A DNA stretch of 64,000 nt from NCBI GenBank assembly GCA_015062495.1, contig SUUN01000002.1, positions 71,905 through 135,904 of the forward strand, given 5' to 3'. Of this stretch, positions 1 through 64,000 are shown piece after piece. Source of the DNA: Alphaproteobacteria bacterium. GTDB taxonomy: Bacteria; Pseudomonadota; Alphaproteobacteria; Rs-D84. The notes under the pieces were generated by a model. That model saw only the letters and a program-made list of their open reading frames with translations, searched no databases and was not told where the DNA came from. The translations under genes and the position numbers were made by a program. Within the stretch, counting starts at the first letter, position 1; every line of letters starts with the position of its first letter.

Positions 1-188
1 AAATTTCCACGACACCGCCCCATCGATTTCAACCGGCATTCCCGTTGCATCACGCAAAATGGTTAACAAATTCCCACGCAAAGCCTCTAAATTAATCTGA
101 CTTAATGCCACAACAACTGCCACCACCAACCCCACGACGCACAGCCCCAGGATTCTAACAATCGGAAAAAAAATGCTCTTTTTAACCT

Positions 189-1163
189 TCATGGCAATTT
201 AAATTCCAAAAACTTCATCACCGCCGCCATAAAATCTGGCACGGCTGCACGCAGTGTTAACATCCGGCCCGTCCGCGGATGCTGAAATGTTAACTTATAC
301 GCAAACAAAAACAAGTTGTTTGTTTTTAACACACTGCCCAACGCCCCGTCAACCACATGTCGCCCACCATACAAACCATCACCAACAATCGGCGCATTCA
401 ACGAAAATGCACTATGCAGGCGCAGTTGATGCGTACGTCCTGTTTTGGGTGAAAAACGCACCCACGAAACGCACCCCGTCGCATTTGACAACACCGAATA
501 TTCCGTCACTGCCCGCTGCGGACGTGGCCCCGTACCATTATTCAGACGCACAGGACTGTCAAACACCTGCCCTTTTAACATAAAATTATCAATAACGCCA
601 TGTGCAGGTTTCACATCACCATTTAACAGCGCCAAATATTCCTTGTGTGCAGTTTTATTCTGAAATTGCGCCGCCAGATTTTGTGCCGCACGTTGATTTT
701 TTGCCACGACTAAAATCCCACTGGTTTCCCGATCCAACCGATGCACCAATGCGATTTTATCATACGGGAATAATGCCGCCGCCATTTTATCAACAGACTT
801 GCGAATACCCGTCCCCCCCTGCACAGCCAATCCTGCCGGCTTGTTAAATACAACAACATCTTGGTCGTTATGAATAATACACTTGCGCAATTCTTCTAGA
901 TCAGACAATGAAAAATGTTCACCACTTTCCGTTTTCTTTGGTCCTGCATTTGCATATGTTGCCAACGTTGGCGGCACACGCACCGCATCCCCTGTACGCA
1001 GGATTTCCTGGCCTTTGACACGTTTTGAATTAACACGAATTTGTCCACCACGGCACAGTTTATAAAACTCACGCTGGGGCATTGATGGAAATTGCCGCAA
1101 AAACCACCGCAACAAACGCGTACCATCTTCGACCTTGGAAACCGTAATAAAATCTGCCATCAC
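189..1163 (-). CDS. RluA-family rRNA pseudouridine synthase (RluC/RluD type)
   Basis: 324 aa ORF. Contains the catalytic HRLDRETSG(I/L)LVVAK motif of RluA-family pseudouridine synthases, with an N-terminal S4-like region. Confidence 0.85.
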   Translation of the reverse strand: MMADFITVSKVEDGTRLLRWFLRQFPSMPQREFYKLCRGGQIRVNSKRVKGQEILRTGDAVRVPPTLATYANAGPKKTESGEHFSLSDLEELRKCIIHNDQDVVVFNKPAGLAVQGGTGIRKSVDKMAAALFPYDKIALVHRLDRETSGILVVAKNQRAAQNLAAQFQNKTAHKEYLALLNGDVKPAHGVIDNFMLKGQVFDSPVRLNNGTGPRPQRAVTEYSVLSNATGCVSWVRFSPKTGRTHQLRLHSAFSLNAPIVGDGLYGGRHVVDGALGSVLKTNNLFLFAYKLTFQHPRTGRMLTLRAAVPDFMAAVMKFLEFKLP

Positions 1164-1193
1164 ATACCCCCGCTTGGCACCGACACGCGAAAA

Positions 1194-1658
1194 TTATTCG
1201 CCATAAACTATCTGCACAGAATTTGTACCATTTGTACCATTACAAGAACCTGTTGCGCCACCCTGCTTGCCACCTGACAATTGATACCCAATCGAATCAG
1301 ACCAAGCCTTCGCCACCAAAGATTCACATTCACTTTGCCCCAGTCCATCAATACCAACTATAAACTGACGTGGATTCGACGGGTCAACCGACAATGTATA
1401 ATTTCCACCATACGGATTTTTATTACTCATACCAATTGCGCCAAAAATCGTAGTACCGTTCATATTTGAAAAATCATCATATTCGCCATGAATATTGCGC
1501 ACCATTGTCACCATCTGCACGACCTGATCGTTAACAGATGTCAATTTTTGCGTACGCATTGCGGTTGAAATCATACCGATTGCCCCAACAGTAATCACCC
1601 CCATAATTGCCAGCACCCCCAGCATTTCAATCATTGAACGTCCTGATTCTTGATTCAT
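1194..1658 (-). CDS. type IV pilin / pseudopilin-like protein (prepilin-type N-terminal methylation motif)
   Basis: 154 aa. N-terminus has G-RSMIE followed by the hydrophobic helix MLGVLAIMGVITVGAIGMIS, i.e. Gly then Glu at +5 (class III signal). The +1 residue is Arg, which is atypical. C-terminal half is Gly/Ser/Asn-rich and variable. Confidence 0.55.
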   Translation of the reverse strand: MNQESGRSMIEMLGVLAIMGVITVGAIGMISTAMRTQKLTSVNDQVVQMVTMVRNIHGEYDDFSNMNGTTIFGAIGMSNKNPYGGNYTLSVDPSNPRQFIVGIDGLGQSECESLVAKAWSDSIGYQLSGGKQGGATGSCNGTNGTNSVQIVYGE

Positions 1659-1709
1659 TGAAAAACCTCTTATTTGCTATTTAATATTTAATATTCTATC
1701 ATAAAGATT

Positions 1710-3128
1710 ATGAATATTCAATTTTCAGATTTAATCGAAAACGCACCACACGCCCCCGGCGTGTACAAGATGTATGACACAGAAAACAACCTGCTATATG
1801 TGGGCAAGGCTAAAAACCTGTCCAACCGCCTGCGTCAATATCTGGACATATCAAAACTGGAATTACACAAACAAGTCATGCGCACCTTGGTCGCACGTGT
1901 CGATTGGGAAACTGTCGCCACCGAATCAGACGCCCTGATTCGCGAACAAGAATTGATTAAAACACAAAAGCCAAAATATAACATCATGCTGACCGACGGG
2001 AAAATGTACCCAATGTTGGCGTTAACTTCGGGCGACTTTCCACGCCTGTTAAAATTCCGCGGCAAAATTTCCCAGCGTCGCGATGTCTATGGTCCATACC
2101 CATCTGTATCGGCACTAAATGAAACGATTAAAACGATTCAGCGCGTTTGCCAAATCCGCACATGCACCGACACACAAATGCATAATCGCACACGTCCATG
2201 CCTGTTACACCAAATTGGCCGATGCAGTGCCCCATGCACATACCCCGACAAACAAAAATACGCAGAAAACGTGCGTACAGCGCGAAAAATCCTGACCGGG
2301 GACAGCGAACCAATCATCACCGACCTGACCCAGCAAATGCGCGAATATTCCACAAACATGGATTTTGAAAACGCCGCAATTATTCGTGACAAAATTGCCG
2401 CACTAACCCATACAGCAAACCGTGGAAAGCGCCAAAACAATGCGCATAGCGCGATTTTAGATTGGGACAAAAATGTATCAGAATTGGAAAAATGGTTGAA
2501 CATAAAAATCAACCTGGCGGGTGTATTTGATAATTCACACCTGTTTGGCAAACAACCCGTTGGTGCCATGATAACATTCGGCCACAACGGCTTTGACAAG
2601 AACGGATACAGACACTTTAAATTACAGGACAAATCACGTGCCGGCAACGACATTGCGATGATGTCTGAATTTGTGCATCGCGCTGTTGAACGCGGTCCAA
2701 AACTGGATTTAATAATTGTTGACGGTGGCATGGCCCAGTGGAACATTGCTAACCGCGCATCGGATGACATACCGGTCTTTGGCGTGACCAAGGGCGTCGT
2801 CCGCGACGGCGACGAACACTTTATATTACCCGACGGCACGATATGTCGCGACCTGCCCAAGGACAGTCCGCTATTCCTTATGCTGCGCGCCGTCCGGGAC
2901 GAAGCGCACCGTTTCGTAATCACATATCACCGCAATGTCCGCGCAAAACAAATGACGGCATCGGTCTTGGATGAAATTGATGGCATTGGCCCGACGCGCA
3001 AACGCGCCCTGTTACAACATTTTGGATCAGTTCGTGCAATTATGGATGCCGACATTCGCGCATTGACACACGTCCCCGGTCTGGGAAAAAGTGCCGCTGA
3101 AAAAATATATGCCCATTTTCATCAATAA
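1710..3128 (+). CDS. uvrC: excinuclease ABC subunit C (compact, 472 aa)
   Basis: N-terminal GIY-YIG motif (GVYKMYD...LLYVGKAKNLSNRL). UvrBC-like region, RDEAHRF motif and C-terminal helix-hairpin-helix (GIGPTRKRALLQHFGS) are present. Shorter than canonical UvrC. Confidence 0.85.
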   Translation: MNIQFSDLIENAPHAPGVYKMYDTENNLLYVGKAKNLSNRLRQYLDISKLELHKQVMRTLVARVDWETVATESDALIREQELIKTQKPKYNIMLTDGKMYPMLALTSGDFPRLLKFRGKISQRRDVYGPYPSVSALNETIKTIQRVCQIRTCTDTQMHNRTRPCLLHQIGRCSAPCTYPDKQKYAENVRTARKILTGDSEPIITDLTQQMREYSTNMDFENAAIIRDKIAALTHTANRGKRQNNAHSAILDWDKNVSELEKWLNIKINLAGVFDNSHLFGKQPVGAMITFGHNGFDKNGYRHFKLQDKSRAGNDIAMMSEFVHRAVERGPKLDLIIVDGGMAQWNIANRASDDIPVFGVTKGVVRDGDEHFILPDGTICRDLPKDSPLFLMLRAVRDEAHRFVITYHRNVRAKQMTASVLDEIDGIGPTRKRALLQHFGSVRAIMDADIRALTHVPGLGKSAAEKIYAHFHQ

Positions 3129-3177
3129 GTGATATAATATACTTATTCATATATTTATTAACCAAAGGAGAAACTAT

Positions 3178-3789
3178 ATGAAATTTTTTGTTAACTTTCT
3201 GTCTGCATTCCGCATTGCCGCGGCATTTGCAATTATCCCGACATTAATGTTCCAAATGTATTGGACAACATTTATTCTGTATGTCCTGGCGGCTGCGTCC
3301 GATTGGTTTGACGGCTATCTGGCGCGCAAATACGATGTATGCAGCAAAATTGGCGGCGTCATGGATCACATTGGGGATAAATTACTGGTTATGAACACAC
3401 TGATTATGTTATCAGTCATGATGCCAGTATGGTTTGTTGTTGTCCCAGTAATTTTGATGATTGCACGCGAATTGTACATTTCTGGCCTGCGCGAATTTTT
3501 GGGCACCCAGAAAATAGAAATGCCAGTACCCAAGGCACGCTTTTCCATGGGCAAAATCAAGACCACCCTGCAAATGGTTTCAATCGCTGCATTTTTGTTA
3601 ATCTTTGCTGTTGGCACATTAATTACGCCTGAATCAGACAGTCGTACATTAATGTACCTGATTTACATCCTGCCCCAGGTTGGCATTTGGGGTCTGTGGC
3701 TGTCATTGGTTGCATCTATTTGGTCTGCAACACAATACACAGGTACATTCCTGGGCCACATGAAAACATTGGACAAGAAAAAGAAATAA
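3178..3789 (+). CDS. pgsA: CDP-diacylglycerol--glycerol-3-phosphate 3-phosphatidyltransferase (CDP-alcohol phosphatidyltransferase family)
   Basis: 203 aa polytopic membrane protein with the DWFDGYLARK...G...D...D CDP-OH transferase signature. Confidence 0.75.
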   Translation: MKFFVNFLSAFRIAAAFAIIPTLMFQMYWTTFILYVLAAASDWFDGYLARKYDVCSKIGGVMDHIGDKLLVMNTLIMLSVMMPVWFVVVPVILMIARELYISGLREFLGTQKIEMPVPKARFSMGKIKTTLQMVSIAAFLLIFAVGTLITPESDSRTLMYLIYILPQVGIWGLWLSLVASIWSATQYTGTFLGHMKTLDKKKK

Positions 3790-3792
3790 AAA

Positions 3793-3805
3793 CGCGCTAT
3801 ACGCA
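3793..3805 (+). repeat. 13-mer CGCGCTATACGCA, site 1 of 6 (plus orientation), 4 nt after the pgsA stop
   Basis: Exact 13-mer. Extended context is TAAAAACGCGCTATACGCACTAAATCCGGC. Confidence 0.6.
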
Positions 3806-3807
3806 CT

Positions 3808-3833
3808 AAATCCGGCATCCGCCGGATTTTTTA
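3808..3833. terminator. rho-independent terminator hairpin AAATCCGGCATCCGCCGGATTTTTT
   Basis: 6-bp GC-rich stem with a 4-nt loop and a T-tract. The identical 21-mer recurs at 40962-40987. Confidence 0.7.
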
Positions 3834-3887
3834 TTTACCCAGAAACACTTCGGTAAATAAAAGTTTAACGAAGTAAAAAATAAAAAC

Positions 3888-3978
3888 GTCATACCCGCGC
3901 AGGCGGGTATCTATTGCCCCGCAGGGACTGCATAAAAATGTCTGCGACGCAGTGGATTCCCGCCTTCGCGGGAATGAC
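3888..3978. repeat. pair of inverted 24-bp palindromic units flanking a 43-bp core
   Basis: Unit 1 is GTCATACCCGCGCAGGCGGGTATC (3888-3911). Unit 2 read on the reverse strand is GTCATTCCCGCGAAGGCGGGAATC (3955-3978). Each unit is itself a hairpin (CCCGC-N4-GCGGG). The A/T differences between units are compensatory within each stem. Confidence 0.5.
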
Positions 3979-4085
3979 GAGTCTTAATATTAATTGCTCT
4001 TTGCGCTTTGCTATTTGCTCTTTGTTTGCCCAACGGGCAAACTTAAATAAACTTTTATTTAACGTGGTATTCCTATCTCATATCT

Positions 4086-4120
4086 CAAAAAAATCCCGCG
4101 GTTGCGGGATTTTGTTTTTC
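4086..4120. terminator. bidirectional terminator AAAAAAATCCCGCGGTTGCGGGATTTTGTTTTT
   Basis: Hairpin with flanking A- and T-tracts, immediately downstream of the stop of the minus-strand gene ending at 4131. Confidence 0.6.
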
Positions 4121-4130
4121 CATCATCTGA

Positions 4131-4412
4131 TTATTGGATACCGACGCGGAACTGGTCGCCCCATTCGGCCACGTTTTGACCGCCAATGGTACATTTTATA
4201 TCTTCAAAACCATTTTCAACCTGGTTCTTTTTGACAACACTGCTGGTGATTAATCCGCCCGCAGTCCCCAATACAACCCCCGCAATACTGTCAGATGCCA
4301 AACGCGCGGTGTTAAATTTACCTTCTTCGTTTTTCCATACACTAACATCATCCCGGAATTTATTGTGTATCGATGTCAGTTGGCTGTACACACTGTTAAC
4401 CGTCTGGGTGGC
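4131..4412. repeat. ~280-bp inverted repeat (left copy), paired with 7219-7500
   Basis: Encodes the shared C-terminal 93 aa (ATQTVNSVYSQL...GDQFRVGIQ). The six-frame track shows identical antisense ORF products on both copies, implying nucleotide identity over at least 195 nt. Confidence 0.8.
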
Positions 4413-5609
4413 TGTAAACGTCGCAGACAAAACGCATTTTGTTTGCTCGTCATTAATTACCATGTTTGGATTGGTACATTTACATTCATTGTTTACCCAA
4501 TGCGCACCTGTGATTTTGTTGCATTCGACAATATCAGCCTTTAATTGACATTTTTTATTGCGCCATTCGTGTTGTGGGTTTTCGCATTTGCATTCGCCGT
4601 TATCCCAATATGCGCCGGTACTGGCGGCGGCCTCGCAATCACGTTTTAATTGCGCAGGATCGGTTAAAACACATCTGTCGCCATCGCGTTTATAGTTGCT
4701 GTCGGTGCAAACACATTCGCCATTATCCAGACGCAGATTCTTTGCCGCGTCACATTTACACCGGCCGCCCGACCATGTGCCACCTGATTTTACGCATTTG
4801 TTGCGAAGTGCCGCCGCGGCATTTTCGTTATTTATTGTCGCTTGAGATTTAACGCATTTCTTTTTGGTGGTATTAGGCTCGTATTTGGTTTCGCAAGAGT
4901 CTTTGATTAATGTTAAATCCCATCCGTTTGCTGCACATGTCACTGTACATTTTGCGTTGGTTTTAATGTATTCGGTGCTTTCTAATTTTCCAACAACAGA
5001 ACCAGAATTATTTGCCGCTATACAATCTTGTGAAAAGTTATAGCCGTTTGGGTGAGTTACTCCATCCTTGGTTTCACACTTGGGATTACGTGTGTCGGTC
5101 ACGCAATTGGTTTTATCCGCAGTGGGAACGAATCCAGTCTTACATTTATACATTACGCAACCATGATTGCCTGCGCCTAAGACAATACTGTCCCCTGTAG
5201 CACTTTGTATCGCGCCAGTTTTTGTGCCGTCAATTGCGAAAAATTTTTCCACATTTTGGGCCGTGCTACGTACTTCTGAATCCGAACATGTATCAGTTGG
5301 GTTGTGATTTGTCCATGTGTCATTATGACTGCCTGCATCAGAGCAATAAAAGAAACCATTTATACGATGGTTGAACGTATAATCTGGATGCTTGATGGCA
5401 ATTATTGTGCCTTCGCCACATTCGTAGTCATTGTCGCCCCAATTGCAACGATAGCACTGACCAGTTGCGTTATCTCCAACAACACCAGATGTTGATAGAA
5501 TGCTTTTATTGCTGCCACCACCGGGGCTGCATGTCGTAACCTTGCAATCTGCAAACGCATTTGTGCAAATAAGCGTTGAAAACACCACGAAAAATCCAAA
5601 TTTCTTCAT
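4131..5609 (-). CDS. secreted cysteine-rich protein with EGF-like CxC...C repeats and a conserved C-terminal glycine-zipper domain (family member A)
   Basis: 492 aa. Signal peptide MKKFGFFVVFSTLICTNAFA. About 50 Cys, with repeated C-x-C-x(5-12)-C modules (GGRCKCDAAKNLRLDNGECVCTD, GECKCENPQHEWRNKKC, NECKCTNPNMVINDEQTKC). The last 93 aa are identical to those of the 5791..7500 product. Confidence 0.8.
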   Translation of the reverse strand: MKKFGFFVVFSTLICTNAFADCKVTTCSPGGGSNKSILSTSGVVGDNATGQCYRCNWGDNDYECGEGTIIAIKHPDYTFNHRINGFFYCSDAGSHNDTWTNHNPTDTCSDSEVRSTAQNVEKFFAIDGTKTGAIQSATGDSIVLGAGNHGCVMYKCKTGFVPTADKTNCVTDTRNPKCETKDGVTHPNGYNFSQDCIAANNSGSVVGKLESTEYIKTNAKCTVTCAANGWDLTLIKDSCETKYEPNTTKKKCVKSQATINNENAAAALRNKCVKSGGTWSGGRCKCDAAKNLRLDNGECVCTDSNYKRDGDRCVLTDPAQLKRDCEAAASTGAYWDNGECKCENPQHEWRNKKCQLKADIVECNKITGAHWVNNECKCTNPNMVINDEQTKCVLSATFTATQTVNSVYSQLTSIHNKFRDDVSVWKNEEGKFNTARLASDSIAGVVLGTAGGLITSSVVKKNQVENGFEDIKCTIGGQNVAEWGDQFRVGIQ

Positions 5610-5631
5610 AAAAAATCTCCCTTGAAGCCTG

Positions 5632-5659
5632 CCTAATCCAAACGGTGGTTTGGATTAGG
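5632..5659. promoter_or_regulatory. perfect 28-bp palindrome CCTAATCCAAACGGTGGTTTGGATTAGG in the 5' leader of the minus-strand Cys-rich gene
   Basis: Sits 23 nt upstream of the ATG at 5609, just before the RBS AAGGGAGA. A 22-bp core recurs at 5744-5765 upstream of the divergent gene, in the same orientation relative to each gene. Confidence 0.55.
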
Positions 5660-5684
5660 CATATATTCGCGATTTAAAATATCC

Positions 5685-5713
5685 TTGGCACGTCCCGGAA
5701 AATATGATAAAAT
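5685..5713 (+). promoter_or_regulatory. candidate sigma70 promoter TTGGCA-17-TAAAAT for the 5791..7500 gene
   Basis: Spacing and hexamers fit consensus. The predicted start would put the downstream palindrome in the 5' UTR. Confidence 0.3.
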
Positions 5714-5743
5714 AACATGTATTAAGGATAGGAAAATTTGCTG

Positions 5744-5768
5744 AATCCAAACCACCGTTTGGATTAGG
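5744..5768. promoter_or_regulatory. second copy of the palindrome (AATCCAAACCACCGTTTGGATTAGG) in the 5' leader of the plus-strand Cys-rich gene
   Basis: Located 22 nt upstream of the ATG at 5791 and followed by CATATATAAGGGGAGA (RBS). Confidence 0.55.
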
Positions 5769-5790
5769 CATATATAAGGGGAGATAATCC

Positions 5791-7500
5791 ATGAAAAAAA
5801 TTGGTTTAATGATATTGTGCTGTATGATGATTGGCTCGACCGCATGGGGTAAGAGTGATTGCGAATATATCAAGGTTGGTACAGAAAAGTATGGATGTGA
5901 TACATCGGATTATAGTTCCAAGGAAATAGGCTATAACAGTGTTTATCAAGTGCTGGGGACGGGCTATTGCTATACTCAATCTAATACCAAAATGAGTGAT
6001 TTTACAAATAAAAAAGTAGCCTGTTACGACAAATCGGGCAGCGATGACTTGTGGACACGCGAACCCTTGAATCTTGATCCCAACAGTGTTATCAAAGATG
6101 TTAATAATTTGGTTGAGCATGCTGTATATGAAATTGCAAATTGCAAAGGTGATGGGGTGGCGGTTGCGCTGACCACTGAACAAATCCAGAATGGTGCTAA
6201 TGCAGTATGTTTTAACACCCCTGTAAAAATATCATGCCAACGGAATTATGCTTATGATGGCAATAAATGCATTCCGTTTGAGCAATGGGTGGGCGGATTT
6301 GACGATATTTGCAAGGAATCCAGTGTACAGCACGATGGCGTGGCGGATGAAAAAAAATTGAACACTGGAAATGATACGTATGTGTATTGCTATACAGAAC
6401 AGGAATTGCAAGGTATACGCGATAGGTTTTATTACGGTAATTCTTGCCTGGCAAATAAACATAAATTTAGACTTGGCAATAAATATTATAATTGCACGCC
6501 AAGCGGCTGGACCGAGCACACTTTTTCATGGTGTACAACTGGGAACGATTTCCAAAAATGTGATGGTATAGAACACTGTGTCACCGAATTATATGATAAC
6601 AGTACTCAAAAGGCAATAAAGGATGCCATCGGAACCGGTCAGTCAATGATATCTGATACAGGATCAACATATTGCCTGCGTAATGTTTGTGACAAAGGTT
6701 TTAGAAAGGTTGGCGACAAGTGTGTTGCAGAATCGGTTGTGCGTGATAATGAACAACGCGCCCGTAACGCCCAACAATCATGCGTATCAACGGGTGGTGT
6801 GTGGAAAGTAGGCACTTGTATGTGTGCGCCAGATAAAAATCTGGAACGTGATGGAAACACAAAATGTCGGTGCAAGGCAGGATATGAATACATCGATTCC
6901 AATAATAAGTCACAGGGCTGTAAAAAGATGAGTAAGACCATGATGAAAGAGGCCTGTGATGCCGCGTCCGATGCGTCATGGGATGTAAGTACAGAAACCT
7001 GTGTATGCAATATGGGTGATAACTATGTATTCAATTACGCCCAGAAAAAGTGCCTGCCGAACGATACGTATGCGGCATGTCAAAAATTGGTTGCGGCCGG
7101 GGATGCGCGTTGGGATGATACAGCCAAGGTATGTACATGTACTAAAAAGGGATTCGAATTTGACAGGGCGCAATGCGTTGAAACCGCCCAGGCAACCGCT
7201 GAACGGTTAACACGGGAAGCCACCCAGACGGTTAACAGTGTGTACAGTCAACTGACATCGATACACAATAAATTCCGGGATGATGTCAGTGTATGGAAAA
7301 ACGAAGAAGGTAAATTTAACACCGCGCGTTTGGCATCTGACAGTATTGCGGGTGTTGTATTGGGAACTGCGGGCGGATTAATCACCAGCAGTGTTGTCAA
7401 AAAGAACCAGGTTGAAAACGGTTTTGAAGATATAAAATGTACCATTGGCGGTCAAAACGTGGCCGAATGGGGCGACCAGTTCCGCGTCGGTATCCAATAA
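5791..7500 (+). CDS. secreted cysteine-rich protein with EGF-like repeats and a conserved C-terminal glycine-zipper domain (family member B)
   Basis: 569 aa. Signal peptide MKKIGLMILCCMMIGSTAWG. EGF-like modules (GTCMCAPDKNLERDGNTKCRCKAGYEY, ETCVCNMGDNYVFNYAQKKC, KVCTCTKKGFEFDRAQC). C-terminal 93 aa identical to the 4131..5609 product. Confidence 0.8.
   Translation: MKKIGLMILCCMMIGSTAWGKSDCEYIKVGTEKYGCDTSDYSSKEIGYNSVYQVLGTGYCYTQSNTKMSDFTNKKVACYDKSGSDDLWTREPLNLDPNSVIKDVNNLVEHAVYEIANCKGDGVAVALTTEQIQNGANAVCFNTPVKISCQRNYAYDGNKCIPFEQWVGGFDDICKESSVQHDGVADEKKLNTGNDTYVYCYTEQELQGIRDRFYYGNSCLANKHKFRLGNKYYNCTPSGWTEHTFSWCTTGNDFQKCDGIEHCVTELYDNSTQKAIKDAIGTGQSMISDTGSTYCLRNVCDKGFRKVGDKCVAESVVRDNEQRARNAQQSCVSTGGVWKVGTCMCAPDKNLERDGNTKCRCKAGYEYIDSNNKSQGCKKMSKTMMKEACDAASDASWDVSTETCVCNMGDNYVFNYAQKKCLPNDTYAACQKLVAAGDARWDDTAKVCTCTKKGFEFDRAQCVETAQATAERLTREATQTVNSVYSQLTSIHNKFRDDVSVWKNEEGKFNTARLASDSIAGVVLGTAGGLITSSVVKKNQVENGFEDIKCTIGGQNVAEWGDQFRVGIQ
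7219..7500. repeat. ~280-bp inverted repeat (right copy), paired with 4131-4412
   Basis: See the left-copy entry. Confidence 0.8.
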
Positions 7501-7516
7501 TCAGATGATGGAAAAA

Positions 7517-7545
7517 CAAAATCCCCCAGTCGGGGGATTTTTTTA
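7517..7545. terminator. bidirectional terminator AAAATCCCCCAGTCGGGGGATTTTTTT
   Basis: Lies between the convergent genes ending at 7500 and 7546. Member of the AAAATCCCCC-N4-GGGGGATTTTT family seen four times in the window. Confidence 0.7.
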
Positions 7546-8673
7546 TCAGAACCAGCCTTTCTTATCCGTTTTTGTTCCGGCAAATTCACTTAATAATTTT
7601 TTCTGTTTCTCTGACAACTTGGTCGGAATCTTAATTGAAATATCTATGTACAAATCGCCAAACGTGCCCGCGCGCCGTACCGACGGCATACCATGCCCAC
7701 GCACACGCAACTTTTCACCAACCTGGGTGCCGGCTGGCACTTTGACTGATAATTTTTTATCATCAATGGTTTCAACCTCTATCTCGCCCCCCAGCGCAAG
7801 TGTTGCAAACGGTACATCCACACGGGTAATCAAATCACTGCCATTGCGTTCAAAACGCTTGTCCGGGCGCACACGGATATCTAAATAGAAATCACCCGCC
7901 GGCGCGCCATTCGCACCCGCTTCACCCTGACCCGCCAGACGCAACCGCGCACCATCTTCGACACCGGCCGGAATCTTAACCTCTAATGTGCGTTGTTTAT
8001 GTTCTGTACCTGTACCACCGCACACACTGCACTTTTTATCAATCTTGCGCCCCAGTCCATTACATTCTGGGCATGGCGATTCCATTGCAAAGAATCCCTG
8101 GCGCGTTTGAATAAAGCCACTGCCCCCACAACGTGGACACGCCGGCGCAGGTTTTCCATCGGCCGTACCAAAACCGTGGCATTTTTCACATTCGATATTA
8201 CTGGAAAATTTAACAGTGTGCGTCTTGCCAAAATATGCATCACGCAAATCAATCACCACTTCGTCCAGCAAATCGCGCCCACCACGCTGTGGTGCGCCAC
8301 GCTGTGGCCCGCCACCAAAGTCACCAAATCCGAATCCACGCATTGCTTCGCGCAGGATATCCTCCATCCCGGCGCCACCCCCCATATTAAAATGGAATGC
8401 CCCATCACCAAATGGATTACCACCAAATCCCGCCCCCGATGCATTACCACCTGCAAACGCCGCATCCCCAAATCGGTCATACGCCGCACGTTTTTGTGGG
8501 TCTTTTAATATATCAAAGGCATTATTTACTTCCTTGAATTTTTCTTCGGCATCTTTGTTGTCTGGATTTCTGTCCGGATGATACTTCATCACCAGTTTAT
8601 GGTATGCCTTTTTAATATCTGCATCAGATGCGTCGCGTGCAACGCCCAAAACTTCGTACGGGTTTTTATTCAT
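7546..8673 (-). CDS. dnaJ: molecular chaperone DnaJ
   Basis: J-domain with HPD (YHPDRNPD), a G/F-rich linker, four CxxCxGxG zinc-finger repeats and a C-terminal domain. 375 aa. Confidence 0.95.
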
Positions 8674-8700
8674 ATCTATATGTCCATATAATTATTCGTT

Positions 8701-8734
8701 ATCAAATATATAGAACGCCCCCACAAAAATTCAA
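8701..8734 (-). promoter_or_regulatory. possible heat-shock-type promoter upstream of dnaJ (TTGAAT-N16-TATATA on the minus strand)
   Basis: Hexamer-like elements about 30-60 nt upstream of the dnaJ ATG. Only weak resemblance to sigma32 consensus. Confidence 0.2.
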
Positions 8735-8808
8735 CCCCAAAATATGATTTAGGTTGAAATTCTTTGGACTTGCGTAAAATTCAAAAATGTTTTAATAATA
8801 CTAACATT

Positions 8809-10788
8809 ATGACAGAGAAAAAGACACAAACATATGACGCATCAGATATCCAGGTCCTAGAAGGGCTTGAACCTGTTCGCCTGCGTCCCGGCATGTATAT
8901 TGGTGGCACTGATGAAAAGGCGTGGCATCACCTGCCGATTGAAATTATGGACAATTCCATTGACGAAGCCGTCGCCGGCTTTGCCAAGAAAATCACAGTA
9001 AATTTAATTGATTCCAAGACCATTGAAATCACCGACGACGGTCGTGGTATTCCGGTGGACGAACACCCAAAGTACCCCGGCAAATCCGCCCTAGAGGTTA
9101 TATTAACAACCCTGCATTCGGGCGGTAAGTTTAATAATAATGTTTATAAAACCAGCGGTGGCCTGCACGGCGTTGGATCGGCTGTGGTAAACGCGCTGTC
9201 ATCTGAAATGGTGGTGGACATTGCCCGCGACGGCTATAACTGGCACCAGACTTTTTCACGTGGCGTCACAACATCACCCATGACACGGGGCGACGCAACC
9301 AAGGCCCACGGGACAAAAATCCGCTTTACAATTGATGATGAAATTTTTGGTGCATCTGCCACATTTAAACCGGTAAAAATTTATCGCATGGCCCGGGCCA
9401 AGGCTTTCCTGTCCCGCGGGGTTAAAATCGACTGGCACTGCAACCCAGAATTATTGACCGAAGACATGAATATCCCGGCCACAACAACGTTCTTTTATCC
9501 GAACGGCGTGGCGGATTTCCTGGCGGAAAAGACAGATTCTAAACCACGAATCCTGCCCCGCATTTTCAGTGGCAGCGTTGATTTCCCCGATGACAGCGGT
9601 CGCGTTGAATGGGCACTAACATTTTTAACCGATGAAAATGGCGCGGCATCTGACGATGGATTCTTCTCGTCTTACTGTAATACAATTGCGACAATCGACG
9701 GTGGCACACACGAAACCGGTTTCAAATCCGCCATTACCAAGGGGATTAAGGCATACGGCGAAAAAGTTAATAACAAAGCCGCCGCATCAATTATCGGCGA
9801 AGACGTTTTTGATTCTGTTGCTGCAATCGTATCTGTCTTCTATAAAACACCACAATTCCTGGGCCAGACCAAGGAAAAATTATCCAACCCAGAAATCGCG
9901 CGCTATACTGAAAATGCACTGCGCGACCCATGGGAAATGTTTTTGGCATCCGACCCAAAGACGGCGAATGCATTACTGGAATTTGTAATCAACCTGGCAA
10001 ACGCGCGCATCAAAACCAAGGCGGTCAAAGATGTCGCCCGCAAAACCCCGACCAAGCGTATTCGCATGCCTGCGAAACTGGCCGACTGTTCAAAACACGG
10101 CATCGCCGGCACAGAATTATTTATTGTAGAGGGGGAATCGGCCGGCGGTACTGCAAAACAGGCACGCGATCGTGCAACCCAGGCAATTATGCCACTGCGC
10201 GGCAAGGTATTAAATGTTATATCTAATTCAGACGAACGTTTTGGCAACAACCGCGAATTAAACGATTTAATTGACATTATCGGCGCAGGCACAGCCAAAG
10301 ATTGGAACGAAGATAAACTGCGTTATGAGAAAATTATCGTCATGACCGATGCCGACGTCGACGGCAGTCATATCGCATCACTGCTGATGGCATTTTTCTA
10401 TCAATACATGCCCCAGTTAATTTATGGTGGCCACCTGTATTTATCGTGCCCACCGCTGTATAAATTAACATGCGGGACTGAATCCATCTATGTTGATACA
10501 GACGAAGAATTGGAAAACCTGAAATCAACTAAATATAAAAATAAAAAGGTTGAAATTTCACGATTCAAGGGTCTGGGCGAAATGATGCCGAACCAATTAA
10601 AAGAAACCACCATGTCACCCAAAACACGCCGATTGATACGCGTAGACCTGCCACCGCGTACCGAAGACGGCATCGAAGACACGGAAAAAACACGCATAAT
10701 TGTTTCTGAATTGATGGGCAAAAAGCCAGAATTTCGATTCAAATTTATCACCGAACATGCCCAATTTGTAAAAGACTTGTTCGTATAA
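8809..10788 (+). CDS. parE: DNA topoisomerase IV subunit B (GyrB/ParE family; length favours ParE)
   Basis: N-terminal TYDASDIQVLEGLEPVRLRPGMYIGGT, an ATPase (GHKL) fold, a TOPRIM region (EGESAGG) and C-terminal motifs. About 660 aa, lacking the GyrB-specific insertion. Start re-picked at ATG 8809 because the track start looked like an alternative start codon. Confidence 0.75.
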   Translation: MTEKKTQTYDASDIQVLEGLEPVRLRPGMYIGGTDEKAWHHLPIEIMDNSIDEAVAGFAKKITVNLIDSKTIEITDDGRGIPVDEHPKYPGKSALEVILTTLHSGGKFNNNVYKTSGGLHGVGSAVVNALSSEMVVDIARDGYNWHQTFSRGVTTSPMTRGDATKAHGTKIRFTIDDEIFGASATFKPVKIYRMARAKAFLSRGVKIDWHCNPELLTEDMNIPATTTFFYPNGVADFLAEKTDSKPRILPRIFSGSVDFPDDSGRVEWALTFLTDENGAASDDGFFSSYCNTIATIDGGTHETGFKSAITKGIKAYGEKVNNKAAASIIGEDVFDSVAAIVSVFYKTPQFLGQTKEKLSNPEIARYTENALRDPWEMFLASDPKTANALLEFVINLANARIKTKAVKDVARKTPTKRIRMPAKLADCSKHGIAGTELFIVEGESAGGTAKQARDRATQAIMPLRGKVLNVISNSDERFGNNRELNDLIDIIGAGTAKDWNEDKLRYEKIIVMTDADVDGSHIASLLMAFFYQYMPQLIYGGHLYLSCPPLYKLTCGTESIYVDTDEELENLKSTKYKNKKVEISRFKGLGEMMPNQLKETTMSPKTRRLIRVDLPPRTEDGIEDTEKTRIIVSELMGKKPEFRFKFITEHAQFVKDLFV

Positions 10789-10899
10789 ACCAATCTATCG
10801 GGAACAATCCCGATAGATTTTTTCTTTCTTGTTCCTTGACAATTTTATATTTTGTGTTACATTTCAAACAATGATAAAAAAATAAAAAGGGGAACACTC

Positions 10900-11403
10900 A
10901 TGAAATTATTTGGCAAAAAAAATTCAATATCTGCACCAACACCTGTTATGTCGACAATTCCAGAAGACCACGTGTCCAAGAAAAAGAAAAACACATATCA
11001 AATTGCATTTTCACCATTTATGTCAACGGAATTATTTACCCTGTGCAAAACCGCGCCGCTGGGTGTTATTGTCTTGAATGGCAAACAGACCCAAGAAAGT
11101 ACAGGCTGGATTTCTTGTACCCAATTTCCAAACCCCGGTGCATGTGACATGGCAACAAAACAAACCGTCCTGCGCGAAATTATGGGCGAAAAAATTGCGA
11201 CACAAATCATTGAATACCTGGACAAAGAAACTGGCAAACCTGTGGTTCAAGTTTTCCCAGAACTAATGCACGTATTTGATGGATACGAAGAAAATTATAT
11301 GTCACGTTTAAACCATGCATCACGCCGCGATTTAAAAAAACAGATTGCATTGCGCGAACGCCTGATTTCCGAATTCATGGCACGTCAACAGGCACAAAAA
11401 TAA
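10900..11403 (+). CDS. hypothetical protein
   Basis: ORF with RBS AAAGGGGAACACTC before ATG 10900. No recognisable motif. Followed by a terminator. Confidence 0.5.
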   Translation: MKLFGKKNSISAPTPVMSTIPEDHVSKKKKNTYQIAFSPFMSTELFTLCKTAPLGVIVLNGKQTQESTGWISCTQFPNPGACDMATKQTVLREIMGEKIATQIIEYLDKETGKPVVQVFPELMHVFDGYEENYMSRLNHASRRDLKKQIALRERLISEFMARQQAQK

Positions 11404-11430
11404 AAATCCCCCAACCGGGGGATTTTTTAT
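11402..11430. terminator. bidirectional terminator AAAAATCCCCCAACCGGGGGATTTTTT
   Basis: Hairpin with a T-tract between convergent genes. Confidence 0.7.
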
Positions 11431-11861
11431 CTGCGTTTCCAATTCACAGAATCCATAATTATATTCGGAATTACATCCATTGGATTGTCCAAATCCAAAT
11501 TCCCCAGTGGCTTTACAGATGACCAATCAAAATTAATCGGCGCCCCCACCCCATAAATATATTCCACATAACCACATGTGCGTGGCACTAAATTACCAGC
11601 CACCGCCAATTCTGGTGTCACCTTGGTACATTCATATTTTCGTACCTTTAAACGATTATTATAATCCATGCAACGTCGCGTTTTCAAATCAAGGCAATTA
11701 CAAGACAGTCGCGTATAAAGGGTTATCATATCTGTTCCCGTCTTACACAAACAACACAAACCACACCCCTTGCATATTTTTTCATAAGCACCCGGCGACA
11801 TGCGACGCAATTGTTCAAAACGCTGCGCCTGCTGTGGCGTTAAATTATATTTGATTTCCAT
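11427..11861 (-). CDS. YkgJ/UPF0153-family cysteine-cluster protein (putative Fe-S or zinc-binding)
   Basis: 144 aa with the CxxCGxCC...C cluster (KGCGLCCLCKTG) typical of YkgJ-family proteins. Confidence 0.5.
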   Translation of the reverse strand: MEIKYNLTPQQAQRFEQLRRMSPGAYEKICKGCGLCCLCKTGTDMITLYTRLSCNCLDLKTRRCMDYNNRLKVRKYECTKVTPELAVAGNLVPRTCGYVEYIYGVGAPINFDWSSVKPLGNLDLDNPMDVIPNIIMDSVNWKRR

Positions 11862-11928
11862 AAAAATTCCTTTTTTGGAATCTTAGACCAAAATCAAATT
11901 CTGTCAAATAAAAAACATCGAACTTATT

Positions 11929-12076
11929 GAAAATAAATTAGAATGATTCAGATAAAAAAATACAATTTATAAAAATAAAAGATAATGGTGTAGATATGGG
12001 ATGGGGGCGACATCGTAGTGTACAAACGCTACATGAGATGTCACCCCCGCCCATAGATATGCCATTAGATTTTATT
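11929..12076. repeat. structured intergenic repeat, copy A (conserved-core hairpin family)
   Basis: Composition: GAAAATAAATTAGAATG ... AAAAGATAATGGTGTAGATATGG, then a ~52-nt hairpin (12002-12053) with core GTAGTGTACAAACGCTACATGAG, then CATAGATATGCCATTAGATTTTATT. Abuts the stop codon of the secretin gene. Homologous to 57984-58170. Confidence 0.7.
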
Positions 12077-13705
12077 TTAGTTCAGCGGCGCGCCCCAGTG
12101 CTGCTGAATACTACGCTCTGCATCCATCGGGCTAACCAGAACCTGCGGCGTCAGGATAACAACCAACACTTCACGACTGGCCGATGTTTCACGCGAACCA
12201 GACAGCGCCATAAAGTCCGGATCACCCAGGCCATAACGCGTATCTGAACCTTTTTGTTTTTCAAATCCCGACACCACCAACATTTGACCTGATTCCATGA
12301 TAACTTCTTGCATGAAACTGCGCTCTTCAACCTCGGGCAATTGCAATGTCACTTCACCAATTGTCTGGGTTGACATACGCAATAGTTCACGCACCGACAT
12401 ACGGAACAGCAACAAAATCTTGCCATTTTCCAAAACATTCGGCAACAGTTGCATTGTGAATCCTGTTTCCAAATCGTCCTGATCAACCGTACTGGATTCA
12501 ACCGTTGTAAAATTACGCGATTCAAAACGCTTGATATAGCCGGTTGTACGTGTATTGCTGACCGGGGCAACACGGTTCGAACGCGTTGTCACACCAACGT
12601 TTGTAACCAACGATACCTTGCCCTGCTTTGCCAATGCTTCAATCAACGCATTGCTGCCCGCCGCACCTGACAGTGAACCATTCATAATCTGATCTTGGGT
12701 ATACGCCCCCTCTACAAGTGACGATCCCTCCATATGCGTTGCACCCGTCAATGCCGATACAGTATTAGACAACACAGCGATATTCATAGAACTGGCCTCG
12801 GTCGATGCCAAATTGTTCTTTGGATTTGCGACAATATTCAATCCAGATGTTGAATTAATCGCCGCCGCCAAATTCAAACCAAACGCAGAATCGTTTGAAA
12901 TCGTAACTTGCAAAACCTTAACATCAATTGTAATCAATTGACTCAAACGCTTGTTCTGACGTTCAATATATTCACCAACACGCGCCAAAATCGATGGCGA
13001 CGCGGTAACTGTAATTGTCCCTAAACTGCGCGACACTGTAAAGTCTGCATTATCTGCCTTGCCAATAATGGATTCGATTGCATTTTCAACTTCGTCCCAT
13101 TCTTTTAAAGTAGATTCCAGCGACACTTCATTTGAATTATCGGTCGACACAGATGTTTGATATGCAACCTCAGTCCCCAGGGCATACAAGGTAAATGTTT
13201 TTGTTTCTGTTTCATAAAAGACGATTGAATTTTTATCATAATACCACAACAAATCCAAATCTGTTGCGACCTGACTTAACAATCCGGACAATTTACCAGT
13301 ATATGCCACATTAACCAATTTCTTTAATTTATCAGACGATACCTGGCCATCAATTTTAACTGGGATACCAGTAATTGAATAAATATCATTAGCCAGCACC
13401 TGTAACGACACAGGTTCATTTAACAAGATAGTCACCCCCGTATCCGTTTCAAACTTAGACGGCAGGTTATTGCGATGTTCCAACACCATGGACTTGTTTC
13501 CCAACCAAACCCCTTCGGACATAGAAACTGTATCACCACTGGCAACCTTGGCGCGTGGATTTTTCGCCATTTCAAACGCATCATATGCGTTAATAAAATC
13601 CTGATCCACAGATGCTGCAACCTTGGCCGATTCGCGTTTTGCACATCCCGTTGCCGTCGCCAACACAACACTGCACAGAATTAAAAATTTTAATGACTTT
13701 CTCAT
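12077..13705 (-). CDS. secretin-family outer-membrane lipoprotein (type IVb pilus / T2SS-type secretin)
   Basis: 542 aa. Lipoprotein signal (LATATGC). C-terminal secretin signature GLGDPDFMALSG...EVLVVILTPQVL, analogous to the IPxLG...ELLVFITP motif. Confidence 0.7.
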   Translation of the reverse strand: MRKSLKFLILCSVVLATATGCAKRESAKVAASVDQDFINAYDAFEMAKNPRAKVASGDTVSMSEGVWLGNKSMVLEHRNNLPSKFETDTGVTILLNEPVSLQVLANDIYSITGIPVKIDGQVSSDKLKKLVNVAYTGKLSGLLSQVATDLDLLWYYDKNSIVFYETETKTFTLYALGTEVAYQTSVSTDNSNEVSLESTLKEWDEVENAIESIIGKADNADFTVSRSLGTITVTASPSILARVGEYIERQNKRLSQLITIDVKVLQVTISNDSAFGLNLAAAINSTSGLNIVANPKNNLASTEASSMNIAVLSNTVSALTGATHMEGSSLVEGAYTQDQIMNGSLSGAAGSNALIEALAKQGKVSLVTNVGVTTRSNRVAPVSNTRTTGYIKRFESRNFTTVESSTVDQDDLETGFTMQLLPNVLENGKILLLFRMSVRELLRMSTQTIGEVTLQLPEVEERSFMQEVIMESGQMLVVSGFEKQKGSDTRYGLGDPDFMALSGSRETSASREVLVVILTPQVLVSPMDAERSIQQHWGAPLN

Positions 13706-13737
13706 AATTATTCTCCTACGCCATCTGTCTGTGATAC

Positions 13738-14664
13738 TTATTCATCATCTGTTGAAATTACCAACACTCTATTACCCTTATAGAATTTTGCATATGGGAT
13801 TGGTGTCGCACGTCCAAAATTACGCACCAAAGCAGACGCCACATCAACAAAACGTCCCTTGAATACGGCACTGGCCTCAATCGGATATTCGCGCGGCGTT
13901 GTCCAAACTAAATCCCAACCTTCTTTATCGCACCAGGACTGCAAAACCTCGCGCAGGGTTTGACCATTTGCAACAACCCATGAACGAACCTGGTCTGTTA
14001 AATTAACTGGTGCTTCGGCATCTGCAGAAACATCCACCGCAATTTCAGTTTCTTCTTCAACAACCTCAACATCTTGTTCCACGCTTTCAACCTTCATACC
14101 ATTACGAACTGCAAACGCCTCATATCCATCGGCATATTTACCACAGTTCTTGCGTCCACTGCGCGACACAGCCAAAACATTTCCACCATCATCTTCTAAA
14201 ACCTCGCGATGCAACAGTGCCATCTCTGCCCCGTTACATTCGTCGTCAAAGCCAACCGGAATCTGTGTCCCGTGCAACAAATTCGCCCCACCGGACCAAC
14301 CTGTAAATTCACCACGCGCCCCCAGGTTAAAATTATTTTCAACCACTAAATCCGCACCAATCTTGGACACAATACGAATATTATCATCCTGCTTGGTCTT
14401 AGAACACGCACCACCTTCGCAGGAAATCTCTACATCGGCATCAGAACCCGCGATCGGCCACGCAGGCACACTTGCCGGCATTGCATAGTTTTCAACCATA
14501 TCCATTTGCATGGTATCAACCTGTTCATACGTTCCACCATCTGCGACAACATCTTGTTCATAGAACACCTCAGACGTTACGACCTGGGGCAAAGAATCCG
14601 CGGCAAAGCAATAGCCCGCCGCCGTTGCAAACATTGCAATAATCAAAATCTTGCGGAACATCAA
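13738..14664 (-). CDS. TcpQ/PilL-like protein (putative secretin-associated pilotin/assembly factor)
   Basis: 308 aa with signal peptide. C-terminal ~75 aa (QTLREVLQSWCDKEGWDLVWTTPREYPIEASAVFKGRFVDVASALVRNFG...YKGNRVLVIS) resembles the TcpQ / IncI1 PilL C-terminal domain. Immediately upstream of the secretin and co-oriented with it. Confidence 0.4.
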   Translation of the reverse strand: MMFRKILIIAMFATAAGYCFAADSLPQVVTSEVFYEQDVVADGGTYEQVDTMQMDMVENYAMPASVPAWPIAGSDADVEISCEGGACSKTKQDDNIRIVSKIGADLVVENNFNLGARGEFTGWSGGANLLHGTQIPVGFDDECNGAEMALLHREVLEDDGGNVLAVSRSGRKNCGKYADGYEAFAVRNGMKVESVEQDVEVVEEETEIAVDVSADAEAPVNLTDQVRSWVVANGQTLREVLQSWCDKEGWDLVWTTPREYPIEASAVFKGRFVDVASALVRNFGRATPIPYAKFYKGNRVLVISTDDE

Positions 14665-14844
14665 AACCTTCCTTTCCTTGAATAATCTTCCTTAATTAAT
14701 AATTATTATAACAATTTGCCCGAATCTGTGCAAGACCTAAAACACACATAAATCAACGAAAAAAAATAATTGCGCATATAAATCGCACGAATCGACAAAA
14801 GATGTTATACTGTCCCCAAAGAACCAGACATTTCAGGGGACAAC

Positions 14845-15387
14845 ATGGAAAACATTATTATTTTTGGCTTACTTGGCATAATTGTTTTATTAATTGGCGT
14901 TATATCGCTGTACATATATCGCATAAACACGCGCATTGGCGACATTGGCAAAACCCTGGAACATCAGTATGCCCTGATTGTAAAAATTCAGTCCGTACTA
15001 AAAAACAAATCCGCCACAAATGCGGTTGCCGAAAACGCAGAAATGATATACCAAGATCTGTTGCAAAACCTGATACCTGTGATGGCGGCAATTGACATTA
15101 TGCCCCGCAACACACCTGAACACGCCCTGTGGCGCGCCCTGGGCGGCATAATGGACGAATATGCGAAAAACCCATTCGCCTTGGAAAAATTACGTCGCGC
15201 AATCAAACTAGATTCCGAAGTTGCCCGCAACATCGACAACTATATGCGTCGTGCAGACACCTTCTTGCACCACCTAACGACCACAGAACCGGACGGCCTG
15301 TTATCCAACACATTTACCGATGGCCTGTTGGGACAATCATTAACATTCTTTGCCCAGGCAAAACAGTTGGCGGCACAAAACACATAA
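14845..15387 (+). CDS. hypothetical membrane-anchored protein
   Basis: 180 aa with an N-terminal transmembrane helix (IIIFGLLGIIVLLIGVISLYIY). No motif recognised. Confidence 0.45.
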   Translation: MENIIIFGLLGIIVLLIGVISLYIYRINTRIGDIGKTLEHQYALIVKIQSVLKNKSATNAVAENAEMIYQDLLQNLIPVMAAIDIMPRNTPEHALWRALGGIMDEYAKNPFALEKLRRAIKLDSEVARNIDNYMRRADTFLHHLTTTEPDGLLSNTFTDGLLGQSLTFFAQAKQLAAQNT

Positions 15388-15391
15388 ACGT

Positions 15392-16720
15392 ATGGCAAAA
15401 TTGTCTGAAAATCTTATCCGTGAAATATCGGCCAAACGTAATGAACCCGATTGGCTATTACAATGGCGTCTTGACGCATATAACGCATGGAAAGATATGA
15501 CCGAACCCCATTGGGCCGACATTGAATACAGCCCCATTGATTACGACAGTTTAAATTATTATAACGAGCCAGGCGAAATCGATAATTCTGACTTAGAATC
15601 CGTGTATGATAAAATGGGCCTGCCCGAAAATGAAAAACGCGCCCTGTTGGGAATGGCAACCGACACTGTAATCGACAGTCGTTCCGTCCACACATCATAC
15701 ACAGCCGAACTAGAAAAATTAGGGATAATATTTCTACCTTTCTCGGACGCAGTTATCAAACATCCCGACCTCGTAAAAAAATACCTGGGCACGGTCGTAC
15801 CTGCATCTGACAACTTTTTTGCAGCACTAAATGCCGCTGTATTTTCAGACGGCACATTTGTATACATTCCACCCAACACAAAATGCCCGATTGACCTGGC
15901 CAGTTATTTTAGAATAGAAACCGCAAAAATCGGACAATTTGAACGCACGCTTATCATTGCAGATGCCGGTGCCGAATTAACATATATGGAAGGCTGCAGC
16001 GCCCCCCGCCGCCCAAACCACCAACTGCACAGTGGCGTCGTTGAAATAATTGCCATGGATAACGCAACCATCAAATACGCAACCGTCCAAAATTGGTTTG
16101 CCGGCGACTTTGATGGCACGAAAAACAACGGTGGCATTTTAAACTTTGTAACCAAGCGTGGAATTTGCCACGACAACGCAAAACTACTCTGGACCCAGAT
16201 GGAGGTTGGCAGCGCCCTAACCTGGAAATACCCATCAACAATTTTGCGCGGAAACAATGCGTACAGCGATTTTTATTCATTATCAATTACACGTGGTGCT
16301 CAAATGGCCGACACCGGCACAAAAATGATACACATTGGCGACAATTCAATATCAAATATTGTCTCATATGGCATCGCACTGGATGCATCCACCCAGACAT
16401 TTCGCAGCCTGGTATCTTTTACCGGAAAAAACTGCACCAATGCATCCAAGTGTGACAGCCGCATTATCGGCAATCGCGCCACTGCAAACACACTGCCACG
16501 AATTATCCACGGCGGACAACACAACTCACAATCGCACGAGGCCACAACCGGCACCATCGACGCCGCCACCCTAAACTATCTGAACATGGCCGGCATCGAA
16601 ACCGACGCTGCAATCGCACTGATAATTGGCGCCGCCGCAACACCGGTATTATCACGTCTGCCGATGGAATTTTTGGTTGAATCAAAACAATTAATACAAA
16701 TGGCAATATCCAGGGATTAA
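15392..16720 (+). CDS. sufB: Fe-S cluster assembly protein SufB
   Basis: SufB/SufD-family beta-helix protein about 440 aa, directly upstream of sufC. Start re-picked at MAKLSENLIR. Confidence 0.8.
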   Translation: MAKLSENLIREISAKRNEPDWLLQWRLDAYNAWKDMTEPHWADIEYSPIDYDSLNYYNEPGEIDNSDLESVYDKMGLPENEKRALLGMATDTVIDSRSVHTSYTAELEKLGIIFLPFSDAVIKHPDLVKKYLGTVVPASDNFFAALNAAVFSDGTFVYIPPNTKCPIDLASYFRIETAKIGQFERTLIIADAGAELTYMEGCSAPRRPNHQLHSGVVEIIAMDNATIKYATVQNWFAGDFDGTKNNGGILNFVTKRGICHDNAKLLWTQMEVGSALTWKYPSTILRGNNAYSDFYSLSITRGAQMADTGTKMIHIGDNSISNIVSYGIALDASTQTFRSLVSFTGKNCTNASKCDSRIIGNRATANTLPRIIHGGQHNSQSHEATTGTIDAATLNYLNMAGIETDAAIALIIGAAATPVLSRLPMEFLVESKQLIQMAISRD

Positions 16721-16722
16721 AG

Positions 16723-17400
16723 ATGTTAGAAATAAAAAAATTAACTGTATTTTATGGCGACAAAGAATTACTGACCGACATCAACATGACGGTGTCTGGT
16801 GGCGAACGCCATTTAATATCGGGACACAACGGTTCAGGCAAATCAACATTGGCCCAGACAATCGCCGGCAACCCAGACTATAAAATCACATCCGGCAAAA
16901 TCGTATTCGACGGTCGCGACATAACAAACGAAAATGCAACAACACGCGCACTGCTGGGCATATTTCTGGGCGCACAGCATGTCCCCGAAATACCAGGATT
17001 AACAGTTATCAGTTTTTTAAAACACTCAATTGCGGCCCACGTTCATTTTCAAACCGGCCACGAACTGTCCATGGGCGAATTTTTGCAAAACCTGGAATCT
17101 GCACGCGAACAATTAAATATACCGCGCGAATGGCTGAACCGCAGTATTAACGTCGGCTTTTCCGGCGGCGAACGCAAACGACTGATGCTGTTACGTCTGA
17201 TACTAACAAATCCGCGTCTGGCAATTCTGGACGAACCAGATTCTGGGGCCGACAACGACACACAACAATTAATCGCTGATACTGTAAAAAATATGCCAAA
17301 CACAACGTTTATCTTTATCAGTCACCAATCATCATTCACGGATAAAATTCAACCAACCAACACTACAACTTTATCATGCGGTAAAATTGTGGTAAAATAG
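16723..17400 (+). CDS. sufC: Fe-S cluster assembly ATPase SufC
   Basis: ABC ATPase with Walker A GHNGSGKST and an ABC signature (FSGGERKR), 225 aa. Gap of 2 nt after sufB. Confidence 0.85.
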   Translation: MLEIKKLTVFYGDKELLTDINMTVSGGERHLISGHNGSGKSTLAQTIAGNPDYKITSGKIVFDGRDITNENATTRALLGIFLGAQHVPEIPGLTVISFLKHSIAAHVHFQTGHELSMGEFLQNLESAREQLNIPREWLNRSINVGFSGGERKRLMLLRLILTNPRLAILDEPDSGADNDTQQLIADTVKNMPNTTFIFISHQSSFTDKIQPTNTTTLSCGKIVVK

Positions 17401-17407
17401 GTACAAA

Positions 17408-18346
17408 ATGGGGGATAACATGAAAAAATCAACAACCAAAAAATTTTCCACATGGACATTATGGTCACCATTAAAATTTGCGGCTACATCTTTTTGCATT
17501 TTAATATCAATTGCGTTTATATACAGTTTGATTGCTGGCGCAATTTATACACCCGCGACAATTCCCCAGACACCACTAATGATATTATTGGCACTTGGCT
17601 TTATATGTTCAATCGCACTGCAAATAAACTCATTGCCACGCGCTAAAATGGACCAACTGTCTTTTATCAGCATACATAACACACAAACCGTGCTTCTTTC
17701 TGGACTATTCATTACATCTTCATATCTTTTGGCACGCTATGCACAACAAATAATGTTTTACCTGTTTATGCTGGAAACACATTTATCCGCAACATTCATC
17801 ATAACACTGACGGCATCATTACTATTTTACCTGTATTTACTGGGCCTGGCGATTGCGAATATTTACGCTAAATTCCGCCGCATACGCGAATTTAATGTTC
17901 CAACCTGGAAAATAATTTGCAGTATGCCATTTGGCTTTGCCGCGTTGTGGACACCTGGCTATATCATAAAATCAACCGCAACCAAAGCAACCACATTCAC
18001 ACCAAAATCAAAATGGATGCAACGTGCAACAAATTGGATTTGTCTACGCCCCGCCAACACAATTGCAACATTTATAGCAATTACAACATTATCCGGCTTC
18101 TTCTTTGGCTTTAATGCGGTACTATTAACATTTTCTCTGACATTAATATTTGGAATTTGGGCACTGCAACGTGGCACAAAATCATTTATCCAGGATATGC
18201 CACGCAAATACGCCACCGCATCTGTCATATTTAATGTGGCATTACTGGCTATCACAATAATATACTTTGCTATACCACACACTTCTGACCAGGATGTTCA
18301 AATAACAATATCAGACACTGAAATAACAACAATACAGCAACAATAA
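17408..18346 (+). CDS. hypothetical polytopic membrane protein (not SufD)
   Basis: 312 aa with about 8 predicted transmembrane helices. No motif recognised. Confidence 0.5.
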   Translation: MGDNMKKSTTKKFSTWTLWSPLKFAATSFCILISIAFIYSLIAGAIYTPATIPQTPLMILLALGFICSIALQINSLPRAKMDQLSFISIHNTQTVLLSGLFITSSYLLARYAQQIMFYLFMLETHLSATFIITLTASLLFYLYLLGLAIANIYAKFRRIREFNVPTWKIICSMPFGFAALWTPGYIIKSTATKATTFTPKSKWMQRATNWICLRPANTIATFIAITTLSGFFFGFNAVLLTFSLTLIFGIWALQRGTKSFIQDMPRKYATASVIFNVALLAITIIYFAIPHTSDQDVQITISDTEITTIQQQ

Positions 18347-18350
18347 AAAA

Positions 18351-18363
18351 CGCGCTATACGCA
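18351..18363 (+). repeat. 13-mer CGCGCTATACGCA, site 2 of 6, 4 nt after the stop at 18346
   Basis: Context is TAAAAAACGCGCTATACGCACGATTTATTG. Confidence 0.6.
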
Positions 18364-18395
18364 CGATTTATTGACACACAAAGGGGGAAACACAA

Positions 18396-19439
18396 ATGCA
18401 TGGAATCATTATTTTTACAGCCATCATATTCTTTCTGTGGATTGCCCGTTCCATATTAATACCAATACTGGTTGCGGGTTTTCTGTGGTATTTAATGAAT
18501 GCCATATCTGACTATTATCGTCGCGCATTGCCATACAAAACCCCATCGGACAAACATTCAAAAATTTGGTCCGTTATCTTTGATTGGGTATCATACATTG
18601 GAACACTTGCAACGGTATGCATTATCATATATTTGTTTGCGACCCAAATCCGCCCAATGTTTTCAGAACTGTTCAACGCCCTGCCCGCAATCCAGGACAG
18701 ACTAACCCAATTGGGGACATACCTATCCGACTCCGTCGGTTTGCACTTTGACACGAACATGATACCAAATATTACAAAAATAGCCGCTAACATCGGTGCA
18801 TCTGTGGCCGGCATTGCCACATCATTTGGCATGGTATTGGTATATCTGATTTTCATGTTTGTCGAACAAAGCACATTTAACAAGAAATTTACTGCAATGT
18901 TTCCAGCCAAACGCCAATCAAAAAAGTTCAGATATATTCTGGACAGTATCGACACCAACATGAAAAAGTACCTGTTTGTTAAAACCGCAATTTCTGCGAT
19001 TACCGGCGTTGCCTCATTCATATGGTTACAAATAATCGGCGTTGAATTTGCCGGCGTCTGGGCATTTATCGTATTTATCACCAGTTATATTCCAACCATT
19101 GGCGCAATTGTGGCATGTTCCCTGCCAATATTATATTCATTGGTATCTGCGCCAACCTTACAGCAACCAATTCTGACCGCCGTCGGTTTAATTTCATTGC
19201 AAATTTTATTTGGAAACATAATCGAGCCAAAATTAACCGGCAAAACATTAAACCTGTCAACATTGGCAATTCTGATAAACCTGGTTGTTTGGGGTATGAT
19301 ATGGGGCATCGCCGGCATGTTTTTCAGCGTTCCATTATTGGTCGGAATCTACATCATTTGCGCCCAGTTTGATTCCACCCGTTGGATTGCAATATTGCTG
19401 TCTGCCGACGGTCAAATCCCCGACAAAGACGAAGAATAA
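18396..19439 (+). CDS. AI-2E family transporter (PerM/YhhT/UPF0118)
   Basis: 347 aa polytopic protein with the characteristic C-terminal segment LVVWGMIWGIAGMFFSVPLL. Confidence 0.75.
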   Translation: MHGIIIFTAIIFFLWIARSILIPILVAGFLWYLMNAISDYYRRALPYKTPSDKHSKIWSVIFDWVSYIGTLATVCIIIYLFATQIRPMFSELFNALPAIQDRLTQLGTYLSDSVGLHFDTNMIPNITKIAANIGASVAGIATSFGMVLVYLIFMFVEQSTFNKKFTAMFPAKRQSKKFRYILDSIDTNMKKYLFVKTAISAITGVASFIWLQIIGVEFAGVWAFIVFITSYIPTIGAIVACSLPILYSLVSAPTLQQPILTAVGLISLQILFGNIIEPKLTGKTLNLSTLAILINLVVWGMIWGIAGMFFSVPLLVGIYIICAQFDSTRWIAILLSADGQIPDKDEE

Positions 19440-19442
19440 AAC

Positions 19443-19455
19443 GCGCCATACGCAT
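19443..19455 (+). repeat. 13-mer variant CGCGCCATACGCA (1 mismatch), site 3 of 6, 4 nt after the stop at 19439
   Basis: Context is TAAAACGCGCCATACGCATAAAAATCGGGC. Confidence 0.5.
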
Positions 19456-19483
19456 AAAAATCGGGCTTTTTTAAGCCCGATTT
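19456..19483. terminator. bidirectional terminator AAAAATCGGGCTTTTTTAAGCCCGATTT
   Basis: Hairpin overlapping the ruvX stop codon, between convergent genes. Confidence 0.6.
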
Positions 19484-19920
19484 ATCATTGCAATTGCATT
19501 TTCCAAAATTACCCGCGCAGATTCTGAATCCAGTTTTTCTTTTAAATCGCGCACCTTTATACGTCCCATACTTTCCTGGGCGGCCGATGATGTTAAATTT
19601 TCTTCTATCATACAAATTGGCAGATCCGTTTTTGTTGCCAATTTCGCAACAAAATCCCGCACCATTTTTGTTGTATCAGATTCTGTTCCGTCCCCACGCA
19701 CAGGCAATCCAACAACAATTCCAGACACATGTTCTTGCCCCGCCAAATCCGCAATCAAGCACGCATGATTATTCGCCCCACGTGGCATTACAATCACATC
19801 GCGCACAAACACAAAATCACGCATTGGACTGGACACTGCCACCCCAATTCGACGCAATCCCCAGTCGACCCCTAAAATGCGCCCAGCGCGCGGAAAAGCC
19901 TTGAAATCTGGCAAAATCAT
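19471..19920 (-). CDS. ruvX: Holliday-junction resolvase-like putative pre-16S rRNA nuclease YqgF/RuvX
   Basis: 149 aa with the N-terminal ILGVDWGLRRIGVAVS motif of the YqgF family. Confidence 0.8.
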   Translation of the reverse strand: MILPDFKAFPRAGRILGVDWGLRRIGVAVSSPMRDFVFVRDVIVMPRGANNHACLIADLAGQEHVSGIVVGLPVRGDGTESDTTKMVRDFVAKLATKTDLPICMIEENLTSSAAQESMGRIKVRDLKEKLDSESARVILENAIAMINRA

Positions 19921-19957
19921 TGTATAATCCCTTTACTTTACAAATATAGGATTGAAA

Positions 19958-20254
19958 ATGGCATTTAGCAAGCAGCAATTACAAAAATTTGCAAACCTGA
20001 TAAGAATTGAAATTTCGGATGAAAAGCTGGCCGAAATGAACATTGACTCGGTCATTGAATGGCTGGACAAACTGCAAAAAATTGATACAACTGGTGTTGA
20101 ACCATTACTAAACCCATCGGAACACGATCTGCCCCTGCGCGACGACGTGGTCACCGACGGCAACATTCGTGACTTGGTTTTGGCAAACACGCCTGACAAT
20201 GCCGGCACATCACGTGGCTATTTCGCAGTACCAAAAGTTATGGATGGAGAATAA
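19958..20254 (+). CDS. gatC: Asp/Glu-tRNA amidotransferase subunit C
   Basis: About 98 aa and 3 nt upstream of gatA. The track start at 19952 is TTG, so ATG 19958 was taken. Confidence 0.8.
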   Translation: MAFSKQQLQKFANLIRIEISDEKLAEMNIDSVIEWLDKLQKIDTTGVEPLLNPSEHDLPLRDDVVTDGNIRDLVLANTPDNAGTSRGYFAVPKVMDGE

Positions 20255-20257
20255 CAA

Positions 20258-21724
20258 ATGATTAACCTTACACTTACCGAAGCATTACAAAAATTAGACG
20301 CCGGCGAAATTTCCGCTGTGGAATTAACACGGCGCTATTTGGAACGAATTGAAAAATATGGTGCGGACCTAAATTGCTATATCACAACCACACCAGAACG
20401 CGCCATGGCGGACGCAGCGGCATCTGACGCGCGGCGCAGCGCGGGCAACGCCCTGCCCCTGGACGGTGTTCCAATCGCGATGAAGGATTTATTTGCCACC
20501 CGCGGCATTCGCACAACCGCCGCATCACGCATGTTGGAAAACTTTGTACCCGAATATGAATCAACCGTTTCCCAGAAATTAATTGATGCCGGCACCGTTT
20601 TATTGGGCAAAGCCAACCTGGATGAATTCGCCATGGGCACATTCAGCAAAACGTCTTACTTTGGCGCGCCAATCAATCCATGGCAAATTGAACGCCAATT
20701 AACTGCCGGTGGTTCATCGGGCGGTTCAACATCCGCCGTGGCATCTGGCTTGGCGATTGCCGCAACCGGCACCGACACAGGTGGTTCAATTCGATTCCCT
20801 GCGGCCATCACTGGTATGGTGGGAATGAAGCCAACATACGGCCTGTGTTCACGTTGGGGTTGCGTTGCGTTTGCGTCCAGTCTGGACACACCGGGCCCAA
20901 TTACACGCACTGTTGATGACGCGGCATTAATGCTGTCTGCCATGGCGGGCCATGATGCCAAAGATTCAACGAGCAGCACAAACGGCTTTACATGTAACGC
21001 GCCACTAGAACCAATCCTGGGCGACGGCAAAAAATTACGCGTTGGTATAATCAAAGAATTTTCAGACGTCAAAGTTTCAGACGACATGAAAACGTTATTT
21101 GAAAAACGCATTTCCGATTTAAAATCCATGGGCGCAGAAATTGTCGAAGTGTCTATTCCAAACATCCTGGATGCATTGGCGGCATATTATATTATTGCCC
21201 CGGCCGAGGCCTCATCAAACCTAGCGCGCTATGACGGCATGCGTTATGGTCTGCGCATTGACGGCTCGGATTTAATCGACACATACAAAAAAACACGTGC
21301 CGCCGGCTTTGGTGACGAAGTACAACGCCGCATGATTATCGGCACAGCCGTTTTAAGCAGTGAATCATACGACGTATACTTCATGCAGGCCGCCCGCGTC
21401 CGTCGCATGATTGCAGACAGCTTTGCATCCGCATTTAAACAGTGCGATTTAATTGTATGCCCATCCAGCGCCGGCACCGCCATGCCATTGGCATCCGACC
21501 TGTCGCCACTGGAATATTATGCATTGGATTTATTCACGGTTGCGATGAACCTGGCGGGCGTACCTGCATGCAGCGTACCATGCGGATTGGCTGCAAACGG
21601 CCTGCCACTGGGGATGCAGGTTGTTGGCCCACGTTTTGAAGATATGCGCGTCCTGCAATTGGCCAAGCATATTGAAATCGCCGCTGGCATTGACAACCGC
21701 CCAACAGCAATTATGGGGAAATAA
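20258..21724 (+). CDS. gatA: Asp/Glu-tRNA amidotransferase subunit A
   Basis: Amidase signature (GGSSGGSTSAVASG...GTDTGGSIR), 488 aa. Confidence 0.9.
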   Translation: MINLTLTEALQKLDAGEISAVELTRRYLERIEKYGADLNCYITTTPERAMADAAASDARRSAGNALPLDGVPIAMKDLFATRGIRTTAASRMLENFVPEYESTVSQKLIDAGTVLLGKANLDEFAMGTFSKTSYFGAPINPWQIERQLTAGGSSGGSTSAVASGLAIAATGTDTGGSIRFPAAITGMVGMKPTYGLCSRWGCVAFASSLDTPGPITRTVDDAALMLSAMAGHDAKDSTSSTNGFTCNAPLEPILGDGKKLRVGIIKEFSDVKVSDDMKTLFEKRISDLKSMGAEIVEVSIPNILDALAAYYIIAPAEASSNLARYDGMRYGLRIDGSDLIDTYKKTRAAGFGDEVQRRMIIGTAVLSSESYDVYFMQAARVRRMIADSFASAFKQCDLIVCPSSAGTAMPLASDLSPLEYYALDLFTVAMNLAGVPACSVPCGLAANGLPLGMQVVGPRFEDMRVLQLAKHIEIAAGIDNRPTAIMGK

Positions 21725-21738
21725 AAATGAACATCCGC

Positions 21739-21948
21739 ACCATCTTCTTGGGCAATAAAAAAACGACCACAACGGTCGCTAGAAAGGAGATGGTGGCGAG
21801 CCGACGGGAATCGAACCGCCGACCACAGGAGTTTTAAGGTGAATTGTTCTAATACCATCTTCTTGGGCAATAAAAAAACGACCATTTCGGTCGCAATAAG
21901 AAAGGAGATGGTGGCTAGGGACGGAATCGAACCGCCGACACAGGGATT
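21739..21948. repeat. tandem partial duplication (~115-bp period, ~85% identity) covering the tRNA-Phe 3' half and its terminator
   Basis: Copy 1 (21739-21830) is ACCATCTTCTTGGGCAATAAAAAAACGACCACAACGGTCGCTAGAAAGGAGATGGTGGCGAGCCGACGGGAATCGAACCGCCGACCACAGGA. Copy 2 (21854-21948) is the same with 'TTTC' / 'AATAAG' / 'TAGGGACGGAATCGAACCGCCGACACAGGGA' substitutions. Copy 2 continues into the intact tRNA. Confidence 0.75.
21791..21840 (-). pseudogene. degenerate tRNA 3'-half fragment (pseudo-tRNA-Phe)
   Basis: Has ...GGCGGTTCGATTCCCGTCGGCTCGCCACCA (T-arm and acceptor 3' strand with CCA). The anticodon arm is decayed and there is no 5' half. Confidence 0.55.
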
Positions 21949-21984
21949 TTCAGTCCCTTGCTCTACCAACTGAGCTACCTAGCC
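21909..21984 (-). tRNA. tRNA-Phe (GAA)
   Basis: Reverse strand reads GGCTAGGTAGCTCAGTTGGTAGAGCAAGGGACTGAAAATCCCTGTGTCGGCGGTTCGATTCCGTCCCTAGCCACCA. Cloverleaf with anticodon loop CTGAAAA and encoded CCA. Located antisense between gatA and gatB. Confidence 0.9.
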
Positions 21985-22039
21985 AACGCGAGGACAATAA
22001 TAAGATACGAAAAATAAAAAAGCAAGGGAAAAAGATAAA

Positions 22040-23560
22040 ATGTTCACAATAAAAGGCAAAACATGTGATTGGGAATTGGTAATTGGTCTGGAAACCCATA
22101 TCGAAGTACTGTCCGAATCGAAATTATTCAGTGGCGCATCTGCGGACTATAACCCAACCGTCGCCCCAAATACCCAGGTATCAATGGTCGATGTTGCGAT
22201 GCCCGGCATGTTGCCAGTATTAAACAGATACTGCGTTGACCAGGCAATAAAAATGGGACTGGGGCTGAATGCAGAAATATCCCACCACAGTCGCTTTGCC
22301 CGCAAACAATACTTTTACCCTGACCTGCCCCAGGGCTATCAGATATCACAACCCGCAGACGAAGCCCCTGTTGTCGGCCGTGGCTGGATTGAAATTATGG
22401 GCGACGATGGCAACCCTAAAAAGATTTTAATTGAACGCGCCCACCTGGAACAGGACGCCGGCAAACTAAAACACGATGTACATCCAACAAAATCTTTTGC
22501 AGACTATAACCGTACCGGGGTCGCCCTGTTGGAAATCGTTACATATTTGAACACCAAAGATACGGAAAATAATTCTTATATTTCATCCCCAGACGAAGCC
22601 GAACGCTATCTGCGTGAAATCCGCGAAATCGCACGTGCCCTGGGCGTATCACGCGCAAACATGGAAGAAGGTTCTATGCGTGCTGATGTAAATGTATCTG
22701 TGCGACCGGTCGGTTCAAAAGAATTTCGCACCCGCACAGAAACAAAAAACATGGTATCATTTAAATTTATCAAATCTGCCATTGAGTACGAGGCACGCCG
22801 TCAAATCGAAATCTACGAAAACGGTGGCACTGTTTCCCAGGACACAATGCGCTATCACCAAGATGACGGCACAACATCCGTTATGCGCAGCAAAGAAGAC
22901 GCCCTGGACTATCGCTATTTCCCAGATCCAGACCTGCTGCCAATCATTATCACAGACGAACAAATCGAACAAATTCGCAGCACTATGCCCGAATTACCAT
23001 CTGCAACCCGTGCGCGCTATACGCATGAATTCGGGCTGTCTGAATATGACGCGGCACGCCTGACGGAAACAACCGATATATCACACTGGTTTGATTCTGC
23101 CGTCAATGGCAAGAAAGAAAACGCTAAATCAATTGCCAATTGGATGATTTCTGAACTGTTCGCCCACCCTGAAAATTGGGATGCGAAAAATGAAAAATCC
23201 GGCATTGTGGATGAAATGCGCATTATCACACCATCTGATTTGTCAGAATTGGTTGATATGATTGGCGACAACACAATTAACGGCAAACAGGCCAAAGAAA
23301 TCTTTATCAAAATGTTGGACGGGGAATCTGGCACACCACGCGAAATTGCCGACAAATTCGGCATGAAACAGATGACTGACACCACCGCAATCGAAGGAAT
23401 TGTTGACGAAGTCATCGCTGCAAATCCATCCCAGGTTGAACAATATAAATCTGGCAAGGTTGGATTACTCGGCTTCTTTGTTGGAAACGTTATGAAGAAA
23501 ACAGGTGGCACCGCCAACCCAGCCGTTGTAAATGAAATTTTAAGAAACAAACTAGCATAA
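22040..23560 (+). CDS. gatB: Asp/Glu-tRNA amidotransferase subunit B
   Basis: 506 aa. GatB N-terminal motifs (GLETHIEV...) and a C-terminal YqeY-like domain. Confidence 0.9.
   Translation: MFTIKGKTCDWELVIGLETHIEVLSESKLFSGASADYNPTVAPNTQVSMVDVAMPGMLPVLNRYCVDQAIKMGLGLNAEISHHSRFARKQYFYPDLPQGYQISQPADEAPVVGRGWIEIMGDDGNPKKILIERAHLEQDAGKLKHDVHPTKSFADYNRTGVALLEIVTYLNTKDTENNSYISSPDEAERYLREIREIARALGVSRANMEEGSMRADVNVSVRPVGSKEFRTRTETKNMVSFKFIKSAIEYEARRQIEIYENGGTVSQDTMRYHQDDGTTSVMRSKEDALDYRYFPDPDLLPIIITDEQIEQIRSTMPELPSATRARYTHEFGLSEYDAARLTETTDISHWFDSAVNGKKENAKSIANWMISELFAHPENWDAKNEKSGIVDEMRIITPSDLSELVDMIGDNTINGKQAKEIFIKMLDGESGTPREIADKFGMKQMTDTTAIEGIVDEVIAANPSQVEQYKSGKVGLLGFFVGNVMKKTGGTANPAVVNEILRNKLA
23013..23025 (+). 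repeat. 13-mer CGCGCTATACGCA, site 4 of 6, inside gatB coding sequence (encodes ...ARYTHE...)
   Basis: Context is GTGCGCGCTATACGCATGAATTCGGGC. Confidence 0.6.
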
Positions 23561-23572
23561 AAGGATAAAATC

Positions 23573-23755
23573 ATGGTAAAAGTAATTGGCATTGTTGAAA
23601 ATGATTCAATCACAGGCGTTAAATACGGCACAATCGAGGTTGACGAACACATATCTGAAATTGAACGTGCAAAATCTGCCTATGATTCCGCCGTTGCCAA
23701 GGTAAAAACATCCCAGGCGAAAAAAATTCGCAGCGAAAAAACCAAGAACAAATAA
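23573..23755 (+). CDS. small hypothetical protein with a basic C-terminal tail
   Basis: 60 aa, ending ...AKVKTSQAKKIRSEKTKNK. Paralogous tail to the next small ORF. Confidence 0.35.
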   Translation: MVKVIGIVENDSITGVKYGTIEVDEHISEIERAKSAYDSAVAKVKTSQAKKIRSEKTKNK

Positions 23756-23756
23756 A

Positions 23757-23927
23757 ATGTACACATCAATAAAGCGCACTTTACGCGAATTAGCGCATAC
23801 CACAGCGATGTCTAAAATTCAAAACCACGAATGGTCTGAACGCATGCGCGCATGTCGTCGTGCCTTTGACACGGCAACCGCACGTCAAATAAAACGTATG
23901 CGCAACGAACATACCAAGCACAAATAA
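23757..23927 (+). CDS. small hypothetical protein (tandem paralogue of 23573..23755)
   Basis: 56 aa, below the track threshold. MYTSIKRTLRELAHTTAMSKIQNHEWSERMRACRRAFDTATARQIKRMRNEHTKHK. Similar C-terminus and a similar 3' nucleotide context (ACCAAG.ACAAATAAA.T.TACAA). Confidence 0.3.
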   Translation: MYTSIKRTLRELAHTTAMSKIQNHEWSERMRACRRAFDTATARQIKRMRNEHTKHK

Positions 23928-23936
23928 AGTACAAAC

Positions 23937-25235
23937 ATGAAAAAATTCTTTATCCAAACCTTTGGCTGTCAGATGAATGTTTATGATGGATGGCGAATCG
24001 CTGCGATGTTGGAACACCGCGGCATGGTGCGTACAGACGATGTTTCCGACGCAGACATTATCATATTAAACACCTGCGCTGTTCGTGCCAAGGCGACCGA
24101 TAAAGTATTTTCTGCCCTGGGGCGCATACGCCGCGCAAAAAAGCCATCGGCACTGTTCGGTATTGTTGGTTGCGTCGCCCGCGAATCGGGCACAGATGCA
24201 TTTCGTCGCATTCCTGATTTGAATTTTGTGTTGGGCCCGCAATCGTATCACAAATTGCCCGACATCCTGGAAAACCCAGATGCACGTTTACTAAACATTG
24301 ACCTGGGGGGCTTGGAAAAGTTTGACGCCCTGCCCCAGATGGTAAAATCCCCACGCGTCGCATATATTCCAATCCAAGAAGGCTGTAATCACGTCTGTAC
24401 ATATTGTATTGTTCCATACACACGTGGCCGCGAAATTTCGCGTTCATTCGAATCGGTAATGGCGGAAACTATACATGCGGCAAAAACCGGTGCGATTGAA
24501 ATCTGCTTTCTGGGGCAAAATGTCAACGGATACAAATACACCGATGAAAACGGCAAACTTTATCGCCTGTCCGATTTAATTCGCGAAACCGCAAAAATCC
24601 CAGAAATCATGCGTATACGCTTTACATCCAGTTATCCAACTGAAATGACAGACGACCTGATTTCTATGTTCGCGACCGAACCAAAACTACTGCCTTTTTT
24701 GAACATGCCAATCCAAAGTGGCGCACCCAATGTACTGGCGCGCATGAACCGCCCATACAGCCTGGAATTATACACTGACATAATTCGCAAACTAAAAATT
24801 GCACGTCCAGACATTCAAATTTCATCTGACTTTATTGTTGGATTCCCAGGCGAAACAGACGATGATTTTGAACAGACAATGCGTATTGCGGAACAAATCA
24901 AATATATCAACTCATACTCGTTCAAATATTCACCGCGTCCACATACCGCGGCGGCATTAATGCCCGATCAAATCCCCGAAAACGTCAAGGCCGCACGCCT
25001 GGCCAAACTGGATGCATATTTAAACGAAGTCCAACGCGAATTTAACATTGGCTGTGTTGATAGAACCTTATCCTGCCTGCTCGAAGGGGTCGACAAAACT
25101 GGCCGTCACCTGGTATATCGAACACCGTTCATGCAACAATGTATCGTTGAATATCGCGACAATGCACCTGAATTGGCCAACATAAAAATTACCGCCGCAA
25201 ACAAGGCATCACTTCGTGGTAAATTTGCAGACTAA
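23937..25235 (+). CDS. miaB: tRNA-i6A37 methylthiotransferase MiaB
   Basis: UPF0004 N-terminal domain (FIQTFGCQMN), radical-SAM CNHVCTYC motif and a TRAM domain. 432 aa. Confidence 0.9.
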   Translation: MKKFFIQTFGCQMNVYDGWRIAAMLEHRGMVRTDDVSDADIIILNTCAVRAKATDKVFSALGRIRRAKKPSALFGIVGCVARESGTDAFRRIPDLNFVLGPQSYHKLPDILENPDARLLNIDLGGLEKFDALPQMVKSPRVAYIPIQEGCNHVCTYCIVPYTRGREISRSFESVMAETIHAAKTGAIEICFLGQNVNGYKYTDENGKLYRLSDLIRETAKIPEIMRIRFTSSYPTEMTDDLISMFATEPKLLPFLNMPIQSGAPNVLARMNRPYSLELYTDIIRKLKIARPDIQISSDFIVGFPGETDDDFEQTMRIAEQIKYINSYSFKYSPRPHTAAALMPDQIPENVKAARLAKLDAYLNEVQREFNIGCVDRTLSCLLEGVDKTGRHLVYRTPFMQQCIVEYRDNAPELANIKITAANKASLRGKFAD

Positions 25236-26768
25236 TCAGAAACGCAATCTGCCCACAATTGATATTTTGTATGACAACGTATCAAACATGCGCACGATGC
25301 TAAATTCTGTGTTACCACCAATCATATCATACGCCGACCAAACCCCAATTCGCGCCACACCGCGCATCATATACTGCGACGCAACATCGAACATAGCATC
25401 ATAATTGTATTTTATTCCCATCATTTCATATTGATACCCAACCATTACCCCACCACGCGCGTGCATTGTCCCATCTGTAACAGATTCCATTCTATAATTC
25501 GACATATCAATCCCGACAAAGGGCGCAATATAAAACGAATCGATTGGTACATACCTGTATCCAAAATCCGCCACCACATTCATTGACACAGCAGACGGAT
25601 TATTTATAACACGATTTTCATAAAACACATCACCCATATCAAAATCAAATCTTGTAACATCCACCAACCCGCGCACCCATAAATTATTTTTCATCAAATA
25701 TTTTGCATTTAAATTTAACCCATAATACACACCTGCAAAATTATCTAATTCTGTTTCATACTCAATATTTCCAACACGCATATTTATCGCAACATCCACA
25801 TCACCAATCCTGTCCACCCCACCCAGGTTTACACCATACGAATAAAAATTATCAGACCACACCAGATTTCCATCCACATAAATACCTGCATCTGTTTTAA
25901 ACAAAAATTTATCAAACGAATTAATGATTTCAATAATGTTCCCCAGAACACTTGGGTTAAATCGCACCGAACGTTTCATCGCATCACGCAACGCATCCAT
26001 ATGCGTTGCACTATCCATGTATTTCAACAAACCATCATCCGGATTCTTTGCCCGCAGATTATTCAAAAACAGCCCTGCTTTACTGTTTAAAACCTTTACA
26101 TAGTCTGTTTCACGCACACGTTTTACAAACAACCGTCCATCATCAACATATCCCACATCCGCGAACAAAGGATTATTCACATCACTTTGAAAATAAATCT
26201 GACCATTTGCCGACACATTATTAACAATCGGCACATCATACATATCTGACAAATCATCCACGACAAAAACAATATCGCCCAACAGATCTAATGCGTCCAA
26301 ATTTCTAAAATCAAAATTATTAATATCAACAATCGAATTCTGTATAACTAATTTATTCAGCACACCTGCATTTACCCCGGCATTTAAATAAATGTTATCC
26401 GCACCATCAATCATCAAAGTATATTTCACATTACTTACAATTGGATTAAAATCATTCACACCCGACACAACCTGAACAATATCTGCATCCATACCCAGAT
26501 TAAAATTTGCTGTAAAATCCCCGTGATTCAGAATTCTAAATTCACACCGTTCGCAAACTACAAAATCAGTATTAACCGAACCATTATTTATCAAATCAAT
26601 TGTTCTGTTAACATTAACAACATCTGGTTCAAATCTGATATTTTCACCAATGACGGTATCTGCGTTCAAATTGATAAAATCAGCCGTCACATCCCCCATG
26701 AACGAATCGGCACATGCCACACCATGGGACATAACAAGGAAAGCAAAAGCCAAAGCATAAAATTTCAT
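25236..26768 (-). CDS. outer-membrane beta-barrel / autotransporter-like surface protein
   Basis: 510 aa with a signal peptide. Asn/Asp/Val-rich beta-strand-like repeats. C-terminal ...SIVGRLRF with terminal Phe, an OMP sorting signal. Confidence 0.55.
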   Translation of the reverse strand: MKFYALAFAFLVMSHGVACADSFMGDVTADFINLNADTVIGENIRFEPDVVNVNRTIDLINNGSVNTDFVVCERCEFRILNHGDFTANFNLGMDADIVQVVSGVNDFNPIVSNVKYTLMIDGADNIYLNAGVNAGVLNKLVIQNSIVDINNFDFRNLDALDLLGDIVFVVDDLSDMYDVPIVNNVSANGQIYFQSDVNNPLFADVGYVDDGRLFVKRVRETDYVKVLNSKAGLFLNNLRAKNPDDGLLKYMDSATHMDALRDAMKRSVRFNPSVLGNIIEIINSFDKFLFKTDAGIYVDGNLVWSDNFYSYGVNLGGVDRIGDVDVAINMRVGNIEYETELDNFAGVYYGLNLNAKYLMKNNLWVRGLVDVTRFDFDMGDVFYENRVINNPSAVSMNVVADFGYRYVPIDSFYIAPFVGIDMSNYRMESVTDGTMHARGGVMVGYQYEMMGIKYNYDAMFDVASQYMMRGVARIGVWSAYDMIGGNTEFSIVRMFDTLSYKISIVGRLRF

Positions 26769-26873
26769 TTTCTAACCTGTTCCCCCAGCATAGCAAACAA
26801 GAATATATTCCCAAAGCAAAATATAAAAACACCCCGTTTTCACGGGGTGCAATGCCAGTTTCAAAAACAGCGA

Positions 26874-27431
26874 TTATTTTTCCAATTTGCCCCATCCGGC
26901 CTTGTATCCACCATCACGTTCCAGATAGATATTAGCACCATCCAATTGTGCGGCACTTAATCCTTGAATCATATATGTCTGATTCAGATGACGACTTAAT
27001 CCCGCCTGCAACATTGGCAACTGAACATTCATCAACTTAGAATTATTACAGCATTTCGCGTCGTTATAGCATGAATTGCACTGGTACAGTTTAACATTGT
27101 ACTGAACACCTGGGCGCAAATCTTTCAAATCAACCATCATTTTCAGACCATTATCAGTATCCTTGAACTTGATATGTCCCATTTTCGATTCGCCACCATT
27201 ACTGCTGTGTGTGTACATTTTTGCATAAACGTGATTTACATCTGCATTTTCATACGTTTGATAAACGACGATTTCATCTGTTTCTGCTACAACGGCGACT
27301 GGCTGAACGCGCTGCACAGGTTTATGATGGCGCATCTTTTTATTTGGACATTCCATCATACACCCACTTAATAAAACTGCTGCACCCAACACAGATGCAA
27401 ACACCCCCATTTTTTTCATAATGTTTTTCAT
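26874..27431 (-). CDS. lipoprotein, weak Cu/Zn-superoxide-dismutase-like fold signature
   Basis: 185 aa. Lipobox LSGC. Mid-region GHIKFKDTDNGLKMMVDLKDLRPGVQY loosely resembles SodC but lacks the metal-binding His set. Cys-rich C-terminus. Confidence 0.35.
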   Translation of the reverse strand: MKNIMKKMGVFASVLGAAVLLSGCMMECPNKKMRHHKPVQRVQPVAVVAETDEIVVYQTYENADVNHVYAKMYTHSSNGGESKMGHIKFKDTDNGLKMMVDLKDLRPGVQYNVKLYQCNSCYNDAKCCNNSKLMNVQLPMLQAGLSRHLNQTYMIQGLSAAQLDGANIYLERDGGYKAGWGKLEK

Positions 27432-27614
27432 AGTATTTTCTCCTTTTGTTCCGTGTATTTACACATTACCAGTCTACTATAAAAAAACACCATTTACCCC
27501 AGGTTTGATTCCCTAGGAATCCCCAGATTTCATGCGTACAGCGCGTTTTGAAACCAATCCTATATCAATCATAAAATTTATCTGATATTGTCTTTTTACC
27601 AAAGGGGGGAAAAC

Positions 27615-27971
27615 ATGTACACACTTATGCAATATTTAATCGCATTCAAATACGCATGCAAAATCAATCACTGGTCAACAGACAGTTATGCCAAGCACCT
27701 GTTATTCGATCGTTTAACCGGCGACATTGACACCTGGGTCGATTCGATTGCAGAAAATTATTTTATGGCTGACGACAACAAAAAAGTATTCAAGCCCGAC
27801 ATCCTAAATTCCAAATTCATCAATCGTGACCTGGTAAAAATGTGTATGATTATAATATCACACCTGGAAGAATTACAGACCGACGGCGAAACGAACGAAG
27901 GGCTAAATTCATTACTCAGCGCAATCGAAGAAGGTTTCTTAAATAAACTGGCCCTGGCCAAACTTACATAA
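27615..27971 (+). CDS. small ferritin-like / Dps-like protein (tentative)
   Basis: About 118 aa from ATG 27615 with RBS AAAGGGGGGA. KINHWSTDSYAKHLLFDRL...DTWVDSIAENY resembles the Dps HW...LH...D...E ferroxidase region. Shorter than canonical Dps. Confidence 0.3.
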   Translation: MYTLMQYLIAFKYACKINHWSTDSYAKHLLFDRLTGDIDTWVDSIAENYFMADDNKKVFKPDILNSKFINRDLVKMCMIIISHLEELQTDGETNEGLNSLLSAIEEGFLNKLALAKLT

Positions 27972-28001
27972 AAAAAATCCCCATTTCGGGGATTTTTTTA
28001 T
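27972..28001. terminator. bidirectional terminator AAAAAAAATCCCCATTTCGGGGATTTTTTT
   Basis: Hairpin with a T-tract between convergent genes. Confidence 0.7.
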
Positions 28002-28453
28002 TACTTTGCAACATTAACCGACGCCTTGAACAATCTGTATTTAGCCAAAGTCCAACATCCAAATTTGTACGCAACAAAAACCTGTAAAATTAAGGCCACA
28101 ATATAATTACGCGGCAACGCCATTAAATACTGTGACGCACCCGGCGCATTCCCCGTCTCAATAACAGGTGCAAGCCCCGTTAAAATCATTGCCATCAGTC
28201 CCACACGAAACAACGGCATATATTTTTGAATATTAAATTTACTTACCAATCGCATCACCAATGGACCAACCAAAAAGAAATCCAGCGTAAATGCCGTTAT
28301 ATAAATGGGCCCCAGCGCACCAAAAAAATTTGCCCACGACAAATGCCCATAAATCCATAAATTCATTGTCATCATCCCCAACACCATCGTTGTACAGTTT
28401 GGAATTGCAGAAATTATTGCTTCTTTGAAATTCTGTGGATAAATATTTGCCAT
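28001..28453 (-). CDS. hypothetical small membrane protein
   Basis: About 150 aa with 4 predicted transmembrane helices. Start re-picked at MANIYPQ. Confidence 0.45.
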   Translation of the reverse strand: MANIYPQNFKEAIISAIPNCTTMVLGMMTMNLWIYGHLSWANFFGALGPIYITAFTLDFFLVGPLVMRLVSKFNIQKYMPLFRVGLMAMILTGLAPVIETGNAPGASQYLMALPRNYIVALILQVFVAYKFGCWTLAKYRLFKASVNVAK

Positions 28454-28578
28454 CTTGTTTTCCCCATAAAAAAACAGTGCCTGCAACTGGACTTATGTGT
28501 TGCATACACTGCGCGTTGTTAATTTATTTTCCTAAAAATGCTGGGGCATTATAAGTTTTTTTATTTTTTGGGTCAAAC

Positions 28579-28608
28579 AAAAAATCCCCCACATGGGGGA
28601 TTTTTTTT
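28579..28608. terminator. terminator AAAAAATCCCCCACATGGGGGATTTTTTTT
   Basis: Hairpin overlapping the stop of the OMP gene. Confidence 0.7.
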
Positions 28609-29221
28609 AGAACATAAATCTGATACCGATATCGCCACCAAAGTTATGCAACCCTGACTGGATATCAACATATGTATAACGTGCCGCGACATCAACCGCA
28701 AAACGTTCCATATCGAATGTTACGCCCATTGTACCCATACCTGAAAAGCGTGTTTTGCTTTCACTTTGACGTGGGACCAGTTCGCCATCACGTTTAACAT
28801 CTGTAAACGCCATACCAACGCCCAATCCAACGAACGGACGAACGATTTTATACGAACCAAATTCCCAATAGTTATTCCACAACAGTGTCTGCATTTTGGT
28901 TTCTACATCAATACCACCAATGCCTGCGCCAAAATTCTCGCTATCAGACATTCTGCCAAAGTATGTCCATTCGATTTCCGAACGCACGGTATCACAAACT
29001 TCTAAACCTAATGCGGCACGACCCTGGAAAATATAATCAGTCATAGATTCCTTGTTGCCATCATATTTATAGTTCAAGTTTGTATAGCTCATACCACCAC
29101 GCAAACCGATATAAGGGTCCATCCCCCACATCTGCCAGCTGCTACCCTGGTTCGGATTATTCATCGCGAACGCCGGACACGCAATCAGCACAGCCAGTGT
29201 TGAAATTGCTAACTTTTTCAT
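28607..29221 (-). CDS. small outer-membrane beta-barrel protein (OmpA-like/OMP_b-brl family)
   Basis: 204 aa. Signal peptide, alternating beta-strand pattern, C-terminal ...GIRFMF. Confidence 0.6.
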   Translation of the reverse strand: MKKLAISTLAVLIACPAFAMNNPNQGSSWQMWGMDPYIGLRGGMSYTNLNYKYDGNKESMTDYIFQGRAALGLEVCDTVRSEIEWTYFGRMSDSENFGAGIGGIDVETKMQTLLWNNYWEFGSYKIVRPFVGLGVGMAFTDVKRDGELVPRQSESKTRFSGMGTMGVTFDMERFAVDVAARYTYVDIQSGLHNFGGDIGIRFMF

Positions 29222-29374
29222 TTTCTCTCCTTTTTGTGTTTTTTGTGATTCAAAGTTTCATGTCAACACCCATATTCTATCAAGGCAATATAAATATTTA
29301 CATAGGTATGAATCCCTGGGCTACAATATCCATAAATCAAACAAAAAAACGGCCGCAAAATGGCCGTTTATTTC

Positions 29375-29450
29375 TGGTGGACGCGCAGGGACTCGAACCC
29401 TGGACCCACTGATTAAGAGTCAGTTGCTCTACCAACTGAGCTACGCATCC
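29375..29450 (-). tRNA. tRNA-Lys (CTT)
   Basis: Reverse strand reads GGATGCGTAGCTCAGTTGGTAGAGCAACTGACTCTTAATCAGTGGGTCCAGGGTTCGAGTCCCTGCGCGTCCACCA. Anticodon loop CTCTTAA. Followed on its strand by a CGGCC-loop-GGCCG terminator. Confidence 0.85.
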
Positions 29451-29505
29451 AGAACCGTAACGGGGCTAATTATAGACTTAAAATCCACCAAATGCAAGTT
29501 TTTGT

Positions 29506-30705
29506 TTACATTTCAACACATTGCGCCGTCATACATCTTGGACGTAATTCAACATCCTTGATTTCTTCCACCGTCTGCGTCCCTGCCAACCACATAACAC
29601 GTTGCAAATCAGTCTTTAAATATTCAAACACAGATTCCACCCCGCGCCATCCACCCAACGCCAACCCATATATCACCGGCCGACCAATTGCAACCACATC
29701 TGCGCCACTGGCAATGGCCTTGAATACATGCTGGCCACGGCGAATACCGCTGTCGAAAATAATTGGAACACGCTTATTAACCCGCGTTGCAATTTCTGGC
29801 AACACATCAAATGCCGCCGGCGCACCATCCAATTGGCGTCCACCATGATTTGACACCCAAATCGCATCCGCACCGGCGGCAATCGCGACCTCGGCATCAT
29901 CAGGATGCTGAATACCTTTGACAATAACGGGCAAATCCGTCCATGACTTTACCCGCATAATATCAAATGGGATTAAATCATTTTTGGCCGCTGCGAATAT
30001 TGCACCTATACCCTGCCCGCCCGATCGTGGCACATTTGGCAAATCCAATGGGAACTTAAAATTATTACGTGCATCACGCACACGATTACCACCAATCGGC
30101 GCATCAACCGTCAATATTATCGCGCGATACCCCTGATTTTCCGCAGATTTAACCAGTGCCCGATTTGCTGCATCATCCTTGCTCAGATACAGTTGAAACC
30201 ATTGTGGTGCACCGTTACCAGCAGCTGCCACCTCGGCCAATGTTGAACTTGCATATGTGCTGACTGACATAATTGTCCCCGCGGCCGCCACGCCACGCGC
30301 ACTGCCCGCTTCGGCCGACACATGTGCAAGGCCATGCGCCGCCGCCGGCGCGGCAATTATCGGCATTGAAATATCAATTCCCAAGATTTGCGTACGTGTA
30401 TCTGGATTATCAACCCCACTCATCACACGCGGATAGATATCAACCATATCAAACGCCGATTCGTTTCGGCGCATTGTATTTTCCGTCTGGGCCCCGCCAC
30501 GAATATAGTCAAAACCACCCACCGGTATAATTTGTGCCACCTGACTTTCCAAATCATCAATATCATATATTGTAATTTTTTCATCACGCATGGATGCCTG
30601 ATAATCATCATGTGCCACCGCATCCGCGCGATGCATTCGCACCACAACCCATATAATTAACAAAAAAACCAAAACAACCGATAAAATAAAAATCATTTTT
30701 TTCAT
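29506..30705 (-). CDS. FMN-dependent alpha-hydroxy-acid dehydrogenase/oxidase (L-lactate dehydrogenase LldD-like), membrane-anchored
   Basis: TIM-barrel FMN motifs (SNHGGRQLDG, RPVIYGLA). N-terminal transmembrane helix. Start re-picked at MKKMIF with RBS. Confidence 0.75.
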   Translation of the reverse strand: MKKMIFILSVVLVFLLIIWVVVRMHRADAVAHDDYQASMRDEKITIYDIDDLESQVAQIIPVGGFDYIRGGAQTENTMRRNESAFDMVDIYPRVMSGVDNPDTRTQILGIDISMPIIAAPAAAHGLAHVSAEAGSARGVAAAGTIMSVSTYASSTLAEVAAAGNGAPQWFQLYLSKDDAANRALVKSAENQGYRAIILTVDAPIGGNRVRDARNNFKFPLDLPNVPRSGGQGIGAIFAAAKNDLIPFDIMRVKSWTDLPVIVKGIQHPDDAEVAIAAGADAIWVSNHGGRQLDGAPAAFDVLPEIATRVNKRVPIIFDSGIRRGQHVFKAIASGADVVAIGRPVIYGLALGGWRGVESVFEYLKTDLQRVMWLAGTQTVEEIKDVELRPRCMTAQCVEM

Positions 30706-30802
30706 CTCTTTTCCCCTTCTGTTTGTATACAGAATACCAAAAGTGATAAAAAAATCTGATTTGACAATATTCACAAAAAAAGCCACACACATGTGGCAAA
30801 AT

Positions 30803-32011
30803 TTACTTTTTCAAGTATTGCGTTGGGTTATATGCTTTGGTCCCCTTGCGAATTTCAAAGTGCAATTGTGGACTGTCCACCTTGCCTGTTTTGCCAACCG
30901 TTCCAATTTGCTGTCCAACTGACACACGTGCGCCACGTCGCACAACCATCGAATCCATATGGGCATAGACCGTCATCCAACCATCTTCATGTTGAATAAT
31001 TATCAGATTTCCCATACCTTTAACCTCGTTCCCGGCATAGGCAACAACACCATTTTCCGCTGCCTTGACGGCCGCACCACGCGTGGCACCAATATTTATG
31101 CCATCATTAAACAGCCCACTGGATTTCGCACCATAGTTCGACAAAATTTTTCCCCGCACCGGCCATGAAAATTTAGACGATGAACGCGCATTAATTTTTG
31201 GCAATTTTTTTGTCGGATCAGACGATATCTTTTTCACAGGCGTTGCAACAACCTTTTTTTCTGCCCCCGCCTTCTCTGCTATTGCCTTGGCAACACGCTT
31301 TTGCTGGGACTGCGTCTGTACAGTGGTATTTGGGGATTTCATGGCAACCTTGACATCATCTGTTCGCACCTGCTCTACCGACACGCGCGCCAGGTTTGGC
31401 ACCCGAATTTTCTGTCCCACAGTCAAATTAAACGGTGGCGTCAAATTATTCATAACCGCCAAATCATTCACCGGCACAGAATACTTGCGCGATAATGAAT
31501 ACAGTGTATCACCACGCGCCACAACCACATCGGTTAATTCCACACGTGTTGTCTTTTGCGCACCAACGCGCGGCTTGGCAATCTTTAATACATCATCTGT
31601 GTTTATATTGGCACGTTGCGCCCCCGTATCACCATACATCGGCACCAAAATATATTCATCTGCACTTGCGACATCAACAGAATCATTCGTTCCAGATTTG
31701 TCGTCCACTATTTCTGCACCCACATCAACATCTGCGACCTGGGGCGGAATGATATAATCATCCACCGACGCATACATTACATAATCATCCCCAGAATATG
31801 TTCCATACAACTGGGGCGATGCATAGACACCATAATCTGTTGCCGCCGAATTATAAATTTCTGGATATTGATTTGGATCTGCTAACAATGCGGGATAACG
31901 CGCCGAAATAAAGTCCCCAACAGAATCTGGGAACGACAAAACCCTGGGCTGTAAATCACATGCCGTTTGTGTAATCAGAACACCTGCAAAAATCCATATG
32001 AATTTTTTCAC
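30803..32011 (-). CDS. LysM-domain M23 metallopeptidase (NlpD/murein hydrolase activator-like)
   Basis: LysM (GDTLYSLSRKYSVPVNDLAVMNNL) plus C-terminal M23 motifs (HMDS...HFEIRKG). 402 aa with signal peptide. Confidence 0.8.
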   Translation of the reverse strand: MKKFIWIFAGVLITQTACDLQPRVLSFPDSVGDFISARYPALLADPNQYPEIYNSAATDYGVYASPQLYGTYSGDDYVMYASVDDYIIPPQVADVDVGAEIVDDKSGTNDSVDVASADEYILVPMYGDTGAQRANINTDDVLKIAKPRVGAQKTTRVELTDVVVARGDTLYSLSRKYSVPVNDLAVMNNLTPPFNLTVGQKIRVPNLARVSVEQVRTDDVKVAMKSPNTTVQTQSQQKRVAKAIAEKAGAEKKVVATPVKKISSDPTKKLPKINARSSSKFSWPVRGKILSNYGAKSSGLFNDGINIGATRGAAVKAAENGVVAYAGNEVKGMGNLIIIQHEDGWMTVYAHMDSMVVRRGARVSVGQQIGTVGKTGKVDSPQLHFEIRKGTKAYNPTQYLKK

Positions 32012-32031
32012 GATACAATTATATCATAAAA

Positions 32032-32739
32032 TCAATCACGACGCATAAACAAAATACTAATTTCAAACAATGCCCACATTGGCAACGCCAATAAAACCTG
32101 GCTGACTACATCTGGTGGTGTCAAAACGGCCGCCCCAATCACAATAAACACAATTGCATAGCGCCGCATTTTTATTACGCGTCCCCGCTCTAATACACCG
32201 ACACGATTTAACAACACCAATACCAACGGCAATTGAAACGCCACCCCAAACACCTTTAACAATCCAATTGCAAATGTCAAATAACCACGTGCCGCCGGCA
32301 ACAAAACAGCCGGCACAGGCGCAGTCTGATTTAATTCAACAAAGAATTTAAAAACAATCGGAAACAGAAAATAAAATGCAAATGCCACACCCAACAAAAA
32401 CAAAACCGGCGACATAATCAACATTGGGAAAATAACATTACGTTCATTCTGCCTTAGCCCTGGCGCAACAAACGCCCACACATGCCATAACACAGCCGGT
32501 CCAACAACAATCAGCGCGAACATCGTCGCCAACGAAAACTGAATCATCAACCCATCTGTCAGTCCCGTATAAATCAACGCCCCATCCCCCCACACACTTA
32601 ACAAAGGCGCAGTCAAAAATTTTTGCATCATTGGCGCAACATACCAACCACACACAAACGAAATCGCGAAAATCAACGCCACCCATAAAATTCGCCGACG
32701 CATCTCAGAAAAATGCTGCATCAATGTCATTTTCTTCAT
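32032..32739 (-). CDS. tatC: twin-arginine translocase subunit TatC
   Basis: 235 aa, 6 transmembrane helices, TatC family conservation. Confidence 0.85.
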   Translation of the reverse strand: MKKMTLMQHFSEMRRRILWVALIFAISFVCGWYVAPMMQKFLTAPLLSVWGDGALIYTGLTDGLMIQFSLATMFALIVVGPAVLWHVWAFVAPGLRQNERNVIFPMLIMSPVLFLLGVAFAFYFLFPIVFKFFVELNQTAPVPAVLLPAARGYLTFAIGLLKVFGVAFQLPLVLVLLNRVGVLERGRVIKMRRYAIVFIVIGAAVLTPPDVVSQVLLALPMWALFEISILFMRRD

Positions 32740-33026
32740 TTTTTCTGCGCCTTTTTACGAACGTTTTTTTTGGGCTTTTTTATCGCGGTTGATATAGTAT
32801 CCAGAACATCATTCGTTGTCGATTGAATTAAATCATCAATTGGTTTTTCCAGTTCAATTTGTTGCTTAATATTTTCAGACGCATCCGTAATTTTCCATAA
32901 AATTCCACGAACAAAATTCACAGCCCGTGCCAAAAACCGCGCCACATCCGGCCACATACGCGCCGGCACAACAATGACGCCAACCAGTACAATTACAAAA
33001 AATTCACCCCAACTAATTCCAAACAT
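32736..33026 (-). CDS. tatB: twin-arginine translocase subunit TatA/TatB
   Basis: 96 aa. N-terminal transmembrane helix plus amphipathic helix (MFGISWGEFFVIVLVGVIVV). Overlaps tatC by 4 nt. Confidence 0.75.
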   Translation of the reverse strand: MFGISWGEFFVIVLVGVIVVPARMWPDVARFLARAVNFVRGILWKITDASENIKQQIELEKPIDDLIQSTTNDVLDTISTAIKKPKKNVRKKAQKK

Positions 33027-33033
33027 AACTTAT

Positions 33034-33648
33034 TTAATCATAGTAATCATCGCCACCGCTGGTACTGATTGTTTTATGACGCTGAATTTGAAAGAAATCC
33101 TTGGCAAACTTGTTTTTTTCACGCAAATCGCGAAACGCCACATCTGTTTTTGCACCTGTTGCATCAACAACGGTCCATGAATTTAGTTTAATTGGCGATT
33201 TATCAAAAACAACCGTCATATGCCCCAGCCCTTCTTGCCCACGCAGATTCATTTTTAACGCAAATGAATTTTTCCAATTTGCTGTTTCCACAACGTTAAT
33301 ATCTGCATTCACCAGGTCAATATTTTTCCGCACCAAAATACCGGCGGGCGTACTAGTAATCGGCACTGTTGTAATCTGATCCAAAGATTTATCAAAGAAA
33401 TACAAATCACTGCCATCTGAAATTAATTGCACCGGCATATTATCATAGTCCAACCGCACCCGCCCTGGACGCAGCATTGCAAAATCCCCCGCCTGTTGCT
33501 TACCAGATGCGGTTTGAACAAATTCCCCACTTAACCCAGTAATGGAATTCAGATACTTTTCAGCCTGTTTAACCAGCGCATCATCCACCGCTGCATTTGC
33601 ACAACATGTCATCCCTGCAATAAATAACGCACAAAAAATTCTTTTCAT
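33034..33648 (-). CDS. lolA: outer-membrane lipoprotein carrier protein LolA
   Basis: 204 aa periplasmic protein with LolA family features. Confidence 0.7.
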   Translation of the reverse strand: MKRIFCALFIAGMTCCANAAVDDALVKQAEKYLNSITGLSGEFVQTASGKQQAGDFAMLRPGRVRLDYDNMPVQLISDGSDLYFFDKSLDQITTVPITSTPAGILVRKNIDLVNADINVVETANWKNSFALKMNLRGQEGLGHMTVVFDKSPIKLNSWTVVDATGAKTDVAFRDLREKNKFAKDFFQIQRHKTISTSGGDDYYD

Positions 33649-33653
33649 TCCCC

Positions 33654-34604
33654 TTATTCCCCCTTGAACAGTTCCAACACACGCGCCCGCACATTGGCCA
33701 TATTATCACGCACAACCGCACCTGCGGCCCTTTCATGACCGCCGCCCCCCAGCGCAATTGCAATTTTATCTATTGGCTTTTTCCGACTGCGAATAGAAAT
33801 ACCAATTTGCTCGGGCTTTTGCTCTTTTAGTAAAACTATATATTCCACACCTTGAATCTGTCCCAGTAAACTTAACGCCATTTCCCCACGTCCGTCCAGG
33901 TACTTATAATCCTTTTTTTCAACCACAGCCAACGCCAATCGCCCATGATAGAAAAATTCTGCATTGGCGGCGGTTCGTGCCTCTAACTGTACAGTTTTGC
34001 GTGGTTTATTATTCATCAATTCGATTAATTCACGAATATTGACACCACTGTCAACCAAGTCCGCCATAATACGCAGCGCATCACCATTACGGGCGAATTT
34101 AAAATTCCCTGTATCTGTCAATATTGCCAACGCTAATAAATCCGCCGTACGCGAATCCAGGCTAAGTCCACCCGCCCGCATTATCCGATAAACGATTACC
34201 GCAGTTGCAGCGGCATTTTCGTCATTTATACACAATTGCCCAATATTGTTTTCGTTTTTATGATGATCTATTTCAATTACAAAATCTGCTTTATCAACAA
34301 TCGGCTGTGGTCCACCAACATGCACCGGATTTCCATAATCCATCACAATGGCTAAATCAAAGTGCTGGTTCATATCGACGCGTTCAAAATACTTAATCCG
34401 TGGTCGCAACGGCACATTTGACAAGTTTTCTGGAATATTTCCATCATATACACAAACGGGACTGACACCAAAGTTTTCTTCGATTAAATGCGCCAACGCC
34501 AACACACTGCACAGCGAATCACCATCTGGGTTTTTATGCCCCATAATGGCAATCGATTTTGCATTTCTTACGCGTTCAAAAAATTCCTTTATGTTTTGTT
34601 CCAT
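33654..34604 (-). CDS. nrnA: DHH-family phosphoesterase (NrnA-like oligoribonuclease/pAp phosphatase)
   Basis: DHH motif (HKNPDGDSLCS) and DHHA1 GGGH motif (LGGGGHERAAG). 316 aa. Confidence 0.75.
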   Translation of the reverse strand: MEQNIKEFFERVRNAKSIAIMGHKNPDGDSLCSVLALAHLIEENFGVSPVCVYDGNIPENLSNVPLRPRIKYFERVDMNQHFDLAIVMDYGNPVHVGGPQPIVDKADFVIEIDHHKNENNIGQLCINDENAAATAVIVYRIMRAGGLSLDSRTADLLALAILTDTGNFKFARNGDALRIMADLVDSGVNIRELIELMNNKPRKTVQLEARTAANAEFFYHGRLALAVVEKKDYKYLDGRGEMALSLLGQIQGVEYIVLLKEQKPEQIGISIRSRKKPIDKIAIALGGGGHERAAGAVVRDNMANVRARVLELFKGE

Positions 34605-34616
34605 ACCAACCTATCT

Positions 34617-36353
34617 TTATATCGCTACATCTTCTACAAAGAACTGTGCATTAACGCGACCGTTGTATTCATTTTCTTTTAACTTGCCCAGCAACATTAT
34701 TTTAGTATTTACATTAACATCGTCCAGTAAAAAATCACCCACCGGCGTTCCAACCAGATTAAACCCAACAAAGGACACCTGTGTACCTGCACTGGTATTA
34801 ATTACCCCACGCAAATGTGCACCGCCCCCCATAACCGATGCATATCGTAACACCCCACCACGCAGCACCAACGTTGGTTCTGGATTTCCCTGACCGAACG
34901 GTGCCAACGCCGCCATTTTTTTGACCAATCGCATATTTGCCGCACCTGCATCTATTTCTGCATCCACAACCAATTCAGGTGCCGGCATTTCACCATTCAA
35001 TTGTTCTTTGACCGCATTTTCCAAGAATTCACAAAACGCACTTTCATTTTCCACCGCCAATGAAAATCCCGCTGCTGCTGCATGACCGCCACCTTCGCTA
35101 ATAACACCGGCGGCCAACGCATCGTGAATAATTTTTCCTAAATCCACCCCCGCAATCGAACGCCCCGAACCATTTATCATTCCGTCTGATTTAGTCGCCA
35201 CACACGACGGCAGATTATATTTATCCTTCAATCGCCCTGCGATAATCCCCATCACACCACCGTGCCAATTTTCACCACAGACAAATAAACTGCAACGCCC
35301 CGCCTTACAGCAATCTTCGGCCATTTCACACGCCCGCAGCATAATTGCATTTTGGATATCAATACGTTCCTGATTCATCACATGCAATTTATTTGCCAAA
35401 TCATTTGCAATCAGCGGATTATCCGTTAACAACAATTCTAACGCAGGCGCGGCCGAATCCAATCGTCCCGCCGCATTCAATCGCGGACCAATCGCAAAGC
35501 CTGCTGCATACACTGACGGCTGTTTTATTCCGGCAATATCCATCAACACCCGCAGTCCCAGGTTTTGACGCAACCCTAACACTTTCAGCCCCGTCGCAAC
35601 AAATGCACGATTCAACCCCACCAATGGCATAGTATCGCAAATTGTCCCCAACGCGACCAAATCCATGAAATTCATCAGTTCTGAATTATCCAGTCCCAAT
35701 CCACGGCTTTTTAATTCACGATTTGTTGCAACCAATGTCAAAAACGCAACACCAACCCCGGCCAAATATGTTAATCCCGACGCATCATCCACGCGTTTGG
35801 GATTTACCACTGCATCTGCATCGGGCAAGATACTATCCGGCGAATGATGATCCGTCACAACAACCCGCAATCCACAATCCCGTGCATGTGCAACCTCGCC
35901 AATACCGCTTATTCCACAATCGACAGTAATCAGTAATTTCACGCCATTTGCGACAATTTCATCGATTGCTTCGTTATTCAGGCCATAACCTTCACCCTCA
36001 CGCGTGGGCAAATGCCATATAACATCCGCATGTATTGCGCGTAAATACTTTACCAACACAGCCGTTGACGTAATCCCATCAACATCATAATCACCATATA
36101 TTGCAATTTTATCGCCATTCTGTACGGCATCTGCGATTATACGGGCGGCATTATCCATATCCATCAACACCGATGGATTTGGCATATATTCTTTGATTGA
36201 TGGATTCAGAAATTTTTTTACATCTGCATCTGCCAGAACCCCACGGCCGGCCAAAATTTTTTTGACCAAATCATCCGAGTTCACATTATCAATACAATCT
36301 GCCAACACCCATGCCTTGCCCAGCATGGACTTCTCTACTATTCTACTACTCAA
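34617..36353 (-). CDS. recJ: single-stranded-DNA-specific exonuclease RecJ
   Basis: DHH (GDYDVDGITS), DHHA1 (GGGHAAAAG) and a C-terminal OB-like domain. 578 aa. Confidence 0.9.
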   Translation of the reverse strand: MSSRIVEKSMLGKAWVLADCIDNVNSDDLVKKILAGRGVLADADVKKFLNPSIKEYMPNPSVLMDMDNAARIIADAVQNGDKIAIYGDYDVDGITSTAVLVKYLRAIHADVIWHLPTREGEGYGLNNEAIDEIVANGVKLLITVDCGISGIGEVAHARDCGLRVVVTDHHSPDSILPDADAVVNPKRVDDASGLTYLAGVGVAFLTLVATNRELKSRGLGLDNSELMNFMDLVALGTICDTMPLVGLNRAFVATGLKVLGLRQNLGLRVLMDIAGIKQPSVYAAGFAIGPRLNAAGRLDSAAPALELLLTDNPLIANDLANKLHVMNQERIDIQNAIMLRACEMAEDCCKAGRCSLFVCGENWHGGVMGIIAGRLKDKYNLPSCVATKSDGMINGSGRSIAGVDLGKIIHDALAAGVISEGGGHAAAAGFSLAVENESAFCEFLENAVKEQLNGEMPAPELVVDAEIDAGAANMRLVKKMAALAPFGQGNPEPTLVLRGGVLRYASVMGGGAHLRGVINTSAGTQVSFVGFNLVGTPVGDFLLDDVNVNTKIMLLGKLKENEYNGRVNAQFFVEDVAI

Positions 36354-36396
36354 CGCACTTCTCTTTTTTTATTATCAAGTGCATTATAATTCAATT

Positions 36397-38028
36397 TTAT
36401 TCAAATAGCAACGGCAGTATCCCATCTAAAATTTTTCCTGTTGTCGGCACAGCATTCCATGCTGCCGTCCGCCAACCCCACGATTCTTTAGTTCCCTGGG
36501 GTTCATCCAACACAACCAATATCGTATACTGTGGTGCATGGACAGGGAATATCCCTGCAAACGCGGTCACATTACGTTTATGATCAACCTTGCCATTGGT
36601 GTATTTAACGGCGGTTGCGGTCTTACCACCGATTTGAATACCCGCAACACGTGCCTGTTTACCACTGGTTTCTTCGGCCACACGCAACATAATCGGTCGC
36701 AGTTTTGCAGATATTTCATCACTCAGCACACGTTCCCCACGCACCACACCAACATTGCGTTTTTGCAACGTTGGATAAATATATATCCCCCCATTTGTCA
36801 CCGCATTCACCGCCAACATCAAATGCATTGGCGTCACTGACACACCATGTCCATATGCACGTGTCGCGCGTTCGACCGGCCCCCACTTATTCGGTAACAA
36901 CGGCTTTTCTGTACGTCCAAATTCTAAATCCAACGCTTCATCAAAATGTAATCTTTCAAAAAATTCTTTTTGCGCACCATCCGGCAGATCCAGCGCAATT
37001 TGCGCACTGCCTACATTACATGAATGAACCATTATTTCTTCAATTGTCAGATGTGGACGTGGTGGCTTAAAACTGCGAATATCAGTAATTTTTGCAGCCG
37101 TCCGCCCAAACTTATCCGGTATTATAAACGGCTCTTTGACATAGTATTCTTTGTTTATGCCATTTTCCAACGCCAATGCTGTATTGAATATTTTAAAAAT
37201 AGACCCCAATTCAAACACACCACGCATTGGTTTAAACAATCGATTTGCAACTGGATCTGCCGATAAATTTTCTGGATCGAAATCCGGCAAAGACACCATA
37301 GCGATAATTTCACCAGTCCGCGAATTCATCAGCATCCCCATCGCAGCCTTGGTCTGATATTTTTGCATTGCAAATGATAACTGGTCATAAAACACAGACT
37401 GAACACGCGAATCAACCGACAATCGTAACGGATCTTTATTTTCAGTCAGATAATCTTCATAAATACGTTCTGCACCTTCCAGGCCACGTCCTTCGGCACC
37501 GACAAAACCGACCACATGTGAAAACAATCTGCGTTTTGGATATTTACGCGTTTGAATTTTTTCAATTTCCAGCCCCTCTAACCGCGCGTTTTGAATAATT
37601 TCACGCTGTGCGTCACTGGCATATTTTTTCAGTCTGATAAATCGTCTGTCTGAATTAACCAGCGCAATCGCATCCGCCAACGAATATTCATATGGCAATG
37701 CCTGGTGTATCGTCTGGGCAACCGCATCCCGATCTTGTTCCCGAACGGCACGGTTACGCAGTATAATATGTCCCGACGCAACATTTTTGGCCAAGATATC
37801 ACCATTTCTGTCCACAATGTCCGCACGTTGCACATTCCATTCACCATCTGCCCCGGCCAGACGCGCCCTATCTGTTCCCTGAATCCCCAGTTGTAATGTT
37901 CGCCCAATAAAAATCATAAACGCGATTAAAAATACCGTATACATAACCCCCAGACGTTTACGGCCGACAACCTCGCCACGCGCGCCTGAAAAACCATGCT
38001 TAAAAATATCCTTGCCGACTTCGAACAT
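36397..38028 (-). CDS. ftsI: peptidoglycan D,D-transpeptidase FtsI (PBP3-type class B PBP)
   Basis: SxxK (GSIFK), SxN (HSCN) and KTG-like motifs, with an N-terminal transmembrane anchor. Immediately downstream of an FtsL-like gene. Confidence 0.8.
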   Translation of the reverse strand: MFEVGKDIFKHGFSGARGEVVGRKRLGVMYTVFLIAFMIFIGRTLQLGIQGTDRARLAGADGEWNVQRADIVDRNGDILAKNVASGHIILRNRAVREQDRDAVAQTIHQALPYEYSLADAIALVNSDRRFIRLKKYASDAQREIIQNARLEGLEIEKIQTRKYPKRRLFSHVVGFVGAEGRGLEGAERIYEDYLTENKDPLRLSVDSRVQSVFYDQLSFAMQKYQTKAAMGMLMNSRTGEIIAMVSLPDFDPENLSADPVANRLFKPMRGVFELGSIFKIFNTALALENGINKEYYVKEPFIIPDKFGRTAAKITDIRSFKPPRPHLTIEEIMVHSCNVGSAQIALDLPDGAQKEFFERLHFDEALDLEFGRTEKPLLPNKWGPVERATRAYGHGVSVTPMHLMLAVNAVTNGGIYIYPTLQKRNVGVVRGERVLSDEISAKLRPIMLRVAEETSGKQARVAGIQIGGKTATAVKYTNGKVDHKRNVTAFAGIFPVHAPQYTILVVLDEPQGTKESWGWRTAAWNAVPTTGKILDGILPLLFE

Positions 38029-38337
38029 TTATAATTCTTCTTTGAACCCAATTTCATTAACTGCAATTGATTTATTAAAACTGACCAATTCCGATTTTGG
38101 CGCAATACTTACCACCAAATTACGCAAAATTTCCGGACGCACATACGCGGCAAAGTTAGCCTCGGCCACGGCGATTTGTTGTTGGGTTGCAACGATTTCC
38201 CGTCTGACGCGGTTTAACTGCCGATTTTGTGTACGGAACGCAACCTGTAATATTACCGTCATCAACAGCACTACACCAACCGACCAGACGCCAATTTGAA
38301 ACATTTTTTCATCGTTCTGCATAATCCCCCCACACAC
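38029..38337 (-). CDS. ftsL: cell-division protein FtsL-like
   Basis: 102 aa bitopic protein with a coiled-coil, in the canonical position before ftsI. Confidence 0.5.
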   Translation of the reverse strand: MCGGIMQNDEKMFQIGVWSVGVVLLMTVILQVAFRTQNRQLNRVRREIVATQQQIAVAEANFAAYVRPEILRNLVVSIAPKSELVSFNKSIAVNEIGFKEEL

Positions 38338-38360
38338 AAATACGCTTTATCGGCATTTTA

Positions 38361-38723
38361 TCACAAATTCTGAAAAAAACGAATCATAGAATTAACACCA
38401 TTTAACCGCCCCGCCCCCAGGTTTAAATTCAAAGACGCAAATTCCCCTGCCAAATCCATTTTTTTTATTTCATCCGCCGTGCATCCATCAACCATCGCAA
38501 TCAGTATCGCAACAATTCCACGCACAATTGCCGAATCGGCCACACCATAAAAGCGATTATCCAACCGACAAATTTGAACAAACGACGCACAGCCTAAAAT
38601 CTCAGTACAAATTGCCCCATCTGGCACTGGGGACAAATTTTTTCCAAAATCCATGACCATTTCCAAACGAATCGCCGGATCATCGACCATCATCAACATA
38701 CTTTTCATATCTGAATATGTCAT
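38361..38723 (-). CDS. sufE: SufE-like sulfur acceptor protein
   Basis: 120 aa with conserved Cys in ILGCASFVQI. Confidence 0.5.
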   Translation of the reverse strand: MTYSDMKSMLMMVDDPAIRLEMVMDFGKNLSPVPDGAICTEILGCASFVQICRLDNRFYGVADSAIVRGIVAILIAMVDGCTADEIKKMDLAGEFASLNLNLGAGRLNGVNSMIRFFQNL

Positions 38724-38726
38724 GAC

Positions 38727-39041
38727 CTACCACCCCTCGTTTGTTAAATCCAGTTCCACACGCGCCGCATCCGACATACGTGACAAATCCCATGGTGGGT
38801 CCCACACCAAATCCACACGCACCGGCACATCACCCGCAACCAATTGGGCGGCGGCGCGCACCTGCTCTAACAATTCTTCCATCATCGGACACGTCGGACT
38901 GGTAAATGTCATTTTTATAACAACCAAATCCGGTTTAATATCAATATCATAAATCAGCCCCATATCCCAAATATTGACTGGGATTTCTGGGTCATAGATT
39001 GTTTTTAACGTGGCAATAATATCTTCTTTTGTAAATGTCAT
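38727..39041 (-). CDS. sufT: Fe-S assembly protein SufT (DUF59/MIP18 family)
   Basis: 104 aa. ATLKTIYDPEIPVNIWDMGLIYDI...TSPTCP is typical of DUF59. Confidence 0.7.
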   Translation of the reverse strand: MTFTKEDIIATLKTIYDPEIPVNIWDMGLIYDIDIKPDLVVIKMTFTSPTCPMMEELLEQVRAAAQLVAGDVPVRVDLVWDPPWDLSRMSDAARVELDLTNEGW

Positions 39042-40126
39042 TTTATAATATCTTTTATTACCTGAACCGCATACTTTACATCATCAATTGTATTATATGC
39101 CCCGACTGACAAACGAACCGACCCCGGAACACCCAAACGATTATGTATCCATGTCGCACACATATTTCCAGCACGCACACAAATATTACGCGCACCCATC
39201 ATTACCCCCACATCCAATACATGCATTCCATCAACAACAAATGTCAGCATCGACGCATCACGGGCCGATAAAATTTTAATCCGTGGATTGGCACACAATT
39301 CATCATACATATATTTTATTAAATCCAAATTCGGGCGATTCTTTTCGATTTCATCAATCGCCACGCCCAGGCCCGAAATCTGGGTCAATGGCAAAGTTCC
39401 TGCTTCGAACTTTTCAGGCCCAGCCACCAAAACAACATCATTCCCAATGATTCTGTTGACCATTCCACCACCAAAGTTTACCGGATTAAATCGGTCTGGA
39501 TTTTTAATATACATAACCCCCAGTCCCGTATCCGCACCAATTTTATGCGCAGACCACACAACAAAATCCGCCCCCCAATCCATAACATCAATCTGCTCAT
39601 GAACCACATATTGCGCCGCATCCACCACAACGATAACATTTGGATTTTTATCACGCGCTATACGCACGATTTCTGGGACTTTTTGCGCCACGCCTAAAAC
39701 ATTAGACATCGCCGTCAACACAACAACATTTGCATACGGAACATTATTTATATCGATATTAAAATCCGCATCCAATGGCATAACTATTGTTTTTGCCACC
39801 GCTTCTTCAAATGGCAAACGCGCACTGTGGTGATCCAGGTCAGACACCGCCACAACCATATCCGATGTTAAATTCAGCATACGCGCAATCATATTCATCG
39901 CACCCGTCGTCCCAGATGTAAATACAATTTTATTTTCATGCGCCCCCATAAATTGCGCCACACGCCGCCGCGCATTCAAAACCATATCATCAACATATGC
40001 CGCCCGTGCACAAATACCACGCCCGGCATTCGCATAATTATTGCGCAAAAAATCAACCTGAGCCCCAATTACAGACTCTGACTTTTGATATGTTGCAGCC
40101 GCATCTAAGTATATGATTTTATTCAT
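39038..40126 (-). CDS. sufS: cysteine desulfurase (class V aminotransferase, SufS/IscS-like, short form)
   Basis: 362 aa PLP-dependent fold with SAHK. Clustered with sufT and sufE. Confidence 0.7.
   Translation of the reverse strand: MNKIIYLDAAATYQKSESVIGAQVDFLRNNYANAGRGICARAAYVDDMVLNARRRVAQFMGAHENKIVFTSGTTGAMNMIARMLNLTSDMVVAVSDLDHHSARLPFEEAVAKTIVMPLDADFNIDINNVPYANVVVLTAMSNVLGVAQKVPEIVRIARDKNPNVIVVVDAAQYVVHEQIDVMDWGADFVVWSAHKIGADTGLGVMYIKNPDRFNPVNFGGGMVNRIIGNDVVLVAGPEKFEAGTLPLTQISGLGVAIDEIEKNRPNLDLIKYMYDELCANPRIKILSARDASMLTFVVDGMHVLDVGVMMGARNICVRAGNMCATWIHNRLGVPGSVRLSVGAYNTIDDVKYAVQVIKDIIK
39654..39666 (+). repeat. 13-mer CGCGCTATACGCA, site 5 of 6, inside sufS (minus-strand gene; encodes VPEIVRIARD)
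   Basis: Context is TCACGCGCTATACGCACGATTTCTGGGAC. Confidence 0.6.
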
Positions 40127-40200
40127 TTATGATTTCTCTTGCATTTTGGACGGATTATAATACACTTCTGCCAAATATCAATAACAGAAAGGAGAAAAAC

Positions 40201-40518
40201 ATGGCAATCACACACGCGAACGACACAACAATTGATACAATTATTGGTGATGGTATCACATTGGTCGATTTCTGGGCATCCTGGTGCGGTCCATGCCGTA
40301 TGTTTGGTCCAATTTTCGAATCTGCTTCTGACCAGGCAACCGATGTAAAATTCGTCAAATTTGAAATTGATGAAACGAATCGACGTACCCCGGCCAAATA
40401 TGGCATCCGCAGCATCCCATCAGTTTTAGCATTTAAAAATGGCGAATTGATTGAAGCACGCACCGGCCTGATGGACGAAGAAACTGTCCTAAACTGGATA
40501 CAAGAATTAAAGGGTTAA
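40201..40518 (+). CDS. trxA: thioredoxin
   Basis: WASWCGPCRM active site. About 105 aa from ATG 40201. Confidence 0.9.
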   Translation: MAITHANDTTIDTIIGDGITLVDFWASWCGPCRMFGPIFESASDQATDVKFVKFEIDETNRRTPAKYGIRSIPSVLAFKNGELIEARTGLMDEETVLNWIQELKG

Positions 40519-40522
40519 TACC

Positions 40523-40957
40523 ATGGCAAAAACAAAAGAATACAAGACACTTGAACTACCCAGCAATTACAAGCCAAAAAAATCAGAACCATATATGTGC
40601 CCAACACAATTGGCATACTTTTATCGCATATTAAACGCCCAGCGCGAAGAATTACAAAGTAACAGTGATTCTGTATTAAATGCGATTCGCCTGGCGGACA
40701 AGACCGAAGCCGTCGGCGTCGGCGACGAATCAGACAACGCAACATACAACCAAGACATCACAATGGACCTGCGTATGTCTGACCGCAACAATAAATTATT
40801 ACAAAAGGTTAACGCCGCCCTGGATCGTATTGCAAACGGCACATATGGATACAGTGTTGTATCTGGTGAAGAAATCGGGATTGGGCGCATGATGGCGCGT
40901 CCACTGGCCACCATGACGGTCGAAGAACAAGAAGAATACGAATCCCGCAAAGGCTAA
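40523..40957 (+). CDS. dksA: DksA/TraR-family RNA-polymerase-binding protein (Cys-less variant)
   Basis: 144 aa. Coiled-coil with the DESDNA tip motif (DxxDxA). The C-terminal Cys4 positions are replaced. Confidence 0.6.
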   Translation: MAKTKEYKTLELPSNYKPKKSEPYMCPTQLAYFYRILNAQREELQSNSDSVLNAIRLADKTEAVGVGDESDNATYNQDITMDLRMSDRNNKLLQKVNAALDRIANGTYGYSVVSGEEIGIGRMMARPLATMTVEEQEEYESRKG

Positions 40958-40961
40958 ACAA

Positions 40962-40987
40962 AAATCCGGCATCCGCCGGATTTTCTA
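40962..40987. terminator. terminator AAAATCCGGCATCCGCCGGATTTTCT (identical hairpin to 3808-3833)
   Basis: Same 21-mer hairpin as the one after pgsA. Confidence 0.7.
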
Positions 40988-41260
40988 TTCAGTGTAATAA
41001 CAATCACCTGCATATGTTCCCGAACCCGTTGTGTCACTAAAACTATTACCGGACGGTATGTAACAACTTGTAATACCACCCGTATTTTGATCCACCGTTG
41101 TTCCATATACACCACCCGACGACGGGCATCGCACACACGATGTACCACTTAAATAATACCCCGTATAACACGAATACGTCGTAGACGAAACCGCACATGT
41201 ATCTGCATACACCGACGACATGCACAACCCCACCCAAAGGGCAAATAATATCTTCTTCAT
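40985..41260 (-). CDS. small secreted cysteine-rich protein
   Basis: 91 aa. Signal peptide MKKILFALWVGLCMSSVYA. 9 Cys, Gly/Thr/Ser/Tyr-rich. Confidence 0.55.
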   Translation of the reverse strand: MKKILFALWVGLCMSSVYADTCAVSSTTYSCYTGYYLSGTSCVRCPSSGGVYGTTVDQNTGGITSCYIPSGNSFSDTTGSGTYAGDCYYTE

Positions 41261-41273
41261 ATCTTTACCCCCT

Positions 41274-41678
41274 TTACATCAAAGAAATTGCCGAACACGC
41301 CGTATTAGTGGCATTAATCAAACAACATCCTGTCCAACCTATTGACGACGAACTGTAATTAACACATTGCCACGCTTCTTCTGTTGATGTTGTAGCCTCA
41401 CACGAAGAATATTGCACCTTCGTATAGCGATGTGCAGATTCCGAATATGTTGTTTCCGCCATCCGCAGACACCGCCCACTTGCATCATTATACGTCCACC
41501 CTGTCGGACACTCCCCTTTGGTAAAGGTTTTACCATTTGTACAACAATGTGTATTCGCACACGTTGCAATACATTCCGACTTTGTTTGATTCAAAAAAAT
41601 TAACGATCCTGTCACACCAAAACAGTCATCAACAAACATTGGCAGCATACCAACACACAAAACAAAAATTTTTTTCAT
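41274..41678 (-). CDS. secreted cysteine-rich protein
   Basis: 134 aa with signal peptide and 14 Cys. Strong RBS AGGAGGA. Preceded by the conserved leader element. Confidence 0.6.
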   Translation of the reverse strand: MKKIFVLCVGMLPMFVDDCFGVTGSLIFLNQTKSECIATCANTHCCTNGKTFTKGECPTGWTYNDASGRCLRMAETTYSESAHRYTKVQYSSCEATTSTEEAWQCVNYSSSSIGWTGCCLINATNTACSAISLM

Positions 41679-41700
41679 TTCAATCCTCCTGATGTTTTAT

Positions 41701-41800
41701 AAAAAACAAAAACCACTGAAAAATCTTTCAAGTGGTTGGAGGTTCGAAACAATTATAGAGAATTGTGGGCTTATTTATATATATCACCACCCTCCAACCC
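41701..41800 (-). promoter_or_regulatory. conserved structured 5' leader element, copy 1 (long stem + terminator-like hairpin + U-tract before the RBS)
   Basis: In mRNA orientation the order is: stem GGGUUGGAGG (41799-41791) pairing with CCUCCAACC (41742-41734) around a ~48-nt loop, then hairpin CCACUUGAAAGAUUUUUCAGUGG (41735-41713), then UUUUUGUUUUUU, then AGGAGGA and AUG at 41678. Homologous to 51107-51210. Confidence 0.55.
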
Positions 41801-42006
41801 AGACGGATTGGCGGTTCAGACATATCTATAAAAAACAACACCACCCAGATAACTTTTTACCCAGTGGTGTCGAAATCTATATCTATGCCTGTATTTCTAT
41901 GTTGCACATTGCAACATCTCTATAACGGGTTTCGACACCCCGCCCACGGGAATTCCCCATCGGCACTTTGAGTATAAACGAAACCACAAATCAACGCAAT
42001 TATAAA

Positions 42007-42136
42007 TTTTGCTTCTATTTACTGGATTGTCCCACTACACTTGCGATGGCAACAAAAAGAGGCTTAAAATTTCTAGAACCTTAAAAACTCTTGTCATTGC
42101 GAGCAAACGCCAGTTTGCGTGGCAATCCAGTCTTAT
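42007..42136. repeat. direct repeat, copy 1 (~130 bp), containing a palindromic SLRxNxSLRGNPV-coding REP-like unit
   Basis: TTTTGCTTCTATTTACTGGATTG ... TTCTAGAACCTTAAAAACTCTTGTCATTGCGAGCAAACGCCAGTTTGCGTGGCAATCCAGTCTTAT. Lies just 3' of the GIY-YIG gene. Inner hairpin is GCAAAC-GCCA-GTTTGC. Confidence 0.75.
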
Positions 42137-42146
42137 GCATTCCGAC

Positions 42147-42455
42147 CTACCTGACCCAAAACATATCTTGTAAACTTAAATCTATCCAATCTGGATTTAT
42201 ACTTTCAATCAAACTTAATTTATATTTTCTTGACTGCGACTTGATATGCTTTTCACGTTCAATAGCATCATTTACATATTGAAACTCTTCCCAATATCCC
42301 AACTTATCACAACCATATCGTGCCGAAAAAGAATCTGGATTTATCTTATTTTTGTGTTCCCAAACACGTCTTGTAACATCATCCGTCATACCAGTGTACA
42401 ACGTACCATTTCTGCGATTAAACATAATATAAACATAGAATTTATATTCTTTCAT
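42147..42455 (-). CDS. GIY-YIG nuclease-superfamily small protein (UPF0213-like)
   Basis: About 102 aa from MKEYKFYVYIMFNRRNGTLYTGMTDDVTRRVWEHK (GIY...YIG-type motif with R and E). The track start at 42515 would run into the upstream repeat. Confidence 0.7.
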   Translation of the reverse strand: MKEYKFYVYIMFNRRNGTLYTGMTDDVTRRVWEHKNKINPDSFSARYGCDKLGYWEEFQYVNDAIEREKHIKSQSRKYKLSLIESINPDWIDLSLQDMFWVR

Positions 42456-42587
42456 TTTGCTTCTATTTACTGGATTGCCGCGGTCGTTAACACTCCCTCG
42501 CAATGACAAAGACACTTAATATTCTAGAACCCTAAAAACTCTTGTCATTGCGAGCAAACGCCAGTTTGTGTGGCAATCCAGTCTTAT
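42455..42587. repeat. direct repeat, copy 2 (~130 bp), immediately 5' of the GIY-YIG start
   Basis: TTTTGCTTCTATTTACTGGATTG ... TCTAGAACCCTAAAAACTCTTGTCATTGCGAGCAAACGCCAGTTTGTGTGGCAATCCAGTCTTAT. About 90% identical to copy 1 in the conserved blocks. Confidence 0.75.
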
Positions 42588-42595
42588 ATTCAAAA

Positions 42596-43333
42596 TTACA
42601 AATCCAAAATACAACCGAACAGTACAGCGAAAAAGAAACACACCGTCCCACCAATTACGAACAAGTGCCAAACCGCATGTGAAAACTTCATCCGTCGCCA
42701 CAGATAAAATATCACCCCGATTGTGTACGCCAATCCCCCCGCCAAAATAAACCACAAACCGCGTTCCGGGATATTGCGAATCATTGCCGGCAAAATGAAC
42801 AGCAACGTCCACCCCATCGCGACATACAACCCAACCATCCATTTTGGCTGTTGCCGTGGATTACGAATTTTCATATACGATCCGAACAACACAATCGCCC
42901 ACAGGATTCCAAACACCGTCCATCCAATCAACCCACGCAAATTCACCAACAAAAACGGCGTATATGTACCCGCAATCAACGCATAGATTGCAACGCTGTC
43001 CCACACTTCAAAAAAACACTCGTGCTTTTTACCAATTGTTGCGTGACACATTGTTGAACCAAAATACAACGTTATCATTGTCACACCAAAAATCGCGCAC
43101 GACACAACCGCCCATGCATCGCCCTTAATCCCTGCGAACACCACCAACAATGTTAATGCCGCAATGGCCAATCCGATGCCAATACCGTGCGTTAAAATAT
43201 TTACGACTTCTTCGGCGTGGGTTGACGGCTTTTCCCATCGAAACAACCCCGTCGCCCGCAAAACCTTTAACAATTTTGATGCATGTTCATCTTTCTTGAC
43301 TGCGCGTATCCGCGCCCGTTTTGATTTCGTCAT
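42596..43333 (-). CDS. hemolysin-III family membrane protein (PAQR/HlyIII)
   Basis: 245 aa, 7 transmembrane helices. Conserved NxxTHGIG and SHAVWHLFV motifs. Confidence 0.75.
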   Translation of the reverse strand: MTKSKRARIRAVKKDEHASKLLKVLRATGLFRWEKPSTHAEEVVNILTHGIGIGLAIAALTLLVVFAGIKGDAWAVVSCAIFGVTMITLYFGSTMCHATIGKKHECFFEVWDSVAIYALIAGTYTPFLLVNLRGLIGWTVFGILWAIVLFGSYMKIRNPRQQPKWMVGLYVAMGWTLLFILPAMIRNIPERGLWFILAGGLAYTIGVIFYLWRRMKFSHAVWHLFVIGGTVCFFFAVLFGCILDL

Positions 43334-44907
43334 TTTATCGCCTTTTCGATTCGTTTAATTACGCGTTCTGTGCCCATAACCGACATAATTGAATACAGAT
43401 CCGGTGTATTTGTGCGCCCCGCCAATGCCACACGCAGGTTCATCGCAACATCACCATTTTTTACACCGCATTTTTCGGCAACCGAAACAATTTTTGCCCA
43501 CCAAGTATCCTTGTCATCCGCCGCGTTATACGTTTCCAAAAACGCACGCAACACATCCGAATTAAATTCATATTCAGTATTGGCCACAAACAATTCATCC
43601 CAGAAAAACGCAACATTTTCCAGCGTCTGTGACCACGTGATAAAGTCCTTGCGCACACGCTTTGGATTATCACGTTCAATTCCCAAAACACCTGTTAAAT
43701 AATCTGCATCTGCGACCTGCATGCGATTCGTATCTGTACCATATTCATTTGCCCAGGCAACCACACGTGCAACCAATTCCGGCACAGGCAACGAACCAAT
43801 AAATTCCTTGGCCCACCATTCTAATTTTTTCATATCAAACAGCGCACCTGACATCGGAATCTTTTTTGCGCGCATTTCATAATCCCAGAATGATTTCACC
43901 TGGCCCTTCATCTTGGCTTCTTCATAACCCGACGCTGCAATGTTTCCCAGATATTCAATCACGGATTCAACGGGCCAGCCCGCACTCAGGAAAAACGCAA
44001 CATTGGCCTCGGGATCTTTACGTTTAGACAATTTACGTTGCTTGCCCGTTTCTTCATCAATCTTGTCAATGGTCGACGTATGAATATACAACGGTGCACG
44101 CCAATCCATCATACGAAACATCTGTACATGCAACGGCAATGACGGCAGCCATTCTTCCCCACGAATAACATGTGTTGTCCGCATAAAGTGATCATCACAC
44201 AAATGCGCAAAGTGATACGTTGGCAACCCATCATTTGATTTAATTAAAACAATATCCTCGTTATTTTCTGGGAAGCCAATCGAACCACGAACCGCATCCT
44301 TGCAAAAAATTCTTTGTTCTGGATTTCCCCCAGAAAACATGCGTACAGACGGAATTTCGCCATTATCCAAATGCGCAATAATTTCTTCTTCGGTCAGATT
44401 TCTGTCACGTGCAAATTCACCATAAATTCCCGTTGCGAAACCCGCTGCTTTTTGTTTTTCTCTGATATCCTCCATATCCGCCGCAGTCAAGAAACACGGA
44501 TATGCCAGCCCCTGCTCTAACAAATATGCAGCGACACTGTGGTAAATTTCCTTGCGCTGCGATTGATAATATGGACCGTATTTTTCATCATTATTATATT
44601 TCAATCCGAATCGATTCATAGAATCATTGATAATCTGAACCGCATCTGCGACTTCGCGTTTAGTATCCGTATCTTCGATACGCAACATAAACACCCCACC
44701 CGACTGCTGCGCCAATTTACAGTCAATCAACGCACCATACAGCCCGCCAATATGCATATATCCCGTTGGACTGGGGGCAAAACGCGTCACCATTGCGCCA
44801 TCTGGCAGATTGCGTGGCGGAAACATTGCTTCTAATTCATCCAATGTATATTTTGGCGTCCCGCCCAAGACACGCGCAATTAAATCCTTTGATAAACCTG
44901 TTCTCAT
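43330..44907 (-). CDS. gltX: glutamate--tRNA ligase
   Basis: Class I HIGG (PSPTGYMHIGG) and KLSKR (KMSKS) motifs. 525 aa. gatCAB is present nearby, consistent with a non-discriminating GluRS. Confidence 0.8.
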   Translation of the reverse strand: MRTGLSKDLIARVLGGTPKYTLDELEAMFPPRNLPDGAMVTRFAPSPTGYMHIGGLYGALIDCKLAQQSGGVFMLRIEDTDTKREVADAVQIINDSMNRFGLKYNNDEKYGPYYQSQRKEIYHSVAAYLLEQGLAYPCFLTAADMEDIREKQKAAGFATGIYGEFARDRNLTEEEIIAHLDNGEIPSVRMFSGGNPEQRIFCKDAVRGSIGFPENNEDIVLIKSNDGLPTYHFAHLCDDHFMRTTHVIRGEEWLPSLPLHVQMFRMMDWRAPLYIHTSTIDKIDEETGKQRKLSKRKDPEANVAFFLSAGWPVESVIEYLGNIAASGYEEAKMKGQVKSFWDYEMRAKKIPMSGALFDMKKLEWWAKEFIGSLPVPELVARVVAWANEYGTDTNRMQVADADYLTGVLGIERDNPKRVRKDFITWSQTLENVAFFWDELFVANTEYEFNSDVLRAFLETYNAADDKDTWWAKIVSVAEKCGVKNGDVAMNLRVALAGRTNTPDLYSIMSVMGTERVIKRIEKAIK

Positions 44908-44953
44908 CTATATATTCCTTGTGTTTTTAATAACTCAATTCTATACTAAAAAC

Positions 44954-45574
44954 ATGGAAAAACAAGAAATAAGAACATTTGGTCGCCGTCACGGCAAAAA
45001 ATTATCCACCCGTCAACAAACACTGATTGACAACCTGTTGCCAACATTAAAACCGACAACGGGCGACATTTTGGAAATTGGATTTGGTGCGGGCGAACAT
45101 GTACGTGACCTGGCGCGCACAAATCCAGATAAAATTATTATTGGTGCCGAACCATTTATGAACGGGGTGGCGTCCCTGCTGTCCGCAATCACCGACGAAA
45201 AAACGAATCAGGTAATGGACGAATACGCCGGCATTCGCATCTGGGCGGATGATGTACGTGATTTTCTGCGCGAAACCGATTCGAAATTCGAACAAATTTG
45301 GGTTTTGCACCCCGACCCCTGGCCGAAAGCCCGACATGAAAAACGTCGCCTGCTATCGTCAGATTTTTTAAATCTGCTGTCAAAATATCTGACCGACAAT
45401 GGCGAAATTATTATCGGCACAGACCACTGGGAATATTTTGATTGGATATTGGAACAAATAAAAAACACACGCCTGACGGCAAACATCCCAGACATGGAAA
45501 TTATTCAAACGCGTTACCAACATAAAAACAAGGCGGGCACAGTCGCCCCAAAATATCTAATTCTTAAAAACTAA
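44954..45574 (+). CDS. trmB: tRNA (guanine46-N7)-methyltransferase TrmB
   Basis: SAM-methyltransferase fold (LEIGFGAGEH...) and HPDPWPKARHEKRRL. Start re-picked at MEKQEIRTF. Confidence 0.8.
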   Translation: MEKQEIRTFGRRHGKKLSTRQQTLIDNLLPTLKPTTGDILEIGFGAGEHVRDLARTNPDKIIIGAEPFMNGVASLLSAITDEKTNQVMDEYAGIRIWADDVRDFLRETDSKFEQIWVLHPDPWPKARHEKRRLLSSDFLNLLSKYLTDNGEIIIGTDHWEYFDWILEQIKNTRLTANIPDMEIIQTRYQHKNKAGTVAPKYLILKN

Positions 45575-46271
45575 CCCAAAAACGCAGTCCATCCATCAAC
45601 CCGGGCCGCACCTGTTGAACCAACCGCATTGCCTGCTCTATACGCATGAAATTCGGGCCAAATGCGAAATGCAAGTTAAATTTATTTTCCGTCCCCCATG
45701 CATTTAACATCCCGTACAACCGTCCAACAAAATCAGATTTATTCCCCGTATCATGCGCAAACGCAAATATCACAGACGACGCATTTATTTTGCGCAGATT
45801 TGCAAAAACATTTCCCCAGTCGAACGGCCCGATTTCACTGATATCCAATCCAATTGATAAATCCTTGTTAAAGAACAAATCATCCCGCACAAAATGCGTT
45901 TGTTCGACCAAGTCACCCAATCCACCCACATTCAAAAAAATCTGCGCACCATTTGCACCATGACGCAGACACGCATTAATCCGTACTGTAACATCTGAAA
46001 TCTGTTCTTCTGTGATTTTATCATTTTCCATATAGAACCGGGTCATAATCTTTACAGACGTTTTTTCCAACCACGGCCAAACAGTCTGAATCATATTTGG
46101 CGCAACTGAAACCTCTGACAAATTATGCGAATTTGCAAAATGCACAGCATCGGCCAAATCTGTGGCATCCATATCTGCCCCACACCACAGTGCCGCATTT
46201 TTACCAACCAAATCAAAAACAGCATTTTTATCAATCATAACACTTTTTACTTTATCACAAATATGATACAA
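45564..46271 (-). CDS. hypothetical protein
   Basis: 235 aa with no signal peptide and no confident motif. Divergent from the downstream four-gene operon. Confidence 0.45.
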   Translation of the reverse strand: MYHICDKVKSVMIDKNAVFDLVGKNAALWCGADMDATDLADAVHFANSHNLSEVSVAPNMIQTVWPWLEKTSVKIMTRFYMENDKITEEQISDVTVRINACLRHGANGAQIFLNVGGLGDLVEQTHFVRDDLFFNKDLSIGLDISEIGPFDWGNVFANLRKINASSVIFAFAHDTGNKSDFVGRLYGMLNAWGTENKFNLHFAFGPNFMRIEQAMRLVQQVRPGLMDGLRFWVSF

Positions 46272-46282
46272 TTAAAAATGTT

Positions 46283-47164
46283 ATGAAGGACAGACTGGAC
46301 AACTTTTTACTTGCAATTCTGTGGTTGTTGGCATCAACCCTGGGCGCATGCTTTTGGTTCAATATCCGATTCGGATTTAATATATTTTCGTCCCAACACT
46401 GGCATCACCTTGCCTATATGCAGGCCGCCCAAAACCCCGTCAGTCCAATGTTTTACATATCGACGGTTATAACAGTATTCGTTGTGATATTTGGTCTGTA
46501 TCTGATTATTCGTCCGCGTTTCAGACGATTTAAAATGCCAATACGTCAAACAACAATACCATCGCCACAACAACCCGCACAACCAATCCCCGCGAACGTC
46601 CCAACCCCCAGTGTCACGCCCGCACCCGCGCAGCCGCAAAACGCATCAACTATTCCCGAACAAATGTTGACACGTCCACCACGACTAAACATTGCGGTCA
46701 CACCACAATTATTCAGTGCCCCCCCACCGCAACAGGTTGCCACACCACAAAACGACTGGTCTGAAATACGCGACATATTTGAATCCGCTGGATATACATT
46801 CAAGGGCACGCCCCGTATTGGCACAATAACATCTGCACCCATTGCCATCGGCACAGGCGAAGTTTTATGGCTTGGCGCTATCGGTGTACCGACATCTGCC
46901 CTGGGCGCGGCCATTGATACACTTAACCAAATATTTTCAGATACACTGGATGACATAATAATAAACGTAAATGGCTTTGTTATTGATGCGCCCGACGCGG
47001 CCGCCCCAACCACCCCGGGCATACTAACATTTGACACACCCGCATCCCTGCGTCAATATATGTCTGAACATACAAACCCACCACTGGCCGAAGACGACAT
47101 CGAAAACTTTGATGCATTTTCCGCCTATATATCAACCGTAATTGATTACATTGGGAAAATTTGA
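46283..47164 (+). CDS. hypothetical Pro/Gln-rich membrane-anchored protein (operon gene 1)
   Basis: 293 aa. Two N-terminal transmembrane helices, a PQQPAQPIPANVPTPSVTPAPAQPQ low-complexity linker and a C-terminal globular region. Confidence 0.5.
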   Translation: MKDRLDNFLLAILWLLASTLGACFWFNIRFGFNIFSSQHWHHLAYMQAAQNPVSPMFYISTVITVFVVIFGLYLIIRPRFRRFKMPIRQTTIPSPQQPAQPIPANVPTPSVTPAPAQPQNASTIPEQMLTRPPRLNIAVTPQLFSAPPPQQVATPQNDWSEIRDIFESAGYTFKGTPRIGTITSAPIAIGTGEVLWLGAIGVPTSALGAAIDTLNQIFSDTLDDIIINVNGFVIDAPDAAAPTTPGILTFDTPASLRQYMSEHTNPPLAEDDIENFDAFSAYISTVIDYIGKI

Positions 47165-47667
47165 TGGAACTAAATGCCGGCACTGCCGAAAAATTAATAT
47201 CAGATATGGGCATGTCAGACCTGCCCCTGACCCAGGTTCATCCGACCCCCACCATTGTTGCGCCCGATTGGTTTTCGCGATACAAAAAATTGTGTCACGA
47301 ATTTATGGCATCATTAACAGATTCTGCCGAAACATTGGCGTTTATGAATTTGACCCAAGACGAATTTATGAACATAATTATGGGGCGCGACCTGCCCCAG
47401 AATATATCCATTCGGTTTCGCATACCGTTGGTATGGGGTGGCAAACTGGAAATTGATAATTTATTTATGTGTTGGACTTTTCCGCATTCCTACAACATGG
47501 ATCGATTTATTATTGCCCAGTCTGGCGCACAAACAATATGGATGCCGAACCCCGCAAAAAAGATTTATCTGCCTGCACACACGGCGGGTGGCGGTGACGG
47601 CGGCAACGCAACCGAAGACAGACTGGCCCAGATTGGCGCACAAATTGCGGCCGATCGTGATATGTAA
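47161..47667 (+). CDS. hypothetical protein (operon gene 2)
   Basis: 168 aa. ATGA overlap with gene 1. Confidence 0.45.
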   Translation: MMELNAGTAEKLISDMGMSDLPLTQVHPTPTIVAPDWFSRYKKLCHEFMASLTDSAETLAFMNLTQDEFMNIIMGRDLPQNISIRFRIPLVWGGKLEIDNLFMCWTFPHSYNMDRFIIAQSGAQTIWMPNPAKKIYLPAHTAGGGDGGNATEDRLAQIGAQIAADRDM

Positions 47668-47686
47668 AGCAAGACGGTGATAAAAA

Positions 47687-48121
47687 ATGACAACAGACGA
47701 ATTTTTATCATATATAAAATCGCGCGGGGCGCACCTGGCGGATGCCGTATCACCAAATCAAATTGCGCTGACAAACACTGCACTGCAACAACGTCGTCGC
47801 GCCATGTTGCCACAATATATGACCGAACTATATACCAAAACCGGTGGCATTATCTTGGGCAACGGTTATATATTTGGCCCAAAAGAAATCCCCCAGGGCC
47901 TGCGTTTTCCCGTCCCAACAATAACCAAAATTAACGAAGACGTATCCAACATTCCCCAAACCATCGGCAAAACTATATTTGGTCGCAACGATTTATTTTG
48001 GTTTGCATTTGATGCATTTGGTGTTTGCTATATGCTGGATAATTTAACACTTGCACCATTACGCAAATATGACGATCCACACCGCGCACTAATCGATTGT
48101 TTAATCGCAGGAAAAATATAA
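47687..48121 (+). CDS. hypothetical protein (operon gene 3)
   Basis: 144 aa, 20-nt gap after gene 2. Confidence 0.45.
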   Translation: MTTDEFLSYIKSRGAHLADAVSPNQIALTNTALQQRRRAMLPQYMTELYTKTGGIILGNGYIFGPKEIPQGLRFPVPTITKINEDVSNIPQTIGKTIFGRNDLFWFAFDAFGVCYMLDNLTLAPLRKYDDPHRALIDCLIAGKI

Positions 48122-48124
48122 ACA

Positions 48125-48343
48125 ATGAAAAAAATATCTGTATCCTTGTCCGGTCATCAAACCAGCATCACCCTGGAACGCGAATTTATTGACGCCCTGC
48201 ATGCATTGGCAGCACGCGCCGGCAAACCAATTGCACAAATAATAAATGAAATCGATTGCGCACGCGCACCCGACACCAACCTGTCGTCTGCGGTACGCGT
48301 ATGGGTACTAAATCAAATGATATTACGCATTGGTACGAATTAA
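48125..48343 (+). CDS. ribbon-helix-helix DNA-binding protein (PF13467/COG4321-like)
   Basis: 72 aa. KKISVSLSGHQTSITLEREFIDAL...IDCARAPDTNLSSAVRVWVL matches the RHH_4 family consensus (...SxxIxGHrTSisLE..Fw.aL...A...g.s...L...ID..R...NLSSAiRl.VL). Confidence 0.65.
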   Translation: MKKISVSLSGHQTSITLEREFIDALHALAARAGKPIAQIINEIDCARAPDTNLSSAVRVWVLNQMILRIGTN

Positions 48344-48367
48344 AAATCCGCCTATACGGCGGTTGTT

Positions 48368-51088
48368 TTATTCATTATCCGGGGGATATATCAAACAACT
48401 GGTATAATTATTATATCCAAATGCGCCTGATTGTGTACATTCTATTTTTGCCTTTTTACACATATTTGCACAACGCTTAAAACCAGGCGATTTATCTTCT
48501 GTACCAAAATCACATGTGGCATCAACATAGGTATTAAATTTCCCATCCTTGTTTTTCATAACCGTATAAACCTTAATATCTTCACGCCATGTTCCGTGCG
48601 CATCATTACACGCACTTCGTGCCTTGGACAAATATTCTGAATATTTTCCACGTGTTGCAGACTGATAAATCGTTCCTTCCACTGCAGTTTGATCAAACCA
48701 CCAATCCGATTCCAACGGTCGCCACACAGTTTGTCCAGACGCCACAGATTCTACATCTGTATCTGCGAAACAATCCAATTTCATTTCCACATTTGGACAT
48801 GGCAGAGTATTATTTTCGCATCCGCCACCACGCCGCCTTGATACAAGTACGTCAACCTGAATATTCGCTGGCTTTTGTTTTGCGACAAAATAACTTTCCA
48901 ATAATTTCTGTTTAGCAAAGGCTATGTCAAACTCTTTATCAAAATCCTTGTAATGTGGAGAAACTAATTCGACTTCAAATTTACATACGCGCCCTGTTAT
49001 TTGCGACCACATTTCATCAATCTTTGCCTTGGCTACAGATGTCAATCCGTTATCACTGAAAAAATCTGCTTCTGCAATAATAACCCCATCTTGGTTTGAT
49101 GTTACCGCACCGACATTATTTAACACATCCTTGATTGCCGTATTATCCGGTATTATTTGATTGGGATTCACCATCCCCTGCACCTGCGATTCTGCTGATT
49201 GCGATTGTATATTACCAACGACGTTTGACACAGACTCCTCAGAATCTGATTCTACAACAGGTTCTGTAACAGAATTTTTTAACACAATATTTGTATGTGC
49301 ATTTTCATAATCTTTCTTGTCATATTTATTTTTACCTGAATTAATCGCCAGGTTACCAATCAATGACCCTGCCGCTCCAACAACCGCAGTTATTGCTCCT
49401 GTTTTCTTTTTTTCCGCAGTCTCATCTTTTTGTTCTTGCCACATCTTGGCGTCCTGGCTATTTGGATCAGTCAACGCCCGCGCCAACGATGCATATGCAC
49501 CACCTGTTTTCCCAATCGCTACATCATCATACAATCCAGATGTTGCCGCATTCAAAATCGGTTCAGACTCAATCCCAGGTCGCATCCCCAATGCTTCTTT
49601 GCGCACCTTTAAATCATTTGCCAGCGCAACATATTCTGCATACAGTGCAATCAAGTCATTACCACCCGGCAATTCAACATCAACATCACCACCACGCACA
49701 TTTTTGCCATTACCATAACTGCATGTAAACGTGGCCAGATATGCCCGCATTGCATTTTCCGCATCTGCATACGCATCTTGTTCCGCCGCACCTGATGCCA
49801 ACATCATACCGCCAATCCCAGTTGCACCAATACCCGCTGCCCCCAACAGTTTATTTGCATCTGATTGTTCCCTGTCTTTGGCGGATTTTGCACTATCTTT
49901 TAATTTATCAATATTGTTTTGTGATTCTTGTTGCGCTTGTAAACTATTCACCTGCGGATTTTCACCCGGGACAGCAACCACGTCATCTACAGCTGTTTCG
50001 TCATCACTAACAACGGTTGTATCCTGAACATTCGTGGGCGATGTCACACCATCGTCCGTCGTACTGGCACTGTCCCCATCTTCAACTGGCGCGGCAACCA
50101 CAGCTGTATCGGTCACGGTTTCTTGTGTTGGTGTCGACGTATTTTCCGCATCAGACTGCGCGTTGTCCTCTGTCACTGGCGCAACACATGTCAGGTCTGT
50201 TTTTTCCCCATCTATAATAGTTAACTTATATTCTGCATCCATTTTTTTTACACTTTGACAATAACTGTCCGCGACACACCACCCCTGGGACACCCCCGCA
50301 GAACTCACAACCAGATACGTCCCCGCCTTGCACTTTGTAGCCACACATTTTAGCCCAGAATTATATTTTCCCGCTGTTGCGAATTGTGGCAAATCGTTTG
50401 CGGCACAATTATCACCCGGCCCAATTGTACGCACACAACTTCTTTTATCATCCGACGGTCTATAATTCTGTTTACACTCAGAAATCGAGTTGACCCACAC
50501 CATGCGGTTTGGATTTTCCTTGTATGTACATGTTTTTGTACACGAAGCCGCGTTGGAATCAGTTATCACATTTGGCGCACATTCTTGATTTTCCAAGACT
50601 GTCCCCTCAGGCGAATCGCCACATTTTCTTTCCTGACATTTACCATCTGCAAAAAATCTATTACCGTCACAACTAGCCATCAGACACCCTCTGGGCCACG
50701 CACCATCTTCAACAAAATTCCCACCTTGAACCCTGCATCTCTGCTCTGCCCCATCTTGGTACACACAATACCGCGCGCCACTAACACTTAATGTTGTTAT
50801 TTGACTTTTCTCACACCAATTTGTTTGCTGTTTTTGCCACTCATCCGGCCAACCTTTAACACATTTATAATTATCGCCATATAATGTTTGCAACTCTGCC
50901 CCATCCGCAAATGAAAAAGTTCCTTTTCTATACACCGGATTACATTCATAACTACTACCGTTATTCAAATAAAAGAATGATTTATCATCCGATGAACTAC
51001 TGGCTGCATTCACCTGTCGCCATGGTGCCGCATCACCATATGCAGCATCTAAAATCAGACAAAAAAACAACACAAACAAACAGCGCAT
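48368..51088 (-). CDS. large secreted cysteine-rich modular protein (Cys-rich N-domain, acidic T/D/V-rich linker, glycine-zipper segments, Cys-containing C-domain)
   Basis: About 906 aa from MRCLFVLFFCLILDAAYG (track start 51136 runs into the leader hairpin). About 45 Cys in the first 330 aa. Linker TDTAVVAAPVEDGDSASTTDDGVTSPTNVQDTTVVSDDETAVDDVVAV. Gly-zipper segments GAAGIGATGIGGMMLASGAA and GAITAVVGAAGSLIGNLAI. Shares a KFNT motif with the 4131/5791 C-terminal domain. Confidence 0.7.
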   Translation of the reverse strand: MRCLFVLFFCLILDAAYGDAAPWRQVNAASSSSDDKSFFYLNNGSSYECNPVYRKGTFSFADGAELQTLYGDNYKCVKGWPDEWQKQQTNWCEKSQITTLSVSGARYCVYQDGAEQRCRVQGGNFVEDGAWPRGCLMASCDGNRFFADGKCQERKCGDSPEGTVLENQECAPNVITDSNAASCTKTCTYKENPNRMVWVNSISECKQNYRPSDDKRSCVRTIGPGDNCAANDLPQFATAGKYNSGLKCVATKCKAGTYLVVSSAGVSQGWCVADSYCQSVKKMDAEYKLTIIDGEKTDLTCVAPVTEDNAQSDAENTSTPTQETVTDTAVVAAPVEDGDSASTTDDGVTSPTNVQDTTVVSDDETAVDDVVAVPGENPQVNSLQAQQESQNNIDKLKDSAKSAKDREQSDANKLLGAAGIGATGIGGMMLASGAAEQDAYADAENAMRAYLATFTCSYGNGKNVRGGDVDVELPGGNDLIALYAEYVALANDLKVRKEALGMRPGIESEPILNAATSGLYDDVAIGKTGGAYASLARALTDPNSQDAKMWQEQKDETAEKKKTGAITAVVGAAGSLIGNLAINSGKNKYDKKDYENAHTNIVLKNSVTEPVVESDSEESVSNVVGNIQSQSAESQVQGMVNPNQIIPDNTAIKDVLNNVGAVTSNQDGVIIAEADFFSDNGLTSVAKAKIDEMWSQITGRVCKFEVELVSPHYKDFDKEFDIAFAKQKLLESYFVAKQKPANIQVDVLVSRRRGGGCENNTLPCPNVEMKLDCFADTDVESVASGQTVWRPLESDWWFDQTAVEGTIYQSATRGKYSEYLSKARSACNDAHGTWREDIKVYTVMKNKDGKFNTYVDATCDFGTEDKSPGFKRCANMCKKAKIECTQSGAFGYNNYTSCLIYPPDNE

Positions 51089-51106
51089 TAATCCCCCCGT
51101 CAACAT

Positions 51107-51210
51107 CATAATAAAAAACCACTGAAAAAACATCAAGTGGTTGGAGGTTCGTTACAACTTTTCAGGAAATTGTTCGCTTTATTCAATATATTCAAGCGAC
51201 CTCCAACCCT
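51107..51210 (-). promoter_or_regulatory. conserved structured 5' leader element, copy 2
   Basis: In mRNA orientation the order is: GGGUUGGAGGUCG (51210-51198) pairing with CGAACCUCCAACC (51151-51139) around a ~46-nt loop, then hairpin CCACUUGAUGUUUUUUCAGUGG (51140-51119), then UUUUUUAUUAUG..., then RBS GGGGGGA and AUG at 51088. Stem and hairpin are conserved with copy 1; the loop sequence is different. Confidence 0.55.
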
Positions 51211-51348
51211 TTTGGTTGGAGAGATTGCCCGCACACTCTAATTCTGCGCAGACACCTGAAAACACGGGTAACGACACCCCATCACGGCAAAGCCACCGTG
51301 ACAACTATATTATAACACACAGAAAACAAATAAGAAAGAATAAAAATA

Positions 51349-53343
51349 TTACCTGTATTTGCGCCTACAAAAACCAATCGACACAATTAAAATAATAATC
51401 ATCCATCCATTCAGTCCAATCACACGATACGGTGTAATATGTGCCCCCCATACAAATCCATCCAGCACCCCCGTCGCGCCAATCGGCAATGATGATATGA
51501 TTGCGCCATCCGCCCCAACAAACGCGCTAATGCCCGAATAATTTGCACGAATAATCGGCAACCCTGATTCAATTGCATATCGCCGCACCATATCCAGATG
51601 CTGATATGTGCCCGGCGTATTACCGAACCAATTATCATTTGTAATATTCACAATTGCATGCACATGCCCCGTATTCCCACCTGGCAACAAAGAATCTGAA
51701 AAAATAATTTCATAACAAATCGCAGGCGCAAAAACAAAATCCCCAACCGCAAGCAGTTCTGGTCCACGTCCCGGCATCAAATCAACCGGCGCAGGCAAAA
51801 ATCCCAACGGTCTATACTCGCCAAATGGCACCAGGTGTGACTTGCTATAAATCTTGTTAATATCACCACCGTCGTTCACAACAACCATAGAATTAGACAC
51901 CCCATTCCCGTCAAACGTATTTGTCCCCATAACAACGGGACGTCCAATTATTTTTACAAAATCAAATGTATCATTTGGCACAACAACAAACGGATATGTG
52001 GTTTCCGGGAACACAACCATATCATATACCCCAGGCTGCGTTGCCAAATTCATTAAATTATTCAAATTGGTTTCCGCACGCGCCAACGCTTCGGCCCGAC
52101 TGTGTGTTGCCTTTTGCAATTGGGAATTGGCAGGTTGCACAATACGAACCATTGGCCCTGTTGCATCCGCCCCAACATCTGAATATCGCATATTTTGCGC
52201 ACCAACAAACATTCCACATATGCCCAATAAAAGCATACCAATTAACACCGCCCAACATGCACGACATTTTCTGTCCCGCAAAACTTCAACCAACGCCGCT
52301 ATTACCCCCACAATAACAAACGTTAATCCCAACGCCCCCCACAACGCCATAGAATTTGCCAACATCGGCAATGGCATTGTTATATTTGCAACCGGATTCC
52401 ACGGAAATCCTGTAAACATCCATTCACGCGCCCACAGAACCAACGCCCAAACACAGGCAAACAAAATCGCACGCGCCCCACCCGATATACGCATACGCGC
52501 AATCGCAACGAACGGCCATGAAAATATCAGCGCACCCGCAATCGCCAATCCAACCACACCTGGAATTGTCCAAATTGCAAACTGTTGGGTTAATTCCGGC
52601 ACAACATAAATCGAATGCAGAACCCACCAAAAATTTGCCACGGCATACATCGCCCCAAATGGCGACACACGCAATAACGAACGCCAAAAGCCACCTATAT
52701 TTTCATTACGAACCGTCAACCAGTATGCGCCCATTATTCCAACAATCGTCCACCACCAATGGTAAAATGGTGCGAACCCAAAACTGGCAACCCCACCAAA
52801 CAGTGCGTACAGCGCATATTGCCAAAAACCATTTTCACGAATTTTTAATCGCCGAAAAAACGCAAGCACCCCACCACCTGGGCAGCAACTGGCATCATTA
52901 CACGAAACAGCGACATCATCCGCATATGGATTTTTTATCCCCATTTTTTTCAGCACCTTTATTTCCTTCATCTCCATCAGAATTGCTTCTTCATCTGTCA
53001 TATGATCGTACCCCAACAGATGAAACATACCATGCACAACCATATGCGCCACATGATCATGAAACGATATTTTTGCCTCTTTTGCTTCGCGCATTACTGT
53101 ATCAATGGAAATATAAATATCCCCCAGTAACACATCGTCCCCCAATTCAAACGACAGCACATTTGTCGCCCTGTCTACATTGCGATACGTTTTATTGATT
53201 TCATGAATTTCCGCATCATTGGTCAGTATAATCGACACTTCGGCATTTTTATATTTTGCCCCAACCACAATATTGGCGATTTTTTGAAAGTCAATTTTAT
53301 GACTATCCCAACGTTTATCATGTGCATCAATATATACTTTCAT
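51349..53343 (-). CDS. fusion ORF: endoribonuclease YbeY (N-terminal ~150 aa) joined in-frame to apolipoprotein N-acyltransferase Lnt (C-terminal ~500 aa)
   Basis: N-terminus has the YbeY motif HGMFHLLGYDH. After the linker VAVSCNDASCCPGGG comes a polytopic membrane domain and a nitrilase-like CN-hydrolase domain (ICYEIIFSD) typical of Lnt. No intervening stop codon. The usual ybeY-corC-lnt arrangement lacks corC here. Confidence 0.75.
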   Translation of the reverse strand: MKVYIDAHDKRWDSHKIDFQKIANIVVGAKYKNAEVSIILTNDAEIHEINKTYRNVDRATNVLSFELGDDVLLGDIYISIDTVMREAKEAKISFHDHVAHMVVHGMFHLLGYDHMTDEEAILMEMKEIKVLKKMGIKNPYADDVAVSCNDASCCPGGGVLAFFRRLKIRENGFWQYALYALFGGVASFGFAPFYHWWWTIVGIMGAYWLTVRNENIGGFWRSLLRVSPFGAMYAVANFWWVLHSIYVVPELTQQFAIWTIPGVVGLAIAGALIFSWPFVAIARMRISGGARAILFACVWALVLWAREWMFTGFPWNPVANITMPLPMLANSMALWGALGLTFVIVGVIAALVEVLRDRKCRACWAVLIGMLLLGICGMFVGAQNMRYSDVGADATGPMVRIVQPANSQLQKATHSRAEALARAETNLNNLMNLATQPGVYDMVVFPETTYPFVVVPNDTFDFVKIIGRPVVMGTNTFDGNGVSNSMVVVNDGGDINKIYSKSHLVPFGEYRPLGFLPAPVDLMPGRGPELLAVGDFVFAPAICYEIIFSDSLLPGGNTGHVHAIVNITNDNWFGNTPGTYQHLDMVRRYAIESGLPIIRANYSGISAFVGADGAIISSLPIGATGVLDGFVWGAHITPYRVIGLNGWMIIILIVSIGFCRRKYR

Positions 53344-53370
53344 ATTTATTCCACCTTTTATAACAGGAAC

Positions 53371-55242
53371 TTATGCCATATTTCCTTTGAATTCTTGCCC
53401 ATACAACAGCAAATCTTTCTTTGCATTTTTCTGGTGAATCTGTTTTATCCCAGAATGAAAGGCCACTTTTTTATTACCACCTTGCTTGATTTTTTCAGAC
53501 ACACGTGTGATATCATTTTGCACACGCCTGTTGCCATTTGCCAATGCTAATTTATAGTTCGCCAATGCCTTGTCTAATTTCCCCAGTTGTTCGTACGCAA
53601 ATCCCGCGTTGTATTGCGCTGCACCATATTGTGATTTATCACCGATACGCTGGACCACCTCGCGCGATTGGGCGATTGCTTCGTTATACATCCCCAGCTT
53701 ATTATAGGTTGCCGCCAAATCATTACGCAGCAATGCATTATCCGGATATTTTGCAATCATATCCTGATATTTTTCGGCCGCCCCACGATAATCCCCGGCG
53801 CGATACGCACCCACCGCATCGGCATATAATTCATCATATCCGATAACATATGTTTTAACCTCGACCTGCTCTGCTTCTTTTTTCTGTTTATCAGACCGCA
53901 ACACATTATCCCAAACACTTAGTGCACCTATTTCACACTTTCCAATTGCACACTGTTGTGCAATATCGACCGGCAACCAATCCGCCGCTGTTTTCCAGTG
54001 TGCCAACGATTCCCCATGTTTATTAACCGGATTTTCCAACCATTTATAGAAACGTGTCAACGTTTCATCATTTGCCACACGTTTGCCATTTTTTTCAACG
54101 AACCAGTTTTCACGTTTATCACCAATAATCTGATAAAACTCGTACATTCCGCCAATTGGGATTTTCAAGAAAACCTCAGGCTTAATATTTCCCTTCATTA
54201 CCTGGGCTTCTAACCATCTGCGCCATTTCAGTCCATTACCCCCCTTTAAAAAGTTCCCCAAACTATTGCCTATTTCATCCTTGGGCGCGCCATTCAGCCA
54301 CGCATCGCCAACGGACGTCATATGTTCCACCGGATACTTTGCAAACACATCACGCACCATTTCATTGGTTATTGCATTACCATATTGTTCATGCAGTTTG
54401 TCCAATTCTGCAAAACGTTCTTCGTATTTCCGATTCCTTTTTCCGTCTACCTTGGGTTCTTCTATTAAATCAGTACCAACATTATATGTTGCCGCCGACA
54501 ATGCAATTAATTCCCCCGCCCGATTAATATCAACGTTATCAAACACCACATCATAGCAATACAACCGAAACAGTGTTTCATTTTCCATAATATGCCAACA
54601 CGCTAATTCATAGGCCGCCTGGGTGGAAATTGGCGGTGTATTTTTATTAACACGCGTTCCGTCCTTTAAAACAGTTGAACCAAATCCAATTGTCCATATT
54701 CCACGTCCATCCAGATACGGCGCATGCATACCATTTGCATCAACATTAACCCCTTCCTTGGCAATCAGGTCCGCAACCAGATACGGCAACGCCCCCCGCA
54801 TTTTATCCAGATATTCTGCATACGTTCCACGCTTTGCGCGCTCAGCCTCGCGTTCAATTTTTACCTGATTAACCAAATCAGAAATTTCAACCCCCGCCTT
54901 GATTCCACCCGCAATAGATGCAATCAGCATATAATAAATCATATGCGACGACAGGTTTGGATGCCGTTTCATAAACTCGTGTAATTTTTTATTTTCGCCT
55001 TTTTTATTTTTTCCAACACGCATATCACGCAGTGCCTTTTCCCCCGCACGCAACGCATGATTATCCAACGTAATATATTTGGTTGCCCAGAATAAAAATT
55101 GTGCCAACCCCGTCATGGTCATCCCTGCACCTTTTGCAACCTTGCCATACCATTTATCGGGTTGTATACGCTTGATTTCCTGGGTTGCGCGCCCAAACGC
55201 TCTGTGTGGAAAATTAACAATATTACGGAATTTTTCTGACAT
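53371..55242 (-). CDS. membrane-anchored GH24 (T4/lambda-type) lysozyme-domain protein with C-terminal TPR repeats
   Basis: 623 aa. Predicted transmembrane helix (MIYYMLIASIAGGIKAG). Lysozyme motif LIAKEGVNVDANGMHAPYLDGRGIWTIGFGST with an E...D...T catalytic-triad pattern. C-terminal TPR-like AEKYQDMIAKYPDNALL...YNKLGMYNEAIA...YEQLGKLDKALANY. Confidence 0.65.
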   Translation of the reverse strand: MSEKFRNIVNFPHRAFGRATQEIKRIQPDKWYGKVAKGAGMTMTGLAQFLFWATKYITLDNHALRAGEKALRDMRVGKNKKGENKKLHEFMKRHPNLSSHMIYYMLIASIAGGIKAGVEISDLVNQVKIEREAERAKRGTYAEYLDKMRGALPYLVADLIAKEGVNVDANGMHAPYLDGRGIWTIGFGSTVLKDGTRVNKNTPPISTQAAYELACWHIMENETLFRLYCYDVVFDNVDINRAGELIALSAATYNVGTDLIEEPKVDGKRNRKYEERFAELDKLHEQYGNAITNEMVRDVFAKYPVEHMTSVGDAWLNGAPKDEIGNSLGNFLKGGNGLKWRRWLEAQVMKGNIKPEVFLKIPIGGMYEFYQIIGDKRENWFVEKNGKRVANDETLTRFYKWLENPVNKHGESLAHWKTAADWLPVDIAQQCAIGKCEIGALSVWDNVLRSDKQKKEAEQVEVKTYVIGYDELYADAVGAYRAGDYRGAAEKYQDMIAKYPDNALLRNDLAATYNKLGMYNEAIAQSREVVQRIGDKSQYGAAQYNAGFAYEQLGKLDKALANYKLALANGNRRVQNDITRVSEKIKQGGNKKVAFHSGIKQIHQKNAKKDLLLYGQEFKGNMA

Positions 55243-55243
55243 T

Positions 55244-55708
55244 TTATTTTTTCCCCAGCCCTGTTTTCTTGGCTATCTTTGAACGCTTGCGCGCATAGGC
55301 CGGCGCAACAAACGGATAATCATCCGGCAACCCCCACTTTTCACGATACTGCTGTGGGGTTAAATCAAAGCGTCGCTTGATATACCGGCGCAGCATCACA
55401 TGCCACGTCCCATCTTCCAGACATTGAATCTTGTCTGGTCGAACAGAATCCTCGATTTGTTGTGGTGTAACGGACGTTCCGCGTAAAATCTCGCGCGCAT
55501 TTTTTACTGCCATCTCCATCGTCAGTTTTGGATTCGCATTAATTGCCGCCGCCGCCAAATTTGCAACCGCCAAAGTGAACTCAGAATTTTTATTTACCAA
55601 CTTGCCAATTCCTTTATAATTTAATAATATAATTATACCACAAATGAACCATAAATAAAAGCCAAGTAAAATGACACGACCACTTGCCGATTTAATGCGT
55701 CCCAACAC
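55244..55708 (-). CDS. mucR: MucR/Ros-family transcriptional regulator (variant with non-canonical zinc ligands); true start probably downstream of the track start
   Basis: C-terminal IQCLEDGTWHVMLRRYIKRRFDLTPQQYREKWGLPDDYPFVAPAYARKRSKIAKKTGLG matches the Ros/MucR DNA-binding domain (..CLECG..HL..HH..TPeeYRekWgLp.dYPmvApnYa..Rs..Ak..GLG), but the second Cys and both His are replaced. The first ~30 codons overlap the divergent rarA start and are likely not translated. Confidence 0.6.
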   Translation of the reverse strand: MLGRIKSASGRVILLGFYLWFICGIIILLNYKGIGKLVNKNSEFTLAVANLAAAAINANPKLTMEMAVKNAREILRGTSVTPQQIEDSVRPDKIQCLEDGTWHVMLRRYIKRRFDLTPQQYREKWGLPDDYPFVAPAYARKRSKIAKKTGLGKK

Positions 55709-56939
55709 AATTGACCAGGTTATTGGTCAAACCACACTGTTGGGTGAAAACGGCCTGGTCCGTCGCATGGTTGACAATAAAAAACTATCTAATTTAATTC
55801 TGTGGGGCCCGCCCGGGTGTGGCAAAACAACAATTGCGCGTGCCCTGGCAAACTCGGTCGACATGGACTTTGTTCCGATGTCCGCGGTATTTTCTGGTAC
55901 GGCAGATATAAAAAAGGCAATGGACACCGCCCGCATGAGCCGCGACATTGGCCGTGGAACATTATTATTTATTGATGAAATTCACCGCTTTAACAAAACG
56001 CAACAGGACACCCTGTTGCCATATCTGGAAGATGGCACAGTCGTATTCATTGGTGCAACAACCGAAAACCCCAGTTTTAATTTAAACAACGCGTTATTGT
56101 CGCGCTGTCATATCGGGGTACTGCAGCCATTATCCACCGAAGATTTATTGACATTAATGACCCGCGCCGAAGAATTTGTTGATAAAAAATTACCACTGGA
56201 AAACAATGCACGAACCCACCTGGCCCAGATGGCGGACGGGGATGCGCGATTTTTGCTGAACACAGTTGAATACCTGTTTAACGCAAATTTTAAAAAGCCA
56301 CTATCACCCGACGCACTGGATAACGCAGTACAAAAACGCGCCCCCCTGTCGGACAAGCATGGTGACGAACACTATAATTTAATATCTGCGGTTCACAAAT
56401 CCCTGCGTGCTAGCGACACTGACGCCGCCCTGTACTGGACGGCGCGCATGATGACATCAGGCCAAGATCCAATGTACATATTTCGTCGCCTGACCCGCTT
56501 TGCGGTCGAAGATATAGGCCTGGCCGACCCGAACGCCCTGCAAATTGCAATTGCCGCATGGTCTGCATACGAAAGATTGGGCAGTCCCGAAGGCGACCTG
56601 GCCCTGACGCAACTTGTCATATATTTAGGAACTGCACCAAAAAGCATTGGCAATTACCGCGCGCAAAAGGCCGCATACGCCGCCGCCCGCGAAACAGGCA
56701 GTCTGATGCCACCAAAAAACATCCTGAACGCGCCAACAAAAATGATGAAGAATTTGGGCTACAACGCGGGCTATATCTATGAACCTGACACCGCAACCGG
56801 TTTTTCCGGTCAGAACTGTTTCCCAGAATCCATGGGGCGCAGAAAATTTTATGAACCGGTCGAACGCGGATTTGAACGCGAAATTAAAAAGCGTCTGGAA
56901 TATTGGGACACTTTGCGCAAAAAACTAAATAACGATTAA
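55671..56939 (+). CDS. rarA: replication-associated recombination protein A (AAA+ ATPase RarA/MgsA)
   Basis: Walker A GPPGCGKTT, Walker B LFIDEIHRFNK, and a MgsA C-terminal domain. 422 aa. Confidence 0.85.
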   Translation: MTRPLADLMRPNTIDQVIGQTTLLGENGLVRRMVDNKKLSNLILWGPPGCGKTTIARALANSVDMDFVPMSAVFSGTADIKKAMDTARMSRDIGRGTLLFIDEIHRFNKTQQDTLLPYLEDGTVVFIGATTENPSFNLNNALLSRCHIGVLQPLSTEDLLTLMTRAEEFVDKKLPLENNARTHLAQMADGDARFLLNTVEYLFNANFKKPLSPDALDNAVQKRAPLSDKHGDEHYNLISAVHKSLRASDTDAALYWTARMMTSGQDPMYIFRRLTRFAVEDIGLADPNALQIAIAAWSAYERLGSPEGDLALTQLVIYLGTAPKSIGNYRAQKAAYAAARETGSLMPPKNILNAPTKMMKNLGYNAGYIYEPDTATGFSGQNCFPESMGRRKFYEPVERGFEREIKKRLEYWDTLRKKLNND

Positions 56940-57901
56940 CGTCCTTTGACCATAATATCGCCAATTTCACGCAGGACAGCACGAACATTTCCCGACACAT
57001 CGGTCTGACGTGGCGCACAACCAACATTTGCACGCTTAATCAGGCCAGTCAATGTACGCCCCGGCCCCAGTTCATATGCCCGCGTTATATTATATGCCGG
57101 AAACGTTTCCATTATATCCAACCAGCGCACACCATGTGTCATCTGATTACACAACGCATCGCGTACATCACACGGGTTTGACATAAACTGGGCAGTTTGA
57201 TTGGAATACCAATTTGTTTTCGGTGCATCAAACTGAATTTTTTCCATACGGGCACGTAATAATTTTTCTGCATTACTCATCAATGCGCAATGTGCTGGCA
57301 CAGAAACATTTAATCGCTTTGCAATTCGCGCCCCACGTTTTTGTGCCGCCGTCACAATCGCATCCAACGCATCATTATGTCCACTGACAACAAATTGATC
57401 ACGTGCATTATGATTTGAAATTTGGGCATATCCAATTCCTGCGGCATCTACCATACACTGTTCGATTATATCTTTGGTCAACCCCACAATAGCTGCCATA
57501 CCACCGGCCCCCGCAACATTTTGCATATATGTTGCACGTGCCGCCAACATATTAACCGCATCGTCCATTTTCATACTGCCCACGCAATGCAACGCGGAAT
57601 ACTGTCCCATAGAATGTCCCGCCATGGCATATCCAATTACCCACAACGGCATACCAAATTCAGTTTCAATCACATTGGCAATTGCAACCGAATGCGCGAA
57701 CGTAGCCAATGATGTATTTTCTGGTTTATTTAATTCAGCCTGCGACCCTTCAAAACATATTTTTGACATATCACGTTTTGAAATATCTGACACCTGTTCA
57801 AATACATGCCACGCCGCAGGAAAATCGCGACACAAATCTGCGCCCATACCAACGTATTGCGCACCTTGACCGGGAAAAACAAAAATTATTTTTTCTGACA
57901 T
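56936..57901 (-). CDS. fabD: malonyl-CoA:ACP transacylase
   Basis: GHSMGQ nucleophile elbow, 321 aa acyltransferase fold. Confidence 0.8.
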   Translation of the reverse strand: MSEKIIFVFPGQGAQYVGMGADLCRDFPAAWHVFEQVSDISKRDMSKICFEGSQAELNKPENTSLATFAHSVAIANVIETEFGMPLWVIGYAMAGHSMGQYSALHCVGSMKMDDAVNMLAARATYMQNVAGAGGMAAIVGLTKDIIEQCMVDAAGIGYAQISNHNARDQFVVSGHNDALDAIVTAAQKRGARIAKRLNVSVPAHCALMSNAEKLLRARMEKIQFDAPKTNWYSNQTAQFMSNPCDVRDALCNQMTHGVRWLDIMETFPAYNITRAYELGPGRTLTGLIKRANVGCAPRQTDVSGNVRAVLREIGDIMVKGR

Positions 57902-57983
57902 ACCATTATAAAATTAACACAAAACACATTATTGTCAAATAAATTAAAATACAAAATCCAACGCCCCTTGCTTGGTAAAAAAT

Positions 57984-58170
57984 AAAAGATAATGGTATAG
58001 ATATGGACAGTACCGTCCCCGCAGTGTACAAACGCTACATAAGGGGACGGCACCGTTCATAGATATGCCATTAGATTTTATTGAAAATAAATTAGAATGT
58101 GCCAGATGCACGTAGTGGGTGTGGCGTAGTGTACAAGTCGCTACATGAGCCACACCCACCGCGTGCAGAT
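57984..58170. repeat. structured intergenic repeat, copies B and C (two tandem conserved-core hairpins)
   Basis: AAAAGATAATGGTATAGATATGG, then hairpin B (58010-58054; core GCAGTGTACAAACGCTACATAAG, stem CCGTCCCC/GGGGACGG), then CATAGATATGCCATTAGATTTTATT, then GAAAATAAATTAGAATG, then hairpin C (58111-58165; core GTAGTGTACAAGTCGCTACATGAG, stem GTGGGTGTGGC/GCCACACCCAC). Abuts the stop of the OMP gene at 58197. Confidence 0.7.
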
Positions 58171-58196
58171 GGACCGTTATAATTTATTTATATTTT

Positions 58197-58934
58197 TTAG
58201 AATAAGATATTTATCTTGAATCCTACCTGTGCATCATCTGACTCAAACTCATAGTCAACATGCCCCACATACTGTGTACGGCCATACTGACGCACCAATT
58301 TCATATGTAACCATTCCTGGTCATAGTCTTTACCGGTTTGAATATCTTTGTGCGTTGCCTTGCGAATGGTCAGACCTGCCCCAATTCGCCAGTCGGGCGC
58401 AATACGGAAATATGATTCTGGTGTAAAATCTAATAATGCCATACCACGTTCATCATCAAACACCCACGTTGACTTAACGGTTGCGGCCAATGTCATACCC
58501 GCCCATTGACGTCCCATACGCAAACCAACATAATATGTTGAATCCGCATAGTCCGGGGTACGGACGCGATGACTGCCCCCGAATTTAAATCCAAACAAAA
58601 CATCTGATATTATATGCGAATCATTATCATCGGCATTACCCATACGATAAACACCACCTAAATCGATGGCGGCAAATCCATCTTCGGGCCCATTAAAGTC
58701 ATGCTGATAACGAACATTTGCGCCAATTGCCAATCGATTATTCATCCCATACGACAACGATTGGCCAACACCCAAAATATGATCCCAGTATGAAATCGAT
58801 GATGTTGATAAAATTTCTTCTATACCCTGTAAAAACAGCGGATCAGACGTATCAGTTGCCAAATCATTCGCACGCGCGAACGACGGTGTGGCCATTATAC
58901 CCAACAAACCCAAAATCGATAAAAATTTACGCAT
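58197..58934 (-). CDS. outer-membrane beta-barrel protein
   Basis: Signal peptide MRKFLSILGLLGIMATPSFA. C-terminal ...GFKINILF. About 245 aa. Confidence 0.55.
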   Translation of the reverse strand: MRKFLSILGLLGIMATPSFARANDLATDTSDPLFLQGIEEILSTSSISYWDHILGVGQSLSYGMNNRLAIGANVRYQHDFNGPEDGFAAIDLGGVYRMGNADDNDSHIISDVLFGFKFGGSHRVRTPDYADSTYYVGLRMGRQWAGMTLAATVKSTWVFDDERGMALLDFTPESYFRIAPDWRIGAGLTIRKATHKDIQTGKDYDQEWLHMKLVRQYGRTQYVGHVDYEFESDDAQVGFKINILF

Positions 58935-59002
58935 AAACTCTCTCCCTGTACCCAATATAAACTTTGCCCCCAGATACCCGGGGGCATATTAATTTAATAA
59001 CC

Positions 59003-60295
59003 CTAGAACTGGAACATTACCTGCAAACCAATTTTTGTTTCGGCATAATTATCCAATTCAACTGTACCAATCTTGGTCAAAGAATCTAAATTAAATTCTG
59101 TACCATCTGGTGCCTGGGCTGTTATACCATTTTCCATCCAGTACAAATCTAAATCCTTGCCATCTGCACTGTCATAGAACGCAACCTTGGCATACAGGTT
59201 CAACGCGAACCAATCATTTGGCTGCCATCCGATTGCCCCTTTGATATTACCCTGGTTGTGCCAATCATAGTCACCAAAGATTGCCTCTACATTCAGTGTC
59301 CAATCTTCATTCAGCACACTAAACACACCCAGTCCACCTTCGACATACATCACACTGCTGTCACCAACCTGGTATGGAATATATGTCATTACCATATTTC
59401 CATTTTCATCTGTGCCTTCGACCCCATTACCATATGAATTACCATCCAGGTCAACATACCAACCGCGCACCAAACCATAGATTGTGGACGAAGAAACCTT
59501 GTACCCACCTTTTAATTCAACCAGGAAATTATTTGCAACATCCTTTTGGTGCTGGAAATGCGCAGATGCCGTTGCAATCCATTCATTTGTATCAACAAAG
59601 CGCCACTGTCCACCAATACCAAACAGATTCAGACCATCATCATCCATTTTATCATCTGGCGAATTATCATCCCATTCAAATTTATATTCATTAATATCAT
59701 ATTGCGCCATAGCCAAAATTGCGATACGGTCTGTGATACCATAACTGAAATCTTCCTTAATGGAAAATCCAGTCATATCCCACTTAGCCCCCAGGCCATT
59801 TAGCACCACCTGATATTCATTTGCTTTTTCATTCCATACCGGCAAAGTCTGATTAATTTTAAAATCATACGAACTGCTGTTATAAGACAAATCTGTATGC
59901 GACCCGAACATTCCACCCAACGGCTGATAGAACGGATGTGCCAAGAAATACTTACGACGCATCTTATTGACAATTTTTTCAGAACGCGTTGTACGCTGTG
60001 TTGTTTTTGTCGCGCGCGCCGACGAAGAATTTGCCCCTTCATACTGTTTGTACAGCGCACTGCGATTTTGTGGTTTTGTATAATACAAATCCCCGGCATC
60101 CTTAGACTCATACGTTTTGGTCAACGTACGCGTCTGATATTTTTCATAGTTAATTTTTTCACGTGTACGTGTGGCCGGCGCACTTGATAAATCCGCACTA
60201 GACCCTGCACGCGTTCCCCAATTTGTGGCTGCATCTGCCGAAACCGCCCCCAATGCCACCAACAAACCAACAAAAACCGATAAAGATTTCTTCAT
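59003..60295 (-). CDS. outer-membrane beta-barrel (porin-like) protein
   Basis: Signal peptide MKKSLSVFVGLLVALGAVSA. Aromatic-rich beta-strands. C-terminal ...GLQVMFQF. About 430 aa. Confidence 0.55.
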   Translation of the reverse strand: MKKSLSVFVGLLVALGAVSADAATNWGTRAGSSADLSSAPATRTREKINYEKYQTRTLTKTYESKDAGDLYYTKPQNRSALYKQYEGANSSSARATKTTQRTTRSEKIVNKMRRKYFLAHPFYQPLGGMFGSHTDLSYNSSSYDFKINQTLPVWNEKANEYQVVLNGLGAKWDMTGFSIKEDFSYGITDRIAILAMAQYDINEYKFEWDDNSPDDKMDDDGLNLFGIGGQWRFVDTNEWIATASAHFQHQKDVANNFLVELKGGYKVSSSTIYGLVRGWYVDLDGNSYGNGVEGTDENGNMVMTYIPYQVGDSSVMYVEGGLGVFSVLNEDWTLNVEAIFGDYDWHNQGNIKGAIGWQPNDWFALNLYAKVAFYDSADGKDLDLYWMENGITAQAPDGTEFNLDSLTKIGTVELDNYAETKIGLQVMFQF

Positions 60296-60351
60296 AACAA
60301 TAACTCCTTTTGTCAAAAATTATAACACAAATCCGCCCCATTACAAAGAAC

Positions 60352-60380
60352 AAAAATCCCCGCAATCACGCGGGGACAAC
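60352..60380. terminator. terminator (minus strand) after rfbB: hairpin TCCCCGC-AATCA-GCGGGGA with a T-tract on the minus strand
   Basis: Minus strand reads AAGTTGTCCCCGCGTGATTGCGGGGATTTTTGTT. Confidence 0.6.
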
Positions 60381-61391
60381 TTACCTGTCCAGATACCATT
60401 TAACCGTCTTGACAATCCCCGTATCAAATGTTTCATTCGCGCGCCACCCCAGTTCCTGTTCCAACTTGGCTGCATCAATTGCATATCTAAAATCATGCCC
60501 CGCGCGATCAGCGACAAATTCAATCTGTGATTCATACTTTTTGCCGTCTGTTCGTGGACGCAATTCATCCAGAATTGAACAGATGGTTTTAACAATCGTA
60601 ATATTATTGCGTTCATTATGCCCACCAACATTGTACGTTTCACCCGCACGCCCATTGTGATAAATCAAATCAATCGCCCGACAATGATCCATCACATACA
60701 GCCAGTCCCGCACATTTTCCCCACGCCCATAAATCGGCAACGGCTTTCCCGCCAGCGCACACGAAATAATATGCGGAATTAATTTTTCATCATGTTGCTT
60801 TGGCCCATAGTTATTTGAACAATTCGATGTTGTTGTATTCAACCCATATGTATGATGATACGCCCGCACCAGGAAATCAGACGATGCCTTGGATGCAGAA
60901 TACGGACTGTTCGGCGCATATGGCGTGTCTTCGCGAAATTCACCTGTTGCCCCCAGCGCACCATAAACTTCATCTGTGGAAATATGATGAAAACGCGCAT
61001 CCGCATACCCTGGCTTAATGCGCCCCGGCGCATCCATCCAATGCCGTCGCGCCGCATCCAGCAAATTAAACGTTCCAATAATATTAGTATTTATAAACGC
61101 GCGCGGGCCCGTGATTGAATTGTCCACATGACTTTCCGCCGCAAAGTGAATCACACCACGCACATCGTTTTCACGGAATAATTTTTCAACCAAATCCGCA
61201 TCACAAATATCCCCCTGAACGAATGAATAGTTCGACATATTTTCGCACGACCGCAGATTTTCTAAATTCCCCGCATATGTCAATTTATCCAGATTGATAA
61301 TTTTATATTCTGGATATTTTTCACAAAAATATGGCACAAAGTTCGAACCGATAAACCCCGCCCCACCTGTAATTAAAATTGTTTTATGCAT
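60381..61391 (-). CDS. rfbB: dTDP-glucose 4,6-dehydratase
   Basis: ILITGGAGFIGSNF Rossmann motif, YxxxK. Start re-picked at MHKTILITGG. Confidence 0.85.
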   Translation of the reverse strand: MHKTILITGGAGFIGSNFVPYFCEKYPEYKIINLDKLTYAGNLENLRSCENMSNYSFVQGDICDADLVEKLFRENDVRGVIHFAAESHVDNSITGPRAFINTNIIGTFNLLDAARRHWMDAPGRIKPGYADARFHHISTDEVYGALGATGEFREDTPYAPNSPYSASKASSDFLVRAYHHTYGLNTTTSNCSNNYGPKQHDEKLIPHIISCALAGKPLPIYGRGENVRDWLYVMDHCRAIDLIYHNGRAGETYNVGGHNERNNITIVKTICSILDELRPRTDGKKYESQIEFVADRAGHDFRYAIDAAKLEQELGWRANETFDTGIVKTVKWYLDR

Positions 61392-62194
61392 TTTTCCAGC
61401 CCCTTTTTCCAATGTTCAATTTCAACACCAAATATACTTTTAATCTTGTCTTTATCCAGCACACTATAAAACGGCCGCACCGCACGCGTTGAATATTGGT
61501 GGGATTTTATCGGATTTACCCGACACCCCAGTCCCGACATTTCCATAATTTCACAGGCGAAATCATACCACGAACACACGCCTTCGTTTGTAAAGTGATA
61601 TATACCGGAATTTTCACGCGTCATCTGTGGAATAATTTTTACAATCGCATCCGCCAAATCCCCCGCATACGTCGGACTGCCAATCTGGTCTGCGACAACA
61701 TTGATTGAATCTTTTTCTGCACCCAATCGCCGCATAGTCTTTACAAAGTTATTCCCATGCGTGCTGTACAGCCACGCCGTACGAATAACAACCACCACAT
61801 CCGTATTTTCCAACGCGGCCAATTCCCCTGCCCGCTTGGTCCGCCCATATACCGACACCGGATTTGTTTCATCATCTGGCGCATATGGACAATGCCCCAT
61901 GCCATCAAAAACATAGTCTGTGGAAACATGAATAATTTTTGCCCCCGTCTGGGCCAGGTTTCGCACCCCATCAACATTGATTTTTGTCGCCAATTCCACA
62001 TCGTCTTCGGCCGCATCTACGGCGGTGTACGCCGCGCAGTTTATGATTACATCAATATTATTTTCGTGCACAAAATTACGCACCGCCACCGCATCTGTGA
62101 TATCCAGCGCATCGCGCCCCACCGCAATTGCATCTGGCAAACGTGCAACTAATTCACGCCCCAATTGCCCATTACAGCCCGTAATCAGTTGCAT
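61373..62194 (-). CDS. rfbD: dTDP-4-dehydrorhamnose reductase
   Basis: 273 aa. RmlD family (MQLITGCNGQLG...). Confidence 0.8.
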   Translation of the reverse strand: MQLITGCNGQLGRELVARLPDAIAVGRDALDITDAVAVRNFVHENNIDVIINCAAYTAVDAAEDDVELATKINVDGVRNLAQTGAKIIHVSTDYVFDGMGHCPYAPDDETNPVSVYGRTKRAGELAALENTDVVVVIRTAWLYSTHGNNFVKTMRRLGAEKDSINVVADQIGSPTYAGDLADAIVKIIPQMTRENSGIYHFTNEGVCSWYDFACEIMEMSGLGCRVNPIKSHQYSTRAVRPFYSVLDKDKIKSIFGVEIEHWKKGLEKCIKQF

Positions 62195-62723
62195 CTTTTA
62201 ATACCCCATGCTTTCTGTCTTTGTCCGACACAATGATTTTGTCCGCCGGTATTTTCCAGTCAATTCCAATATCCGGGTCATCAAACCGCACGCCAAATTC
62301 CGCACCCGGCGCATACAGATTATCACACTTATACGCAAATACCGCCACATCTGACAGCACCGAAAACCCATGTAAAAACCCACGCGGTATAAACAATTGC
62401 CGTTTGTTTTCGGCACTCAGTTCCACCGCCACATGCCGCCCAAATGTCGGCGAACCGGGCCGAATATCGACCGCCACATCCAGAACCACCCCCTGTAACA
62501 CACGCACTAATTTTGCCTGGGCATGCACGCCCGTCTGACAATGCAGACCACGCACAACCCCATACGATGACATGGATTGATTATCCTGGACAAACACATT
62601 TGGAATACCGTTTGCCACAAATTCATCCGCGTTATATGTTTCCATAAAATATCCACGTGCATCCGCAAACACATGCGGTTCAACAATAACAACGCCATCA
62701 ATTTCAGTCTTAATAAATTTCAT
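62172..62723 (-). CDS. rfbC: dTDP-4-dehydrorhamnose 3,5-epimerase
   Basis: RmlC cupin (MKFIKTEIDGVVIVEP...RGLHCQ). Start re-picked at ATG 62723. Confidence 0.8.
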   Translation of the reverse strand: MKFIKTEIDGVVIVEPHVFADARGYFMETYNADEFVANGIPNVFVQDNQSMSSYGVVRGLHCQTGVHAQAKLVRVLQGVVLDVAVDIRPGSPTFGRHVAVELSAENKRQLFIPRGFLHGFSVLSDVAVFAYKCDNLYAPGAEFGVRFDDPDIGIDWKIPADKIIVSDKDRKHGVLKDATDYGL

Positions 62724-63597
62724 GCTTTTCCCTATATACTTTTTCCAGATAATCCCGATATATTCCGGGCCGCAATGCATCTATTAATGCACGCATTTGC
62801 GCATCATCAATAAATCCCTGGGCATACGCGATTTCTTCGATGCACGCAATTTTCAACCCCTGACGCTTTTCAATAATCTGAACAAACTGTCCCGATTCCA
62901 TCAGGCTGTCTGGCGTCCCCGCATCCAACCACGCATTACCCCGTCGCATTGGCACAACCGACATTCGCCCCTGGGACAGATAAATATTATTCAAATCTGT
63001 AATCTCGTATTCGCCACGTGCCGACGGATTCAGCCCACGCGCATATTCCACAACATCACTGGGATAAAAATACAGCCCCACCGACGCATAGTTTGATTTT
63101 GGATTTTTTGGTTTTTCTTCGATTGAAATGGCATTAAAATTTTCATCAAATTCCACCACACCGAATCGTTCTGGGTCGGACACATGATACGCAAAAATCG
63201 TTGCGCATCTGCCTGCATTTTCCCGCGCTATACGCACAAAATCCGGCAATTGTCCCCCCATATAGAATATATTATCCCCCAATATCAAACACACATCATC
63301 CGCGCCGATAAATTCCGCGCCAATGGTGAATGCCTGGGCAATACCGCGCGGCGCATCCTGCACCGCATATTGAATATTCATCCCCAGTTGCGCCCCATCA
63401 TGAAATAATCGTTCAATATTCGGCGTGTCATTTGGCGTTGAAATAATCAACACATCGAGAATTCCAAACTGCATCAACGTTGACAACGGATAATAAATCA
63501 TCGGCTTGTCATATACCGGCAACAACTGTTTAGATATCGTCTGTGTCATTGGATACAGGCGCGACCCACTGCCCCCAGCCAGAATAATTCCCTTCAT
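62710..63597 (-). CDS. rfbA: glucose-1-phosphate thymidylyltransferase
   Basis: MKGIILAGGSGSRLYP nucleotidyltransferase motif. 295 aa. Confidence 0.9.
   Translation of the reverse strand: MKGIILAGGSGSRLYPMTQTISKQLLPVYDKPMIYYPLSTLMQFGILDVLIISTPNDTPNIERLFHDGAQLGMNIQYAVQDAPRGIAQAFTIGAEFIGADDVCLILGDNIFYMGGQLPDFVRIARENAGRCATIFAYHVSDPERFGVVEFDENFNAISIEEKPKNPKSNYASVGLYFYPSDVVEYARGLNPSARGEYEITDLNNIYLSQGRMSVVPMRRGNAWLDAGTPDSLMESGQFVQIIEKRQGLKIACIEEIAYAQGFIDDAQMRALIDALRPGIYRDYLEKVYREKHEIY
63224..63236 (+). repeat. 13-mer CGCGCTATACGCA, site 6 of 6, inside rfbA (minus-strand gene; encodes LPDFVRIARE)
   Basis: Context is TCCCGCGCTATACGCACAAAATCCGGCAAT. Confidence 0.6.
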
Positions 63598-63729
63598 ACA
63601 AATCCCCTTTTGATAAAATCATACGACATAATTCCCGCCCCCGCACCAGGACACTATTCCTTAACCGACAGGTTGACATTTATATTTTTTGTCCTATAAT
63701 TAAAGTAACAACAAACAAAGGGAAACAAA

Positions 63730-64000
63730 TGACAAAGACTCGTACCATCAGTGAAATCTATGATATCGCCACTGCATTTATCACCGACCGCCAAACAACC
63801 GTTGATATATCAAACAGCAACGGCCACCTGATGTACAAATTTACGAAACGCGGCCTGGCCGAATACCCATACACATTGGTTATATCGGCTGAACGCGGCG
63901 CACCGGCCAAAATTCCAAACACTAATCAGACAAACAAAAAACCGGGGCGCGTCTATTTACAGTGCGGAACAATACTGGATGGTGAAACGGGCCCACGCAC
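63730..64000 (+). CDS. hypothetical protein (5' partial at the window edge)
   Basis: Open frame from ATG 63730 (MTKTRTISEIYDIATAFITDRQ...) running off the window. RBS AAAGGGAAACAAATG. Confidence 0.35.

Follow-up and report, generated by a model that had tools for sequence, protein, structure and literature searches.

A putative transcription-attenuation leader RNA family upstream of secreted-protein and small regulator genes in the lineage Rs-D84/Candidatus Enterousia

Our analyses of a 64,000-nucleotide stretch of DNA from an alphaproteobacterium of the lineage Rs-D84 (contig SUUN01000002.1 of assembly GCA_015062495.1; hereafter the window) suggest, with a probability of roughly 0.62, that the segment at 51107-51210 on the minus strand is part of a cis-acting transcription-attenuation leader, which is a candidate riboswitch or protein-responsive switch. 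On sequence comparison, this leader belongs to a new RNA family of terminator/antiterminator leaders, a kind that is already known, and the family is unusual in its two interlocking long-range helices, its sequence-invariant switch segments and its promoter-bearing tandem units. Read 5' to 3' on the minus strand (51210-51107), the segment runs from GGGUUGGAGG to CCUCCAACCACUUGAUGUUUUUUCAGUGGUUUUUUAUUAUGAUG and consists of GGGUUGGAGG-UCGCUUGAAUAUAUUGAAUAAAGCGA-ACAAUUUCCUGAAAAGUUG-UAACGA-ACCUCCAACC-ACUUGAUGUUUUUUCAGUGG-UUUUUUAUUAUGAUG.

The first-pass annotation had described this segment as the second copy of a structured leader, and the duplication is real. A blastn comparison of the intergenic region with the window matches positions 41708-41800 on the minus strand (77% identity over 97 nt, E 3e-12), the 18-mer GAACCTCCAACCACTTGA is found in the window only at 41728-41745 and 51133-51150 (chance expectation 0.02), and a covariance model identifies exactly two significant units in the window (copy 1, 146 bits; copy 2, 136 bits), with which a motif scan of the window is consistent. 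The box drawn at 51107-51210 encloses genuine leader sequence but only its 3' half, the element being about twice as long. Conservation among the aligned loci of the family reaches ~100 nt further 5' than this box, up to a -35/-10 promoter, and copy 2 extends over ~210 bases from the promoter (~51317) to the U-run at 51113, its gene lying on the minus strand. Because the box lacked the 5' half (viz. the promoter, P0, P1, the long-range helices and S1), the three-segment switch was missed. The parts of copy 2 are as follows.

51309-51317 (-): promoter with extended -10 TGtTATAAT (sequence and family comparison)
51281-51302 (-): P0, 5'-terminal hairpin GUCACGGUGGCUUUGCCGUGAU; compensatory changes at 8/8 pairs, 92-97% of cells paired
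51266-51280 (-): P1 hairpin GGGG-UGUCGUUA-CCC; stem covaries (GGAG:CUCC, CAGG:CCUG)
51268-51274 (-): PK1 5' strand, the P1 loop UCGUUAC; compensatory pairs 5/6 and 6/6
51255-51262 (-): J1/2 UUUUCAGG, the PK2 5' strand; partner CCUGAAAA at 51159-51166 (duplex energies)
51226-51254 (-): P2, variable hairpin (MFE fold, alignments); a GNRA cap is frequent in other units
51214-51221 (-): S1 CUCCAACC, which pairs with S2 to form hairpin P3 (putative anti-antiterminator); 96% of cells paired
51200-51208 (-): S2 GGUUGGAGG, the partner common to S1 and S3
51174-51199 (-): P4, stem UCGCUU/AAGCGA with conserved motif GAAUAUAUUGAAUA (alignments); stem covaries
51155-51172 (-): P5 hairpin; 100% paired, one pair split AU 25 / UA 22
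51159-51166 (-): PK2 3' strand, the P5 loop with two further nt from the 3' arm (PK2 duplex tests)
51149-51155 (-): PK1 3' strand GUAACGA, complementary to the P1 loop; one base 5' of S3
51139-51147 (-): S3 CCUCCAACC; 9 bp with S2 (putative antiterminator), last four bases open the terminator stem
51113-51142 (-): intrinsic terminator, hairpin AACCACUUGAUG..UUCAGUGGUU at 51117-51142 (-8.2 kcal/mol) plus U6 at 51113-51118
51092-51098 (-): GGGGGGA, the Shine-Dalgarno (SD) sequence for the 906-aa gene; its positional equivalent in other units is GGGGG or AGGAGG

Copy 1 has its parts in the same order and carries a ~90 nt insertion in the P2 region.

41708-41966 (-): copy 1 leader (146 bits)
41971-41999 (-): promoter, -35 TTGCGT, 17-nt spacer, -10 TATACT (sequence)
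41942-41964 (-): P0
41927-41941 (-): P1
41918-41925 (-): J1/2
41817-41917 (-): expanded P2 region
41805-41811 (-): S1
41791-41799 (-): S2
41765-41790 (-): P4
41750-41765 (-): P5
41744-41750 (-): PK1 3' strand
41734-41742 (-): S3
41711-41737 (-): terminator (-9.7 kcal/mol)

The ~90-nt insertion in the P2 region defines a copy-1 subtype (window 41830-41871 (-); L007, L018, L024, L032) and carries a second terminator-like hairpin (GACACCAC..GUGGUGU, then UUGUUUUUU) with CAGGCAUAGAUAU/AUAGAUAUGUCUG paired at its flanks, and might act as a further site of premature termination within the leader. In three other units of the family, an additional hairpin is inserted at the centre of the P4 motif. A simple terminator scanner also labels the P1 hairpin (51266-51279 (-); GGGUGUCGUUACCC then GUGUUUUCAG) as terminator-like.

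The family was assembled from two independent collections. One genome per species, scanned with an exact pattern, yielded 31 true loci, nearly all of them labelled as Candidatus Enterousia or uncultured Alphaproteobacteria and several genomes carrying more than one, in which a covariance model of 183 positions recognises 48 units. A scan of metagenomes with a pattern restricted to S2 and the P4 motif, which thus places no selection on the 3' end, returned at least 120 stretches and from them at least 96 more units. The set analysed here comprises at least 140 distinct units from Candidatus Enterousia/Rs-D84 genomes and gut metagenomes. Searches of the whole window with the 4227 models of Rfam 15 at gathering thresholds returned only two tRNAs, and in E-value mode (up to E 10) the best match within 51050-51360 scored 17.9 bits against a cut-off of 40.5 bits, on the wrong strand. 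Literature text searches with lineage names and motif strings found no paper on this leader RNA, and a blastn search of a phage database with the leader gave no match. A mobile or MITE-like repeat was also considered and rejected, as the units have no terminal repeats, are always oriented from promoter to gene, and show selection at the RNA level.

Support for the folded structure is provided by base pairing and covariation in both collections. In 33 units aligned with MAFFT, 93.2% of cells are paired, compared with 37-51% when the partners are slid; the corresponding values for the covariance-model alignments (47 genome units and 84 distinct metagenome units) are 93-94% and 35-51%, and the observed covariation was reached in 0 of 500 shuffles. 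Alignments fitted by a covariance model are biased towards the modelled structure, and PK1, PK2 and S2:S3 lie outside the model. P0, P1, P4, P5, PK1 and PK2 all covary in the two independently collected sets. PK1, which joins the P1 loop to the 6-7 nt before S3, is 92-98% paired, with double changes at 5/6 or 6/6 pairs, and its variants include UCGUUAC/GUAACGA, UAGAAAC/GUUUCUA, UCAAGAC/GUCUUGA and UAAGUAC/GUACUUA. PK2, in which the P5 loop pairs with the 8-9 nt that follow P1, was tested independently of the column alignment: the mean energy of the cognate duplex is -8.85 kcal/mol as against -1.73 for non-cognate pairs in the genome set (cognate best in 37/47) and -8.05 as against -1.93 kcal/mol in the metagenome set (cognate best in 54/82). 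Modelled together, PK1 and PK2 would form an almost continuous ~16-bp rod that closes a domain containing P2, P3 and P4. They are in partial competition with P1 and P5, local stems that themselves covary. An extension of PK1 by GGGG:CCUC, present in the MFE fold and possible in most units, was not adopted and is left as an alternative, because the variants retain the local P1 stem (GGAG:CUCC, CAGG:CCUG).

At the centre of the element is S2, which has two complementary partners: S1, with 8 bp in hairpin P3, and S3, with 9 bp. Pairing is 96% for S1:S2, where most changes create wobbles in S1, and 98% for S2:S3. The ninth base pair of S2:S3 has no counterpart in S1:S2; it is GC in 40, UA in 3 and AU in 1 of the genome units and GC in 60, UA in 10 and AU in 2 of the metagenome units, so that G-C is replaced by U-A or A-U in 4 and 12 sequences, respectively. 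In one divergent unit (L026:99-278), S1, S2 and S3 have all been replaced concordantly (CCAGUUCC / GGGACUGGA / UCCAGUCCC) and the terminator arm has changed to match. Since the cores of S1, S2 and S3 are nearly invariant, the support for S2:S3 comes from this single terminal pair together with the few units that diverge; the similarity of S1 and S3 could alternatively mean that they are two copies of a protein-binding site.

A hairpin followed by a T-run occupies the terminator position in 119 of the 140 units, and the terminator stems covary, their distal pairs included. In 113 of these 119 units the 5' arm of the terminator begins inside S3, and the overlap persists despite quite different stems (ACCACUUGA.., ACCGCC.., ACCACCUG.., ACCGUCAAU..). 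The copy 2 hairpin, whose stem is of 7+3 bp, has the form of an intrinsic terminator, i.e. a G+C-containing hairpin directly before a U-run. The simple scanner, which applies a stricter rule, made no call at either terminator of the window, in copy 2 because of a stem mismatch and a long loop; hence the terminator status of 51117-51142 is based on the family comparison (119/140 units, stem covariation). As expected of an attenuator, the element contains a segment with alternative pairings, either with the 3' arm of the terminator or with an upstream antiterminator strand. The maintenance of both mutually exclusive pairings of S2, concordant changes included, argues against the possibility that the units are a promoter with a stabilising or insulating leader and a fixed partial terminator, giving low expression with no signal-dependent switching. 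Such an arrangement would agree with the highly conserved core and with terminators that are weak to moderate across the units (median -10.1 kcal/mol). However, it would not require the two S2 pairings, nor an elaborate long-range architecture kept over 140 units, nor arrays that precede regulator genes, and we consider this explanation decidedly doubtful.

In nested-fold calculations for copy 2, the OFF structure (P3, rod and terminator) is the MFE at -77.0 kcal/mol, compared with -61.5 kcal/mol when S2:S3 is enforced, and the two energies in copy 1 are -110.3 and -91.8 kcal/mol; the ON energies were calculated without the long-range helices, and the true gap between OFF and ON is thus smaller. 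In these models termination looks like the default state, and since OFF is so strongly favoured, we infer switching rather than observe it.

The alternative pairings could also be governed by a translating ribosome. In this type of attenuation, translation would begin after the internal GGAGG of S2 (in copy 2, MNILNKANNFLKSCNEPPTT followed by a stop) and the terminator would be masked by a ribosome that has reached the stop codon. An open frame, ...EPPTT-UGA, that ends in the terminator arm is indeed shared by copies 1 and 2 and by L003, and a single frame is open through the P4 motif, but a start codon within 12 nt of S2 is absent from at least 35 of the 140 units, the reading frames vary from 3 to 79 codons in different frames and stop anywhere between -90 and +187 as counted from S3, UAA stands immediately before CCUCC in many units, the spacing from SD to start is just 1-6 nt, and the stems covary as RNA and not as codons. 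With start, frame, length and stop position all unconserved over the 140 units, leader-peptide attenuation was rejected as highly improbable. The first-pass annotation's view that the leader is untranslated agrees with these results, as no ORF is conserved across the element in the 140 units and the helices covary at the RNA level.

Each unit of the family appears to be transcribed from a promoter of its own. A -10 element of the form TAnnnT is present in 126 of 138 units (exactly TATAAT in 56) and ends 4-5 nt before the first position of the model in 114 units; TTGnnn is found in 86 units and a TG extension in 46. The family thus displays the characteristics of sigma-70 promoters, viz. -35 and -10 elements spaced by 16-18 nt at a fixed distance from the 5' structure. 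In copy 2 the -35 element is weak (TTTCTT, 51332-51337), a promoter scanner made no call there, and the promoter overlaps the 3' flank of ybeY-lnt, within ~30 nt after its stop codon (51349-51351). Two other promoter candidates for the downstream gene, both embedded in the leader, were rejected: TTGATG-17-TATTAT at 51136-51108, of which one was found against 0.9 expected by chance and which is unconserved elsewhere, and a TATAAT in the P5 loop of copy 1, which is likewise unconserved and covaries as part of PK2. Units within arrays have their own promoter and terminator too, and the gaps between them are of ~36 nt, which is exactly one promoter. Arrays of 2-4 units precede genes for small XRE-type regulators in L012, L016, L026, L031, L052, L055 and L087.

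In 103 units the next feature on the same strand is an SD sequence with an ORF (40 aa or longer), separated from the end of the unit by a median of 25 nt; a further 18 are followed by another unit, 8 lie at the end of a contig and 11 gave no call, about half of these being heuristic misses. Apparent orphans number ~5 (L048, L101/L103, L102, L110). For array-terminal units, ~90% have an SD sequence and a start codon on the same strand within tens of nucleotides, which leaves no room for a second promoter, and the terminator therefore sits between each gene and its sole plausible promoter. This arrangement also weighs against the suggestion that the units are free-standing small RNA genes that act in trans (as a regulator, a sponge or a ribonucleoprotein component), with downstream expression arising from leaky termination. 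The promoter at a fixed distance and the terminator of every unit, including those in arrays with ~36-nt gaps, are what small RNA genes would have, as are tandem arrays of 2-4 units, a few orphans without a co-directional gene, and a terminated OFF fold that is the MFE. On the other hand, a pure small RNA gene accounts poorly for units placed directly before an SD sequence and start codon where a second promoter is unable to fit, and for the S3/terminator overlap combined with S2:S3 covariation, and the CU-rich segments are paired rather than exposed in the terminated fold. Free-standing small RNA genes are thus an unlikely explanation. Our conclusion is that the units would act as cis attenuators that additionally release an abundant short RNA, for which a role in trans is possible.

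The genes found downstream of the two copies in the window are as follows.

48368-51088 (-): CDS, as revised, for the secreted Cys-rich protein of 906 aa; start ATG 51088-51086, signal peptide MRCLFVLFFCLILDAAYG
40985-41678 (-): two-gene operon after copy 1, secreted Cys-rich proteins of 134 aa (41274-41678) and 91 aa (40985-41260)

The mechanically called ORF of the larger gene (a 922-aa frame) starts at TTG 51136-51134, the UUG of ACUUGAUG. The first-pass annotation had noted that this codon lies inside a terminator-like hairpin and had proposed ATG 51088, with its signal peptide and ribosome-binding site GGGGGGA, in its place. The TTG is indeed found within the terminator hairpin 51117-51142, in the loop-side part of its 5' arm. 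From ATG 51088 the protein begins MR-CLFVLFFCLIL-DAAYG/D (MRCLFVLFFCLILDAAYG/D), a Sec-type layout in which a basic n-region precedes a hydrophobic h-region and positions -3 and -1 carry small residues, as judged by rule-of-thumb inspection. Orthologous start codons, whose comparison had been suggested along with the proposed start, were called at the equivalent Met in five orthologues, these starts being gene-caller predictions rather than peptide evidence: the close strain (L001/L002), in which the leader is 100% identical, is called from MRCLF, and the more distant P0002, P0003, P0004 and P0012 are called from the equivalent Met, with a basic residue and a hydrophobic signal peptide next. 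In L003 (GCA_054298855.1), where the protein is 53% and the leader ~90% identical, the TTG and the ATG lie 49 nt apart, which puts the TTG out of frame (frame +1), and the ATGATG found at 51109 in the window is missing. That the ORF begins at TTG 51136 or ATG 51109, making the hairpin region coding, is consistent with a frame that is open from 51136 in the window genome. Against this, the leader is conserved in L003 despite the frame change and the missing ATGATG, neither codon has an SD sequence upstream, the extension MMFFQWFFIMMLTGGL would bury the signal peptide, and the equivalent sequence upstream of the 134-aa gene is clearly non-coding; an N-terminal extension of this kind is thus exceedingly unlikely. 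On the basis of the orthologue starts, the frame in L003, and the SD sequence and signal peptide, ATG 51088 is accepted; these sequence comparisons support it as the translation start of the 906-aa gene, with the whole leader untranslated. The gene is corrected accordingly to 906 aa with a signal peptide, in place of 922 aa.

The SD sequence of the copy-1 operon is AGGAGG (41685-41690), and its 91-aa protein is a relative of the 134-aa protein. The C-terminus of the 91-aa protein (40985-41260 (-); ..GITSCYIPSGNSFSDTTGSGTYAGDCYYTE) is a ~45-aa Cys-rich module that also closes otherwise different secreted proteins in L004, L007, L017, L024 and L036; it gave no match to Pfam and may be a sorting or anchoring domain. 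A 94%-identical strain variant of the 906-aa window protein has 607 aa and a different, short C-terminus (..DDEKCDTGYEWSADKQKCVKKK), and the C-terminal third of the window protein (~300 aa; 48368-49300 (-)) resembles that of P0005-P0007, and not that of P0001, P0002 and P0003. From their sequences, the two length variants suggest that this surface protein has undergone recombination or a domain exchange.

Several neighbouring features were also observed. Upstream of copy 2, a single 664-aa ORF (51349-53343 (-)) carries an N-terminal YbeY endoribonuclease domain fused to an apolipoprotein N-acyltransferase (LNT_N and CN_hydrolase), a fusion that is also conserved in the close strain L001. A 623-aa protein with a phage-type lysozyme domain and C-terminal TPR repeats (53371-55242 (-)) adjoins ybeY-lnt here and in L001 and L002. 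The motif ..G(G/A)C(A/G)ATCCAGT.. is conserved 60-100 nt upstream of copy-1-type units and of the first units of several arrays (window 42021-42033 (-); upstream of first units in L007, L011, L012, L024, L026 and L032); in the window it comes after a GIY-YIG nuclease-like ORF (42147-42515 (-)), and a repeat family typical of GIY-YIG flanks (..gctcgcaatgac..) is present as well. In L009 (2740-2837), L086 and L105, a conserved AAUUCCCCUCUGG..hairpin, which may be a further structured element, lies between the unit and the gene or next unit.

Across the family, the leader accompanies genes of more than one kind. It is retained with the orthologous gene despite a changed upstream neighbour (window versus L003), and near-identical leaders stand before unrelated genes, e.g. 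L025 versus the window. The downstream proteins comprise 59 that look secreted (with a signal peptide), both window genes being of this kind, and 44 that are non-secreted. Many of the secreted set are Cys-rich, some are beta-barrel-like and some share the C-terminal CYIPxGxxFSDxTGxGxY..C. The non-secreted proteins are mostly of 50-120 aa, 4 of 10 sampled match Pfam HTH_3 or HTH_31, and by sequence this set is mostly made up of small XRE-type regulators. The earlier suggestion of a portable regulatory cassette for secreted Cys-rich proteins is thus supported and also broadened, for the genes downstream are unrelated and include XRE-type regulators besides secreted proteins. The downstream gene set of the 140 units showed no metabolic theme that points to a ligand.

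The leader family shares features with several known systems. The four-segment attenuators of trp and pyrBI have the same exclusive pairings (1:2, 2:3 and 3:4), with a 3:4 terminator between promoter and gene, whereas the present family has no conserved leader peptide and builds a large pseudoknotted domain around the switch. Terminator riboswitches with pseudoknotted aptamers (viz. c-di-GMP-I/II, ZTP, SAM-II/V and preQ1) are alike in their covarying structured 5' leaders, long-range pairings, coupling to a terminator and tandem occurrence, and the c-di-GMP classes often control surface or secreted proteins. The leader family differs from them in having sequence-conserved switch segments, an own promoter for each tandem unit and no Rfam 15 match; it has the conserved, covarying structured domain upstream of an expression platform that is seen in riboswitches, on which structural basis it is a candidate only. 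T-box leaders are similarly long and structured, with antiterminator/terminator competition and occasional tandem arrangement, but the present leaders lack an Rfam T-box match, a specifier loop and a T-box sequence, and their downstream genes are not aminoacyl-tRNA related. The alpha-r14 or 'cuckoo' family (CcsR1-4) consists of short two-hairpin alphaproteobacterial RNAs that expose a CU-rich anti-SD motif in their loops. It resembles the leader family in its occurrence in Alphaproteobacteria, tandem arrays, CCUCC-containing motifs and intrinsic terminators; in contrast, the motifs of the leader family are paired switch segments in a 170-260-nt fold, the units abut gene starts and there is no Rfam match. 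In type III toxin-antitoxin systems (ToxIN), a promoter is followed by ~36-nt RNA repeats that are processed by the toxin, a terminator and a gene expressed by read-through, a layout that is comparable to the one described here, except that the leader units are of at least 170 nt with promoters of their own, and diverse secreted proteins or HTH regulators lie downstream.

The attenuation mechanism that we propose would operate in the following manner. By sequence and comparison, a sigma-70 promoter lies 4-7 nt upstream of P0 and the RNA folds into P1, P2, P3 (S1:S2), P4 and P5, with PK1 and PK2 tying the 5' to the 3' module. Two fates are open to S3 (CCUCCAACC), which can either base-pair with S2 (GGUUGGAGG) or contribute its final four bases to the terminator. 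In the presumed default OFF state, S1:S2 would form first, the rod would close, the terminator would form and a short RNA of ~190-260 nt would be released. An effector, which might be a small ligand bound in the pseudoknotted core or a sequence-specific RNA-binding factor, would free S2 from S1 or cover the CUCCAACC segments, and in the ON state S2:S3 (or the effector on S3) would block the terminator and allow RNA polymerase to enter the gene. The arrays of 2-4 units before small XRE regulator genes would presumably steepen the response. A broader and more tentative reading, which we hold to be possible but rather less than probable, is that the units represent a new, riboswitch-like class of ligand- or factor-sensing RNA, distinguished by its interlocked pair of long-range helices and serving as a global switch for the secretome and a set of small XRE regulators in Rs-D84/Candidatus Enterousia; if this reading is true, a single signal, which may come from a host or partner, would elicit an ultrasensitive response through the tandem units of promoter plus switch.

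These results describe an abundant and strongly covarying RNA family without description in databases or in the searchable literature, in a lineage that is uncultured, lives in the gut, and has a reduced genome and an almost unknown biology (PMC12306168). Enterousia, of the order Rs-D84, lacks the TCA cycle as well as respiration and has few transporters, its genomes being of <1 Mb (PMC12306168). The lineage is probably dependent on a host or partner, and the family appears to gate its surface and secreted proteins together with many of its small transcription regulators. The family would add to the catalogue of RNA regulation an architecture of promoter-bearing tandem units with a sequence-conserved three-segment switch, and its effector, if found, would reveal which signal governs the way in which these bacteria present themselves to host or partner cells.
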